A stretch of DNA of 64,000 bases. It comes from Massalongia carnosa. Its lineage: Eukaryota. The position numbers were made by a program, and so were the translations under genes. The notes below the pieces were generated by a model. The model was not told the origin of the DNA. It saw only the letters and a list, made by a program, of their open reading frames with translations, and did not search any database. The stretch covers positions 992,001-1,056,000 of the forward strand of contig OZ287075.1 in assembly GCA_965645245.1 (NCBI GenBank), read 5' to 3'. This document shows, in pieces, positions 1-64,000 of the stretch. Within the stretch, counting starts at the first letter, position 1; each line of letters opens with the position of its first letter.

Positions 1-1329
1 ACGAGATCAACATCAGACAGGGAGATATCTACTCATAACAGTCTAACCATGAATGTAGAGCTGCCTGGCTGTTGTCAGGACACCTCATGCGTGTTTTGCC
101 TGTGAGTGTTTATTTTTCAGTCCACATTCTCACGCAGAAAGGCCAAACCTGCGCGCCAGGTACCAAGATTTGCTTCCACAAAAAAAATTTTCTACTCATA
201 AGCCTGACTGCACGCGTTTCACCAACATGTAGGTCTAGAAATAGGGCTTTCCCTTGAGCTAGCAATGACCAGCCTGTATTCGAGTAGCTGCGGCCCCCAG
301 CCAGATAAACATATCTGTGTATCTGAGCGCCATACTCGTGAGCTAGCCTCTACCCAAAGCAAGCAATGTAAGAACAATTCTTGGAGTGCTCGCAAAATAT
401 GGTTGCTGATAAGTCATAGACATGTGTCCCGTCGGACAGTCGTGCGAGCTGACTTTAGCTCCTATGCGCGGCTGCCGAACTCGTAAGGAAACAAGTAATG
501 GGTAGGTTCAATATCACGACTCCATCATGTAGTCGAAGACAGTTTTAGTCTAACATATTCACTGATAGCGATCTGGTTCAGTGGCTAGAAGAAAGCTACA
601 TGTCGATATTTATACAAACGAGATTTTCGAAAACGCACAAATGCCAAGCGGCAGCGTAGCGGCCTATAAAAGATGAAGCAATGAATTCACATTTTCATTT
701 GGATACTTGAAGAAATGATGAATGGAAAAAGAATGAAGGGGGGCGGAGGAAATGATGATCAACTATTGCAATAATATGCAGAATCCAACGTATTTCTCAA
801 TGAACCTAATCTGATAACGTATCGTAGAGAAGCGGAGGATAACAAGCACGAGCGACTACGTACTTCGAATGACAGGGTAAATACTGCACTTGAAGGCTCG
901 AGTCCACTGGGACATCGAGAAAAAGTGGCACGATGAATAGAAATATCTGAGCCAAGGGCCAGGGCTTAGAATAATAATCCGTAACAGTGGATATGTTGAG
1001 GGTTATCTTGAGACTAGCATATATTAGAAATGGACATGAACATGGGTTGACATACGCCGGTAATCAATGGGAATCGAACGCCAAGGTTTGAACCCAATGG
1101 GTGTTCTAGAGTTATCATCACCAAATGGCTTGCAGTGGCGCTGGTGGCAAATACAAGGTTCAGCCTGTGGCTGATGGCTTTCTTTGCCAAATCCACGTGA
1201 CTTTGGAGATGACGTCCCGCGTGGGTTGTTGCTCTTTATATTTTTCAAGGGCTGAGTTACTTAAATTCAATGGCCTTGGACCACAGTATGACATATTCTT
1301 CTAGAGTGGCTCGTTAAGCAACTCATGAA

Positions 1330-3402
1330 ATGGCGAGAGTACCATTTATTGGGAGATTGTTCTGGTTCGTCTAAATGCATCCTGTGTCTCGGATGGACAT
1401 TTCTAGTTGAGCTTACCCACACACTGTAGGCAAGAGTACTTGGCCCTCATTGGTTCTTTTGTGATAATCTTTCTTGAGGGTTTCATTAGAGTCGTTACTC
1501 TTGGTCTTCGTATGTCCTTGACCAGCATGTCTTTCTCTATCTCAACCTGACTTCGTCTAGCTCAACCTGTCATTCGATTCTGCTACAATCGGTCTAAAAA
1601 TCTTTTCAATTCCCTCTCCTCGCCCCAGGGGAGACAATCTCGTTCTAGAAAGAAATCGTTTGTTTCTTCAATCGCCAACGCTTCAGATTTTGTCGATTTG
1701 TGCGCTCTTTATGGTTATTATGCAGAAGAACACATCGTTCAGACGGGCGATGGTTATCTACTAGGGTTACATCGGTTAGGCTGGCGAAGAGGCGAAGAGG
1801 GTGTAAGGGTTAACGCAGGGGAGGGCAGTGTCTCGAAAAGAGTGGTATATCTCCATCATGGGCTACTAATGAATAGTGAGGTTTGGATGTGCTCAACGGA
1901 GAAAGAAAGATGTCTACCTTTAATGCTGGTTGAGAAAGGTTATGATTGTTGGGTATGTATTTTGGGTTGCTGTAGACGATCCTCAACGCTGACCTGGGTT
2001 AGTTTGGTAACAATAGGGGAAACAAATACTCGAAGAAATGCACCACTCGTTCCCCTGCTAATAACGATTTCTGGAACTTTTCAATGGACCAGTTTGCATT
2101 CCACGATATTCCTGACAGCATTAACTATATTCTTGCCACGACTTCTCAACCTTCCTTGTCATATGTTGGTTTCTCTCAGGTACTTTATGCTTGATTCCTC
2201 TCATTACGCTGGGTTGCTTGGGTGGCTCATTTGTAGTGACTTAGGGCACCGCTCAGGCTTTTGCCACTCTGTCAATACATCCAACCCTGAATGACAAAAT
2301 TGACATTTTCATCGCTCTCGCCCCAGCTATGTCTCCAGCTGGCCTCCACAATAGCGTCGTGGATGCTTTAATGAAAGCTTCTCCAGAAGTAATTTTTCTC
2401 GCTTTCGGTCGCAGGAGTATTCTAAGTTCAACGACAATGTGGCAGTCAATATTGTATCCACCAATTTTTGTTCGAATCATAGACATGTCACTTCTTTTTC
2501 TATTCAATTGGACAGGCCGGAATATTAGTGCACATCAAAAGCTTGCTGCGTACCCTCACTTATACTCTTTTACGAGTACGAAGAGTGTAGTGCATTGGTT
2601 TCAGATCATCCGAAACAAAAGTTTTCAGATGTACGACGACGATGTTCAAGCACCGCTAAGCTTGGGAGCCAGTGACCGATATTACAAAGTTGCCAAATTT
2701 CCTACAAGGAATATAAAAACACCTATAGTACTTATCTACGGTGGAAGCGATAGCCTCGTTGATATCAATGTCATGTTGCAGGAATTACCCAAGCATACAG
2801 TAGCGAAAGAAGTGCCGCATTTTGAGCACCTAGACTTCCTATGGGCTCAGCAGGTTGAAACATTGGTATTTCCATATGTTTTCAGTGCTCTAGAGGATTT
2901 CGCCGGCAGAGATCATCAAAAAGAGAACCAGTACGCATTTAAATCCACTGGAAATGGACATTTAGCAACCCCTCAACTCCTGAGCAATTCTGAAGATGAG
3001 ATTTCATCCCCGAGTGATCTTAGCCCGGAGGTGAACATGAGTCAGGCTAAAAAGCGTGAGGGTGCAACAAGAAGAGAATCTAACCGTCCAGCACGTATAG
3101 GTAGTTTTCGTAACAGAGATTTCATATCATCATCAACCTTATCTCCCACCTATCAAACATTGGCCTCTATGCATGGCGCGGGTGAAGAAACGCCCCTCAC
3201 AAATCCCATACGTTTGGCAGGTGATACCTACAATCACTACAAGCATCAGCGAAGCGGTAGTCTGTCAAGTGCGAAGAGCTTGGATCTTGGGAAGAGGTTT
3301 GGCGAAAGGGGCATCAGCGTTGGCACTAGCAAGCCAATTGTTGGACAAATAAGTAGCCGGAGCCTTTCCAGACCGAGCGATGCGAATACCCACAGCAGTT
3401 GA
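1330..3402 (+). CDS. Sterol esterase / acid lipase (Tgl1/Yeh-like alpha/beta hydrolase), about 5 exons
   Basis: Start MARVPFIGRLFW at 1330. Motifs EEHIVQTGDGYLLGLHR and VYLHHGLLMNSEVW; nucleophile motif YVGFSQ|GTAQ split by an intron (~2181-2244); FEHLDFLWA catalytic His region. GT-AG introns join ORFs 1698..2294 and 2329..3402. Confidence 0.9.
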
Positions 3403-4013
3403 AAATTTCAGATTGTCTTTATCCTGAAATACCTGGATAACCACAATGATATATTGAAATGATGGCCTGTTGTATATTGACATATGTGATAGACTGGAGA
3501 TGAGACTGCACGTGGTTATTAATAATCTTGATCAAAACATTTCACGATGCACTTCTCAAAAGACCGGTTCAGAAATGATCGTACTCTATTATACCTAACA
3601 GCGCCAGTGGAGCTAGCGCCATCAGAAAAAAAGCGATCTCGTTTATTAGTCCTATAATGGGTGGGTTACTTCTGTGCAAGTGTCAAAAGAAGACAACAGC
3701 AGAGTAAACAACCTCAATCAGGCAATCAAAAGCCACAACAAGTTGGCTTACCACAGATCTAGAGCTCCCCAATCCTAGAAAGAAGGGTATCGCCACGGCT
3801 CTGGAACATCGTTATGGTATTGTAAACTCATGTATTCATATTTGTATCATGTTAATTCAGTACAGGGCATCCAGAAACCACGCTCAGGGGCGTCTATCTT
3901 GTCTAGTGATCGCCAAAATTTGGAGACTACAACAGACACAAGTCGAGATGCAGTGAAGGTCTTCATTCCAAGGTTCAAATAAGTGCCACATGCTGACTTA
4001 CACCAGGAGGATT

Positions 4014-4836
4014 ATGACGCACGTCCTGGATTTCTTAGACTTCCAAAGGATGCTCGAATGCAGATATATCAACCATTATGTCTTGATCAATGCATCATTG
4101 AGACAATCTGTGGCAAGAAAAAGTCATAAACTACCAAAAAGCTGCACGTTCGTTATCAGAAATTACTTTCCGACTAGATTGGTTTGCTTCACGTATCTAA
4201 ACTCATCAGCAACGAAGCCCTGGAGGTGCTATATTCAACCAATATCTTTGGGTTGGATTCCCCTCTCCATGAATCTGTTATGGGCTAGCTTATGAATATT
4301 GGCCCTGCTAATCGGCTTCGGCTTCGGCTTCGGCTTCGGTCTTGATTATCGATTATCTGCTAGGCACCTTTTTCCCTAGTATACATAAACTATTTATTCG
4401 GATAATTGGCGACGGCTTCGCTGAAGATGTGATCGAATTGGCTTCTGTCCTTGTGGAGAGGCACGATCTGTAACGAAAGTCAGTTATTAATCAAATCACC
4501 CAAGGTCTCGGCCTCCTTAAGGAAACCCCATATTTGCACTATCTACATGCAAAATTTCCCCAAGAAGCCGTAACCTATCATTCAGTCATGAAGGGGCCTG
4601 AGGATCGCATCAGGATAGACTCTTACGACTCGTTGAACAGTTGCGGGGAGCTTCGTACAGTGCTAGGAAAATTCCAACATATCAAAACTTTATGTGTCGA
4701 CTACGTGGGAGATCTAAAGTTTCTTGAAGATGTAGCCAGCAAGATTGGTGCGAAAAAAATTCAGATGTCGCTCCAGAAGAAGTGCACTAAAGAGTATTTA
4801 GAGACCGCTCAGAAAATGGGATGGTTTCTTTACTAA
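4014..4836 (+). pseudogene. Degraded fungal F-box-like protein
   Basis: FLD/LPKDARMQIY needs a 1-nt frameshift near 4040. Downstream is LLHVSKLISNEALEVLYSTNIF, typical of this family, with in-frame stops and a (GGCTTC)4 tract at ~4315-4338. ORF 4534..4836 may be the C-terminus. Confidence 0.55.
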
Positions 4837-5612
4837 CTAGGCCTCGATTCGTATTTGTTAGATTTCAACGAGATAAGGAGAGGCTCTCGGAGAGTGAAGG
4901 GATTATACCGTGTACAAACACCACGAAGAAAGATTAGTTATGGCATGATGGAAGACACAAGGGTTAGGTACATATTATCCGCGTTGATAGACCAAGACCA
5001 TAGCAACATCGGATATCGATAGATTGGACAGCGAACAAGAGCTGGCTTCGCTAAACTGGATAGATACTGTTCGAAGGATAGTTAATGAACTATGGCTGGC
5101 AGGGAGGTGAGAACGATTCGGCTGCTTCGCTGGACACTCGTCGTCTGCGTGAATACTTTATTGTTGCTCTACAAATCCTACAGCTTTAATTACGGAGTAA
5201 CCTTTAGTTTGCATGGTGCTACCTATCTCTAAGTTAAATAACCTCGTCCCTATCCTTGTAGACATGATACGAATACGGTGGAGCGCGTTTAGGCTGAACT
5301 GCGCGGATATATGATTTCTAGGACTCGAACCCTCTGAAGCTGTTGGAGAGTAGACTTTACGATCCTTTTCTAAAGAAACAAATAGATTTCTCTCAAGCTT
5401 TCAAGATGAGTCAGTTTACTCCGCAGAGCATTTATTCATCGTCCTTAACTCCTTCCATGATTCCTAGGGAGGAGTTGTTGTCCTCTTGTTCATGGTGGTA
5501 CTGTGGTCCTTGGGGGGGTTTTAGCGTGATACAAACACGGATAACAACGCGCTAATATTTTGTGCAGAAGGATATTCTTAAGTAGAAACACCATATATTT
5601 GGAGTAAGGATA

Positions 5613-5681
5613 CGTGGACACCCCTTTGGTTACCTGGACACCCCCCAGTGATACACGGACACCCCCTTCCTAGAATAGGTA
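5613..5681. repeat. Left arm of a palindromic GGACACCCC-repeat (MITE-like) element
   Basis: Three GGACACCCC units at 20-21 bp spacing, preceded by TA (5611-5612). 5628-5681 is the exact reverse complement of 11467-11520. Confidence 0.8.
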
Positions 5682-5995
5682 AGAATCAAGGGTTCAGCCC
5701 CCTCACTTACCCACTTCGGGGTAAGCTCCCGGGCGCATATCGGGGAAATTTTTTCCTTCACCTTTTGATAGTGGTCGGGAATTTCTGAAACGAAGTCGAT
5801 TGGCACTGTCTTTGCAAATCAGACTCTGATTCTAGAAACTAAGCCTCATTTGGTCTAAGTAATGATGCTAACCTCCTCATCTCCGCTTGCTGTCGCTGTC
5901 CCCCCCCCCCCCCTGTCGCCGTCCCCGCCTCCGAGTCATTTGCAGTCAGCCTATCTGCCAATCCCCTCGTTATAACCCCTCCTCTAGCCCTACCT

Positions 5996-6090
5996 CCCGT
6001 CCCCGTCCCCGTCCCGATCCCTGTCCCGATCCCCGTCCCGATCCCTGTCCCGATCCCCGTCCCCGTCCCCGTCCCCGTCCCCGTCCCCGT
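5996..6090. repeat. CCCCGT/CCCGAT hexamer array encoding a Gly-Arg tail of the MULE transposase
   Basis: Visible tandem hexamers; reads GRGRGRGSGQGSGRG on the minus strand. Confidence 0.85.
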
Positions 6091-8005
6091 CTGCCTCGTC
6101 CACGACCAGGTGCCGGGTCCGCTCGATGAACGGCTGATTGATCTGCATCCAGGTCCACCCGCTCGAAAAGGGAAGGATCACGATTAGTAGATGCCTCGAA
6201 TGCTTGCTGTCTTCTATTCAAATTCTCCGCACCTGGAGGTCGGCCCCTTGGTCTAGCAACTTCGGATGCCTGAACCCGAAGATAAGGATTATCAATAGCC
6301 ACACGGGCTGTCCTATCAAACCTCCAATGAGGATGAATATCTTCCAATAGCAACTTTCCCCCCCATACAACCGTTCCTGAATCTTATGACTGTACGGAAG
6401 ACCCATGGTTAAGCTGAACGTTCCAGTACAGGCCGGAATAGCTGTTGATTGACCAACCAAACGTTCGTATTGAGGCATTATCTTTCTCAAAGCGTAGGGA
6501 GTGACGTATGGACTGATTTCCTGAAAGATAGGTTTGCGAATATCCATAGGTAGTCGTACCTTCGCTTCATCAAGACGAATCAGATGATTGTGAAGTTAAT
6601 TGATCAATAGAAGATTCATTCGGTCCACCACCGTCTTAAGATCTCCAGATGATGACCCTAGCTGTCGCTTAAGTACTGCATGCCCGCCTTCACCTCGAGA
6701 GGTAGTGGTGGTTTCGAAATGAGTAATCATACTGGTATAGCACTTGACAAAACGATGTCGGAATGGTATGTAGATGTCGTTCAGATATTCCACACATTGA
6801 TCCTGACCCTGATACTGAATCCTGAATCGCTCCCATGACTCCAAAAACTCTGGTTCTGACGAGGCATAAACGACCGTTTTCCAGTCAGCGAAGAAGGAGT
6901 CCCACGCCTCTTTGGTATCGAAGCTGTTCTTGCAATTGGTCAGGACGTTATTATTGATGTGCCATAAGCAAAGCAGATGATTGATTGCGGGGAAAACATC
7001 CTCAATTCCAGCTATCAGACTCTTTTCCATGTCCGTGACTATGACGATCGGGTTAGGAAGCATCATCCCATTATACACACCTCGCAATTGCTGCAACATC
7101 CAGGTATAATCAGACGTGGCTTCCTTGGCCATGAAGCAAAATGCCACATAGAAGTTGGTATGTAGGGCGGTTTGACCACTGATGATCAATAAGGGCATCT
7201 TATATCTGTTGGTTTTGTAAGTGGCGTCCATCACCAACACCTCGTAATTCGTCTTCAATAGTCGTTGAGAACAGCCCTTAATAAAGAATAAATGAGTTAT
7301 TCTATCTAGATCATCCTTTTGCATCTGATACGTCTAATCTCCTTGATCCAGCTCTCGGATTAATGCCTGAACCGGAGTCAATGGGCCGAGTGTCTCGCGA
7401 CGAAGCTGTGCTTTGACGTTGTAGATATCCCGAGGTTTGAATAAGGGATTGATGATGTAGGGATTTTCTGGATCGTCAAAATTGATTCCCGTCGTCGGAG
7501 CAGCAACACGAAGACTAGATAAAATCTTGAAAGGGGCTGTTTGCACGATCAGAGCTCGAGAAATCTCGCTTTTAACCTCTTTCGCCATCGCCAATTTCCT
7601 CAACGCTGGATGAGCACCAGCGAAGGTAGAAGCATGATTATGAGTCGATTTGACCACCTCCAAAAACCAGATACCACTGTCGTTTTCTCGTGTGGCCACA
7701 CAAGAGAAAGGGCATTCAATTCTCGGCTACCCGTATGTCGCCGATCCTGACCTATTGGTCCGTCGGTTTTTCTTCCTCGATCATATATCAGCCATGCCTT
7801 TCTCGTTACCTTAAATTTCGACTTCTTGGTTCGACCCAAAACGACTGCGTATCCTTGACGACCAGCATGCTCATTAACTCGTAGAACCAGGTCTTCCAGA
7901 CTTTCAAAACTTTGTCCATCCTCGGGGGTTGCAAGTCCGCCAGGGGGTAGAGTGCCAGGTGGTCGGTGTGGAGTAGCTGGTTCATCTTCGAGGGGTGCAA
8001 GTCCG

Positions 8006-8121
8006 TCAGGAGGTGGGGGGTCAGGAGGTGGGGGGTCAGGAGGTGGGGGGTCAGGAGGTGGGGGGTCAGGAGGTGGGGGGTCAGGAGGTGGGGGGTCAGG
8101 AGGTGGGGGGTCAGGAGGTGG
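8006..8121. repeat. 15-bp tandem repeat TCAGGAGGTGGGGGG (7 full units plus a partial), encoding (PPPPD)n
   Basis: Identical units directly visible; forms the N-terminus of the MULE ORF. Confidence 0.95.
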
Positions 8122-8182
8122 TGCAGACATGATGAAGTGTCAAAATGTTGATGTTCACGAAGTGCCAAAATGGTGGTGTTTA

Positions 8183-10043
8183 CGGAGGCGAATATGATAA
8201 TACGCTAAAAGCTAGTGCCGTAATTTAAATTTTCCGTACCGAGCAAATTTTCCCCTTTTCTTTCCCCTTTTCTCATCCCAAATCATTTACGAACCAACAT
8301 TTGATCAAATCATCATCATGGTCAATAAATCAGCTGATATTTCTTTGCGGGCTCAGGTCTTGACGTTGTCTTATTGCACCCCGGCCTCAATTGAATTTAT
8401 TGCAGCTACTACAGGTTATTCTGTCCCCAACATTTATCGTATTCGTCGCATTGCCAGGGATCGAGGATTTGCTCCCGCCATTTCTTTGCAGGTGCTTGAT
8501 AAATACGCCCGTCATGAAGAAAAATCTGGTCGACCGAGAAAGGCTACTACTGAGAAAGAAGATGAAGTCATTGATCTAGTCATAAAAGACAGATACGCCC
8601 GTGAAAAAACCAGTGCCCAGTTGGCAAGAGAAGTTGGACTGTCCAGATGCACCGTGTGGAGAATCCTGAAACAAAGAGGCTATAAAAAAGTCAAACCGTC
8701 GTATAGACCAGGGCTTACTCCTGAAATGAAAGCGGCTAGACTGGCTTTTTGTCTCCTGTATAAAGACTGGACCGTGGAGGATTGGAAGCGGGTTATTTGG
8801 TCAGATGAAACAGCAATAGTGCTTGGTCACCGTCGCGGAGCTGTCAAAATTTGGCGTACAACCAAGGAAGGAAGAAGACCAGTCAAATCCACCGTACGTG
8901 CTAGGTGGCATGGGGCTCATGAATTCATGTTTTGGGGATGCTTTTCCTACGATTGGAAGGGGCCATGTCATTGCTGGAAACCGGAGACAAAAGCGGAAAA
9001 AGCGGAAGCCAAAACCAAGCTTGACGAGATGAATGCTGCATTGGAAGCCAGTGAGAGATTAAATTGGGAGCTGACCAATGGAATGAGACGTTTTTCAACT
9101 CGCAATTTACCAGGAAAAAAGCCGCAATGGAAATGGGATGAGGAACATGGAAAGATGATCAGAAAAGAAGGTAAAGGAGGCATTGATTGGTGGCGGTATC
9201 AAAACGTCATACTTCTGCCAAAACTGATTCCTTTTGCTCAGCAATGCAATGCAAAAAGAAGAGAAGCCGGATTGTCTGAAATGATCGTACAGGGAGATAA
9301 GGCTCCGTCTCATGCTTCCAAGCATCAGATTCCCATCTTCTCTCGTCATGGCATCGAGCGTCTTTTATGGCCCGGAAATTCTCCTGATCTCAACATGATT
9401 GAACCCTGCTGGCCCTGGATGAAGCGACGTACAACTGCCAAAGGCCCTCCTAGTTCTCGGTTAATTGCTGAATCTATGTGGCATCGCACTTGGGACGATC
9501 TACCTCAGGAGAATATTCAGGCATGGATTGAAAGAATTCCACGTCACATTGCAAAAGTCATTGAATTGGAAGGTGGAAATGAGTATTGCGAAGCACGTTT
9601 GGACGTTGATGGACGGACCAAAGAAGGAAAAATGCGACTTCAACAGCTGAGGGAAGAATTGCTCAGTAATACAGCAAAACCAGCTTCTTCTTCTTCTTCT
9701 TCTTCTTCTTCTGTGGCGTCAACGAGACCATCATCCAGACAATCAAATGATGATACACCCAGCCCGTTGAATGTCAGGGCAGTTACCCCTGAGCCCCCTA
9801 CACAGAAGCCATTGACACCCCCCTTATTGAGAAAAAGAGCCGTTTTATCTCCGAAAAATCACCTTCCCCCACGCATTCAAAAGGTGGTTCGTACTGCAGC
9901 CAGTTTCAGACCAAAAAGACGTTGATTAGATGGTTGGTAATGGCATTTGTAGATAGTTGGTAGAATTTCAGGCTCGGTATGGAAAATCTAAATTACGGCG
10001 CTAGTGTTTAGCGTATTATCAGTACTTTTGAGATTCGCCTCCG
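8183..10043 (+). mobile_element. Tc1-like DD34E transposon inserted in the MULE subterminal region
   Basis: Imperfect TIRs CGGAGGCGAAT...TGATAATACGCTAAA...TACCGAGC (8183-8244 / 9972-10043, with a ~10-bp indel). TA target duplication at 8181-8182 and 10044-10045. Confidence 0.92.
8318..9925 (+). CDS. Tc1/IS630-family transposase, 535 aa, uninterrupted
   Basis: HTH region with SGRPRK; triad IWSDET / VQGDKAPSH / SPDLNMIE (DD34E); extra ~60-aa insert before the second D; Ser/Pro-rich tail. Confidence 0.92.
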   Translation: MVNKSADISLRAQVLTLSYCTPASIEFIAATTGYSVPNIYRIRRIARDRGFAPAISLQVLDKYARHEEKSGRPRKATTEKEDEVIDLVIKDRYAREKTSAQLAREVGLSRCTVWRILKQRGYKKVKPSYRPGLTPEMKAARLAFCLLYKDWTVEDWKRVIWSDETAIVLGHRRGAVKIWRTTKEGRRPVKSTVRARWHGAHEFMFWGCFSYDWKGPCHCWKPETKAEKAEAKTKLDEMNAALEASERLNWELTNGMRRFSTRNLPGKKPQWKWDEEHGKMIRKEGKGGIDWWRYQNVILLPKLIPFAQQCNAKRREAGLSEMIVQGDKAPSHASKHQIPIFSRHGIERLLWPGNSPDLNMIEPCWPWMKRRTTAKGPPSSRLIAESMWHRTWDDLPQENIQAWIERIPRHIAKVIELEGGNEYCEARLDVDGRTKEGKMRLQQLREELLSNTAKPASSSSSSSSSVASTRPSSRQSNDDTPSPLNVRAVTPEPPTQKPLTPPLLRKRAVLSPKNHLPPRIQKVVRTAASFRPKRR

Positions 10044-10129
10044 TACGGTTGAAAAAAAAATTCCCGAGGTGCACCCTCGGGAGCTTACCCCGAAGTGGGT
10101 AAGTGAGGGGGCTGAACCCTTGATTCTTA

Positions 10130-11466
10130 CAGTACTAGGTCAAAAGTTTCCGACAGCTCCCCATCAACTTTTTACCCCCCCCACTGCTTTGAATTATCAA
10201 CCACCAAGTTTTTATTTTATGCCTTGAAACTTGGTACGATGATTACATACATTCTAGCAAGGAATTTGGGATGAGAAATATATTTTTAATATTTCGTATA
10301 CCATCCTTTCGATTGGATGCAAGCTTCAATCCTCCTTTCCATGCTCTCTATTAAACTTCTCAACATTTCCTCATCTATCAAGGCCTATGTTTCTTCCAAC
10401 GCTTTCCAAAGTACCTCGCGGATCTTATCATCACTACCAGTCACCGAATCGATGTTCGGATTGACTTGATAAAAGAGCTGTTTGAGCACATACCAAACGT
10501 GCTCGATGGGGTTCAAATCAGGAGAATAAGGAGGCCAATCGATGATTGTTATACCGTTTTCATCGAACCATTTCTTCACCTTTTTGGCAGTATGAATCGG
10601 TGCATTATCCTGTATGAAAATGAAGCCCGGTTCCCAAATTTCAAGCAGATTATCGTTCAATAATTCCAAATATGAATTCGCGGAGTACCCCATCTTCTTT
10701 GCTTCGAAATCGCGGGCCAATTTGTAAAGATCTGACCTTCCTCTCATACAAAAAGCCCCCCATACCATAACCTTGACCTCCTTGCCTTTGGCGTACGGTT
10801 GTATCATAGGTTTTTTCCATTTTTCCTCCGGAAATCTGAACATCCATTGACGCTATTTTCCTGACCCCTTTTCCACCGAACACTCGTCTGACCATATAAT
10901 TTTTGACCATTGCTCAGAAGTCCACTCACGCCGAAGCAAGCACCATTCTAATCTCTTCTTTGCCACCTCGGGCGTCAATAAAGGCCGCTTTTTAGCCAGC
11001 CAGTTTGTTATACCGTAGTCTTTGAGCGTCCGATAGAGAGTGGATCGACTGCATTGCACCCCGGCCTCCGTACGCAGCTGCGCATAGGTGATGCGTGGAT
11101 TGATTCGTGCAAATTTGATGATACATCTTCTATCGCGATCCGAAAATATTCCAGGCCGACCTGATCGCGATTTGGACTTTTCGTTGTTGCGTTCTGAGTG
11201 CTTTTGAAGAGTGTAAATGACGGTGGTTCGAGGCACATTTAATGTCTTTGCAATTTCGGCCGGTGCATGCCCCAACGCCTGGGCTCCAATAATCATACCT
11301 CTTTGACATTGATTCAATTTGGTATTACGAGGCTTATTACCAGAAATTGAAGCCACGGAGTGCGTGGCATGGTGAAATGATGAGGTCAAAGTTGATGGGT
11401 TGGAGGGGTTGAAACGCGAAATCACGAAAATCGCGGGTAGAGTCGGAAACTTTTGACACGGGACTG
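10130..11466 (-). mobile_element. Tc1 (impala-like) DD34E transposon
   Basis: 26-bp TIRs CAGTACTAGGTCAAAAGTTTCCGACA / CAGTCCCGTGTCAAAAGTTTCCGACT. TA at 10128-10129 and 11467-11468. Confidence 0.92.
10286..11370 (-). pseudogene. Tc1 transposase, inactivated
   Basis: MPRTP/ASISGN start needs a 1-nt frameshift. Triad IWSDEC / FIQDNAPIH / SPDLNPIE. In-frame TAG at 10853-10855 and 10385-10387. Native end KGWYTKY* at 10286. Confidence 0.88.
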
Positions 11467-11536
11467 TACCTATTCTAGGAAGGGGGTGTCCGTGTATCAC
11501 TGGGGGGTGTCCAGGTAACCTCAGGGGGTGTCCAGG
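11467..11536. repeat. Right arm of the palindromic GGACACCCC element
   Basis: Reverse complement of 5613-5681 (54 bp perfect, then diverging). Ends in CCAGG at the insertion point of the next element. Confidence 0.8.
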
Positions 11537-12887
11537 CACGCGGGGCCAAAAAAAGTTCCCACACCAAAAATTTCACCCACCCTAAAAATCCTTCTTTTAC
11601 CCAACTCCCTCATTATGAATAATCAATCATCAATTAATCGTTCTAGTACACCTGATTTTGATGATCATAACTGTACTCAGGAGTATTCTACGCCCATAAA
11701 AGCTAAAGTTCAAGCTGTTGTTGAATTTAATGATGCTCATAAAATTATCTATTTTAAAGAAGACGTTTTTCGTCATTTCGGCGTGGAACGAACGAGCGGT
11801 TATGCCATGCTTCGGGGCGAATCATCTCGTCGATTTCATCACAACTCGGTCTGGCCAGAGACTCGAGGTAGAAAAAAAGCGATTGATTGGGAGACTCTCA
11901 AGAGACTGGAGGAAATAATTGAAAATGGAGGTATTCAAGCTCGAGCTATGTCCTGGCATCAACTGGCCAAAGAAGTAGGCCTCGTGGGCAGTAATCGAGT
12001 GCATTGGCACACCATCAGAAATACTATGCAGGACTTGGAATATCACAAATGCATCGCTTGTACGAGGACCTGGATTGCTCCTCATCTTCGTGCTTTAAGA
12101 CGTACTTTTGCACGAGATAAAATCACCACTTGGACATTGGAGGACTGGAAGTTGGTCCGTTTCAGCGATGAAGTTCATTTCGGGCTTGGTCCTCAACGCC
12201 GATTGCGCATTATACGTCGACCGGGTCAAAGATATTGTTTTGACTGCATGCAGGAGGGGAAAGAGCCCGAAGAAAGAGTACAAAAGCGTTTTCATTGCTG
12301 GGCGTGGGTGGGATGGAATTACAAATCAGATCTGATTTTTTACGAGGTTCCTGGAAACACCAATGGAAAGATGAGCCAAAGAGTCTATATAGACTCCATT
12401 TTGGAGCCTATTGTAAAGCCGTGTCTCGAGATGAGTGAACGATTTGTTTTGGAGGAAGATGGTGATTCGGGGCATGGTTCAGCCAACAATAACAACATCG
12501 TACGGAAATGGAAGGAAGAAAACGGGTTAAAGTACTACTTCAACGCCCCAAAATCTCCCGATTTGTCCATCATTGAAAACTGCTGGCAGCCCGTCAAGCA
12601 GTGGTTATCAAAATCGGATCATTGGGACGATGTGACCACTTTAGATGCAATTCGTACAGGGTGGAGGGATCACGTTCCCCAGGAATGGATCAATTCGTTA
12701 GTAGAACAAATGCCACAACGCATGCATGATGTGCTAGATGGAGAGGGTAAAATGACAGGACATTGAGCGATTTTTGTTGCATATAGTCGTGTATAATAGT
12801 GATTATTCATGATGAGGGAGTTGGGTAAAGAAGGATTTTTAGGGTGGGTGAAATTTTTGGTGTGGGAACTTTTTTTGGCCCCGCGTG
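11537..12887 (+). mobile_element. Tc1/IS630-like DD38E transposon with CACGCG termini and ~89-bp TIRs
   Basis: TIRs 11537-11625 / 12800-12887 (CACGCGGGGCCAAAAAAAGTTCCCACACCAAAAATTTCACC...). Flanked by CCAGG / CCTGG, not TA. Confidence 0.9.
11615..12766 (+). CDS. DDE transposase (Tc1/IS630-like, DD38E), 383 aa, uninterrupted
   Basis: RFSDEVHFG / VLEEDGDSGHG / SPDLSIIENCW; the ATG lies inside the inner end of the left TIR. Confidence 0.9.
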   Translation: MNNQSSINRSSTPDFDDHNCTQEYSTPIKAKVQAVVEFNDAHKIIYFKEDVFRHFGVERTSGYAMLRGESSRRFHHNSVWPETRGRKKAIDWETLKRLEEIIENGGIQARAMSWHQLAKEVGLVGSNRVHWHTIRNTMQDLEYHKCIACTRTWIAPHLRALRRTFARDKITTWTLEDWKLVRFSDEVHFGLGPQRRLRIIRRPGQRYCFDCMQEGKEPEERVQKRFHCWAWVGWNYKSDLIFYEVPGNTNGKMSQRVYIDSILEPIVKPCLEMSERFVLEEDGDSGHGSANNNNIVRKWKEENGLKYYFNAPKSPDLSIIENCWQPVKQWLSKSDHWDDVTTLDAIRTGWRDHVPQEWINSLVEQMPQRMHDVLDGEGKMTGH

Positions 12888-13011
12888 CCTGGACACCCCC
12901 TGAGGTTACCTGGACACCCCCCAGTGATACACGGACACCCCCTTCCTAGAATAGGTACAGTCCCGTGTCAAAAGTTTCCGACTCTACCCGCGATTTTCGT
13001 GATTTCGCGTT
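12888..13011. repeat. 124-bp perfect inverted duplication of 11413-11536
   Basis: Base-by-base reverse complement. Contains the GGACACCCC arm, the TA and a copy of the Tc1 TIR (12958-12983). Confidence 0.92.
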
Positions 13012-14088
13012 CCACGCAATGCGAATATTTGCAAAACACCTGGATAGACGAATTTTAGAAATGATGTCATGATTAATTATAACGTTAACACATTGATTTA
13101 TTTACCTTCATCCATCAAAATTTCAACAGCCTTATCGTGAGCACTGAAATTATCCATCAACAACAAAATCGATCGTCCATTTATATGACCATTTAACCAA
13201 TGCAAATATTCTCTCATGATGATGTTATTATTACAGACCTTGGGATTATACCTCCAAACAGCACCCATATTCTCCAGTCCATGAATTTTGGCATCCCGAA
13301 AACAATTTGGCCTTTTGGCCTTACCAATAAACCAGATATCAGGTTTATCCGACCCATCAGCATTACATGTGAGACAGGCAGTGATTCTAGCCTGTTAAAA
13401 TTAGAACTCTGCCAAATCGAAGCAGCTTACTGTGAAAAACACACCTTATCCTGCTTCTGACCGGCGTGCCTCTCAGTACCAGGAGATCGATCGGGTGCCA
13501 TTTTCCAAAAAAGCCCTGTTTCATCCATGTTATAAACGTCTTTTGCAGCATATTCAGATACTAATTTACGAAGATCAGTCATTATCTGCTGTACATTTTC
13601 GCTTTGATCAGCTGAACCAGCCTCGCCACGATGAATGCGTTGTTCAAGTCCTCGTCGTCTTTTACACCGATCCAGCCAGCCATTGCTCCAATTCGGAGTG
13701 GGAATACCTTCATACTGAGGCAGTTTGTTCCACAACTCGGTGGCCTTGGTCCGTAGCACGTCAGCATTAACATTGAGACTGGCCTGTTCATATCGCTGCT
13801 CCCATTCGAACAAAGCATCTTCTAACACAGGCCATTTGGGAATAACCTCCCGTTTGATTGAACTCGCCTCCTCTTTATCATCCAAGTAAGCATATTTGGA
13901 ACTAAGAATCTCGCTGATAGATGCACTCACAGGCACATAATTATACTCTCTTTTCCGCCACATGCGACAGTCGTTCTGAGTCACTTTATCCTTTGAATCA
14001 TCATTGTACCAGTCCCGAAGAGTTTTCGCTGAATATTCGTGATTCCATGACGGGTTTTTTTTCGAGGGGGGGAAGTTGACAAAGACAT
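13012..14088 (-). pseudogene. pogo/CENP-B-like transposase with two predicted introns, 3'-truncated
   Basis: MSLSTSPPRKKTRHGITNIQRK/TLRDWY (frameshift); HTH_Tc5-like WPVLEDALFEW...SNGWLDR; VYNMDETGLFW; ARITACLTCNADGS; LLLMDNFSAH. Ends abruptly at NIRIAW, before the third catalytic Asp. Confidence 0.85.
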
Positions 14089-14291
14089 GGAGGCAGGCCA
14101 TTCTCGAGACATATTTACAGCAGAATCGTAGCAAATATATGATAGTTTTACCACCTCGCTATAACGAACGTCACCAAAATATGAAAATAAATTTCGTTAT
14201 ATCGTAATGGAGGGTTTTTACCATATAACTACAAAAAATCCGAAAAATAATTTCGTTATGCCGAGGTTTTCGTTATACGGAACTTCCCTAT

Positions 14292-16631
14292 CCCTCTCGC
14301 TGGTGAATTGGCACCCCCTCCCGCACTAGCTATAGATGGTTTAGAGCTCCCGAAACCTTAAATATCTACCAATCAAATAAGCGGCTTGCTACCCCTTTCT
14401 GACCCTTTTTAAGAATTGCCCAATCAATTACTATCTACCTGAACTCCATCTACTTCTTTCAGTTCAAATGTATTGCCGCCCAGCAGGCCTGATTTTTACA
14501 ACAAGGTCTGATTGGATGACATCCTCCACACGCCCATCTTGTTTGAGAACCTCGCTGCTTTCTTTTCCTGCCATTAGCGTCTCTTTCAGCCAAAGGCTCC
14601 CCTTTTCTTTTGGAGGGCCTTGTTTTATTGACATTGCAGGGCTCGCATTTCCGCTTCTTCTCTAGATGAATATAATGGTGCTCGGGGGTAGAAACTAAAG
14701 GCTCAGAGTTGGTCTGAATCCTTATCTTTGACTCATGTCGTCGGGTTTGTCCAGCGGGATTCTTCATCAGACTAAGGGCAAGATGATGAGTAAAATCCGT
14801 ACGAGTGAGTTTTTTTCCTTCTGTTCTGAAATCATCAATTAGATAAAGCTTGTATGCATTGAGCGCAGCAGCATCTAACAAAAAAATAAACAGTGGCCAC
14901 CAATATCGATCGCTTCGGCGTTGATAAGAATAAACCGCTCTCTGCTGAGCATTTCCATGTGACCCACCCATGTGAAGATTATATTCTCTGACTGGTGCGG
15001 GAATCGGTAGGCCTAAAGGCCATGAAGGTGTTTGATCAGGCAGCAAAATGATGTGAGCGTACATTGAGGGATAGTATGGTATGGGTATGATTGGCTGAAC
15101 GGAGTCTTCTGGAATTCCATGCCTTTTAAGCGGATGTAAATAGTACGAGTCATCAAGCTCCCGAGGATGATGACGAGTAGTCATCAACTGAACGGTGTTA
15201 TTGTCCACCCATCCCAAACAGAGCACCTCATCCACAGTCGTACTGGCCCGAAGTCCCCAATGTTTGGATTTAATGGCCACATCCCGCAGAGCCAACAACT
15301 TCACGGGAAATCCAGAGCCTTTTTTAGCTGTTCCACATGCAGCAATTCCTAGTGATCGAAGAGCTTTGAATAGCTTTGTGCTGGTAAAGAAGTTGTCGCA
15401 GAAAAGAGTGTAATTCAGTGGTTCAGGAAGTGTCTTACAAAGCTGAATTACCAGCAAAGCACTATCCGAAAGGCCATCCTTTGCTAAAAAGCCCAGTTGT
15501 CTAGCGGTTTTTAACTGACTGATTTTTATACCTGATACGTGTTAATCATTGCAGTTATGTTGGGAAAAGCGACAGAAAACAGAAGGTTTTTACAGCAAAA
15601 ACACAAGGTTTCATGGAATTTTGTCCGAAAGAGATCACGATTCAAAGATCAAAAAGGGAAAATGAGATTTAATTTTTTAGAAAGATACTAACTTTGGAGG
15701 CAAACAAAAAAGATATCAAGTAGTTATTCTGACAAAGACTATATATTTTAAACCCCTTTCCAGCCTGCTTTGAGGTTATTTGTAGAGTATGACGTGATCG
15801 ATCTTCGAATTTAATAAGCTGCTCATCAATTGATATGATGCTTCCTGGTTGATAGTACTTCAACGAGGCCTGACGAAAATCAGTAGCAAGAGGTTCCAAC
15901 TTCTTCCACCAATCGACTCCTTTGCCCATGCGCGGAGGTTCTGTACGTCCATTATTAAGCTTTAAGAATCTCTTGATTTGTTGAAATCGTACGAGGGACA
16001 TGGCTTGTGAAATAGATAGGAAAATGGGCTTGTCGGGGCATTGATTCCAGTAATCTTCCGTGGCAGGCGCATGATCAATGCCCATAAACAAAAGAATGCC
16101 CAAAAAACCTCAATTTCTGGTCCAATGGTGTCATACCATAGGCGATGATTATTCTCCTTTTCTTTCTCTTTATGATCGTGAGCCTTGATGTTCGTGTGAT
16201 ATACGATGGTCCGACAGAGCTGAGTCGTAATAAAGAGCTGAAAAAATCCAAGAGGAGTATCAACAAGACCATTCACCAGCGATCTTGGAGGTCTATCATC
16301 AATTGAAATGGGTTTGTAACTCGAAAGAGGAGGAGGAATGTCAGCCAAGATGCTTTTAACAGTGCGTTTGCTATTTATCCTATGTTGCTTTGCTGAAACG
16401 GGGGATTTGTCTGAAACACTCGGAATTTCTTCTTCATTTAGTCCCATGACGCTGAATAAAATATAATCTGATGTTTGAAGCAATTTGCTGGTAAGGAGAT
16501 TTATTTTTCTAATGATAATAATGGTGATTGTTTTGAGGTAGAAAGTAAACAAATTTTGATGTTCTTGCTTACTAACACTATGCGACTAACAGCTAGTGCG
16601 GAAGGGGGGTGCCAATTCACCAGCGAGAGGG
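14292..16631 (-). mobile_element. piggyBac-like transposon
   Basis: ~40-bp TIRs CCCTCTCGCTGGTGAATTGGCACCCCC...CGCACTAGCT (14292-14331 / 16591-16631). CCC...GGG ends, flanked by CTAT and ATAG. Confidence 0.9.
14459..16447 (-). pseudogene. piggyBac transposase, inactivated
   Basis: SIDEQLIKF and FCDNFFTS motifs; YNLHMGGSHGNAQ has His where the catalytic Asp of MGGVD is expected; C-terminal Cys-rich domain; frameshift near 16105; probable intron ~15533-15691. Confidence 0.85.
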
Positions 16632-16785
16632 ATAGCGGGGTTCGACTGTACCGCCATTGTAGACTTTTCTTGGTTTCGGCACCTAGCGTCGGTTACCCGT
16701 TTTAACAACCACATGGAAGCCGCTGTTTCTCCTTTCAATCTTGCGACTCCTGCTATTAGGCTTGTCCGGAAAATTCCCTCTCATC

Positions 16786-19070
16786 ATGTCGGTAGGCTTC
16801 GGCTGGTCAATTAGCGACGTGGCCCTGTTGGCGAAGACTACCCGCAAAGTGGTTCATGCGCTGAACGCGGAGGATGGGTCCTCGTCCGATTTTCAAAAAG
16901 CGACGAAATCTCTGGAGTCTCTGCAGATGACGTTGGATGAGATTCATCATCTCTTGTCAACGTCGGAATCCAGCTTTCGCAATGTTATACAAACAGAGCT
17001 TGATGGATCGACCAGCTCTATCGCTAGTTTCAACGCTCGGATACTACAAAATTTTGAAAAAAAGCTTGGGGTTACAGGATCTAAACAACCTTATCGTGGA
17101 GTGGGGCGGAAACTCAAGTGGGCTTTCGATGCTGCAGATGAGTTAGCGACCTTTTGGATAGAACTTTCCCGTCAGCTGGAAACTGTAAAACTTCTGATGA
17201 CAATGCAGTTATGGTAATCCTGTAGTCTGCATCCGTCAGTAATGCACGAATCTTCTAATGTGCCTAGGACCACAATGTCCACCATTACTTCTACTGCGAC
17301 AGCTAGCCAAAAGTTATTGGCTTCTAGTTTCCAAAAGTCTCACACGAACCATAAGGAGGCTATCGATGAGATACGCTCTATGCGTACAGCGTTGACACCC
17401 TTGATCGATGAGGTGCGGAATCTATGCAGAGTCAATAACGGGCTTCTACTTGGATCAAGACAAGGATATGACCTACTCTCTCAAAATAGGAGAGCCCAGG
17501 ATAGTGATGTGTTCGAAGAGCTCTCTGCATCTCTCACAAGTACAGCGTATGAACAAATACTGCCACACTTGGAATATAGAAAATCTCAAAGACCTATTGA
17601 TTCCGTCCCAAATTTTCTTTATCCCGCAGTACAGGACCACGAAGATCATTTGGCGCATGCCTTTTCTGCTGTTGCGAATGTACTCAACGACGTCAAGAGC
17701 CAGAATTATAGGCCTCCTCAAGGGGGCTGCGCAGAGCAGTCTCAACAATTCCTGCAACTTCAATTAAACGTGGAAGAGATCAAAAGGAATCTAACGGAAA
17801 AGCATTCTTCCGCACTTCAAGCTACTAAGGAAGCCAAGCCAGGCTTGTTTCTAGTACGATTTTTCTCAAGTTCTATAGAAGATGGATTTGAAGCCTTATC
17901 GAAGGATTTAGAACAATTGTCTGTTTGCGCTTCCCATCCGAACTTGATGAACGCTAACTGAGAAATAGGTTTGCATTCCTTCAGCTCGCGCTTAGTAGGC
18001 TTCATGTGCTGCTTCTGTGAGTGTCTTTAGTAAATGAGGATTCCATAAAATAAGCTTAACGGCATCCAGATTTTTTCTTCCTCAGGGTCTATTCCTATTG
18101 CATAAGTTGCGGAGGTTCTCCTTCGAGCCATCAAGAATGCTATCTGGCGATGTGATACGGTTCCAAGATCTTCTAGGTATGAACAGGTACTTCGATGCTG
18201 AACACTTCTGCCACTTTGAGGTAAAATACCATGCATATGCGCATGATTTACAATCTCACTTATTTTGGCTAGGTCTTTGAGGCTTTTTTGTTAAAATATT
18301 TTGCTGATAAGCCTGGATCAATGAAGGTTTTGACGGGTCGATATCGGATTATGGATGCTTACAGTCAACCTAAAACCATAACAAAGGCAAACTGGAAAAA
18401 TGTTGTTACATCAGGTGCTAATCTTATAATGTCCGCGGATATGGATTTAATTCTAGCAAACAATCAAAATTGTCCAGTTTGCAACAACCCCTTCATTGAC
18501 GGAGGCTCATTGGGGGTTAAATACTGGTTAGTATGCAAAGCTTAGAGAAATACCCATAGCTTGAAAGGACACTAAACATGGCCCAGCAAAAAGTGTGACC
18601 AGAGCTACCACCGGAAATGTCCCGGCCATCCGCTCACCATAAACGCACTCGCGGATGGCAGTATTCCGAGTTTTTCTTCGAACACGACCTTACAGGCACA
18701 GGCTGGCGTTGCCCTGAATCAAAGAGAAGAAACTTCCAAGAAGGAGAAGACCGAAATGAAGCATTTCAAGCATATGCATACAGCGCAGAGGTGCGAGCAT
18801 CCGATATTGAAGGAGTCATCTCTTGCTCGCAGCCATGAACAGAGTAACAACCCCAAAATTAAGTCGTCAGAATCCGGATCAGGGGGCGGAAATGGTTTTC
18901 CAACTTCAGCCCCGAGTCCTAGGCCATCAATGGGATACGGCCCCGGCATATGGGTTTGCTGTAACTGTAGTGGAAGCACTATCACAGCACTTTGTCCTGA
19001 ATTCTGCTCAATCTGCTGTCATAGGAGATGCTCGTATTGCTTATCTGTGCCCGAGGGTTCCCGTTATTAG
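16786..19070 (+). CDS. HeLo-like/SesA-type fungal N-terminal domain + ubiquitin-like domain + Cys-rich zinc motifs, ~6 exons
   Basis: MSVGFGWSISDVALLAK...SSSDFQ is typical of fungal STAND-associated N-terminal domains. IRFQDLLG...YFADKPGSMKVLTGRYRI...NWKNVVTSGANLIMS resembles fungal ubiquitin-like domains. CPVC..CKKC and WVCCNC...CSICCHRRCSYC. Five GT-AG introns give one open frame. Confidence 0.7.
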
Positions 19071-19516
19071 CAAAATATTAGGTCATGCTAGCTACAAAGA
19101 GTTCTTCTCGCAATCGAAGGCACTCAACCCTTCACCTTAGTCTCGAGTTCAAGAAACAGGTAAAGAGCACCCTCACCCATGAAGAAAGTACCGGCTAAAA
19201 GGCTAATTAGTGAGTATTAATTATAGGGCAGTCTAACGTCCATTCATCTCGTGGGCATGAGAGAAAGATAATTGAATCGTTCACCTATTTAAAAAAGCCT
19301 GATATCCTCATGCTCTCATCTCTCCAGCACGAACAGCAGTATATGCCTGGTTTCAATAGGAATTGCCTCCGGCGTTACGAGAAATATTAACGGGAAAAGA
19401 CGTTAGTAGTACCCAAAGTTTTTTTTTTTTGGAGATTGCCAGATGAGCAGAGCAACAGCCTTAATTCAAAAATTTCCTTAGCCTATGGTACCGTGATAGG
19501 AGCCGGAAAAACATTC

Positions 19517-20211
19517 CTAATGAATCAAGTCCTTGGTGAAGTCAACCCCCTTGGATTCAGCCACCTGCAAATACTCCTTGGCCGCCTTCATCCCGTCCTT
19601 CGCAATCGACGTATCCATCAAAAGCGCCTTGCACAAGCCCTTGCCCACGTCCTCATACGTGGCTTTGAAGGTTGCATCCAATGCGCTCTTGTTCTGGCTT
19701 CGAAACGTGGGCCCTGCTAGTGTGGTCCGTACCGCGGGTGCAACCTCTTTGGCTAAATCTCTAGGGAACGACATGATTTGCAGGCCGGCGTAGATCAACA
19801 CCGCACCTAGCACAATCGGAAAGATGAGGGGCCGCCGATAACGGTGCCCGTGTGCGTAGTGATATGCGCGGCAACGAAGGTCACAATGGCGGTGACGACT
19901 TTAAGGATGATTGCCTTTTTGCCTGTACCCAGTACAGCGGCCTTCGCAGCTGCGGCGGTAGCATATTTTGCCACTAGCTTGGTTGCCGTAGCAGACAGCG
20001 CATGCAAAAGGCTTGCGGAAAAGGCATTGATGACAAGGTGCCCAGCCGTGGTGCCCAAGACGTGGGACATGTGTTGGGATACCTGATCCACTGTATGGCC
20101 GGAGACGTGGCTGCTGATTTGCTCTTTGATCATGTGCACCAGGGCCTTGTACAGTTCATCGGAGAGTGGTTCCCCGGACGCGCGAATGGAATTAGCGATC
20201 TGGATGGCGAG
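19517..20211 (-). pseudogene. Disrupted continuation of the Chs7-like ORF (Ala/His-rich, hydrophobic, unknown domain)
   Basis: Reading continues in frame past the TAA at 20212-20214 (LAIQIANSIRASGEPLSDELYKALVHMIKEQ...). A 1-nt frameshift near 19830 links to ORF 19517..19813. Confidence 0.65.
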
Positions 20212-21952
20212 TTACCGCTGGACGGTTGAGTTGTCGTTGAGCATGCCAATTAGAAATTTACCGATGGTTTCGTCTCGATCTTTGAATAACGTAGCGCGAA
20301 CCTCACCGATTGTGTCGATAATTGGCCTCGACAGATAGGAATCTAGCTCATTTCTTTCGTATTTCGGAAGCGTGTCTTCTTTATGTCTGGCCATCTCAAT
20401 GAATCGTCTAGTCCAATCCTTGGGGTCAGTTAAGCTGATGTAGCGCCGGTAGCCTGACGGATACACTTGGATAATAGCGATGCAATCCATGCGCTTGGTG
20501 CCCTCGATCTTTCTTCGTACCGCTGCTTCCGCTGCATCTAGGAATTTCCCTTCGTCCTTGTCCAAGGCATCAAGTGTCTCTGTCAAAGCAGCGCCTGTAG
20601 GTCGGAAAACCTTTGGAGGTGGCGGATCCGTCTTTGCCCTTGGAGCATAACTAAGGTTGGGAGAGCCGGTCCTGGTTCGAGACCCAGATTTCCAAGGAAA
20701 GTCGGGGGAATCGGGGGAATTATTACTCTTCACCTCAGGTCTTGAAATAGAAACCTCCGGGCCAATGAACGATTGTCTGTCTCTATTGCTGGTGCAGCGA
20801 TCCTCCGTGATGTTATGCCAGAGAACCCAGACAAGAAAGACAGATAACAACGTGAGTAAAGACTGGAAAAACGCACCGTTGATAGCTCCGTTTGTCGCTC
20901 TACAGATAGAGTTACTAAGTACGAACTCGAAGAGCTGAGCAAGGAGGAAGCACAACACCGCCAGGCCCAGAAATACTATTAAGATTAGCTACAGAGCACC
21001 TAGAGGGCTGTGAAGGCTGTTGATCAAAGCTTCTGAGGGAATTTGTAGTAGACACGAAGGTGAGCTACTAAAGCCAATTTACGAGATTTCGAAGGACTAG
21101 AACTCACCCAAATTAGACTTTTCATTCAAAACTCTGCACAAGAGGTCGATCTGAATGCTGGTGTATGCCACAACGCCAACCAACGGGAGACCAAGGTACA
21201 ATACATAAAGCCCAATGTTGTTGTGATGCAGCTCATATCGACTTTTCTCAAAGTAGCCGGTCCAACGGAGTCCCGTGTCAAGAGCGATGTACATGGTGCC
21301 GACAAATATCACCAATGACGACCCTAACACAAGGCTTATCGAAGTCGCGGAGCCATCTCTCATGAGTTGATAGCTGACCATGGCAGTGAGGAAGAGAACC
21401 CAAGCCATGGCCGTGATCGCAGCCAGATGCACAGCAGAGAAAGCCAGCAATACTTTCTCCGACGCGTGGAAGCCTCCGGTAGTGAAAATGTCGCAAAGGG
21501 AGACTATGATGTACCAGGCAAAGAGAATTTGCATCTCTCGTCGCCCAACCGCTGCCTGCTTCCGGTTGACGGCGTAGATTACCACCATCATGAAGACGAT
21601 AATGGCGAGCACATCGACCAGAATCGAGCCTTGGTGCCGTTAGCCACAGGGCGCCACTCGCTGATATCCCGAGCGACGAGAATACATACCCAAGTTCGCG
21701 ATGCGCCCATTGGCGATACCCTCAAGCTTGCACGAGGGCTTGGCATGTCGAAACAGCTGCGCTCTCATGTTAGCATATCCCAACCTTTACGAGAAGCTCG
21801 CAGGCATGACGGATTGTGTACATACGTTGCAAACGGGAAGCGTCGCCGCGCGACAAAGGCTCTATCATTCGTTCATTTAGCAATCGAAACTCCTCCCAAA
21901 ACCCACTCCCCTGCCCACTGACTTCAAAATCCCCAAACTCTTGTATCGCCAT
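20212..21952 (-). CDS. Chitin synthase export chaperone (Chs7-like) with a long in-frame C-terminal extension
   Basis: Spliced MAIQEFGDFE|SLCRAATLPVCN|LF...ANLG|SILVDVLAII; RKQAAVGRREMQI; ICRATNGAINGAFFQSLLTLLSV..VWVLWHNITED. Four GT-AG introns. Confidence 0.8.
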
Positions 21953-23043
21953 CACAGGAACGATGAACCCTCTGAAAATCCGAGTCGATTGTTATGCACC
22001 GCGGGGAACATCCTCTTCTTGCATACCTAAATATTCCCTCTACCCCTTTTCAAAGCTTCGTTAGATAAAAAGGAAAAGACCCTTTTACTAGCACCATTCT
22101 AGGCACGGCTTGTTAGGATTGAATGATCTGGGGAACGGGGGCTTGGCAAACAGCCCCCTTGGAAATAGTCTAGGCGAACTCTGCACCCCTTTTACTACAC
22201 TCACAACCAATTGGGTAGATAGGTACAAAGTGGATACTCGACGCAGAAACGATACCTAACCACCTACCCAGTTATGCACAATACAAACTTTACAAAAATA
22301 ACCACAAAATCATGTCAAGAAACTAGTAATCGAAGTGAGTCTGCTACTAGTTTCTTGGCATAATTAAGTTACGTTTACAGTTTATCCGTGCGCTTATGAC
22401 CCGCTCGTACTTGTTTACATGTATGTATTGTACTGTACTCCGTACAGAGTACTAGTACATGTAAATCCACCACTATCGTAGCCAGCACCCCATACTTAGT
22501 TAGCCATTTTCAGACCTCTCCTGCATCCATCATCACCACAGTAAAATCTTGTGATGACATGCTAGGCTTGTTGATTGATTGAAAATCTCACTTCGAGTAG
22601 AAGGAATCATCAAATAAAAACCATTTATTCGAACGCATCAAAAAATTATTCCAACAGGATCAGGTAAGAAAGTCACAATGATGCGATATGAATCGAAGCT
22701 CAAGCACAAGGTTTTTTTATTTTGATTTGTTATTTTCATCGACTCGAAGTGAGAAATGCAGTCGACCAACAAGCCCAGCCGGTCATAACAAGATTTTATC
22801 GACATGATTGATGCAAAAACGGGTTGAAAGGCTGTACGAGTACATTTTACAACTCGGGGTAAGTGAGGGGTGGATTACGTTAGGTACCTATTTCTAAGCT
22901 CTAACAAAGTCTTTAATGCAACCGAAGTATATCGAACTATTTCTTCTTTTCGACGTGCCCAAGAGCCTCGAGAATGTGTGCGTAATGTGCTCTAGAACTG
23001 GCTTTTGCTGCCCGTGTGGCCATCGCACCAGTAACAGGATACT

Positions 23044-25064
23044 ATGGGCAATTGCGGCTCGAACCTCAACTGTACCGGTTCCGATCAACCGATACAGGCA
23101 GATTTAGACATTGCTGGCATTGGCGTTGGTCTCCCTTCCTGCCGTTTACCTCTGGTACCGGATACACCTCACTGATCCTTGAGGATGATAGGTCCTTTTA
23201 TCTTTCGCTGGAACCGTAGTCATCACATATATTGCCATTCTCGTTGGATATCTGTCTGATTCATTGCCCGATGCGTCGCTAACTGATCTTGATCGAGCAT
23301 TCTTGTTCAAAATATCGCAGTGGTGTCGAAAGGTGTGGCCGAAGAACGGTTTGTTGCGCACTGCATTCCGCCAAGCTACCGCTATGGCCTTCGCAATCAT
23401 CGGATTCGAGCGTTTCCCCGAGGACAGAGGAGATATAGATCCGAAGGCAAAGCTGGAGAGAGCAAGAAAGCGTCGCAGCAAAGGCCTAGAACGCTTCTTT
23501 CTTGCTCTGAGCGACCAACAGCTCGTGACTGGCTTAGCCGTGTTGATTGCCGGCCACATCAGCCTCTGTACTCGGTCGGTATATCACTACGGAATTATTG
23601 CTGCGCTGGCATGGTGTTCGTCTACGACGCACTTGTCAACACTTGCTGTCCTTCGTGTTTACTTGACAGAACACCCTAAAACCCGTGACTGGCGGGTTGT
23701 TACAATGCTAGCCGTACTGGGTCTTCTAGTCGTAACACAGACTGCTTTAATTTCAGGAGTTGATGCTTCCATTCCTTCGAAGTGTCTCTTCTAGAGCTCT
23801 GGAGGGACTAGTACCTCCTCCGACAGCTCGATTGACCCGTTATATCTAATACAATCGATATTTGTTACTATCTTCTTGGTTAAAACTTATAGTGATAGGA
23901 TCTTCCGCCTATATTCACATGACCCGGATTGGTCTACCCTGGAATGGTTGTTCGATGCTATAATGGAAATTTGCAAGGGAGATCTTGCTTCGACAATATA
24001 GAAAGGATTATCATCGAAAGTTCTGAATATTCAGAAACAGAGCAGGGTACGGTTCTTCGCAGCATCAGAGACCGACGATGTCTTGCCAAATTAACATTCC
24101 GAATGACAAACAGCAGACCGGGTCGTCTAGCTCAGATGATCTTAAGAATCCGGTTCATCAGCCAAGAGATAAGGAATACATTTCTCAGTGAGCTCCTCAC
24201 TCTCACGTTTGGAGTCACATACGGCATGGTCCATGTCGCTGTAGCTCGAGAAAGTGTTCCAACCGCAGGATTTTTAGGGGATCCAAATGCGATGAGTTTC
24301 GGCCAGCTTGTTCCACTTCTGCTAATGGCGCTACCGATCTTAGCAGCTGGAGAAGCTTACTTTGGTGAATCTTGTCTCTGAGTTCCTGAACTGATTTTAC
24401 GACACTAATTCTCCTTGTATAATCAGAGGGTCATGACAACGCAAAAAATACTCAAACTACCGAAGCAAGCTCGGCGAAGCCACGAAGAAAATTGATACTA
24501 TCAACAGAGCACGACATCTTTTGGAATGTTGATAAAGCATCTTTGAAGGGAATTATGCCTGAGCCACAACAATCACAACCGCCCGATGACTTAGCCTTAC
24601 GTGCCGCAAACCCATCAAGTAAAATTCCTATGCAAGTTCTAAATGGGATAACCCAAGTTCGCATAAGCGCTCTTTCTGCCCCTGAAGACGACATTCAATT
24701 CATAGGGCGAAACGACACCGAGAGTGTTCTTAGATTCACCCCTGAACGGCGAACAGCGTCATTGAGAGCTATAGCCGCAAATCAGGCCCTCCGTCCACCT
24801 GAGCAAAGTGCGAGTCCGGCCACGGGCCATCCTTCGGTGAAGACAGGAGGATTTGTGCCAATGCCATTCAATCCTTGGAACATTTTTGCCGCTCTAGTAA
24901 TTGTTAGTTTCTTATTTTGGGTACATTTGGCCATCTGCCTTGCTGGGCCTTGGCCAAGTCCGGAGGGCACAAACTTTAGCTACACTCTAAACGTTTACTT
25001 ATATGTTCTCACTGCTATTTACATCTTGGCGCTAATTACGGGAAGGATTATTCAAGCGATTTGA
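23044..25064 (+). pseudogene. Fungal multi-pass membrane protein (DIAGIGV / LSDQQLVTG / MSFGQ family), disrupted
   Basis: MGNCGSNLNC...ADLDIAGIG|VLLSF; LALSDQQLVTGLAVLIAG; MSFGQLVPLLLMALP. In-frame TAG at 23792-23794 and a frameshift near 23980. Confidence 0.7.
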
Positions 25065-26312
25065 AGAACATGAGGAGGAGGAACACAAGGATAGGACGAG
25101 ATTCAATCGTCCTGCGAATTGATCCAAACGCTGACATTGCAACGTCAAGACTTGAGCCAACTGCAATTCAATCATCTGAAAAAAGCACATTTCCCGCACT
25201 ACTGCCTTCCATCGCTTGCCATCAGAAAACGATTCTCCGTCAGTCTCAAACACTTCAAATACTCTGCCGTCATTGTGGATCACAATGGCGCATTGACCTT
25301 CTTGACAACAAAATGGTTATTCATCGGGAGGCATACATCCAAGCGCTGTCCTCGACCAGCTGTGAATTGCGTAGAAGCTCTTTGTTGGAACTGTGACTGC
25401 AACAGGCGGAATGGTAGGACTGGGCAATTGATATAACTGGTTCGACAAACGAGCTTTTCACATGCAAAAGAGACTGGGAGAAAACGGTTGAAGGGTAAAA
25501 CTGCTCCTATTTATGCCCGTCCACCATCCATTCCATAAGCCTCCATTCCCATCTCATCGGTTGCCTTTTCAGATGCGATTTCCGACTCCATAAAAATTTG
25601 CCACCGGCACAGACCTCTTTTGCCGAGATAGATGCAAATTGCTTTGTCAGCTTGTTTCGGTACCTGGCATCGGTTGCCCGTTTTAACACTCTTTAGGTTG
25701 TAGCCGGCCCTACGTAAATCATTCTCGATCTATTTAGTTAAGTGTGACCATCTCGCTAAGGAAAGATCACAGCATTGGAACAGCGATTTGACTCCAATGC
25801 TCAACGAGAAACGCTGCGCATAACTCCAGTCTAAAAGCTTAGACGATCTGTGTATGGCTATCAGATTACCAGCGTAATGAACGGTCCGTTTGCACGGGCA
25901 GTGGCAGAACGTATTTGCTCAACCGAGAGGATGGAGATACAGGAAATTTTTGAAAAGAAAGCTTGGAGGGGAAGGGGCAAGCGAGCAAAGTACAATACTA
26001 TAGTAGGAAGGTAGGTAGATGGTGGAATTATAGAGTACCGCTAGCTGACCCCATCGCCTTGAAGCTGCAGGGTACGAGTAAGAATGGTGAGAATTGACAA
26101 AAGACAAGGCAGCAGGCAGGCAGGCAAGGACTGAGGGAGCAAAGCGGCAGTAACCTAATCAGCAGGTGGTCACGTGGGCAGCCTCGATCCAGGGGATGCC
26201 TCTATGAGGATAGGTATAGGTATATTTTATGTATTTAATAGGAGAAGAGAGAAAGGAAGTCGGGAGGGGGGGGGTTAAGGGATGTAGGCATGTATGCACC
26301 TAGGCCAAATGA

Positions 26313-26368
26313 CATTCCAAGGCGCGAGAGCTAGACATATCATTCCAAGGCGCGAGAGCTAGACATAT
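26313..26368. repeat. 28-bp perfect tandem duplication
   Basis: CATTCCAAGGCGCGAGAGCTAGACATAT twice, head to tail. Confidence 0.9.
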
Positions 26369-26592
26369 TTATCCCAAAGAGCTACATAATCGTATAGATT
26401 TCCCATTGTTTTCAACATTAGATAGTTAAACCTCGCCAGCAAAGAGCGTCTTTTGCTATGCATTGCTTTCTCGAAACATTAAGCGAACCTGGTATTAAAC
26501 GAGACTGGTTTATAAACTTCTCCCCTAGGTACTCTCTCTCCTTTCTTCCTCCGCATACTCTTATATATTTTTTATCCTACAAGTCCCTTCTC

Positions 26593-29449
26593 CTACAATG
26601 CAACCAAAAAGCCCACAGCTCCCACAACCAGAGCACCCACAATCCCTGATCGGGCCCTACCCGCCCCGTCCGTGAACGCCGTGACGGAAGTTTGGGCCGT
26701 CGGCTTGCGCCCCCCTGTAGGCAAGATGCCCGTAGCCAATGTAGAGAGAGTCGCCGAAGCACCGGTCGGCACCGCAGGAACTGGAGCCGGGCTGCCAGCC
26801 GCGAGATTGACGTCTACGCTCCCGGTGGCGCCAGCTTTGGCGGTCTCGGTGGTGAACTTGACTTGAGGCACCGTGACTTGGATGGAGATGACGGAAGTAG
26901 TAGAGGACGACGGAATGGGCCGGCCGGCCGAGGGACCTGATGGGTAGGTTTGCGGGATTGTAACCGTTTTGACGAGGGAGATGGTCGTTGCTGGAACGGG
27001 AGCTGGGGCGGGAGGGGCGGTGATAACGCCCGCGGTGACGACGCTACCGGTAAAGGCGCTGGAAACAGGCGTGGCGACAGGGATGGGGGCCAAGGTGATG
27101 GTTTTCGGCACGTTGGTGACAATGCCGGGGTTGGCCTCAACATGGGGAGCACAGATGCCGGCAAGATAGGACAGAGCCGCTTGAATTTCGTTAGAGTCGG
27201 CGGACCAGGATGACACGCAGTCCTGGACATTCTTGGTAAAGTCGGGGTTTGTGCAGTAGCAGTTGGAATCCGCGTTATTCTCGCATGTGGTTAAGGAGAT
27301 CCATGTGTTCATACACTTGGGTAACACCGATGGCGCAGGAGCTGGGCCGCTAGGCGGAGGAGACGAAGCCGAGGGGGGAGGTGCCGCTGAAGATTGTGGC
27401 GATTGCTCTGGCGGGGGTGCGCTGGAAGCTGCCTGCGTGTTGGGAGGGGCAACACATTTAGTGCAAATTGTTGAAGTAATGGTACTGAATATCGTGGAAA
27501 CGGTTCGAGTGGTCCGAATGACTTTACTGTTACCAGATGTGATGGTGTTGGTAACTGGACATGTCGTAAGGGTGGTACGGACGCTATAGAGACCATTAGC
27601 AACATGCATAAGCTGGAGATGGAGCTTCTTACATCACGGTGGTAACAACGTCCTGAGTTGTCGCAGGCTGAGACGGAACGGGAGGAAGCACAGAGCTTTC
27701 ACTGGCGGGGGTAGCCGTGCTGGTTACAAGGATAGGAAGCGTAGGAGTAGAAGGCACCGGAGAAGGTCCGGAACTCTGAGCAATTGCAATGGTCGAGCTC
27801 TCATTGGGTGCGGGAGTTGGCGAAGTTGGGGGGGCTACGACGCTTGTAGCCACTGGAGTTGACGGTTGAGGAGCAATGCATTTTGTACAAATCGTAGATG
27901 TAATAGTGCTGCGGATCGTGGACACAGTGAAAGAGCTTTGAACAATTTGACGACCATTAGATGTAACGGTGTTAGTGACTGGGCAGTTTGTCAAAGTTGT
28001 GTAGACGCTAGAATGAGATTAGCAAGGCATTCACTGACGTAAACGAGTATTTCTTACATCTCGGTAGTGACAACTGGCTGAGTAGTTCCCGGTAGTGGAG
28101 GAGAAACAGGCGAAGTTTCTGATGTGAGCGATGATGAACTGGCTTCAGGGGTTGCTGACGATGGAGTGGATGCTCCTGCCGAGGAAGAGGATGGTGGCGA
28201 GGCAACTGGGATCGATGGAATGATATTAGATGAAATATAGGGTGAGGCAGCTGGAGTTGACGAATCCGGAGATGAAGCTGACGGTGGAATGACTGATGAA
28301 GAAGCCGGGGAGGACGATTGCGGGGGTGTAACGACTGGGGTGGAGGCTGAAGGAGACGAATTTGGCGTAGAAGGCAGTGGGGTTGAGGTAGGTGATGAAG
28401 CCACAGGAGGTGATGAAGCTGGTGGTGAGACAGCTGGTGAGGATGAAGGAGAAGCGACAGCTGGAGAAGATGAAGCGGGTGGTGATACGGATGGAGATGG
28501 CGGCGATGTGGAGCCTAGATCAGAAGATGGGGAAGAAGAGGCGGATGGGCTTGGCGCTGGTGTGGAGCTCTCCGAGTAGGTGAGAGGAACAGTCCCAGGA
28601 GCGGTCCCGGATCCTGGAGTGGTTCTAACTCCAATGCTGGTCGAGAGATTTCCGGTTATACTGTACTTTATGCTTAACGAAGGGATCGATGCGGGCCCAG
28701 ATGGCTGTGAGACGGGGGCCGATGGTTTCGGCAATAGCACGGAAGAAGTCGACGGGGAGCTGGGTGGACTGCGTGGAGGACCGCAGTCGAAACTGACTCG
28801 ATGAATCCCCACGTCGCAGCTGGAGTGCTCCACATATTTTGGGAGTTTAAAGGTCACCGAGGTCGCACCACCACACTGGGTATTCTTAATGGTTGATCCT
28901 GATTTTGAGCAAGAAGCAGTGTGTTTGCAGACGTCACCATTATCGTAGCTGTAAATCAGATCCAAATCTATATCTTCAGAGGTAGACACCTGAAGGTCGG
29001 TAATGGAAAAAGGTTTAGCAGAGCCGCAAGATATTTTCGGCCCGCTGGATGCGTCCTTAGTGATAGATCCTTTGATGCATTTATCCTGCAGCCAGTCAGA
29101 AATGTCAGAGCACGGACCTAATTAACTCCACTGACCTGAAATGTTCTAGGCGTCAGAGCATCCCGTTTCGAAAGGAACGAGTCGACGCATGTAAAGCCGG
29201 CAAATTCAAAGCCCCCATACTGCTGCAGATCTTGTCCCGATGGTGTATCACGCCAGTCAAAGCCTCGTTGTTGGTCGGAGTTGCAATGATTGTCGGTATT
29301 AGATGGGCATGAAAAGGACTTGGCGTTGGTCCAGCCCTGAAGGCCGTGAGCATGGTTCGACGACGCACAATCGGTATGAGCAAGGAGCTTACAGTAGCGG
29401 CAACTTGCTGAGCAGCTACGCCAAATAAAATGAAACGTATAGTCCGCAT
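26593..29449 (-). CDS. GPI-anchored Ser/Thr/Pro-rich adhesin with a CFEM-like domain (MAD1-like)
   Basis: Signal peptide MRTIRFILFGVAAQQVAAT; Cys-containing N-terminal domain; repeated T(T/N)CPVTNT...STITSTICTKC units; LPKCMNTW...CYCTNPDF...YLAGICA; hydrophobic C-terminus GIVGALVVGAVGFLVAL. Confidence 0.82.
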
Positions 29450-32400
29450 CCTGGCGGCAAAAGGTATACCGAGCAGGTTCGTATAAGTATTGCTGAAGTG
29501 AGTGGAGTTATAGAGACAGAAACGAGAGCGAGAATGCTTGAGAGCGAAAGGAAAGAAGCGAGTGACTTGAGCCTTGATGACCCCAAGGGAAGGAAAAATG
29601 ACAATTACCGTGGATGAGCAGCGAAAGTGGGATAGGGGAGAGAATCAACAAGCTCGGAAGGTGGACAGAGAACGATGATTGATATAAATAAGGGTAATGA
29701 TAGTATATGTACAGAGTAAGCTGAACAGAAACCCCTTCTCCTGAGTCTGACCACTTGCTCCAGTCAAGTTGGAGAACGGCAGCGACAAGTGGAGTCCCTG
29801 TTGGTGGGGCCGAGTGATCGGGAAGGGGATATCCAATCGTAGGTCGTGGACCGGGGTGGTGGCAAGACATGCATCGGCGTTTGCAACATCGGACGCACAA
29901 CACTCCACAGGATTACCGAGTAGGTACAGGACTATGCGGCGCCTGAAACGAGGGTTCTCAAAGAAGCCTTTGTCATTTGTCCACTTCTCATTTCCTTTCT
30001 ATTGATGGACGGGGGAAGGACGAAAAAGAGACGAACGGAAGCCAAACAACCCAATGCAGGAACCCGAACGCTAACCCCAAGCTAACCTCAAATGAGCAAA
30101 AGATCATGTTTTGCCAGTTGAGCCCCTGTTTCAGAATCCATAACGGGACTTGACCTGCAATCTCCTGGCTGAACTCTGAACAGAAAAGAGAGAAGAGCAA
30201 AAAGAGCAAAAAGAGCAAAACGGGCGACACGCGCAAGCATTGAAGGACTATTTTTAGACGCGCTTTTCTAGCCTCATGCTTTTCACTCGCTTTCGTCCAT
30301 CCAAACTGTTCAACCTCCCGTTCGTTCACCCCTTTACCTCGGCAAGGTTGTCGCTTTCTGATTCAAGGTTCTTGGGGTTTTACCGTGAGTCCCTCATGCC
30401 ACTCAAATGATTTAACATCAAACAAGACCTCTCTTCGATACATCTAATGTACAAACAATGAGGATTAGTGCTTTATATGATTGATATTGAGTAACTAGAG
30501 CGGATTGCGATGATGCTGATAAAATGAAAAGAGGTAGTAATCAACTTTTCTCGAGCAGTAATAAGCCATGCAAGGAACTCAAACAACCTTGATTGATATA
30601 TTTGCTCCACATGTTAAAGTCCATGCGATTTAAATCCTGATGTCATTGGTGCACCACTTGCGAACCTGGGTCTCGATAGCGTACGGAGTACATGGCTTTC
30701 AATGTCAATCAAGGTCGCCTGTCTAGCCATGAATCAATTAGGATGCATGTATTAGATAGACTTTAGAGTTTGAAATCCTGTGGACTTCTTTGTTTTAATT
30801 TAAATATTAAATCAAGTGCATGTTTACCCACGTGACGTCTCCAAATCTGTAACACATATGTGTGAATCTCCTTCTCGGCATGTACGGTTGTATTCAAACA
30901 TATGTACGCCGGATATTGACACAGGCACTGCTTTGGGGAAATGGTGCCTTGTTCCTGTCATGGACTCTGAGTGTTAATGCAGCTTATCATCTTCAGGATA
31001 TTTTAGCAGATGGCTTTTGATGTTAAAGGTATACCCACGACCATTGTTTTATGCTAAAATTTTCTTACTCCAGCCATTTTCTGCCAGGTGGAAAAAACTG
31101 TTTAGGAATGGAGCTAGCACGTATTGGGATGGATAAAGATCATGGAGCTTTTTTTTTCTTTCGAAAACTTGACTACTAAATAGAGGGAACATGATTAGTT
31201 TGCTACACTTATTCTAGATCAGTGTGAAGACAAAATGAGCGTGTTTGGGAGATTGCTGCATTTAGCAGGCTAGGAAATAATTCACGTGTCGACCCGCCCC
31301 TAGATAGTTCCGAATGGATTGAGAGAGAAGAGTCTCAAGAGCTGGGCGTTGATCAAGATGACTGCTGAAACGCCCACTCAAAAAAAAGACTTGCAGAGTC
31401 AAATGTTTTATTCGTTGAGGAGCAAATGGGGAGACAACAAGGAACCTAGATAGAACCACTACGTTCTCAACCCCCTTGCGCAGAACCCTTGCGCTACTCT
31501 GAGAAGATTCAACAGCCTAATGAAGCCTCTGTCACTTGGCTATGTATCTGAAAGAACCCTATGCTGCTAAACCTCCATGAAGGTGACCGATTGCATGAAG
31601 GGCTCTCATCATCTATCCGCTTCTGCCGAAAGATCTACCTTGTGGCGTAATCCTGAGCCGAAGATCGATATTTTGTTCCAACAGATTGACGACCTGGGAG
31701 ACCCAGCTCCTCATAAGTCCCGGTAATACCGATACCAATTGCCATGAGCACAATCCATTCCATTTCCCACTTTGCCGATAATTATACCCGCAGACCTAAC
31801 TAACTAGGGGCTCCGACGTCGACATCGGGGTTGATCAAGGACGACGGGGTTGAAGAGTAGTTGGCGTATCGGACTGCACTCTCCAGAGTACTCTCTGGAC
31901 GGAGTAGGTACTTACTTGAAGAGCAGGTGCTGCTACCGACCGTTGGAGAGCGAGGCACGTGAGAGGCGGATTTTCAATAGGGCTTATCGATAAGGTAAGC
32001 GGCAAATGCTGCCGACTTCGTTCGCGTAAAATCTCCCGATGGAAAAATGGCGGGGTAATTCTTGAATTTGCCCTGCAGCTTTGTGGATTCCAGCGGGCGT
32101 CTTTTGGGGATCAATCGTTCGACTTGACCAGCTAACCCAATCCAAAGGACATGCTCTACAACTCTTCCCCCGTGATGTCTAGTGACCAGTATGCTCGACG
32201 CTTCAAACCCTTCACCACCCAAGAAAGTCCGTAGACTGTAACAATGCCACTGAGAAGGCAGGGGCGTTGGAGATCAGTGGAAAGTTTATGAGTCGCAGTG
32301 ACACATCGTTGACGCATGAGCGTCTGGCGGTGAAGGAACCCCATCTCGCAGCCAATTGGAACCCATCAACCCAATTCACTAGCGCACAATCAGGAAAATC

Positions 32401-32544
32401 CCACTTCGACTTCAACTTCCCAGCGACCGTTTTCCTTTTCCCTCTTCTCTCTTCACACTTTCCCAACCAGACAATTAGTCACCATATTCATACTCAAACC
32501 CATATCTATTAACGCCATCTTTCACAATATCGTCGAGAAAAACC

Positions 32545-32618
32545 ATGCCGCAGGCCATCGCTGTGCTGTAAATCCCCAACTGAAGGGCGTGCGTGACCCT
32601 CATGCACGCCCTTCAGTT
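32545..32618 (+). promoter_or_regulatory. Candidate uORF (MPQAIAVL*) followed by a 19-bp stem-loop
   Basis: AACCATGCCG...TAA at 32545-32571. Inverted repeat AACTGAAGGGCGTGCGTGA-ccc-TCATGCACGCCCTTCAGTT at 32578-32618. Confidence 0.4.
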
Positions 32619-32987
32619 CGGCCCAGCCCACCGAGAATTTTCAATCGATCGTCGACGATATTGTCTCCCCTTCAAAGCTTGGAAGCGTTGCTTGCTAGGC
32701 CCAGCCTTGAAGTCTTTTCGAACAAGCAGCAGAGTCGCACTTCCTCGGTCATCGGGACTGACAGGTGATCGTAGTCTGCCCAGCGCTTGGGATTGTCACT
32801 CCTGCAGTAACACTTAACGCAAAAAAGGAGTACCAAAACCGCCTCCCCAATCAACATTCTCCCACTCCGACACCAAATTAGCTTTCTCTTATCTCTATAT
32901 TTTCACCCATCCGTCCTCCTATACGAAGGTTGGAGATCTACAACCCACAAACAATAACACTTCCCGACATCTTAACTTTATAAGCCA

Positions 32988-35080
32988 ATGTCTTTCCACC
33001 CCAGAAAAAACACTCGAGTGACGTCGGGCGCACGCAAAATGCCCTCGATGGCCAACTCGGGCGCAAAACATGAAAAGATGGGCAAAAATCAATACCAACC
33101 ACATCACACCCACAACGCAGACTCGGAAAATTCCATGCCCAAAACTTTAGGAGCTAACGAGGAAGGGGGCATATCCTCCAAAACCGAAGGAGGAGATGGT
33201 GGAGATACCGACGGTAACGGTGCAGAAATGGATGAACTAGGTGAGGATGATGGTGATGAAGATGGAATCGCCCCGTCTGGTTGCACCATCGATGAAGATG
33301 GGAAGCAGGCGGGGCATACCAATGAGAAGAGTAATCAGCAGCCCAATGGCACCAGAGAAAAGCGCAAGCGCCACACCGACAGTCTCGACGACAAACCCAA
33401 ACCAACCAAGGCCCTGAAGCGTACTCGCGGAACTAAAGGAAGCGACGGAAACTCTGACGACGACGATTATGCAGGGGTAGATCTAATCAGCGATTCGGAG
33501 GAAGAGGAGCCTCGTGTTGAGCAGCTGGAAGAAAGGATGATAATAGATTCCGAGGAGGAATATACCAAGACTATGGAGTCCATGATCATGCCGTCAACTT
33601 ATTTGAATGATTCATGCGACGATTGGGGAGGCTTCGATCTTACCCATGGCCTGTTTCTCTCAGATGTCGCTTACTTCGACGAGCAAATTGGCCGTAGTGA
33701 CCCCGCTACCCTTGCAGATGAAATCGAGATATTCAACGCCACAAGTTTTTTCGATGAGATAGCTCCCCCGCCTCGTATTGCTCAAGAGCAACGACGGGTC
33801 CGCTTTGTTGAACCAATTATCCCGTCTTGCGAAAGGTCTAACACGGCTTCACCGAACTTGGATGAAGAGATGGAGCCGGAGCTAATCCTACGGTTGCCAT
33901 TCAAGCACAGATGCCGGGCTGAGCGATATAATGGTAACAGTGAAAGCTGCCATATCAAAGTTGAAGACGGCTCCGAGGACTCCTGTGGAAACTCTAGTGG
34001 GTATGAGAGTAGGTGGCAGCATGCAGAATAGCTTTTTTTCAATGCTAATGACCATCGTTTTCAGCTGATCAAGGGGAGACTACCGAAGAGGATGAGCTTC
34101 CTCCCTCTGTAACCGCCACGCCACAATCACTTCTACGTCGTAGCCCGACTTCATATGAGAATATTGGAGGGACCCAAACACCAGCCCCTGCAAGCAATTC
34201 CGCCACATCGTCTGCAGGTCGTCGTTGGGGGCCACGCATGGGGTCCTGGATCGCGGATCCTACAAAGCCAATTGTAATCACAGATCGAACCGGCAAGACT
34301 TTGATCATTTACCCTGCCCAGCGACCCAAGGCTAGCAAAAAGTTTGGACAAGTTACCAGCAGCGGCAGCAGCACAGCAGATACCAGTCCTCGTATTATTG
34401 CACCGAAGCTAGCGACCACATTCACTAATAGCGTGCACAGCAACTTCTTGAGTCAAGAGCCTGGTCGCTATCACACGCGCCACGAGCCTAATGTTATGAT
34501 GTCCGGTCTTCTTCCTGGGAATATGGGATTGGAGCATCTTTTCAGAGGGGAGGTTCTTGGGTCTCCCGAGGCTTTCTGCCCGGGTCAGGATTCCGGAGCC
34601 GATTACGCCACTAAAAACGAAAAAGGAGATGTCGATGACGAAGATCTTTGGGATGTTAGCGACTTTATCAATTTCGGCGAAGAATCGGAAGAGACGGAAA
34701 TCGAACAAACCAAGTCCGTCCACTCCATGACCGCCGAGCCCGCATCACCCCAGTCACCTCAATCACCCCTGTCCGTTCCTGTGAACCCACAGACTCTAAT
34801 ACCAACCGACTCTTCAGCACGGACTTTTTTGGATCGTCTTGGGAAAGGAGTTCTCACTTCTTTCCGACGTAGCCAGTATCATATAGAGCCCCAACATCAC
34901 CCACAAGATAGTTTGTTCATGCGGAGGAGGGAAAGCCTAAATAGGGCTGGCAGAAACGGTATTGCCGGTAACCCATCGAGTCCAATCCGTAAGCGAGGAT
35001 CGATTATCAATTCGAGCAACGCAAAGAGCCTGGGTTTACCTGCACTAGGATCCAAGAAACGACATCAGAATCCTCGTTGA
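32988..35080 (+). CDS. Acidic, largely disordered conserved protein, possibly Ifh1/Crf1-like; 2 exons
   Basis: DDDDYAGVDLISDSEEEE, RRVRF, SSGYE|TDQGETTEEDELPP across an intron (~34009-34063), GPRMGSWIADPTKP. The family assignment is tentative. Confidence 0.65.
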
Positions 35081-36831
35081 GTATGTCACGTGGACAGACG
35101 AGTCGACGGTATTGGTACCAAATGGTTTCATAGTGTTTCCTTTATGTAATGCAAAATCAGCGTTAGCAAAAGGATCTGGAAAGGTACCGCATCACGACCA
35201 GGGAAAGGAACAAAAACTTGCAACATTGCTCACAGATTTGCACACCGAATGACTAAGATGAGTCATGAAGTCACGGCCTCTTGCTGTCCTCGCGACGCCT
35301 GGGAGGCGTAGGTAGTTTGAAGGAGGAAGCGGACACATCAGTTCAGTAGAAACAGCGCTGCATCGCTTGTGTATGATAATGACGGGATGAGAATTATACC
35401 ATTTCAATCCTGGAGTTTCTTTAGAAAGCCCCAAGAACGGTTTCTGAGCATGTCTGACATAAGGCACGCTCGTGGACTGTTTGGAGAAAGACGAAATAAT
35501 TTCGGAAATTTTGAGAATCTTCTTTGTGTGTGTGGGGATGGGTGACGATACACACTTTAGAAAAAAACAGGGCTTTAGGCTGAGGAGGGCGGTGAATAAT
35601 GGCGAATTTCGTTTTCAAAAAAGATACCACATGAGTTTTCGGGTTTTCTTCTTTCGATTCTCGTGGTTGATGTGTCCGCTCTGAGTGAGTGGGTAAAAGG
35701 GGAGGGTAATCATATACCATTGTTCCACGATGGAGCGGCTGCTTCGTTTAGAAGGGGAGCATAGAAGTGCGTGCATTTTATACCTTTCCTTTCCCAAGCC
35801 CCGTGAGATGCCCAAATAGGGGGCTGTTTTCCATTAGATTCTAATGGATATTTTTTGATTGCTACCTCGTTAGATAAGTAACTGGTGGATGGTGAGTGAC
35901 GGGGTCCAGAAGTGATCATGCCTGGAAACGGCCCTACCGTCTCATGAAACCCGATCAACGGTCCTGGCAGCGACTTTGGAATCCAAATCGTGGACGAGGA
36001 CTCTACATTGATCTTGCCTTCTGGCGCATAACCCTAAATCCATCATTCATACCCTTCTACCCATTTAACCTCTACATTCACGCCCAAAGAATCAACTTTA
36101 TTGATCCTCCCCCGTTTCCCCCTTTCGTCGCATGATCTGAATCTTATAAACCTTGGAAGCATGAAAAAAAAATAGAACTTTAACGATTACAAGAGTGTTC
36201 CGCAATTGTTCGCCTTTCTCTTTCTTGAATTGTCCTGCTGCGAGGTTGGGACCTGGAAAGTTGGAAAGGAGAAAACGTGACTTGATGACCTAAGCTAACG
36301 TAAGCTAGTTAGTTAACCCTTAGAGCCGCAAGCAAACCGAAAATAAATTTCACGCCGTCATTTCTTCTATTCAATAACACATATTTTCACTTTAGCTAGG
36401 TAGCATTCGCAGGCAAACCCAATACCTTGAGACCCAACCACTTATCCTCAACACAAACTACCAACATTTATGGGTCGATACGGAAACCCAACCTCCTCCG
36501 CAACCATTAACAAAATCTGCCCATCTACGCGTCGCAAAGTTAAGCGCATTGGGCCTGCTGTGTCATCAACAGAGTTCATAATCGCAAATCCCGGCGCTGT
36601 GGTGTGGCTACTAGCGAGTGGTCCGTCTTGATGGACGGACGGTAATCCTGCGAGCAAAAGCATCTGATGAAACCCTAGGTTTGTGGATGGGATTCTTGCG
36701 GTATTGCGACCGGATGATGCTGACACCTGGCAAGCCAGCGCAACTTTATCTTCTTCTTTCACTTCTACTACATACTGTAGGGATCAATCTACATAGGCTG
36801 TCTTAAGATCGACAATTTACAAGCAACAACC

Positions 36832-38751
36832 ATGATCGCCTTCAACTCCATTAACGCGCGCATTCAGTCTCCGGCACCACTCCAAGGTCAAGGTCATGAT
36901 AATACTTTCACTTCTGGTCCATCCGCAGACTTGGAATACGAAACAAATCACCTGGAGCTATTTGATCATGAGATTGAGCGAAGCAGTCTAAATCCATCCG
37001 AGCGTTTGGAACGAAGAAAACCGATTGTCATTAACCGCGGAACACTCCAACCCGATTGTAGCCCTAAGATCATGGAGGATATATCCAAAACTCCCATGGC
37101 TAAGAACGGAACACCGCCTATTAACATAATAATGACGCCGAGCGCATCTAGGAGGAAGAGCAGAGCGAGAAAGAACGAGGAGGAACACATTGTAGAACTC
37201 GCTCAAAGCCCTAAACTTAGTCACGCTACTGGGAGAACCGCGCGCAAAAAGAAGCGATCCCAGAAGAAAAGTGCCATGGAGGCTGTGACAACTGTACGAG
37301 GCTTTACCCCCGCCACGTCTGGGGACGAAGGATCGGATTTCTCTACAGCTAACCTTTTGAACCGAAGAAACTTGAGTATGCATCGTACCAGCAGCATTAA
37401 TAGTAGCCCTGGCCTCCGATCCTCGTCTCCTTCCGCCCTTACCCAACAGATTGAGGCAATGAGCCTTGAGGCTTTGTCAGGGAAACAGTCAACTTTGAGG
37501 AGCAAGAGCAAGCTTGGCTCGGAAACTCCTAGCTCCGAAAGCGTTAGTTCTGCAACCAACAGCGATGAGGATGCGGCAGATATGATAAGCTATGAGGTTC
37601 CGCTTGAACATGACTTCGTCAGCCCCGACGTTTGTAAGGATGAACTAGATGGATCTGGGGATGCATTCATGCTCGACCATGTGGTTCGAAAGATGACAGC
37701 AAGCGACTTTGAGCCTTTGCGATGTCTTGGAAAAGGAACCTTCGGCACCGTTATTCTTGTCAGGCAGTTATCTACCGGCAAGCTGTATGCACAGAAGCAA
37801 TTTAAGAAAGCTTCATTGGTTGTCCGCAAGCAACTCGTGGATCAGACCAAGACAGAAAGAATGATCCTAGAAAGCATCAACCGTCACCCATTCGTCGTCA
37901 AGCTCTTCTACGCGTTCCAAGACCATGAGAAGCTGTATCTAATCCTAGAGTATGCCCAAGGCGGTGAGCTTTTCACACGCATGCTGACTGAGCGAATGTT
38001 CCCCGAGGACACGGCTGCTTTTTACATGGCTGAAATGGTGCTTGCTCTGGAACATCTTCATCACACTGTCGGTGTTGTATATCGCGATCTCAAGCCGGAG
38101 AATATTCTCCTGGACTCGGAAGGTCATCTCCTTCTGACCGACTTCGGTCTCAGTAAGGTGGCTGTAGATGGAAATTATCGTTGCAGGTCGATGACAGGGA
38201 CGCTCGAATACATGGCGCCCGAGGTGCTTTTGCAGCAGAGCTATGGCACAGCAGTCGATTGGTGGTCGTTTGGCATCCTTGGCTACGATCTTCTCACAGG
38301 ACAGTCACCCTTTCGGGCTGGCTGCGACACCAAAATCCGCGAGAAGATCCTGAAGCAGAAACTGGCCCTCCCGTTCTTCATGAGCGTCGACGCCCGCGAC
38401 CTCCTGACGCGCCTCTTGCGCAAAGACCCGAAAAAACGCCTCGGCGCGTGCATGCCCCGCGACATGGACCTCATCAAGAAACATCGCTTCTTCCGCAAGA
38501 TCGACTGGAAGAAGCTCGAGGCGCGCGAGTTGGAGCCGCCAATCAAGCCCATCATCACCGACCCGGAGCTGGCCGAGAACTTCTCGACCGATTTCACCGA
38601 CTTGGCCGTTAGCCCCGTTGTGAGCTCGTTTCACCCGCACGGGTGGGGAGACATCGACGGAGGCGTGGGCATGGAGGAAACGGATCCATTTGGGGGGTTC
38701 AGCTATGTGGCGAGTCGGAGCCTCTTGGAGGGAAATCATAGGTTTATTTAG
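36832..38751 (+). CDS. psk1: AGC-family S6K-like Ser/Thr kinase (Psk1/Ypk3-like)
   Basis: LGKGTFG, YAQKQFKK, YRDLKPEN, LTDFG, GTLEYMAPE; AGC C-terminal tail with hydrophobic motif FGGFSY. Single 639-aa ORF. Confidence 0.88.
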   Translation: MIAFNSINARIQSPAPLQGQGHDNTFTSGPSADLEYETNHLELFDHEIERSSLNPSERLERRKPIVINRGTLQPDCSPKIMEDISKTPMAKNGTPPINIIMTPSASRRKSRARKNEEEHIVELAQSPKLSHATGRTARKKKRSQKKSAMEAVTTVRGFTPATSGDEGSDFSTANLLNRRNLSMHRTSSINSSPGLRSSSPSALTQQIEAMSLEALSGKQSTLRSKSKLGSETPSSESVSSATNSDEDAADMISYEVPLEHDFVSPDVCKDELDGSGDAFMLDHVVRKMTASDFEPLRCLGKGTFGTVILVRQLSTGKLYAQKQFKKASLVVRKQLVDQTKTERMILESINRHPFVVKLFYAFQDHEKLYLILEYAQGGELFTRMLTERMFPEDTAAFYMAEMVLALEHLHHTVGVVYRDLKPENILLDSEGHLLLTDFGLSKVAVDGNYRCRSMTGTLEYMAPEVLLQQSYGTAVDWWSFGILGYDLLTGQSPFRAGCDTKIREKILKQKLALPFFMSVDARDLLTRLLRKDPKKRLGACMPRDMDLIKKHRFFRKIDWKKLEARELEPPIKPIITDPELAENFSTDFTDLAVSPVVSSFHPHGWGDIDGGVGMEETDPFGGFSYVASRSLLEGNHRFI

Positions 38752-40352
38752 GGGGAAGTTTTTGCTTCGAATTTTCGGCGAGGGTGAAGTGGTTGGGTGA
38801 GACTCGAGGAGGTTGGATATTGGCCCTGCGTCTCGGCGTTTATCTCACAGCGTGCGTGTCGCGTTTAGGAGCCTCGTAGGAGAAAAGGTTTGGGGGGGGG
38901 GTTTGGTTTTCCACAGGCGCAACACGGGCTGGGTGGCTGGATAGATGATGAGGACGAGGACGGTCTCATTCCGTACATCGTGAGCCCTGGGTGGAGTGGA
39001 TGGAGAGGTTGAAGGATGTTTCCATGTTCTTTGGTTTGCTTTTCCTTGAGCTTTCGCTCTCGTTCTGTGAAGGCGCCTGTTTGTTTAAACCGGGTTCTCG
39101 GCTGTTTAATCAATCACCTAAATCAATCACGAGAGTCGTTTTGATGTGTTGCTCCTGTTCCGTTCTACCTATTCACACCCCGGCCCCCGGCCCCGTCCCG
39201 AAATAGAAAGAAGAAGCATCATACAGTCAGTAAGCACATAAAGGAGACCCCCCCCCCCCCCCCCTTCCCCGGCTCAAGTAACTAGTACTCGTCTCCATCC
39301 ATACCTAGGTACGGCCCTTTTTGCAGTCCACCGTTTCCGCCGTTTCCCCTTTGACCAAACCACACCTCGCACCTTCTCTCTACCCTACCCTACATCCCAT
39401 TTTTGGCCTTTGCTAGGAGGAGGAGAAAGGTGGTTAGGTTAGGTATCTAGGCTATTATTGGATTGTTGGACTACATAAAGGGGGCAAGAGCGGAGATGGG
39501 AGTGGTGGGAATAGAGCGCTTCGGAGGTCCGGCTTGTCGGGCTGCTTTTTCTTTCCGTTCTCTTTTGGGGGTTTTTCTAAGTTGAGAATACGGTTTGGTG
39601 GAACTATTTTTCATCCCTATGATTCTCTCGATTATATACATTTAGAACCCATAATTCCTAGTTCTCATTCACTCCCTTCAACCTCCTCGACCGTTCGCCG
39701 CAAGTATCTCTATATAGCGTTATATACAAAATAGGAAAAGTAAAAATATAAAACCCTCCAGATGGGATATTTGCCCCTTTCCCATCGTAATTCTTTAGAT
39801 ACTTCGAAGGAAGAACCAGCAAATTATGGATTCTCTATCCCTCTCTTTCTTCTGCAATGCGTTGCAGCTAAAGGAAGAGGGGGGTTCAGAATGAAGGGCG
39901 TCCAGGTAGGTAAATAGGAGGGCGAGTAAGAATTTGACCTGATGATGTGAGGGGTGTGAAATAGTCGATGCGATGAAGTTTGATAGGAGTAAAGTCAATT
40001 AAAAAGCTGCAATGTCCCCTTTACCTTTGGCATGAGGATCGAAGGTGACGCGGATTGTCCTGCTGAGTTATGAACATCAACGGTATCAGTTCGTATAAGA
40101 ATGGTTGAACGTTGGCGGTGTAGCCAGAGGAGATCTTTGACATCAAGTGAGAAACATTGAGTGGGCTAAGTTGATTTCGGTATTCGAAGAGGCTTCATAA
40201 GACCGAATGGAGGAATCACTATAGTTCTGCCACTTGCTCGGTATGACAGATATCACTGCACAAGCCTCTGTATCACCACATTCAACTCGGTTCCTTGGCT
40301 TATACATATAGATATATACAACTGACACGCCCTGGAGGCTCCCGCGAAGTGT

Positions 40353-43300
40353 TCAACCGTAAGATTGTTTCTTTGATCGCCGCAGAAATAGCGGAATTTC
40401 AATGTCAATCTCCTCTCTGGACAATCCAAACCTCTTAAACAGCTTGAGACCCCAGTCCAAAATGTCACGTTCTTCTTTTGGCGTAGCAAAATATCCTATA
40501 TGAGCTATCTCTCTCGATTCAATACTCTCTGACTTCTTAGAGTCTTGAGAATTGGTTGTCTGATTTTCCCAATATCCATTCGCTTGTGACATAAGAGATT
40601 CGATTAGAACGCCCTTCTGGAGCCCCTGGTTTTTTCTCTTTTGGCAATCTATACCAGCTTGAATGATGGGTCTCAGAATAGTTCGTAGCGTTTGCAAATT
40701 TGGCCGCACTACCCTCTCAAGATCTTCTTTGGGGGAGGACCGTATTAAAAGACGCCTGGTTTTCTGTAAGCTGTCGTCACCGACCTCGTCACACCAACAT
40801 TGCCATAGTTTCTTCCCTTCGGAGCTTCCGTAACTCTCGACAACACCGCTAAGGAGTATGTTGAAAGAATGGACTTTGACCTCAATAGGTGCATTGAGCC
40901 TTCCAGTATTGTGAGAGTAAGGAGAGGTTAGTTTCGAAATTTTACCAGGGCAACTTTTAAGTATTCGGAAAAGTTGATTCATCATCCGTGCTTCAGAGAG
41001 TGCACGATCCTGAGATGAAGTCCTGGCGGAATTGTACTCTCCTGAAAGCAGTTTTTGTAGCAATGTCATTGCTTGGGATATCGACTTAGCGCATGAAGGA
41101 TTTTTATTCGATTCTCTTTCTAGCTGTAAAATTGCTTTCGCGATCGTCATGACATCAACCGGATGCCATCGCTTCCCTGCTTCATCGCGTAAATATGTTA
41201 AAAGTGCTTCAGCAGAGTCCCATTTTCCAAGTGCTACTTGACAATGGAGGAGAGCTCGAAGTATTATTGGCGGCAACGGAGCTTCCATACGGTCGATGAC
41301 TTTGAATTGTAAGTGCGAGTCTGCCGTGGCTGTCGCAAAACGGAGTAGAGCTGGCTGAAGGTTGAGAAGGGAATACATCTCCTGTGGAATCGTAGGTCCA
41401 TCTACATCATCACTCTTCAAGAGCCATTTCCCAAACTCAAAAAGATTTGCGTTTGTGACAAGGTCCAGAAAGGTTGACAAGATATAGACTGGGATTTGGG
41501 TATGAAATATCAAGGCCTTGGTCTCCTCCATTATATCAGAATGGTCGGCTAAGGTTGGATGTTGTTTTTTTACTCCCTCCATAAAAATATAGAGGAGTTG
41601 CTTGTGGTTCTCGTCTCGTAAACTTTGAGCTCTACGGAAAATTCGAAGGGCCCCTTGAATGTTGCCAAGTTTCACAAAGGAACGTAGAGCCTGGTGTAAA
41701 AGACCGAGACAGGCAGCGGTTGTGGTAATCCCAAGTTCATGGAAGGATCTGTTGTCAAGACTAGTAGACATAGAAAATTCAACCTCTGACGGGTGCGTAG
41801 GCGACATAAGTAGTATTTGTTCCAATGTCTTTGGGGAACGCACCACATCAACCCCTTCTGACTCCACAAGGCGGAGAATAATTGAGTTCAAGATGTGTGG
41901 ATGAAGACCCAACCCTTCCGTAGCAAGCAGGCGCTTACATGTACTTATATACGGATGGATGGTGCTACCGCTCTGGTCACCAAAATCCGTCGCGCGAGCC
42001 GAGGTGACCAAGCCATCTAAAAGGGCCATTATTACTTCACGGCTGATTGTACGCGAAGGAATATTTACGACAGGCGGCTGTCGACCATGCCCAGCGATAC
42101 CAATACCTCCAGCAATCTGATTCACACGAGAGTTTGCGATTATCTGTTCCACCATGACACTCCAACTGGTTTTCAATATCTTTGGCTTCTTGACAGATTC
42201 CCACCCCATGACCGACCAGCTCAGGAGTCTTTTGTTTTTTCGACTATCAATCTCAGTCGCGATCCACCCTGCTTCACGAATCCACCCACCTTCAATGCAA
42301 GACCAGAGCACAAGATCTAGCCATATACTTGGGTCTAGTTCGCGTACATGAGGCTGCCAACCTGTTGCACGTATATCATTATTTTTGCATCCTTCTTCCG
42401 TTTCAGTTGCGTTTGTTTTTGATAATATCTCCAGATCCTGAGCTCTCCATGCGGTATCTGATAATATTGTCAAGATTTGGGAAGACAGTAAAGTCAAAGT
42501 GGGTGGTCGTTGAACGACAAAGGGATCTTTTGCTTGGGTATAATAGTAAACCGAGCTGGGGATGGCGTTGACATGATGCATGTAGGCAAGAATCTCGAAG
42601 ACATTAAACATGATGAGCCTACCGTCGGGGTCGTTTACCAAACGGTCAGCTGCTTGTAGTATCATGCAGCCTAAACCTTGCCATATTTGTCCAATCCCTT
42701 TCTTCGTATCGAGCTCCACATATTCATCACCCTGAACCAGCATCTCATGGCAGAAGTTTGTAGGCGCTACAGGTTGAATAATATCATCAGCCCAGATGGG
42801 AGCAACCGTGAGCTCATCAAGGCTCATGCCAAAATCCGACCATGCTGCAACATTGAACCTTTCCAGCTCTTCTGCGGTTTCTGAACATTCCTTGTGCGCG
42901 CTCAAAATAGCTCTTGCCAGCCACATGACAACTTTCCATCTTTTTTGAAACACTCCAAGATAGCTGAGGAGATCAATAGAGTTAGGGACTCCTGCCCGCG
43001 CTTTTTCGAAGATTAAAAGAACATTGCGGATTAGGCGATTGCTTTCTTTACCGACCATACTCTCTACCAAATCAGTCTTGTTAAGTCGTAAGTCAATAGG
43101 AAGGTATGGCTCGAGAAGCGCCACCCAGGCATCTGGATCCTGACGGCGTGGGGAAAGGATAAGGGATTCGATTTTACGTTGGATTTTGGGATTTGAGAAG
43201 AAACGACCCCTAGCAGCGTTTTTCCACGGAAGCTCTGAAGCATCAAGTGATGAAAATCGTCTAATCTGAAGCTTGGCGTTTGTTATTGGATCTTCAGAGT

Positions 43301-43421
43301 GCTTAGAAGAAATCCAGACTGCTGCTGGAGTAAGGAGACCTGACATCCGCACCCGCAAATTATTTATGCCGAGCGCCTCGATGAAGGACCTTGACAAACC
43401 ATTGCACGTATGGCGGAACAT
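40353..43421 (-). CDS. 1022-aa hypothetical protein, possibly a mitochondrial helical-repeat (PPR-like) protein
   Basis: Long uninterrupted ORF; Arg/Ser-rich presequence-like start; segments such as ILRALLHCQVALGKWDSAEALL and HSFNILLSGVV resemble PPR repeats. Function inferred only. Confidence 0.7.
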   Translation of the reverse strand: MFRHTCNGLSRSFIEALGINNLRVRMSGLLTPAAVWISSKHSEDPITNAKLQIRRFSSLDASELPWKNAARGRFFSNPKIQRKIESLILSPRRQDPDAWVALLEPYLPIDLRLNKTDLVESMVGKESNRLIRNVLLIFEKARAGVPNSIDLLSYLGVFQKRWKVVMWLARAILSAHKECSETAEELERFNVAAWSDFGMSLDELTVAPIWADDIIQPVAPTNFCHEMLVQGDEYVELDTKKGIGQIWQGLGCMILQAADRLVNDPDGRLIMFNVFEILAYMHHVNAIPSSVYYYTQAKDPFVVQRPPTLTLLSSQILTILSDTAWRAQDLEILSKTNATETEEGCKNNDIRATGWQPHVRELDPSIWLDLVLWSCIEGGWIREAGWIATEIDSRKNKRLLSWSVMGWESVKKPKILKTSWSVMVEQIIANSRVNQIAGGIGIAGHGRQPPVVNIPSRTISREVIMALLDGLVTSARATDFGDQSGSTIHPYISTCKRLLATEGLGLHPHILNSIILRLVESEGVDVVRSPKTLEQILLMSPTHPSEVEFSMSTSLDNRSFHELGITTTAACLGLLHQALRSFVKLGNIQGALRIFRRAQSLRDENHKQLLYIFMEGVKKQHPTLADHSDIMEETKALIFHTQIPVYILSTFLDLVTNANLFEFGKWLLKSDDVDGPTIPQEMYSLLNLQPALLRFATATADSHLQFKVIDRMEAPLPPIILRALLHCQVALGKWDSAEALLTYLRDEAGKRWHPVDVMTIAKAILQLERESNKNPSCAKSISQAMTLLQKLLSGEYNSARTSSQDRALSEARMMNQLFRILKSCPGKISKLTSPYSHNTGRLNAPIEVKVHSFNILLSGVVESYGSSEGKKLWQCWCDEVGDDSLQKTRRLLIRSSPKEDLERVVRPNLQTLRTILRPIIQAGIDCQKRKNQGLQKGVLIESLMSQANGYWENQTTNSQDSKKSESIESREIAHIGYFATPKEERDILDWGLKLFKRFGLSREEIDIEIPLFLRRSKKQSYG

Positions 43422-44120
43422 GGTTATGTGTTGTTATTGAAACATTGCATGAATATGCACACCTTCGCCTGAGCTGCTGAAGTAACCAATCTGTCACGAA
43501 CTTATTTGCAGCCGTCCTTTCTCCCTTGCGAAGCAATAGGTCTTCCCAAAATCACATAAGAAGCGTTTCTTCATAAGTGCAGGTAGCGAGCACGAAAGAT
43601 CACTCATAGCTTCTGCGAAGAACGACAGAACTTCTTGGTGGCACTCGTTCGCCACTTGCTCTCTGTTCCCAACGAAGATTCAAATCCCATTCCCAAAGCA
43701 AACAGCTAAGGCATAAACATATTACTTACGAAGGCATCGAATAATTTACCTTCCATCGTATCTCTAACTCCTGTCTCCTCTTATAGCATAATGTGGCTGT
43801 AGTCATATCATCCTTTGAGCTTGTAAGAATGAAAATGTATGATCGCGTTTCGTAGAGCCAATCAAACGGTGTTCTCCAGGGCTAGAAAAGCGCGTCTGCG
43901 GCTTATAGTTTAGGACAACAAACACAACCAAGTCCATCTCCGTTTTTCTTTCCCACACAGCAAGCAACATAACGTGCCTGAACACTGTGCCCGCTGAGTG
44001 TATACAACACTATAGTACTTGAAAATGTATTTCTTAACTCTCCCTTCTAATACGTTAAAAGGTTAAGGAGCTACTGACCTCACCATAGCTTATTGAGCGT
44101 TTAAGTTTCGATTTTCGGGT

Positions 44121-45258
44121 ATGGGGGTCTATCGGCTTGGTATGGGCATTTCTACTTGAATCATACTGTTACTCTCTCAAAGTCGACTTAGAAGCTGACT
44201 TTAATCTCACAGAGGTAGCTAGTAGCGGACGAGCCACGTGCAAGAATAAGGAATGCAAAGATAAGCAAGTGAAAATCTTAAAGGGAGACTTACGATTCTG
44301 CTCGCAATTCGAAGTAATGGGTAAACAAAGCTGGGCTTACAAGCATTGGTGTGTGAAACGACACTGACAGGCTTTTGCATTGACTGATTAAAGTCAGGGG
44401 CTGCGTAACCCCGGCCCAAATTCAGAATCTGAAGGAGTCCATCGAAGATAACATCGATTATCTTGACGGGTATGAAGAGCTTGGTTCCGAATTTCAAGCA
44501 AAAGTTGTAAGAGCTCTTGAGGAAGGGCATGTGGATGATGCGGATTGGACTGGCGTAATATTTGATTGATTTCATGCAAGTTTTGTACATGCTAATTTTA
44601 AACAAGGATATTGAATTAAATCGACCTGGAGCTAAGGGAGTGCGATTATCGAGTACAAAAAAGAAACAGAAAGCTGAAGGTGATGAGGTTCGTCGGCTGT
44701 CGATTGGCTTAGTTAATATAATTTGTTGGAGTTTCATGCTTACTATTGCAGGCGGAGAACGAAGATGGGAGCCCAACCCCTGATCAGCCAGCCCCGAAGA
44801 AGCGCGGCCGTAGTAAGAAGGACGCGCAGGTAAATGCGGACGACGCCGATATTAAGGAACCATCAAGCAAAAAAACCAAGACTGCTAAGGAACCCAAGAA
44901 GATTAATGCTGAGGACGTCGATGTTGCAGATGAACCACTTCCTAAGAAGACTAAGGCATTGTCGAAAAAAGACAAAAACCGTAAACCCAAGGACTTAGAG
45001 GTTGAGTCAGAGACGGAAGTTCCAGCACCTAAAATGGGTCGAGGAAAGGGAAAGGAATTTAAGCAGACTGATGGGTCAGCGGCTAACAAGAATGATGAGG
45101 GTGACCATGAAGATGCCCCTCCAAGGAGTAAACGGCCACAACGGAAAGCTTCTGTACAGCAAAAGATTGAACCTGACTTAGAAGATGAGAGCGTTGAAGA
45201 TGAGCCTAAGATTAAGAAAGGTCGAAAGAAAGCTCATACTGATGATGTCAAAAAGTAA
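44121..45258 (+). CDS. PARP-type zinc finger protein with a Lys-rich tail, ~5 exons
   Basis: MGVYRL|EVASSGRATCKNKECK...KGDLRF...WAYKHW|GCVT; ALEEGHVDDADW; basic/acidic disordered C-terminus. Confidence 0.85.
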
Positions 45259-46566
45259 AGACTTATACCGCATCCTAAATCCTTGATGCAAGCTTGCTAA
45301 CGTTTCTAGACCCAAGAAAGCGGTAGGACGAGCGCCTCGTGCAAAAGGTGCATAATCGACAAAGGGGCTTCTAAGGACTACGCCGCTTACTGCGGGCTTT
45401 TTGACTTTTCTCAATGTGAATAGTTCAGGGGGTCGAGTTGGTTCTTTTGAACTGTCGCTCAGGTAGAGCCTAATTAATACATCATCTTCGCCGGTTTGCA
45501 ATCTCGTTGGCTTCATGTACCCCAATTTACATCCTTGGCTTCCTCTTGTGGCGTTACATTACACCGGGTGTGCTTGTGTAGAGGACTATCAGATACCCAA
45601 CTCATTCCAATAAACTCACGGGCCATAGTTGAAAAACTATGTATTGAGGCTCAAGGGATTGCTTATTCACTAATATGTGGGATCATCGACTTCACAACCT
45701 GTCTGCTATTATACCCGAAATTACGTGAGCTTAGATTTACATATTTCTTGAATTTCCTACATATTGGCATATTATTAGGATGGCTGACGATTGTCTGTGT
45801 TCTATGTGAAGTTTAGTTCTCGTTTAGTTCTCGCTATTGGTGGCCTAAAAGCATGAAACGACCTTATCGTCCTTTCAAACGGCCAACATATTGGGTATTG
45901 TTCGCTCCTATTAAGAGCTGAAGGCATCTTACAGTGCTGCTATCTATACCTTTCCCCTTCGTACTAAAAGGTACCTCAATATCTGTTTATACAGTCGTCC
46001 GAAGTAGGTTTTAAGACACCAACCTGAACTCCTCTTGAAAGGTGTAACCCGTGGTTTTGTCTCGTTGTCGCCTTGGGGAGATGGATTTCGATACGCTATC
46101 CTAGTTTCAAGTCTTAAGTCGGGAAATACTTCAATATTACGACTTAACCTTCAACACATAGGAGCCAACACTTATTCGTTACCCACTCACTACCAACCTA
46201 GCCACCCTTTACTAAAAGCTTCTTGCACCTTCCCAACTTCCTAAACTCATGCATCAACATAAACTTCCAAAGATTCAAGACAAACTAATACCTGACCTCC
46301 CAGCCACCCTCAACTATATATTCTTACCCATTTCCTAACTTTCTCTTTCTTCACACCACTTTTCCCTCTTCCCATCTACAAACTTATTTGCGACAAAAAA
46401 CACGTCCTCATACACAATAAACTCGCGATTCTACTTCCTACCTCAGCGCTAGCCGTTCAGTACATATAGGTAAAGTCTACGCCTTTGAGTTTACTTAAAA
46501 CCACCTATTGTCGATCCAATTTGCGTTGCACTTGGCTAATTCTGCGCTGCGATATATTTAGTGAAA

Positions 46567-49500
46567 ATGAATACGACCCAAGTCAAGGCATCATCGCTTT
46601 CGAAATCGACACTCCCCATGTGTCAGCTATCTGCTCTCTGTGCCGATTTCGTGGGAGGATTCTGCCGCCGTGGAGAAAATTGCCAGAAAAGCCATGAAAT
46701 CTGTGCAATTGCTGAGGCAAAGCCTACGCGTGAAGCACCTATGTTAGATAGTGCACCCAACTTCTTATCCTTAGATCCTAGGTTACATCCATCCAATGGA
46801 CGTGCTTTTGATGACGATGGTCCGGGAAACCTGTCGGGCGCTGGCGCACGGCATCGGAATGACCATGGTAAGGCTCTTCCGTTGGACTATGAAAGACTAC
46901 TGCGCTGACTGAACTTCTTAGTCGATATCTGCGATATCACCATCCTACCGACTACGGACGAGATCCTCAGTAAGAGACCGCCCTTCATGCCAAAGAAAGA
47001 CCATCATACACACCATCTCCTGGGCGGTCCAGCGCGTCATATTGACATTAACTTCCGGCAGCTGCGCTATGAGCATACCGAGTCACTTATTGATATCTGC
47101 TATCATGCAAGCCAACGTCTAGTAAAGCTGCAGTCTACGTCCCAGGTGCCGAACTACGAGTATTCAGCCGAGACTCCCCAAGGCAGACGATACTCCATGT
47201 TTCGAGACGTGGAATTTGTTGAGCTCAGTTTCGAAGAGCACAGGGGAATAGTCGCGCGAATGAGTTTTTCGTGTCCTGCGGCCTTGCGTGGACGAAACCT
47301 TCGCGGATCTGGCCACTTAGAAAGTGGAATGTTAGCTGCTCTCATTGGCATTGATGAGCATGGCACCTCACTTTCTACAACATTCCTTGAGATTGCACTT
47401 TGCCAGAGCACAGAGGCTATGAAACTTCGCACAGGCAATGAATTGCGTGGTAAGTCAATCGTGTTTCCTTTGGTTTCAACCACTAATACTACCAGCATCT
47501 GCTCTTTTCTCATTTGCAGACCGGCAGGATACTGAAGCTGTACGGAGAGTGGTTTATAATATGCAGGGATTGCTATCAGAGAGATTCGTTCTTGTTGAGT
47601 TTCCAGGAGTCCTGCTTGCAGGATTCTCTTTCTGCTTGAAACAACTTCAAAACTTATCCCAAATTGCAGAAGACATTGCGTTTTCTTCGCTCGTTGCACC
47701 ATCATCTAGAAGTTGCAGTCCAACTTTATCTCAACCTGATTATACGACTGCAGATGATTTTGCCTTTAAGTGTGATATTCTTCAAAAAAGAAATGGATCT
47801 GAGAGGTCTTCACCACTTTCTCTTAATCCTAAAGTCCTAGCCCTAGACGACCGCCACCAAAAAGAATTTATCAAGCTTCTTGGAAAACGGACCACACTAG
47901 ACGGTGGTCAGGCAACTGCACTATGTGAAAACTTATGTCGAGGTATGGCCTTCACTCAAGGTCCACCTGGCACTGGTAAAGTTTCGTCTTCTTCTCTTAC
48001 GGGTAACTCTGACGACATCTTATAGGTAAAACATTCCTTGGAGTCGCACTTACAAAGGTAATATTAGCATCGCGAAAGCCCTCAGATCCAAAGCCAATAC
48101 TTGCGGTTTGTATGACCAATCACGCTCTAGACAGCTTTTTAGGAGATCTCCGCAATGCCGGTGTAACTAAGCTTGCAAGACTCGGACGAGGAAGTAAGGA
48201 GGAGTGGATTACGCAATATCAAATCTCTGAATTATCTCGCCAAATGAAGTTAACTCAGTTTGAACGTTCCAATTTAAACTATACTCGACTGCAGGTGGAA
48301 GGTTCGTCGATTTTAGTCCAAAATTAGGTCAACTACTGACTGTGTTGCTCTAGGTCTCACTAGAGAAGGCGTTGGCTGGTGCGAAGCCCTGAATCAAGAC
48401 TCGACTAGTTGGCCTGCAATAAGAGGACATCTAAAGATTAATTACCGAACTGCATATGACAGTTTCGTTAATCTTGAGTGCATCAATGAATCCATACTCT
48501 CCGACATACGGCTCGCCCGAAAAGCAGGTGGGTTTGCGTTCGAGTTTTGGTGTCAAGGAGGTGATATCAAAGATATCAGTCAACTTTTGGATTGCTTCAG
48601 CACCATTCTCGGAAGTAATGAGTCGGTCACCGGTTCGGACGCTGATGATGAGCGTGCTAGAGATAGAGTGCTCGCAGGCATTACGAGAAATGTGAAACAA
48701 GCGTTGGGCACAAGATTGGAAAATGACGTTTGGTGCTTGCCTTTGCAATTGAGACAGCATATGTTGAAGAAATGGAAAGAAGAGGTCAATCCATGGATCA
48801 TTGTCGATCAAACTGTTGAAATTCATCGTCGACATTACTTGGCCGGGCTGAAAAAAAAGGAAGCTAATCAAGGAATCAATGCAAGATGCTTAGCGCAGCA
48901 GGAAGTTATTGGGCTTACGACTACCGCATGCGCAATGAATTGGTCTCTACTAAATCAACTAGGCCTCCAGACTGTAATCTGCGAAGAAGCAGGCGAAGTT
49001 ACGGAAGCTCAAACGTTATGCACCTTGTTTCCCTCGGTTGAGCACGCAATCTTCATTGGAGATCCATTGCAGCTACGGCCTCAGGTAAACGAGCAATCGC
49101 TGTCGTTAGAAACTACGGCTGGCCAGGAATATCGACTAGACGAATCGCTTTTCGAGCGTATGATGCTTCCGTCAGCCCCTGGAGTCCTGCCTCTAGCAAC
49201 TTCGCGTTTGAATCTCCAACGCCGCATGCACCCCGAGATTGCAGATCTCATGAGAGTGACTCTATACCCGTTCTTGCAGGATCACGAATCTACCCATTTA
49301 CATCCACCCGTTGCTGGAATGGTTGAGCGTCTTTGGTGGCTTGATCATCAGCGCCCGGAGGACCGTTCAGACTCGTATTCGGCTACGTCTAAATCATTCT
49401 CTAACTCCTTCGAAGTTGAAATGGCGGTTGAACTGGTTCAATACCTCATGAATACCAATGAGTATGACTTCAACGACATCGCAATCCTAACACCCTACAA

Positions 49501-51981
49501 TGGACAGCTCGCTGCTTTCGCCCAAAGATTGAAGGGGACTTGCTCTGTTTGGCTGAGCGATAAAGATAGGGGAAATCTCATCGATGAAGGGCTCTTAACA
49601 GACGAGACTGGCAAGTTTGGCATCAAGGCCGATGTCGCTATGTCGTCTATGCTGCGTTTGGCAACTATTGATAATTACCAAGGGGAAGAAGCGAAAGTTA
49701 TCATCTTGAGCACAGTAAGGAGTAATGCTGAAGCTCGCATTGGGTTCCTTAAGACCAGCAACAGAATCAATGTGGCCTGCAGTAGGGCGCGTAATGGATT
49801 CTTCATAATCGGCAATGCCTCGCTGATGAAAGGTGTGAAAATGTGGGATAAAATTGTGAACCATTTAACTAAGAAATCTAAGATCGGAAACAGTTTCCAA
49901 GCATGCTGTTCTAGACATCGGGAACAAACTTACGTCATTAAGGATCCCAGAGACTTCGATCAGATTCCAACCTGCAAAGTTTCTTGCGAGTCACAACTCT
50001 CTTGTGGCCACTCCTGCAAAGATGTATGCCACGCAGAATCGCTGCATAGCCGTAAGGCATGCCTCGAACCTTGCAACAAACACCACGAATCTTGCGGCCA
50101 TCAATGCTCCAAAATTTGCAGCGAACGCTGCGGAGAGTGCTCTTTTCAGCTCCCATCTGTTAAGCTTCCCTGTGGCCATGCACAAAAAATGACCTGTATA
50201 GATCTGCAGGCAAAGAAAAAAGTAGTCTGTGATTTTACAGTCGCTTCCGTTGTTCTCGATTGCGGCCATTCTCATAACCAACTTTGCTCTTCCAAAGATG
50301 AACCGATTATTTGCCAACTCAAGTGTGAGAGTCCTCTGGATTGTGGCCATCGTTGTCCTGGACGCTGTTCGGATTGCAAATCAACATCAAGTCATGCGAC
50401 ATGTGTGAGAGCTTGTGAGAAGGAGCATGAATGTGGTCATAAGTGTGCTGCGCCATGTCATGCTAGCAGCTGTCCTCCTTGCCAGCTCACATGCGAGAAA
50501 TCGTGTGAACATGGTAGCTGCTCGAGGCCGTGCAATCAAATCTGCGATCCCTGCGTCAAACCATGCAGCTGGACATGTGAACATCTCGGACCGTGTCCTA
50601 CAATGTGTAGCCTTCCATGTGGTCGAGTCCCGTGTAACGAACCTTGCGACCAAATACTACTCTGCGGCCATTTATGCCCCAGTTTGTGTGGAGAGCGTTG
50701 CGCAAGAAAATGTCCTCAATGTCAAACAGGATCCATGCCTGAAAAGGTGCAGATATATTTGAAGTGTGGGCACCACTTTGATCTGGCAATAATAGACGCG
50801 CACGTGGGCCTTAGCAACGTTTATGATATAGACAGTATGGATATTATCAAGCGTCCCTTGCTCCGTTTCTCCACTATTAAAGGTTTGGATAACAGAGCTT
50901 GCTGCTGCCCGGAGTGCGGTGAATCTTGTGATGACGTTCGACGATATGCCATCTTCAAGCAGCTTCGTGCGCTGCCCGATACCATCGATCGCCTATATGC
51001 TAAAATGGGGAGGAAAATGGAAATGTTCATGGACTGGATCATTCGCACGAGGGAGGATCTGCAAAATTCATTCGAGGATTTCTGCAAGAAGTTGCGACCG
51101 GGTCCTCTTAATGGCAAAACGAATGAGCGCTGGGTTAGAGATCGTGGCAATGCTATGATGGAGGTCCAACGGAAAATTGTAAATTTTAGAGGTATGCAAC
51201 ATCCCTTTCGCTTTGGAAGACCAAGTGTTAAATCATAGCAGACGATGTTGTGGTCAGATTCGAAACTGATTTAGCCCGTTTGGTCGACTTCCTTGGCAAT
51301 TCTAAGATTCTTGCTAGGTTAACCCTTCCCTTTAAAATTAGACATGATTCGCTCTACTATCGATGTCGACTCGTTACGTTGGAAGAATCTGTCCGCATGT
51401 GTGGCTTATCAGTAACATTGGGGCAAACCTCTCACCATATGGCTACACTATTTCAAGGCCTTCGAGAGATTACCACCGACCAGGCTCTTCAAAACACCGA
51501 GCAAATTGAATCGACCATCGCAGATTGTGAGGCTCGAAATCTAAAGCGCCTTGAGGTCGAGCTACGTCTGCTACAAGTTTCATTTCACATCGTCCTTATG
51601 AGACTCGGTGACACAAGCAACGTTGACATCAAAGCTTGCTTGGACCAAGTACAAACACTGTGCACCCAATACCCAGATACCGCCGGTGTATTCGCTCCAA
51701 TCTATCGGTCGCTGAAGCTATCGTATGAAGGTCAGCCGCCGACGAAGGAACTTTACAGCCGGGATGGAAGAGAATTTTGGCGACAATGGGGAAAATACGA
51801 AGTCGGACACCTTACTTATTGCATACTTGGTCATCCATACTCGAACAAAACCTTCAATGCATGCCCTGAATGTGGAAGAAAGGTGGACAAGAGGCCCAAA
51901 ACCGAAACGATCGACTACGGAAAGTTTTTGCATGAGAACGCGTTTCTCGCACAGATGCTGAGAATGAAGGTGAATGCATAA
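46567..51981 (+). CDS. ZNFX1-like SF1 RNA helicase with CCCH, NFX1-type zinc fingers and a shortened RZ-like finger, ~1700 aa
   Basis: CADFVGGFCRRGENCQKSH; RHRNDH|VDICDITILPT; Walker A QGPPGTG|KT split by an intron; MTNHALD; ICEEAGEV; IGDPLQLRP; LQRRMHPEI; LTPYNGQ; TIDNYQGEE; RINVACSRA; many CGH repeats; CILGHPY...CPECG. Confidence 0.9.
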
Positions 51982-53402
51982 GGTAAAGGTCAAAGCATGG
52001 CTGATTTAATTAGGCTGCTGAGCAGACGTTTCGGGTTAATTTGTATCATCAGCCTATCTAGCTTCATCAATTTGATCATCCTTTGGATGTCAAAGTTGAT
52101 ACCATTACATGAAGAAATATTTTTCTCTCTAACGCTGCCTCACCCTTATTTAAAGTCTTTGTGGTTTTCGGTTCCTTGGTGTTTGTGAAAGACAGCTTTG
52201 GGTAATATCAATCAAGGTATGATTCGTTCGGCTTTACAACAACGGAGTTCATATCCAGCTCTAAAGCTTTTTCTGTCTGTCTTAACACTTTTTGGCATCG
52301 TTGTATGATATCTTCACGCCTCCCTATGGCTCTCCTTTTCTTCCCGTTCCCGTTTCCGTTTCCCTGTCCGTCTCAATTCCAGTTTGTAATCATCACCTTG
52401 CATTTAGGAATGCTATATGTCTTTAGCCTCCAGAAATAGAAGGAAAGGTACGTTAAAGATGAAGAGCAGATCATTCCATAAGGGACAGCAATTGGTGAGA
52501 ATGACGGTTAATGGGAGCGAGGAGATGTAGGAAGGCTTTTTAGATAAGTACATAATATGAGGATGAAGAGAGGGCTTTTACGGAAAAACATTCGTGGATA
52601 CCTAGGCATGGAACAACGGGGAGTTAGCTGCATGACGGAATCTAACGATAAGATAGGTTATGTATCAAAGCTTTTGGTATCCACGTAGTCCCCCTTGATG
52701 TATTTAAGATCATTGGACCTGAACTCATAGGTTGTGGATGAGAAGTCGTGTTGTATCTCTGATGCATCATCCTTTCTGCCCATCAGTCTGCCTAGCATAG
52801 TCCAGCTTAAGCTTAAAAACACAGGGTACGGCATCTTTCATTGTACTCGAATTCGACAAATCCCGTTTGGTGATGGGAAACCAAGGTTCCGGCCGCTGAC
52901 CTCATCACTCTGTCGATCCGATACGCGAGAGATCTGTTAGGGCAAGTGGCTGGATACGTACAAGGTACCACTGCCGAGTCTTGAGCAGTACCTTACGACT
53001 TGATGTACCTATCTACCTACCTTCTACCTCAATGACGCAGAAGAGCAAAGAGCTAGGATTAAGGAGACGCCAAATGATGCAATGGGTGCGGTGGAGGGAT
53101 CCGATTGATCGATCCATCTTCGATTCCGCCCGTGGGAACTGGGGAGGATGCTTTCCGGGCAGGGAAGCCGACATGGATGATATCATGACATTGCACCACC
53201 GCCGTGCCGAGGGTGCGCCATCAGAGCCTGGCTGACGTCGTGTGGAGAGAGGACGATGATGCAACTTGTTAGAGGGGACATAAAGTCCTTTCTTTCCCAA
53301 CTGCACATTTTTCGTCTCAATACAATCCGACACATACTAAATTTCAAACCGATCCATCTTCACCAATTTAAATCTACCTAGTCCACTCAATTTCCACCCA
53401 TC

Positions 53403-53810
53403 ATGTCTTCAGCGGACGATCGATATGAAGAGAAGAACGACAGAGTTTCCGGCGATGCTCCAACCGGTGATGTCAAAGATAACTCGTACACAAGCCGCTC
53501 CGGCCAGTATCAAATTCCCGTCCAGAAAGACGAGTATCCCGTGGATGATCCCATCGATCCTGCTACTGCCGACTCCGATGAGACCCTCGGTATGATCTTC
53601 CTAATGCACCTTATAGGGGAATTTTCCTCCACGTGGATGCTAACATGAAATTTCATTACGACAGCCAAGGATGAGGCGGACGCAATCGATCAGAGTAATA
53701 TCTTAAGTGGCGGGCGCACTCGGGGCGCGAAGCCGGTGGGGACTTACAAGGAGCCTGGGGATGAAGAGGGCCTTCCGGGACCGGAGGATGGAACATCTAG
53801 TACACGGTAG
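53403..53810 (+). CDS. Small acidic protein with a CHZ-like (histone chaperone) motif, 2 exons
   Basis: IPVQKDEYPVDDPIDPATADSDETL|AKDEADAIDQSNILSGGRTRGAKP...EPGDEEGLP; intron ~53590-53663. Confidence 0.75.
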
Positions 53811-54862
53811 GGCAAGGGATGGCAAGGAGTTTGGAGTGACGAGGGATGTTGCCGGTCTGGGTAGGATGGCTGTTGTAATTCAGTTATATATAGCATTGCT
53901 TTGGAAGTGAATGATAATAGTCATGGTAATATGCGCTTATGTGTTTGATTGTTGCACGGATCGGATTTAGTATACTCGCTGTCAGGTTTTAGAACAAAAG
54001 GCATCCATATGACATCGAAAGTTGACAGGTATTTGAATGCACACGGTGCTTTCTAATCGGTGACTGATGTTCCAACCATATTTCATTATGTTGGAACGTA
54101 TATCCCTCTGTGGATATACATGTGTTCTTACTTATCCTCCTGCCTGTCATCTGCTTCGGCGTAGGGATGAGTGAGCGATGAAAGTAAATTAAAGCGAGCG
54201 TGCTTGACCGAGCAATGTGATTACCTTATAGAGTATCTCATTAAGGATGGAATCTTAGCCAATGCCTCCCTATAACCTCCCTATTTTAGTGTCTTACTCC
54301 CTGTTCGTTCGTGCTCTCAGTAAGCGCCCTGTTTCATACGAAGTAACCACTTTCGTTTTCTCGACGAATCAACAGCGCGGAAGATTGGGCGCTAAGCCTG
54401 CTTAATTGCTAAGTTATCCAGTCACCTGCATGATGCATAAGTACACAAACCCGGATAGTCACGTGATACCCCCTATCCTCCTCATCATACGCGTGAACTC
54501 TATTAATAGCCGCCTTGCTGATTGAGGGCGTCAAACAGTCAAGCGCTTTCCTGATCCATCCTGTTGCTGCAGGGCTCTTTTGCGAGGGGGCGAGAGGAGG
54601 GGAAGGGGGGGGATGAGATACGGGGAGTGGGATTGGAATATGTGTAAGGGGTTTCCGACCTTGTTCCTGTTCATGTTGTTCTTTTGTCGATATTTGGCAA
54701 TAGACTCGGTTTTACAGAGCTTGAAAAATCTCCTGAAGCTCCTACCATTACATTTCTTCCACTGCAATTGGTAGCATCAGTGCCAATTTAGGTCATTCGA
54801 AATTTCTCATTTTGAGCTTGGGGAGCATACCGTCTTCAACGAGGTCTTTTGAACATCCGCCA

Positions 54863-56797
54863 ATGGCCTCACCCCAAGGAGACCGCGCGAAGCCCAAGGG
54901 CATATTACGCAATTCAATCAAGCCCCCAAAGGACAATGAGTTTGAGATGTTCAAGGTGCCCAAGGGCCTCGGCGAGTCGCGAGGAGTGGTGATAGCAATT
55001 GAAGAAACAGGTTCATCCACATTCATCCTCTCTACACCTCCAAAGACGCACATTCCTAGAATACCGACACCCGAGGCACCGGCGAAGCCAGATGCTTCAA
55101 AACGATCAGAGCCGGTGGGAGAAGGACATGATCAGAGGTCCATCATGCCACTGAACGCATTGCCTCCGCCGCCTCTACGCAGTCGCGCAACGTCACCGGC
55201 GGGGTCAAGATCTCCTTCGCGCTCGCATGCCAGCTCACCTACTCTGGTGCGGAGCGCAAGCCATGCATCGAGTGGTTCATATTCTCCAGTGATGCGATCA
55301 ATGTTCCCTCGCTATGATCCTAAAGTTCCACTTGCGAGGCAGCATTACTATCCTACCAACGAGAGCAACCGCGGCTCCGCAAACGTGCGACTTGAGGTGC
55401 CAGGAGCTTCAACTTATAGTGCGAGCATGTATTCGCAGGGTGGAAACTCGAACACGAACTCCTTCCGTGCCAACGAGGGAAACACGAATGTGATGTCAAA
55501 CCGTACGCCCAACTGGCCACTTCAATCGCCCGAGAATTCCGTGCTCACACCGACTCTTTCCACCCCTGAGGAGCTCCTTGACCTATGGAGTGTTGCCAAC
55601 GGGCAATCGAGCCTAGAAGCAGCAGAGATATATACCTTGGGATTAAGCTGGTATGATATCCCGTCCCGTCTAGAAAGCAACCTTGGCTGACTCCTCCCAA
55701 GCCCCAGCCTGACCCTAACCCAAGAAATCATCTCCCTCACATCCTCCACCTCTCAACCTCTCTACCAGCTCCGCGCCGACGGAACCACCCTCCGAATCTC
55801 CCGCCTCCACCCGTTGAACCCGCTAACAAGCATCCCCATCAGCGCCTCCGAAATCTCCACCCTCACCCACAACAACCCCATCGTTTCCACCATCTTCCCC
55901 AAATTCGCCGAGCTCATGGCGCTAGACCAATCCTCCTCTATCGCCGTGGATCACCGCCTCGACCGCCACGCCAGCGCTGACTTGCAAGCCGAAGCTCTTG
56001 ATCGCGCGTATCGCCAGGAAGCCTCCACTTTGTTCTGGGACACGGATTCGGAACGCTACTATCTGATCCACCCGACCCTTTCTCCCGGGAACAACCCCGC
56101 CACGTTCGCCATCGAGTCCACGCCTGCGGAGATTAAATTCTTCACGCCCAGTGACCCCCCGGTTCCTATCCTCAGCCTGTCCTTCGCTTCCCTGGTCATC
56201 ACCCTCCACACAAAACCCCTCTTGCACCTGCAATCCCTTTACATCCTCGACACCCTCCTCACCACCCTCCTCACCCTCCTCCTCCATCTCCACCGCTCTT
56301 CCCCTTCCCCCTCCCCCCTTGCACAAGCAATCCCAGCCCTCTCCCCCGCCTACCCCCCTCCCCCACCCCTCAAATCACCCTCCCACCCATCCCCTTCACT
56401 CTCTCACCCCCCTTCCCAACCCACCCCCCCAACCTTTTTCTCCCTCCTTAAATTCCCCAAACGGTCCAAGCGAAAATCCAAAACTCCCCATGACGAAGAA
56501 TCCACCACCACCGCCCCACCCCCACAACCAAAACAACACCCCTCGCCACCCCCGAACCTTCACCTCTCCCTTCCCTCTCCCTCCCCCTCTCTCTCCTCCT
56601 CCCCATCCGGAACGATCAAACCGAGCACGTATGACCTCCCCACCGACCCCCCCTTGGAGAAACCCCCCCGTATCACGCGCGCGGTGCTCCGGCTGCTCTA
56701 CTGGGCGTTTAGCGTCGTGGTCTGGGCGCTCGGGCTGGGTGTCCGTGTCCTGGCGAAGACGATCGTGGCCATGGGGAGGTGCGTGGCGCGGTTATGA
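54863..56797 (+). CDS. Conserved fungal hypothetical Pro-rich protein with C-terminal hydrophobic segment, 2 exons
   Basis: ORFs 54812..55690 and 55814..56797 are joined by an intron near 55651-55700. Motifs MRSMFPRYDPKVPLARQHYYP and IFPKFAELMALDQSS. Confidence 0.7.
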
Positions 56798-58859
56798 ATG
56801 GCCGGTGGGGGGGTTTTTAGGAATGGGATGGGATGCGGAAAACTTGGGGCATTTCGCCGCTCGGGCGGGTAGAAAAGGGAAGGAGGGGGGGGTTGGGGTT
56901 TAGGATTTTTCTTCTTCTTGTCTTTATGTCTCGTTCATCATTTACATAGTTAGGCAGAAAGCCGTATGTAAACCCGGCTTTTTCTTATCCTTTATTACCT
57001 CGTTTCTAAAAAATTAAATAAATAAATAAATCCAAATATTAAAAACAAGAACAACCCCCCCCTCTAATCCAAGAGAACCGAGCAATACCCGTCCTTTCAT
57101 TTTATTACTAAACACCTCCAACCTCCATCCTCCAATCTCCAATATTATCGATCGATCGACTCCTGCCCTGACATGCCCTGGCTTTATATACATATACGTA
57201 ATTAACTAACCAACTAACTAACGGGGGGAGGGGGTTAGCTTGTAAGTTTTGTTAATTTTGCTGTTGGTATTGTTCGTGATGGTGGTGTTATGCGTTGGAG
57301 GGGTGGGTCACAATATGTGTTTGTGTGAGAGAGAGAGAGAAAGACACAGTCTAAGAGGTTGGCTTGTAGGTAGGTTTGGCTTATACAGACAAAGGTTGGC
57401 TTAAACAAGAAACAGGAATGAGGAAAGAGGAAAGAGGAAATTGAATGAATAGTGAGTGAGTGGCCCATTTCCATCTCTCTGTCCATCTACCCGACCAATC
57501 GACAAAAGCGAGTAAACCCGATAACGCGAAGAGGGCGGAGGTATTTGGCGGCGGAAAAAGGGGGGGGGGAGAGGAGGAAAAGGAATGCAATGTAATAAAT
57601 GGAATATCTGTGTAATGTAAAAAGATGGTATGTATGTATGGGCAAATGGGCAAAATGGACAAGGGGAGAGATTCCGAGCCAAGCGGAGACGACAAAACAG
57701 GCAGGCAGGCAAGCCTACATATATACATACCTAACTAATTACGACCTACAAAAACGCACGTCACGGCAAAAAAGCGCACAATGGTTCTGCCACGAGGGAG
57801 CGGGGAGTAAGGTGGCCTAACTAAAAGCTTCTCTCATCCTTCTAGCAAGTCATATCGAGAGCTAAAAGCAAAGAAAACATGATACACAAGGAGGGAGGGG
57901 GGTTGCCACATCGAAGACAATGGAAGAAAAAAATGGGCCCATGAAGAGCGTTCTGTGAGGGATTCGAAAAAGAATCAATGAAAAAAAGAAAAAAAACTAA
58001 AACTCCCCAGGCTTTAGGAGGGGAGGTGTTTTTTTCCCTCTTCTTTTCTTCTTCTCTCGTCCCTAGTTCACATTCAGCTCGGAACCAAAAATTTCTTGTT
58101 CTCTTTGCGGCGACTTTGAGCTGGCGGTCTACCAACACACACGTGCAGACATTTCTGTTTCCATCCGGGGCTAGATTTCCCCTTTATCCCATCGACCAGC
58201 AAAAGCCAACTATGTTTGTCATTATCCAAGAACTAACGGGCAAAAAAAATTAATTTTCTTGCGAGGCGGGAGTCGCAGGGCTCTTGGAAGTGGAGGGTCA
58301 GGTTATTTCTCTTTTGAGGAGAAAGATCCGGGTCCTGGGTTCGCAGCATGGTGAAATGGATGGGGGAAAACTTGGTGAAATTAGGGAGATGGGGGTGCTA
58401 GGCTTGAAATTGGTTGCAAATTATCATTCTTTCTGCTGACTTTTCGACCCCGCAATCTCGGTAATCCTTTATCTCTAAAAAGAATCAGGAGAAGGAGAGA
58501 GAAGAGAAGAAAAGGTCGCACAAGAGAGGCGATTAAGGCGGCGCAGTCGATTAAGAAATGACGCACAGTCGTTGATTGAGTGGAGGGTTTTGTGTTCGTC
58601 GAACAGGCCTCGGAATAAACCGAAGCCATCAATCACCAGGAATGAGGCGGCCAACCTCAAGAATTAGGGTGAGAAAGTGGAGTGTTGAATTGGACACAAG
58701 CTCGCCGGCTTCCAGAAATGAAAGTGGAGTTCTCTCGATCGGGGCGACATTCTAGGTGAGAGAGAGGAACGGATTCCCTTGATGCGTTTACTTTCTTTAT
58801 CAATCTTGCTTCTTACGGATCTCGAGGATCTGAGACGTTGCGATGAGCGAGTAGCCAGG

Positions 58860-59875
58860 TTAGATGGATTTTGGAGACCGGTTGTTGGTGCTATATTTAT
58901 GTTAGGATGAAGCTTGAGGTACGATAGGAAAAGGAGACTAACATTTCCACAATGTCATCAACATGATTACACATCGCTACAAACAGATCAAAAAACCTGG
59001 CATCAAGTCAGTCGCCTCGATTTCGTACTACGCCCTCAATTAGAAACCCACAATTTGCTTCCACCTATTTCCATCTCCATCTGCATGGTTCCGCTCCTCT
59101 TGAATGTCTTGCGGCTCCGGATTATTAGGGCTAGGTAATGAGCGCGTAGCCTCGAGTCTGTGTCTGGAGTGTTATCATACGCATAGCGAGCCGATCGTAA
59201 GATCACATCAATCTGAATTCCGGACTGAAGGCCTTGTTTCCGAAGAGAAAGGCGCTTCAGTTCCTCCAGACCGAATGTCTCGGCAGTGCAGTAAATGGCG
59301 GTATCCTTGAGCAAGACGCCGCCCACACCATTGTGGTAAATTGTCGACTCAACGGATCCGCGGCCACCAAAGTTATCGGGGTCCTGAGCATCTTCGAGTT
59401 CCCAAGAGTTACGACGCTTGTTATGTAACAGGCGTGGGTAATAGTCTCCCTTGTAGAGGTATTCTAGGACGCAGGAAATGATCTCGGGTTCTCTGCAGAT
59501 TTGTTAGACAGTCTATAGGAATAGTGGTTGAGTACATACTCGTTAGGTAACTCGACCTTCTTCGATGCGCTTTCGTAGAACTGAGCCTTGAGAGCAGCGG
59601 TGAAAAATGGTGAGATAGATAGAACATCCTCATGAGCAGCGAAAAGACGCTGATCATGACCCACGATCAAGGTGACAATGGGGCTAGTCAGAGTGCTGCG
59701 GTTGCAAACCAACATCAGCCTTGCTTATATATTATTATCGACATACTCACCTCCCAACTGGCGGACTATTTATTTTCTGTTGCAGCCTGACTTTCGTGTG
59801 CTCGCGATACGACCTCTTGCTCGACTTGACCGCCTTGGTCGCGCGTTCCTTGGTATGAAAGGAGCGCTTGAACAT
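58860..59875 (-). CDS. BTB/POZ domain protein, ~5 exons
   Basis: SPIVTLIVGHDQRLFAAHEDVLSISPFF; EPEIISCVLEYLYKGDYYP; ILRSARYAYDNTPDTDSRLRAHYL. Spliced end ...NNRSPKSI* at 58860. Confidence 0.88.
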
Positions 59876-60469
59876 TTTGATCGAGAACGAATGGTGTGTT
59901 TGTCGAAGTCGGGTTTGCGATTGTGGATGAAAGAGAGGCGAGGATGGAAGAAGAATCCCGGTGTTGAAAAATGAGTGGAACAAGTGGGCTTTCAAAGTCG
60001 AAATGACGCTTCGCACGCACGTTGCATATGGGAGACCTTCGGAAGCCTTTCAGGACAGTCCTCCTTTCTCTTCGATCGAGGAACGCAAGGTTCTCGAAGG
60101 AAGATCAAGAGGAATCCTGAAGAGACTCTGCGCACGAGAATCTGCTGGTGAGATTGACCCGTGGTGATGTGTTCGTCCGGCTCTTGAAGAGAAGCGTAAA
60201 GAAGAAAAGCTAAGAGGGATTCGCGGGGCATGTTAAAGTAGGCATCGCGCGGATCAGGTGATCATTTGACTCAAGGTGCTGATTGGTGGTACCTTGCAAG
60301 GCTTGCGTAAGAGCGGCTGCATGCAACAATGACTCGACTTCGAGTGATTCGCCAGAAGTGTAGATGGTGGCCTTGGGATTTATCGTAAACAATTCAGGCT
60401 GGCCGAGCTACCGTATACGCTAAGCCACTCTAAGGTTTTTGAGTTCTCCGTTGGACTTTCAGGGACAGG

Positions 60470-61793
60470 CACGCGCTCGCAGAAAAAAAGCGACACCCAA
60501 AAATTTCACCCCATCAAAAAATCCCCCCTTTTCACCAACAACCAGCATCATGGAACGACCCAACACACCTGAACCTAACTCTTCTGAATCTAGAATGCAC
60601 TATCCTACTCCTACAAAAGCTAAAATTCAAGGAGCCGTTGAATTCTGTGATCGCATGGGCATTCTCTAGTTCAAAGAGGACGTTTTTCGTACGTTTAATG
60701 TGAGTCATCATGCCGGCTGGAGAGCTTTAAATCAGGAGAGCTCGCGAAGACATCACAATAAGCCTGATCTTCCTGAAACACGAGGGCGAAAGGCCACCGC
60801 CACCCCGCAAAAAATTTGCGAAATGGAGCGCATCATAGAGGAGGAGGGATTTGAGGCGCGTGCTCTCACCTGGGCACAGTTGGGCTATGAGGTGGGACTT
60901 GAATGCTCGGGACGAATCATACAAATAGCAATGGGAACGATAGACTATCACAAATGCGTCGCATGCAGAAAGGGCTGGGTCAATGAGAAAACAGCTCGTC
61001 GTCGCTTTGATAGGGCCAAATTTATGTTGAAAAGATATCCTGAAAAGTCTGACTGGCATAACGTACGATTCAGTGATGAGGTGCATTTCGGATGGGGTCC
61101 TCAAGATAAACTGTCCATCATTCGCCAGCCGGGCGAAAGATATTGTCAGGACTGTATAGAGCAAGCAGCAGAACCAGATTCTAGAGATGTGAAACGGCAT
61201 CATTGCTGGGCAGCTGTTGCTCACGATTTCAAGTCAGATATTCATTATTACAATGTGCCGGGCAATACCAATGGAAAGATGAGTCAACGGGTATATATTG
61301 ATCAGATTTTGGAGCCGGTGGTCAAGTCGTGGCTTGATCAGGGGCATGACTTCGTGCTTGAAGAAGATGGGGATTCGGGTCATGGACCGAGCAAATCAAA
61401 CATCGTACGCACTTGGAAGGAGACAAATTATCTAAACCATTATTTAAATTGTGCTTCATCACCTGATTTATCTCATGTGGAAAACAGCTGGTCAATTCCG
61501 AAGCAACATCTTCGTAAATATCCTCATTGGGACGATGCGACGACCAAGGAGCTAATTAATGAAGGATGGGATCGTGTTTCTCAGACATTTATTAATGAAA
61601 AAGTTGATGAAATGCCTGATCGGTTGCAAGCAGTCATAGATGGCGAGGGCCAGATGACTGGCTACTAGTTAGATGAATATAATCAGCTTTTCATGATGAT
61701 TAAATGCTGGTTGTTGGTGCTGGTTGTTGATGAAAAGGGGGGATTTGGTGGGGTAAAATTTTTGGGTGTCGCTTTTTTTTCTGCGAGCGCGTG
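60470..61793 (+). mobile_element. Tc1/IS630-like DD37E transposon with CACGCG termini and a 5-bp TSD (ACAGG)
   Basis: ~78-bp TIRs CACGCGCTCGCAGAAAAAAAGCGACACCCAAAAATTT...; direct repeat ACAGG at 60465-60469 and 61794-61798. Confidence 0.92.
60550..61668 (+). pseudogene. DD37E transposase with one premature stop
   Basis: In-frame TAG at 60667-60669 where the paralogue at 11615 has Tyr (IIYFKEDVFR). RFSDEVHFG / VLEEDGDSGHG / SPDLSHVENSW. Confidence 0.88.
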
Positions 61794-62096
61794 ACAGGGC
61801 TAGTAGTTTGGATATGGTTAGCATTATGAAGTTGGGGTTGCGATACTTTATAGATAAAACTAATCCCTGAGGGCCCCAAATGATGCGATTAAAGGGAATG
61901 TAAAAATACAAACAGTATAAACTCTAGGTTCGATTTGCCAACTCGCTGTGTTTCTCGGAGAAAGGCTCCCTACCAAAGGGTTATGAATTCGACCTTTCGC
62001 TCAGACGGTCAAATCGAGCAGTGCAAAGAAAAAGCACCACAAGTGGTCCTCAACCAGACTGCGGGACGAGGCTCATTCCAACTATCCAAAAAGAGG

Positions 62097-63813
62097 TCAC
62101 TCCCAAGGCAAGCCATGGTTTTCAAGATATCCATCCTGGTGCTCTACATCTTCCTCCAGTGCAACCTTTATTTCCTGCTTGTCCTCCTCTTCTTTCACCT
62201 TCCGATTCGAAAACAAGCCGGAAGCCCTCTCACCCAATAGCCTCTGCCCATCCAAAAGCTCCTCAAACTTTTGTGGGGTCTCCTCATTGCCCTCTCTCTC
62301 CTCTTCTGTCGCCCTTAATCCCGAAAGCAGGCCGAAAACCCCCTCAGCCAATAACTTCTGCCCTTCCAGAAGCTCCAAGAACTTTTCGGTTTCTGCGCGC
62401 ATGAACTCGGAGAATCGTTGTGCCAATTGCGCTATGATCCATTCTCTTATTTTATCATCTCCCTCCGCGTCTCCATGCTCAAAGATTAAATTAACAACTC
62501 CCAAAATCTCGTCTATGGAGCTTCTCAAGTGCGGCCCCAGTGCCCTAAGCTTCTTACCAGCCAGAAGCTGAAGGTCCAACAGGTCCAATTTGGCTCCTAT
62601 ACAATAAACAATGCCGCAGCGTAGGGTTTCGACTCGGATTTCATCATCTGTAGCGGTATTCTCAAGATAGGCGTACGCGGTATCTCCATTCATAAGGTTT
62701 GGGGTATATTCCCCCCGTTCCAAATATTCGGCTACAGCAGCAAAGTCCACGGAATTGATCTTGGAGAGGACCGGGTCCATTACATAGTAACCCTCGGTGA
62801 CCGTAAAGCTCCTTTTGCTCTGAAGGAATGCACTGGCATGTATTGATGCAAAAGGAACCTCGAAACGACAGTGCGGGTTGCCGACGTAGATGCCGACGAT
62901 TTTAGGTCTTTGCAACAACTCTGATCAGCTTTAAATTGGTATGGGGATGAAAAAACTTACTCGTCAAGGATACGTGAGCGACCGATTCTCGCAGGGGTCA
63001 TTAGACGGGTAGAGAAGCGTTCCATTGAATCTAGTCTGTTGCTTCTCGTCATCCGTGCTGGATTTCAAGTGGAGCGACGGTAACCATCATCCCGGTATAG
63101 CGCCTTTGGCTTAGGTGGCGACATGGCCTGCATAACTTCTCGCTTTGTTTTCTTCCTAACAGAATCTTTTTTAGCAGCCAACAAACCGTCTTGGTCATCA
63201 TCCTTGTCGTCCAGTCGGTCCCTTTTCAGTCCCGGAGGAGACTGGAACTGCAGTCTAATCTGGAGCGCTCTCGTCTCAGATCGATCCTCCGGATGCCTCT
63301 CTTCACTTTCAAGCGCTACTGCAAACAGTTTGTCCTTCCAATAAGCTAGGTCGTTTCGTCTAAACTGTTCGAGTAATTCTTGATACGCCTTGCGTAGAAC
63401 ATCATCTTTGGTCTTATGCTGGTTCGTCTCTGCCACTGGAATACTAATAGGCTGGAGACACTTTCATGAAACCCAGCAGCTACAGTCATGTTAGCAGATG
63501 ACGAAGAAAAGCTAATGCTTTTGCCAATGCATCCGCATAAAACTTACGGTTTCGTTGTGCCAAGACAGATGGCCGGAAGCTGTCTCCACTGACTCAAAAC
63601 GCCCGAGATCTCATATCCAATCTTCAAATCGCCGCGTTGAGCACTGACTGATCTTGTATTATCGCCGAAATATTGTCGTACCATCTCCTCATCGCAGATG
63701 ACAACAGGCCATGGCTCATTACCATCCTGTTTTACCAACCAATACTCACCAGGTGTTACAATAGATTGAGCTCGTCCTGTATTATTTTTCACCGAAGGCA
63801 TGACAGGACCCAT
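62097..63813 (-). pseudogene. Hypothetical gene with a PWWP-like N-terminus and BTB-like C-terminal domain, apparently disrupted
   Basis: YWLVKQDGNEPWPVVICDEEM; DFAAVAEYLERGEYTP...VYCIGAKLDLLDLQLLAGKKL. The obvious splice path gives an in-frame TGA near 63465 and no clean frame across 62960-63070. Confidence 0.5.
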
Positions 63814-64000
63814 TATTCAAAACGATCTGGTAAGTTATTTGAACCAAATTATTGAATAAACTATGAAATACTACTGAGCAAGATCTGTTGAAGAGATTTG
63901 CACAGCCTCGAATCACTTGGTGAAACTATGATTGTTGCAGCGAAGAATATTCTTAGGATAAGTCAACGTTAAGGCTCAATCAAGTATCATATAAGAGTAG

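Follow-up and report, generated by a model that had tools for sequence, protein, structure and literature searches.

Can an element built around a Tc1-like transposase integrate with a 5-bp stagger instead of at TA? The question is raised by a 1324-bp element (copy 1) at positions 60470-61793 of the window, by which we mean the whole 64-kb stretch of DNA that was analysed: the element is bounded by CACGCG (60470) and CGCGTG (ending at 61793); an exact ACAGG direct repeat lies outside both ends (60465-60469 and 61794-61798, directly abutting CACGCG and CGCGTG); and TA is absent from both junctions. A first-pass annotation had read these features as a Tc1/IS630-like transposon that makes a 5-bp target-site duplication, and its description of the element, of the ACAGG repeats and of the absence of TA is borne out by the sequence. 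The CACGCG...CGCGTG ends that it gave as terminal inverted repeats are likewise correct, but the inverted ends are longer than it noted: the left one, with the terminus CACGCGCTCGCAGAAAAAAA, spans 60470-60550 on the plus strand, and the right one, which ends in CGCGTG, spans 61712-61793 on the minus strand, the two matching at 90% over ~82 nt with small indels. The terminal 20 nt of the two ends are perfect complements, and the terminal 20-mer, with up to three mismatches allowed, has only two sites in the 64 kb, both of them ends of copy 1 (0 of 100 shuffles). We conclude that copy 1 very probably belongs to a large family of ascomycete Tc1-like cut-and-paste elements that integrates with a 5-bp stagger.

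The transposase gene of copy 1 (60550-61668, plus strand; 372 codons, DD37E) starts at 60550 and stops at 61666-61668, and its sole interruption is an in-frame TAG at 60667-60669. The motifs on which the first-pass annotation had relied (RFSDE, EEDGDSGH and SPDL..E, here SPDLSHVE) are all found in a 281-aa open reading frame at 60823-61668, and a hand count on the translation of that frame gives the proposed D-to-E spacing of 37; the full gene is longer, beginning at 60550. Position 60669 is G in copy 1 and C in the contigs of other genomic copies, and the stop is therefore a nonsense change private to copy 1, which is predicted to be a recently inactivated family member, unable to produce the enzyme itself. 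In runs X1, X2 and X4 the element has a word depth ~6-60x that of its flanks; the measure is rough, and we take it as a rough sign of many genomic copies, some with a sense codon at the stop site.

The empty site of copy 1, expected to carry a single ACAGG, was searched for in runs X1, X2, X4 and X5, out of seven runs that contain the stretch. It was not found in X1, X2 or X4, in which no joint skips 60470-61793; in the contigs of these three runs the flank is continuous into both ends of the element, and the site is therefore occupied there. Run X5 has coverage holes adjoining the element. The stretch is present in a lichen-metagenome run and in runs of two organisms.

The window also holds a classical Tc1-like element, E3 (10130-11466, minus strand), with CAGT ends, a D-to-E spacing of 34 (DD34E, by hand count) and a gene in two open reading frames that scores 65 bits against DDE_3 and 59 bits against HTH_Tnp_Tc3_2 in Pfam. 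TA stands at both of its borders (10128-10129 and 11467-11468), and a paralogous empty site is available in the repeat at 5615-5754, which is uninterrupted there and carries a single TA at 5680-5681; the two matches of the E3 flanks to this repeat overlap by exactly TA. An empty site with a single TA indicates that E3 made a TA duplication, which is conventional Tc1-like behaviour and provides an internal control in the same window. The 281-aa frame of copy 1 shares 22% identity with the E3 protein.

Close to E3 lies a second member of the copy 1 family, copy 2 (11537-12887, plus strand), 1351 bp long, which represents a second subfamily with ~88-bp near-perfect inverted ends beginning CACGCGGGGCC and a protein 54% identical to that of copy 1 in a local BLAST of the window. 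Its transposase gene (11615-12766, plus strand) is intact and encodes 383 aa, with D185, D282 and E321 in a DD38E arrangement and cysteines at 146, 149, 208 and 211. The left flank (11413-11536) ends in CCAGG and the right flank (12888-13011) starts with CCTGG, which agree at 4/5 positions and form no direct repeat; the right flank is an exact inverted copy of the left one over 124 bp without a mismatch, and another comparison gives 188-nt arms at 99%. The outer symmetric part consists of the last 55 bases of E3 with its TA and a 68-bp piece of a ~140-bp repeat whose second occurrence is at 5615-5754, and the symmetry outside copy 2 is therefore flank and not a longer element end. As the right flank is the inverted left flank, the right-hand duplication of copy 2 is unreadable. 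The flank was likeliest replaced through fold-back repair primed from the element's own inverted ends. We rejected the paralogue of the left flank at 5615-5681 as a clean empty site of copy 2: the homology ends 2 bp short of the terminus, at the point where the ~140-bp repeat also ends, and copy 2 has had its right flank replaced. With copy 2 in a rearranged palindrome, the window alone leaves the length of the duplication unsettled, and relatives from metagenomes were therefore examined.

Relatives of the copy 2 protein are numerous: a word-indexed search returned 243 at E <=1e-3, and a full scan of 50% representatives returned 3097, with 865 at 1e-10 and 193 at 1e-30. The named homologues all belong to Pezizomycotina (Colletotrichum, Bimuria, Botrytis, Pyrenophora, Ophiobolus and Eremomyces), which supports the fungal host suggested at first pass. 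A scan of metagenome contigs from a 31-sequence alignment yielded 591 stretches with the peptide pattern, of which 110 encode a relative; the best 80 of the 110 were kept, 15 of these 80 loci having too little flank. Termini were located by aligning the region upstream of each gene with the reverse complement of the region downstream, and then by scanning all loci and the window with a 20-nt matrix built from 26 ends of 13 elements, which gave 98 matches at 14 bits or more; weak matches at 4104 and 19981 of the window were dropped as lying within the number expected by chance. The conserved motif C(A/T)(C/A)G(C/T)GG...GAC-A-run served to set the ends, independently of the flanks. For L006, L011, L016, L040, L048 and L063, in which the raw alignment ran 1-8 nt longer, the motif was taken as the end; L006 and L037 have poor matrix scores and were given alignment-derived ends, L006 being trimmed by one base at each end. 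We left out duplicates (L020, L022, L049 and L074), L010, which corresponds to L006 and is likewise occupied, and L015 and L031, in both of which one end falls at the edge of the contig. The final set comprises 29 distinct two-ended elements, 27 from metagenomes and two from the window. Family members are 1.27-1.75 kb long, with a single gene and 30-90-bp inverted ends, and their terminus types (CACGCGG, CAAGCGG, CTCGCGG and CAAGTGG) co-vary with the gene.

An exact 5-bp direct repeat abuts the termini of 21 of the 29 two-ended elements. Cross-pairing the left and right flanks of different elements produced such a repeat in 8/812 pairs, which corresponds to 0.29 expected per 29 elements (binomial p 3e-36) and to a chance of ~1%, given the target bias of the family, that any one element shows an exact 5-mer repeat by accident. 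Repeats of length 1, 2 and 3 were observed 12, 5 and 1 times, against 10.0, 3.6 and 0.5 expected, and repeats of 4 or of 6-10 bp were absent among the 29. We checked whether other copies are flanked by TA beyond CAC: TA stands on both sides of 0/29 two-ended elements and at the junction of 0/31 single-ended termini. The 21 duplications are 18 different 5-mers, and because they vary between insertions they represent duplicated targets and not element sequence. Among the repeat-positive loci, identity to copy 2 is lowest in L079 (33%) and highest in L048 (59%), and all terminus types (CAC, CAA, CTC and TAA) are represented; two internally deleted derivatives, L073 (571 bp) and L080 (400 bp), have family ends and 5-bp repeats of their own. 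These counts support the claim with which the analysis began, that a 5-bp duplication takes the place of TA, and support it as a property of the family and not an accident of copy 1.

Eight of the 29 elements have no such repeat (L001, L004, L011, which is a 79-bp relic, L016, L023, L041, L063 and copy 2). Six of them agree at only 0-1 of 5 positions and L063 at 3/5; the ends of copy 2 were one base off in the 29-element count, and its agreement of 4/5 is taken from the sequence. Their flanks look exchanged or rearranged, not like decayed duplications. The right flank of L001 is itself repetitive, and L004 does have an ACTAC repeat, offset by one base on the right. No empty-like site was found among the loci when the 200-bp flanks of all 29 elements were compared with all loci by BLAST.

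Rebuilding and symmetrising the 21 target sites gave a weak palindrome, approximately W-N-C-C-W-G-G-N-W: C occupies position 1 in 25/42 and position 2 in 24/42, A/T occupies position 3 in 30/42, G is found at positions 4 and 5, and C is absent at -2, as is G at +2 beyond. A start in CC or an end in GG characterises 14/21 duplications (p 4e-7) and 21/31 single-end flanks (p 3e-10), against 57/348 background 5-mers. The CCWGG-like preference that had been suggested from copy 1 is thus present, though weak; it is real but loose.

What kind of enzyme makes this duplication? The DDE_3 domain (PF13358) is recognised in copy 2 at 53.7 bits against a cut-off of 28.6, and at E <=1e-3 in 30/31 aligned members; the partial 281-aa frame of copy 1 scores only 26.5 bits. 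HTH_Tnp_Tc3_2 matches 17/31 members at E <=1e-3 and copy 2 at 18.3 bits, under the cut-off of 31.5; the model of copy 2 has helical bundles at residues 28-66 and 92-140. The NCBIfam IS630 model (NF033545) scores 31.4 bits, under its cut-off of 100. The catalytic triad is conserved (D185 in 30/31, D282 and E321 in 31/31), and the D-to-E spacing is 37 or 38 in 14 members each, with single members at 39, 41 and 42. Compared with the PDB, the family profile finds the catalytic domain of Sleeping Beauty (5cr4, E 2.1e-18), with SDE, DxD..H and SPDL.PIEN aligned, and Mos1 only marginally by sequence (E 0.1). An AlphaFold2 model of the copy 2 transposase (pLDDT 76.3) was matched by Foldseek to Sleeping Beauty 5cr4 (E 1.2e-10, TM 0.72-0.74), to the SETMAR transposase domain 3f2k (TM 0.81) and to Mos1 4u7b, 5hoo and 3hot (full-length Mos1 at E 1e-8), with retroviral integrases ranking below all three proteins. 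Judged by homology, the predicted transposase of the family is Tc1-like, as the annotation of copy 1 had it.

The members also share a family-specific CxxC...CxxC arrangement, the first pair just before the catalytic domain and the second downstream of the strand following the first Asp: C146, C149 and C211 are present in 31/31 members and C208 in 28/31, and the arrangement is absent from the E3 translation and from the aligned segment of Sleeping Beauty. Confidence in the model of copy 2 is low at both motifs (residues 147-152 and 193-217). Speculatively, we hypothesize that a putative Cys4 zinc module near the linker and the beta2-beta3 loop could re-space the two active sites.

These observations suggest how the family may integrate. 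The transposase would bind the inverted ends, 30-90 bp long, through a predicted paired-like N-terminal domain and, if it retains the cut-and-paste chemistry of its homologues, would excise the element at the C...G termini. The two 3' ends would then be joined to opposite strands of a CCWGG-like target, at phosphates that lie 5 bp apart and not, as in characterised IS630/Tc1/mariner elements, at TA with a distance of 2 bp. Filling of the resulting 5-nt gaps, one on either side, would yield the 5-bp duplication. A duplication of 5 bp implies a 5-nt stagger by the established logic of DDE transposition. A fuller reading, to which we give roughly even chances, is that the family forms a filamentous-ascomycete DD37/38E clade that has abandoned the TA rule, that in it a TA-free 5-bp duplication is seen for the first time in an IS630/Tc1/mariner lineage, and that the cause is the clade-specific, probably zinc-binding Cys4 module, which would re-space the active sites.

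The alternative that survives best accepts the biology as described and holds that the family is already catalogued in Repbase, Dfam or a paper, for which we see appreciably less than an even chance. Curated libraries often contain consensus entries never published in papers, and the family, with 193 clusters (50% identity, E <=1e-30), is a large one that occurs in the well-studied genera Botrytis, Pyrenophora and Colletotrichum; a search of the full text of articles nevertheless found no IS630-Tc1-mariner (ITm) element with a 5-bp duplication. One apparent precedent for a 5-bp duplication together with Tc1 (PMC10085805) was rejected, since it concerns LTR retrotransposons. According to passages of a 2021 paper, TA is duplicated throughout the ITm infraclass, the TATA of Sailor being a departure (PMC8533490), and an excerpt of a survey from 2026, in which fungal elements with PF13358 were mined, gives TA "invariably" (PMC13469147); the corresponding parts of surveys of Sclerotinia and Paracoccidioides describe pogo-type elements of 1.8-2.3 kb with TA (PMC4188875, PMC2836289).

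A second alternative is that the family is mobilised in trans by some other enzyme that makes 5-bp duplications (Transib/RAG-like, or integrase-like as in Ginger), and not by its own DDE_3 protein. Transib elements combine CAC termini with a 5-bp duplication, so that the ends and flanks of copy 1 carry their signature, and the deleted copies L073 and L080 show that mobilisation in trans does occur. We nevertheless regard this explanation as very unlikely: the ends, the 1.3-kb size and a single DDE_3 gene co-occur across the loci (33-59% identity to copy 2 among those with a repeat), the ends co-vary with the gene, and Pfam finds DDE_3 and HTH families only, with no RAG1-type match; moreover, Transib is named, in the part of PMC5751038 that bears on this, as the one DNA-transposon superfamily absent from fungi. 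That the ends are mis-set, with the true element extending beyond CAC to TA flanks and ACAGG repeated by chance, is exceedingly improbable, because the 124-bp extension of the inverted repeat past CACGCG around copy 2, which could suggest it, is the E3 end plus part of a separate ~140-bp repeat, because complementarity in the 27 metagenome elements ends at the C...G termini or runs 1-8 nt past them by chance, and because 5-bp repeats are found at 21/29 elements, TA on both sides at 0/29 and 2-bp repeats 5 times against 3.6 expected.

We therefore favour the reading of a Tc1-like family that integrates with a 5-bp stagger, and its place among known systems can be considered on that footing. Targeting and duplication of TA are treated as a hallmark of the whole IS630/Tc1/mariner group, and the Mos1 structures explain integration in these terms. 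Given that the family is a Tc1 homologue by its enzyme and has no TA duplication, it is a relative of IS630/Tc1/mariner and not a canonical member; in a passage of PMC7325037, their common use of TA is among the grounds for placing IS630, Tc1 and mariner together. Annotation software that requires TA of Tc1/mariner elements probably misfiles or misses such elements in fungal genomes, or labels them Transib-like on account of their CAC ends and 5-bp repeat.

The family resembles Tc1 elements such as Sleeping Beauty and impala in its single gene, its length of ~1.3 kb, its inverted ends, its DDE_3 domain and fold, its spacing of 37-38 (fungal impala is given as DD37E in a passage of PMC7325037) and a putative paired-like HTH N-terminus. 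It differs from them in making a variable 5-bp duplication at CCWGG-like sites instead of duplicating TA, in its termini, C(A/T)(C/A)GCGG, whereas those of E3 are CAGT, and in its conserved CxxC...CxxC around the first catalytic Asp. If the proposed stagger is correct, the clade would offer a natural scaffold similar to Sleeping Beauty but with another spectrum of targets. A tool of the Sleeping Beauty type that inserts at other sites could in principle be developed from an active member; in copy 2 the gene is intact and the ends are near-perfect.

Precedents for a changed length or sequence of the duplication within ITm are provided by Sailor, Tc4/Tc5, TBE1 and Zator. Tc4 and Tc5 duplicate TNA, the ciliate element TBE1 ANT, and Zator a stretch of 3 bp. 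Either such groups keep TA or T-N-A at the centre, or they form deeply separated superfamilies that differ in D-to-E spacing. Sailor (DD82E), for example, is described in a passage of PMC8533490 with a spacing of 78-111 and a TATA duplication, whereas the present family has a spacing of 37-42 and GC-rich 5-mer duplications without TA.

Transib and RAG1-like systems share with the family the 5-bp duplication and, in part of the family only, CAC termini; in contrast to them, the enzyme here is DDE_3, and many members end in CAA or CTC and some in TAA. The resemblance to Transib is convergent.

Mos1 (5hoo) matches the modelled copy 2 transposase over its full length (E 1e-8), and this match of folds suggests that the family probably builds a similar transpososome around paired ends. 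Mos1 integration is, in the relevant passage of PMC5481204, specific for TA and accompanied by severe distortion of the target, whereas a 5-bp stagger would imply that the two active sites are spaced differently on the target. A close structural relative that integrates with a 5-bp stagger at GC-rich sites would constitute a natural experiment on strand-transfer spacing and on the reading of the target.

Copy 2, the family member that carries an intact 383-aa transposase gene (window positions 11537–12887, plus strand), is bounded by flanks that are inverted copies of each other: the 124 bp at 11413–11536 and the 124 bp at 12888–13011 match with no mismatches, and this inverted flank takes in the end of the adjacent transposon, E3. 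The right flank of copy 2 looks like a fold-back duplication primed by the element's own inverted ends, possibly preceded by a one-sided break.

E3 is a classical Tc1-like element (window 10130–11466) with CAGT ends, a DD34E spacing counted by hand, and a gene split into two ORFs. A paralogous empty site of E3 has a single TA (window 5680–5681) and thereby confirms its TA duplication. E3 interrupts one of the two copies of a ~140-bp repeat found in the window: the uninterrupted one lies at 5615–5754, and the one split by E3, which adjoins the transposon copy 2, lies at 10055–10129 and 11467–11534. The repeat holds three GGGGGTGTCC motifs at 21-bp spacing and may be a MITE or a piece of a larger repeat. 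A C-rich stretch with a run of ~15 C (window 5899–5914) adjoins the repeat region.

At L005, a metagenome locus with a family relative, a 44-nt inverted repeat (95%) brackets the insertion asymmetrically, with arms ~92–135 bp to the left and 14–57 bp to the right of the element; this element may therefore lie within another inverted-repeat element. Three internally deleted derivatives occur among the family loci: two have their own 5-bp duplications (571 bp, L073 2413–2983, CCTTG; 400 bp, L080 3874–4273, CCAAG), and the third is a 79-bp relic (L011 240–318), where an additional CA on the left side offsets the 5-mer CCATG.

Across the family, the transposase contains a CxxC...CxxC motif that flanks the first catalytic Asp on both sides (residues 146–149 and 208–211 of the copy 2 protein; window 12050–12061 and 12236–12247). 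The motif is possibly a zinc site, at residues where the confidence of the AlphaFold2 model is low. Neither the E3 translation nor the aligned segment of Sleeping Beauty has it.
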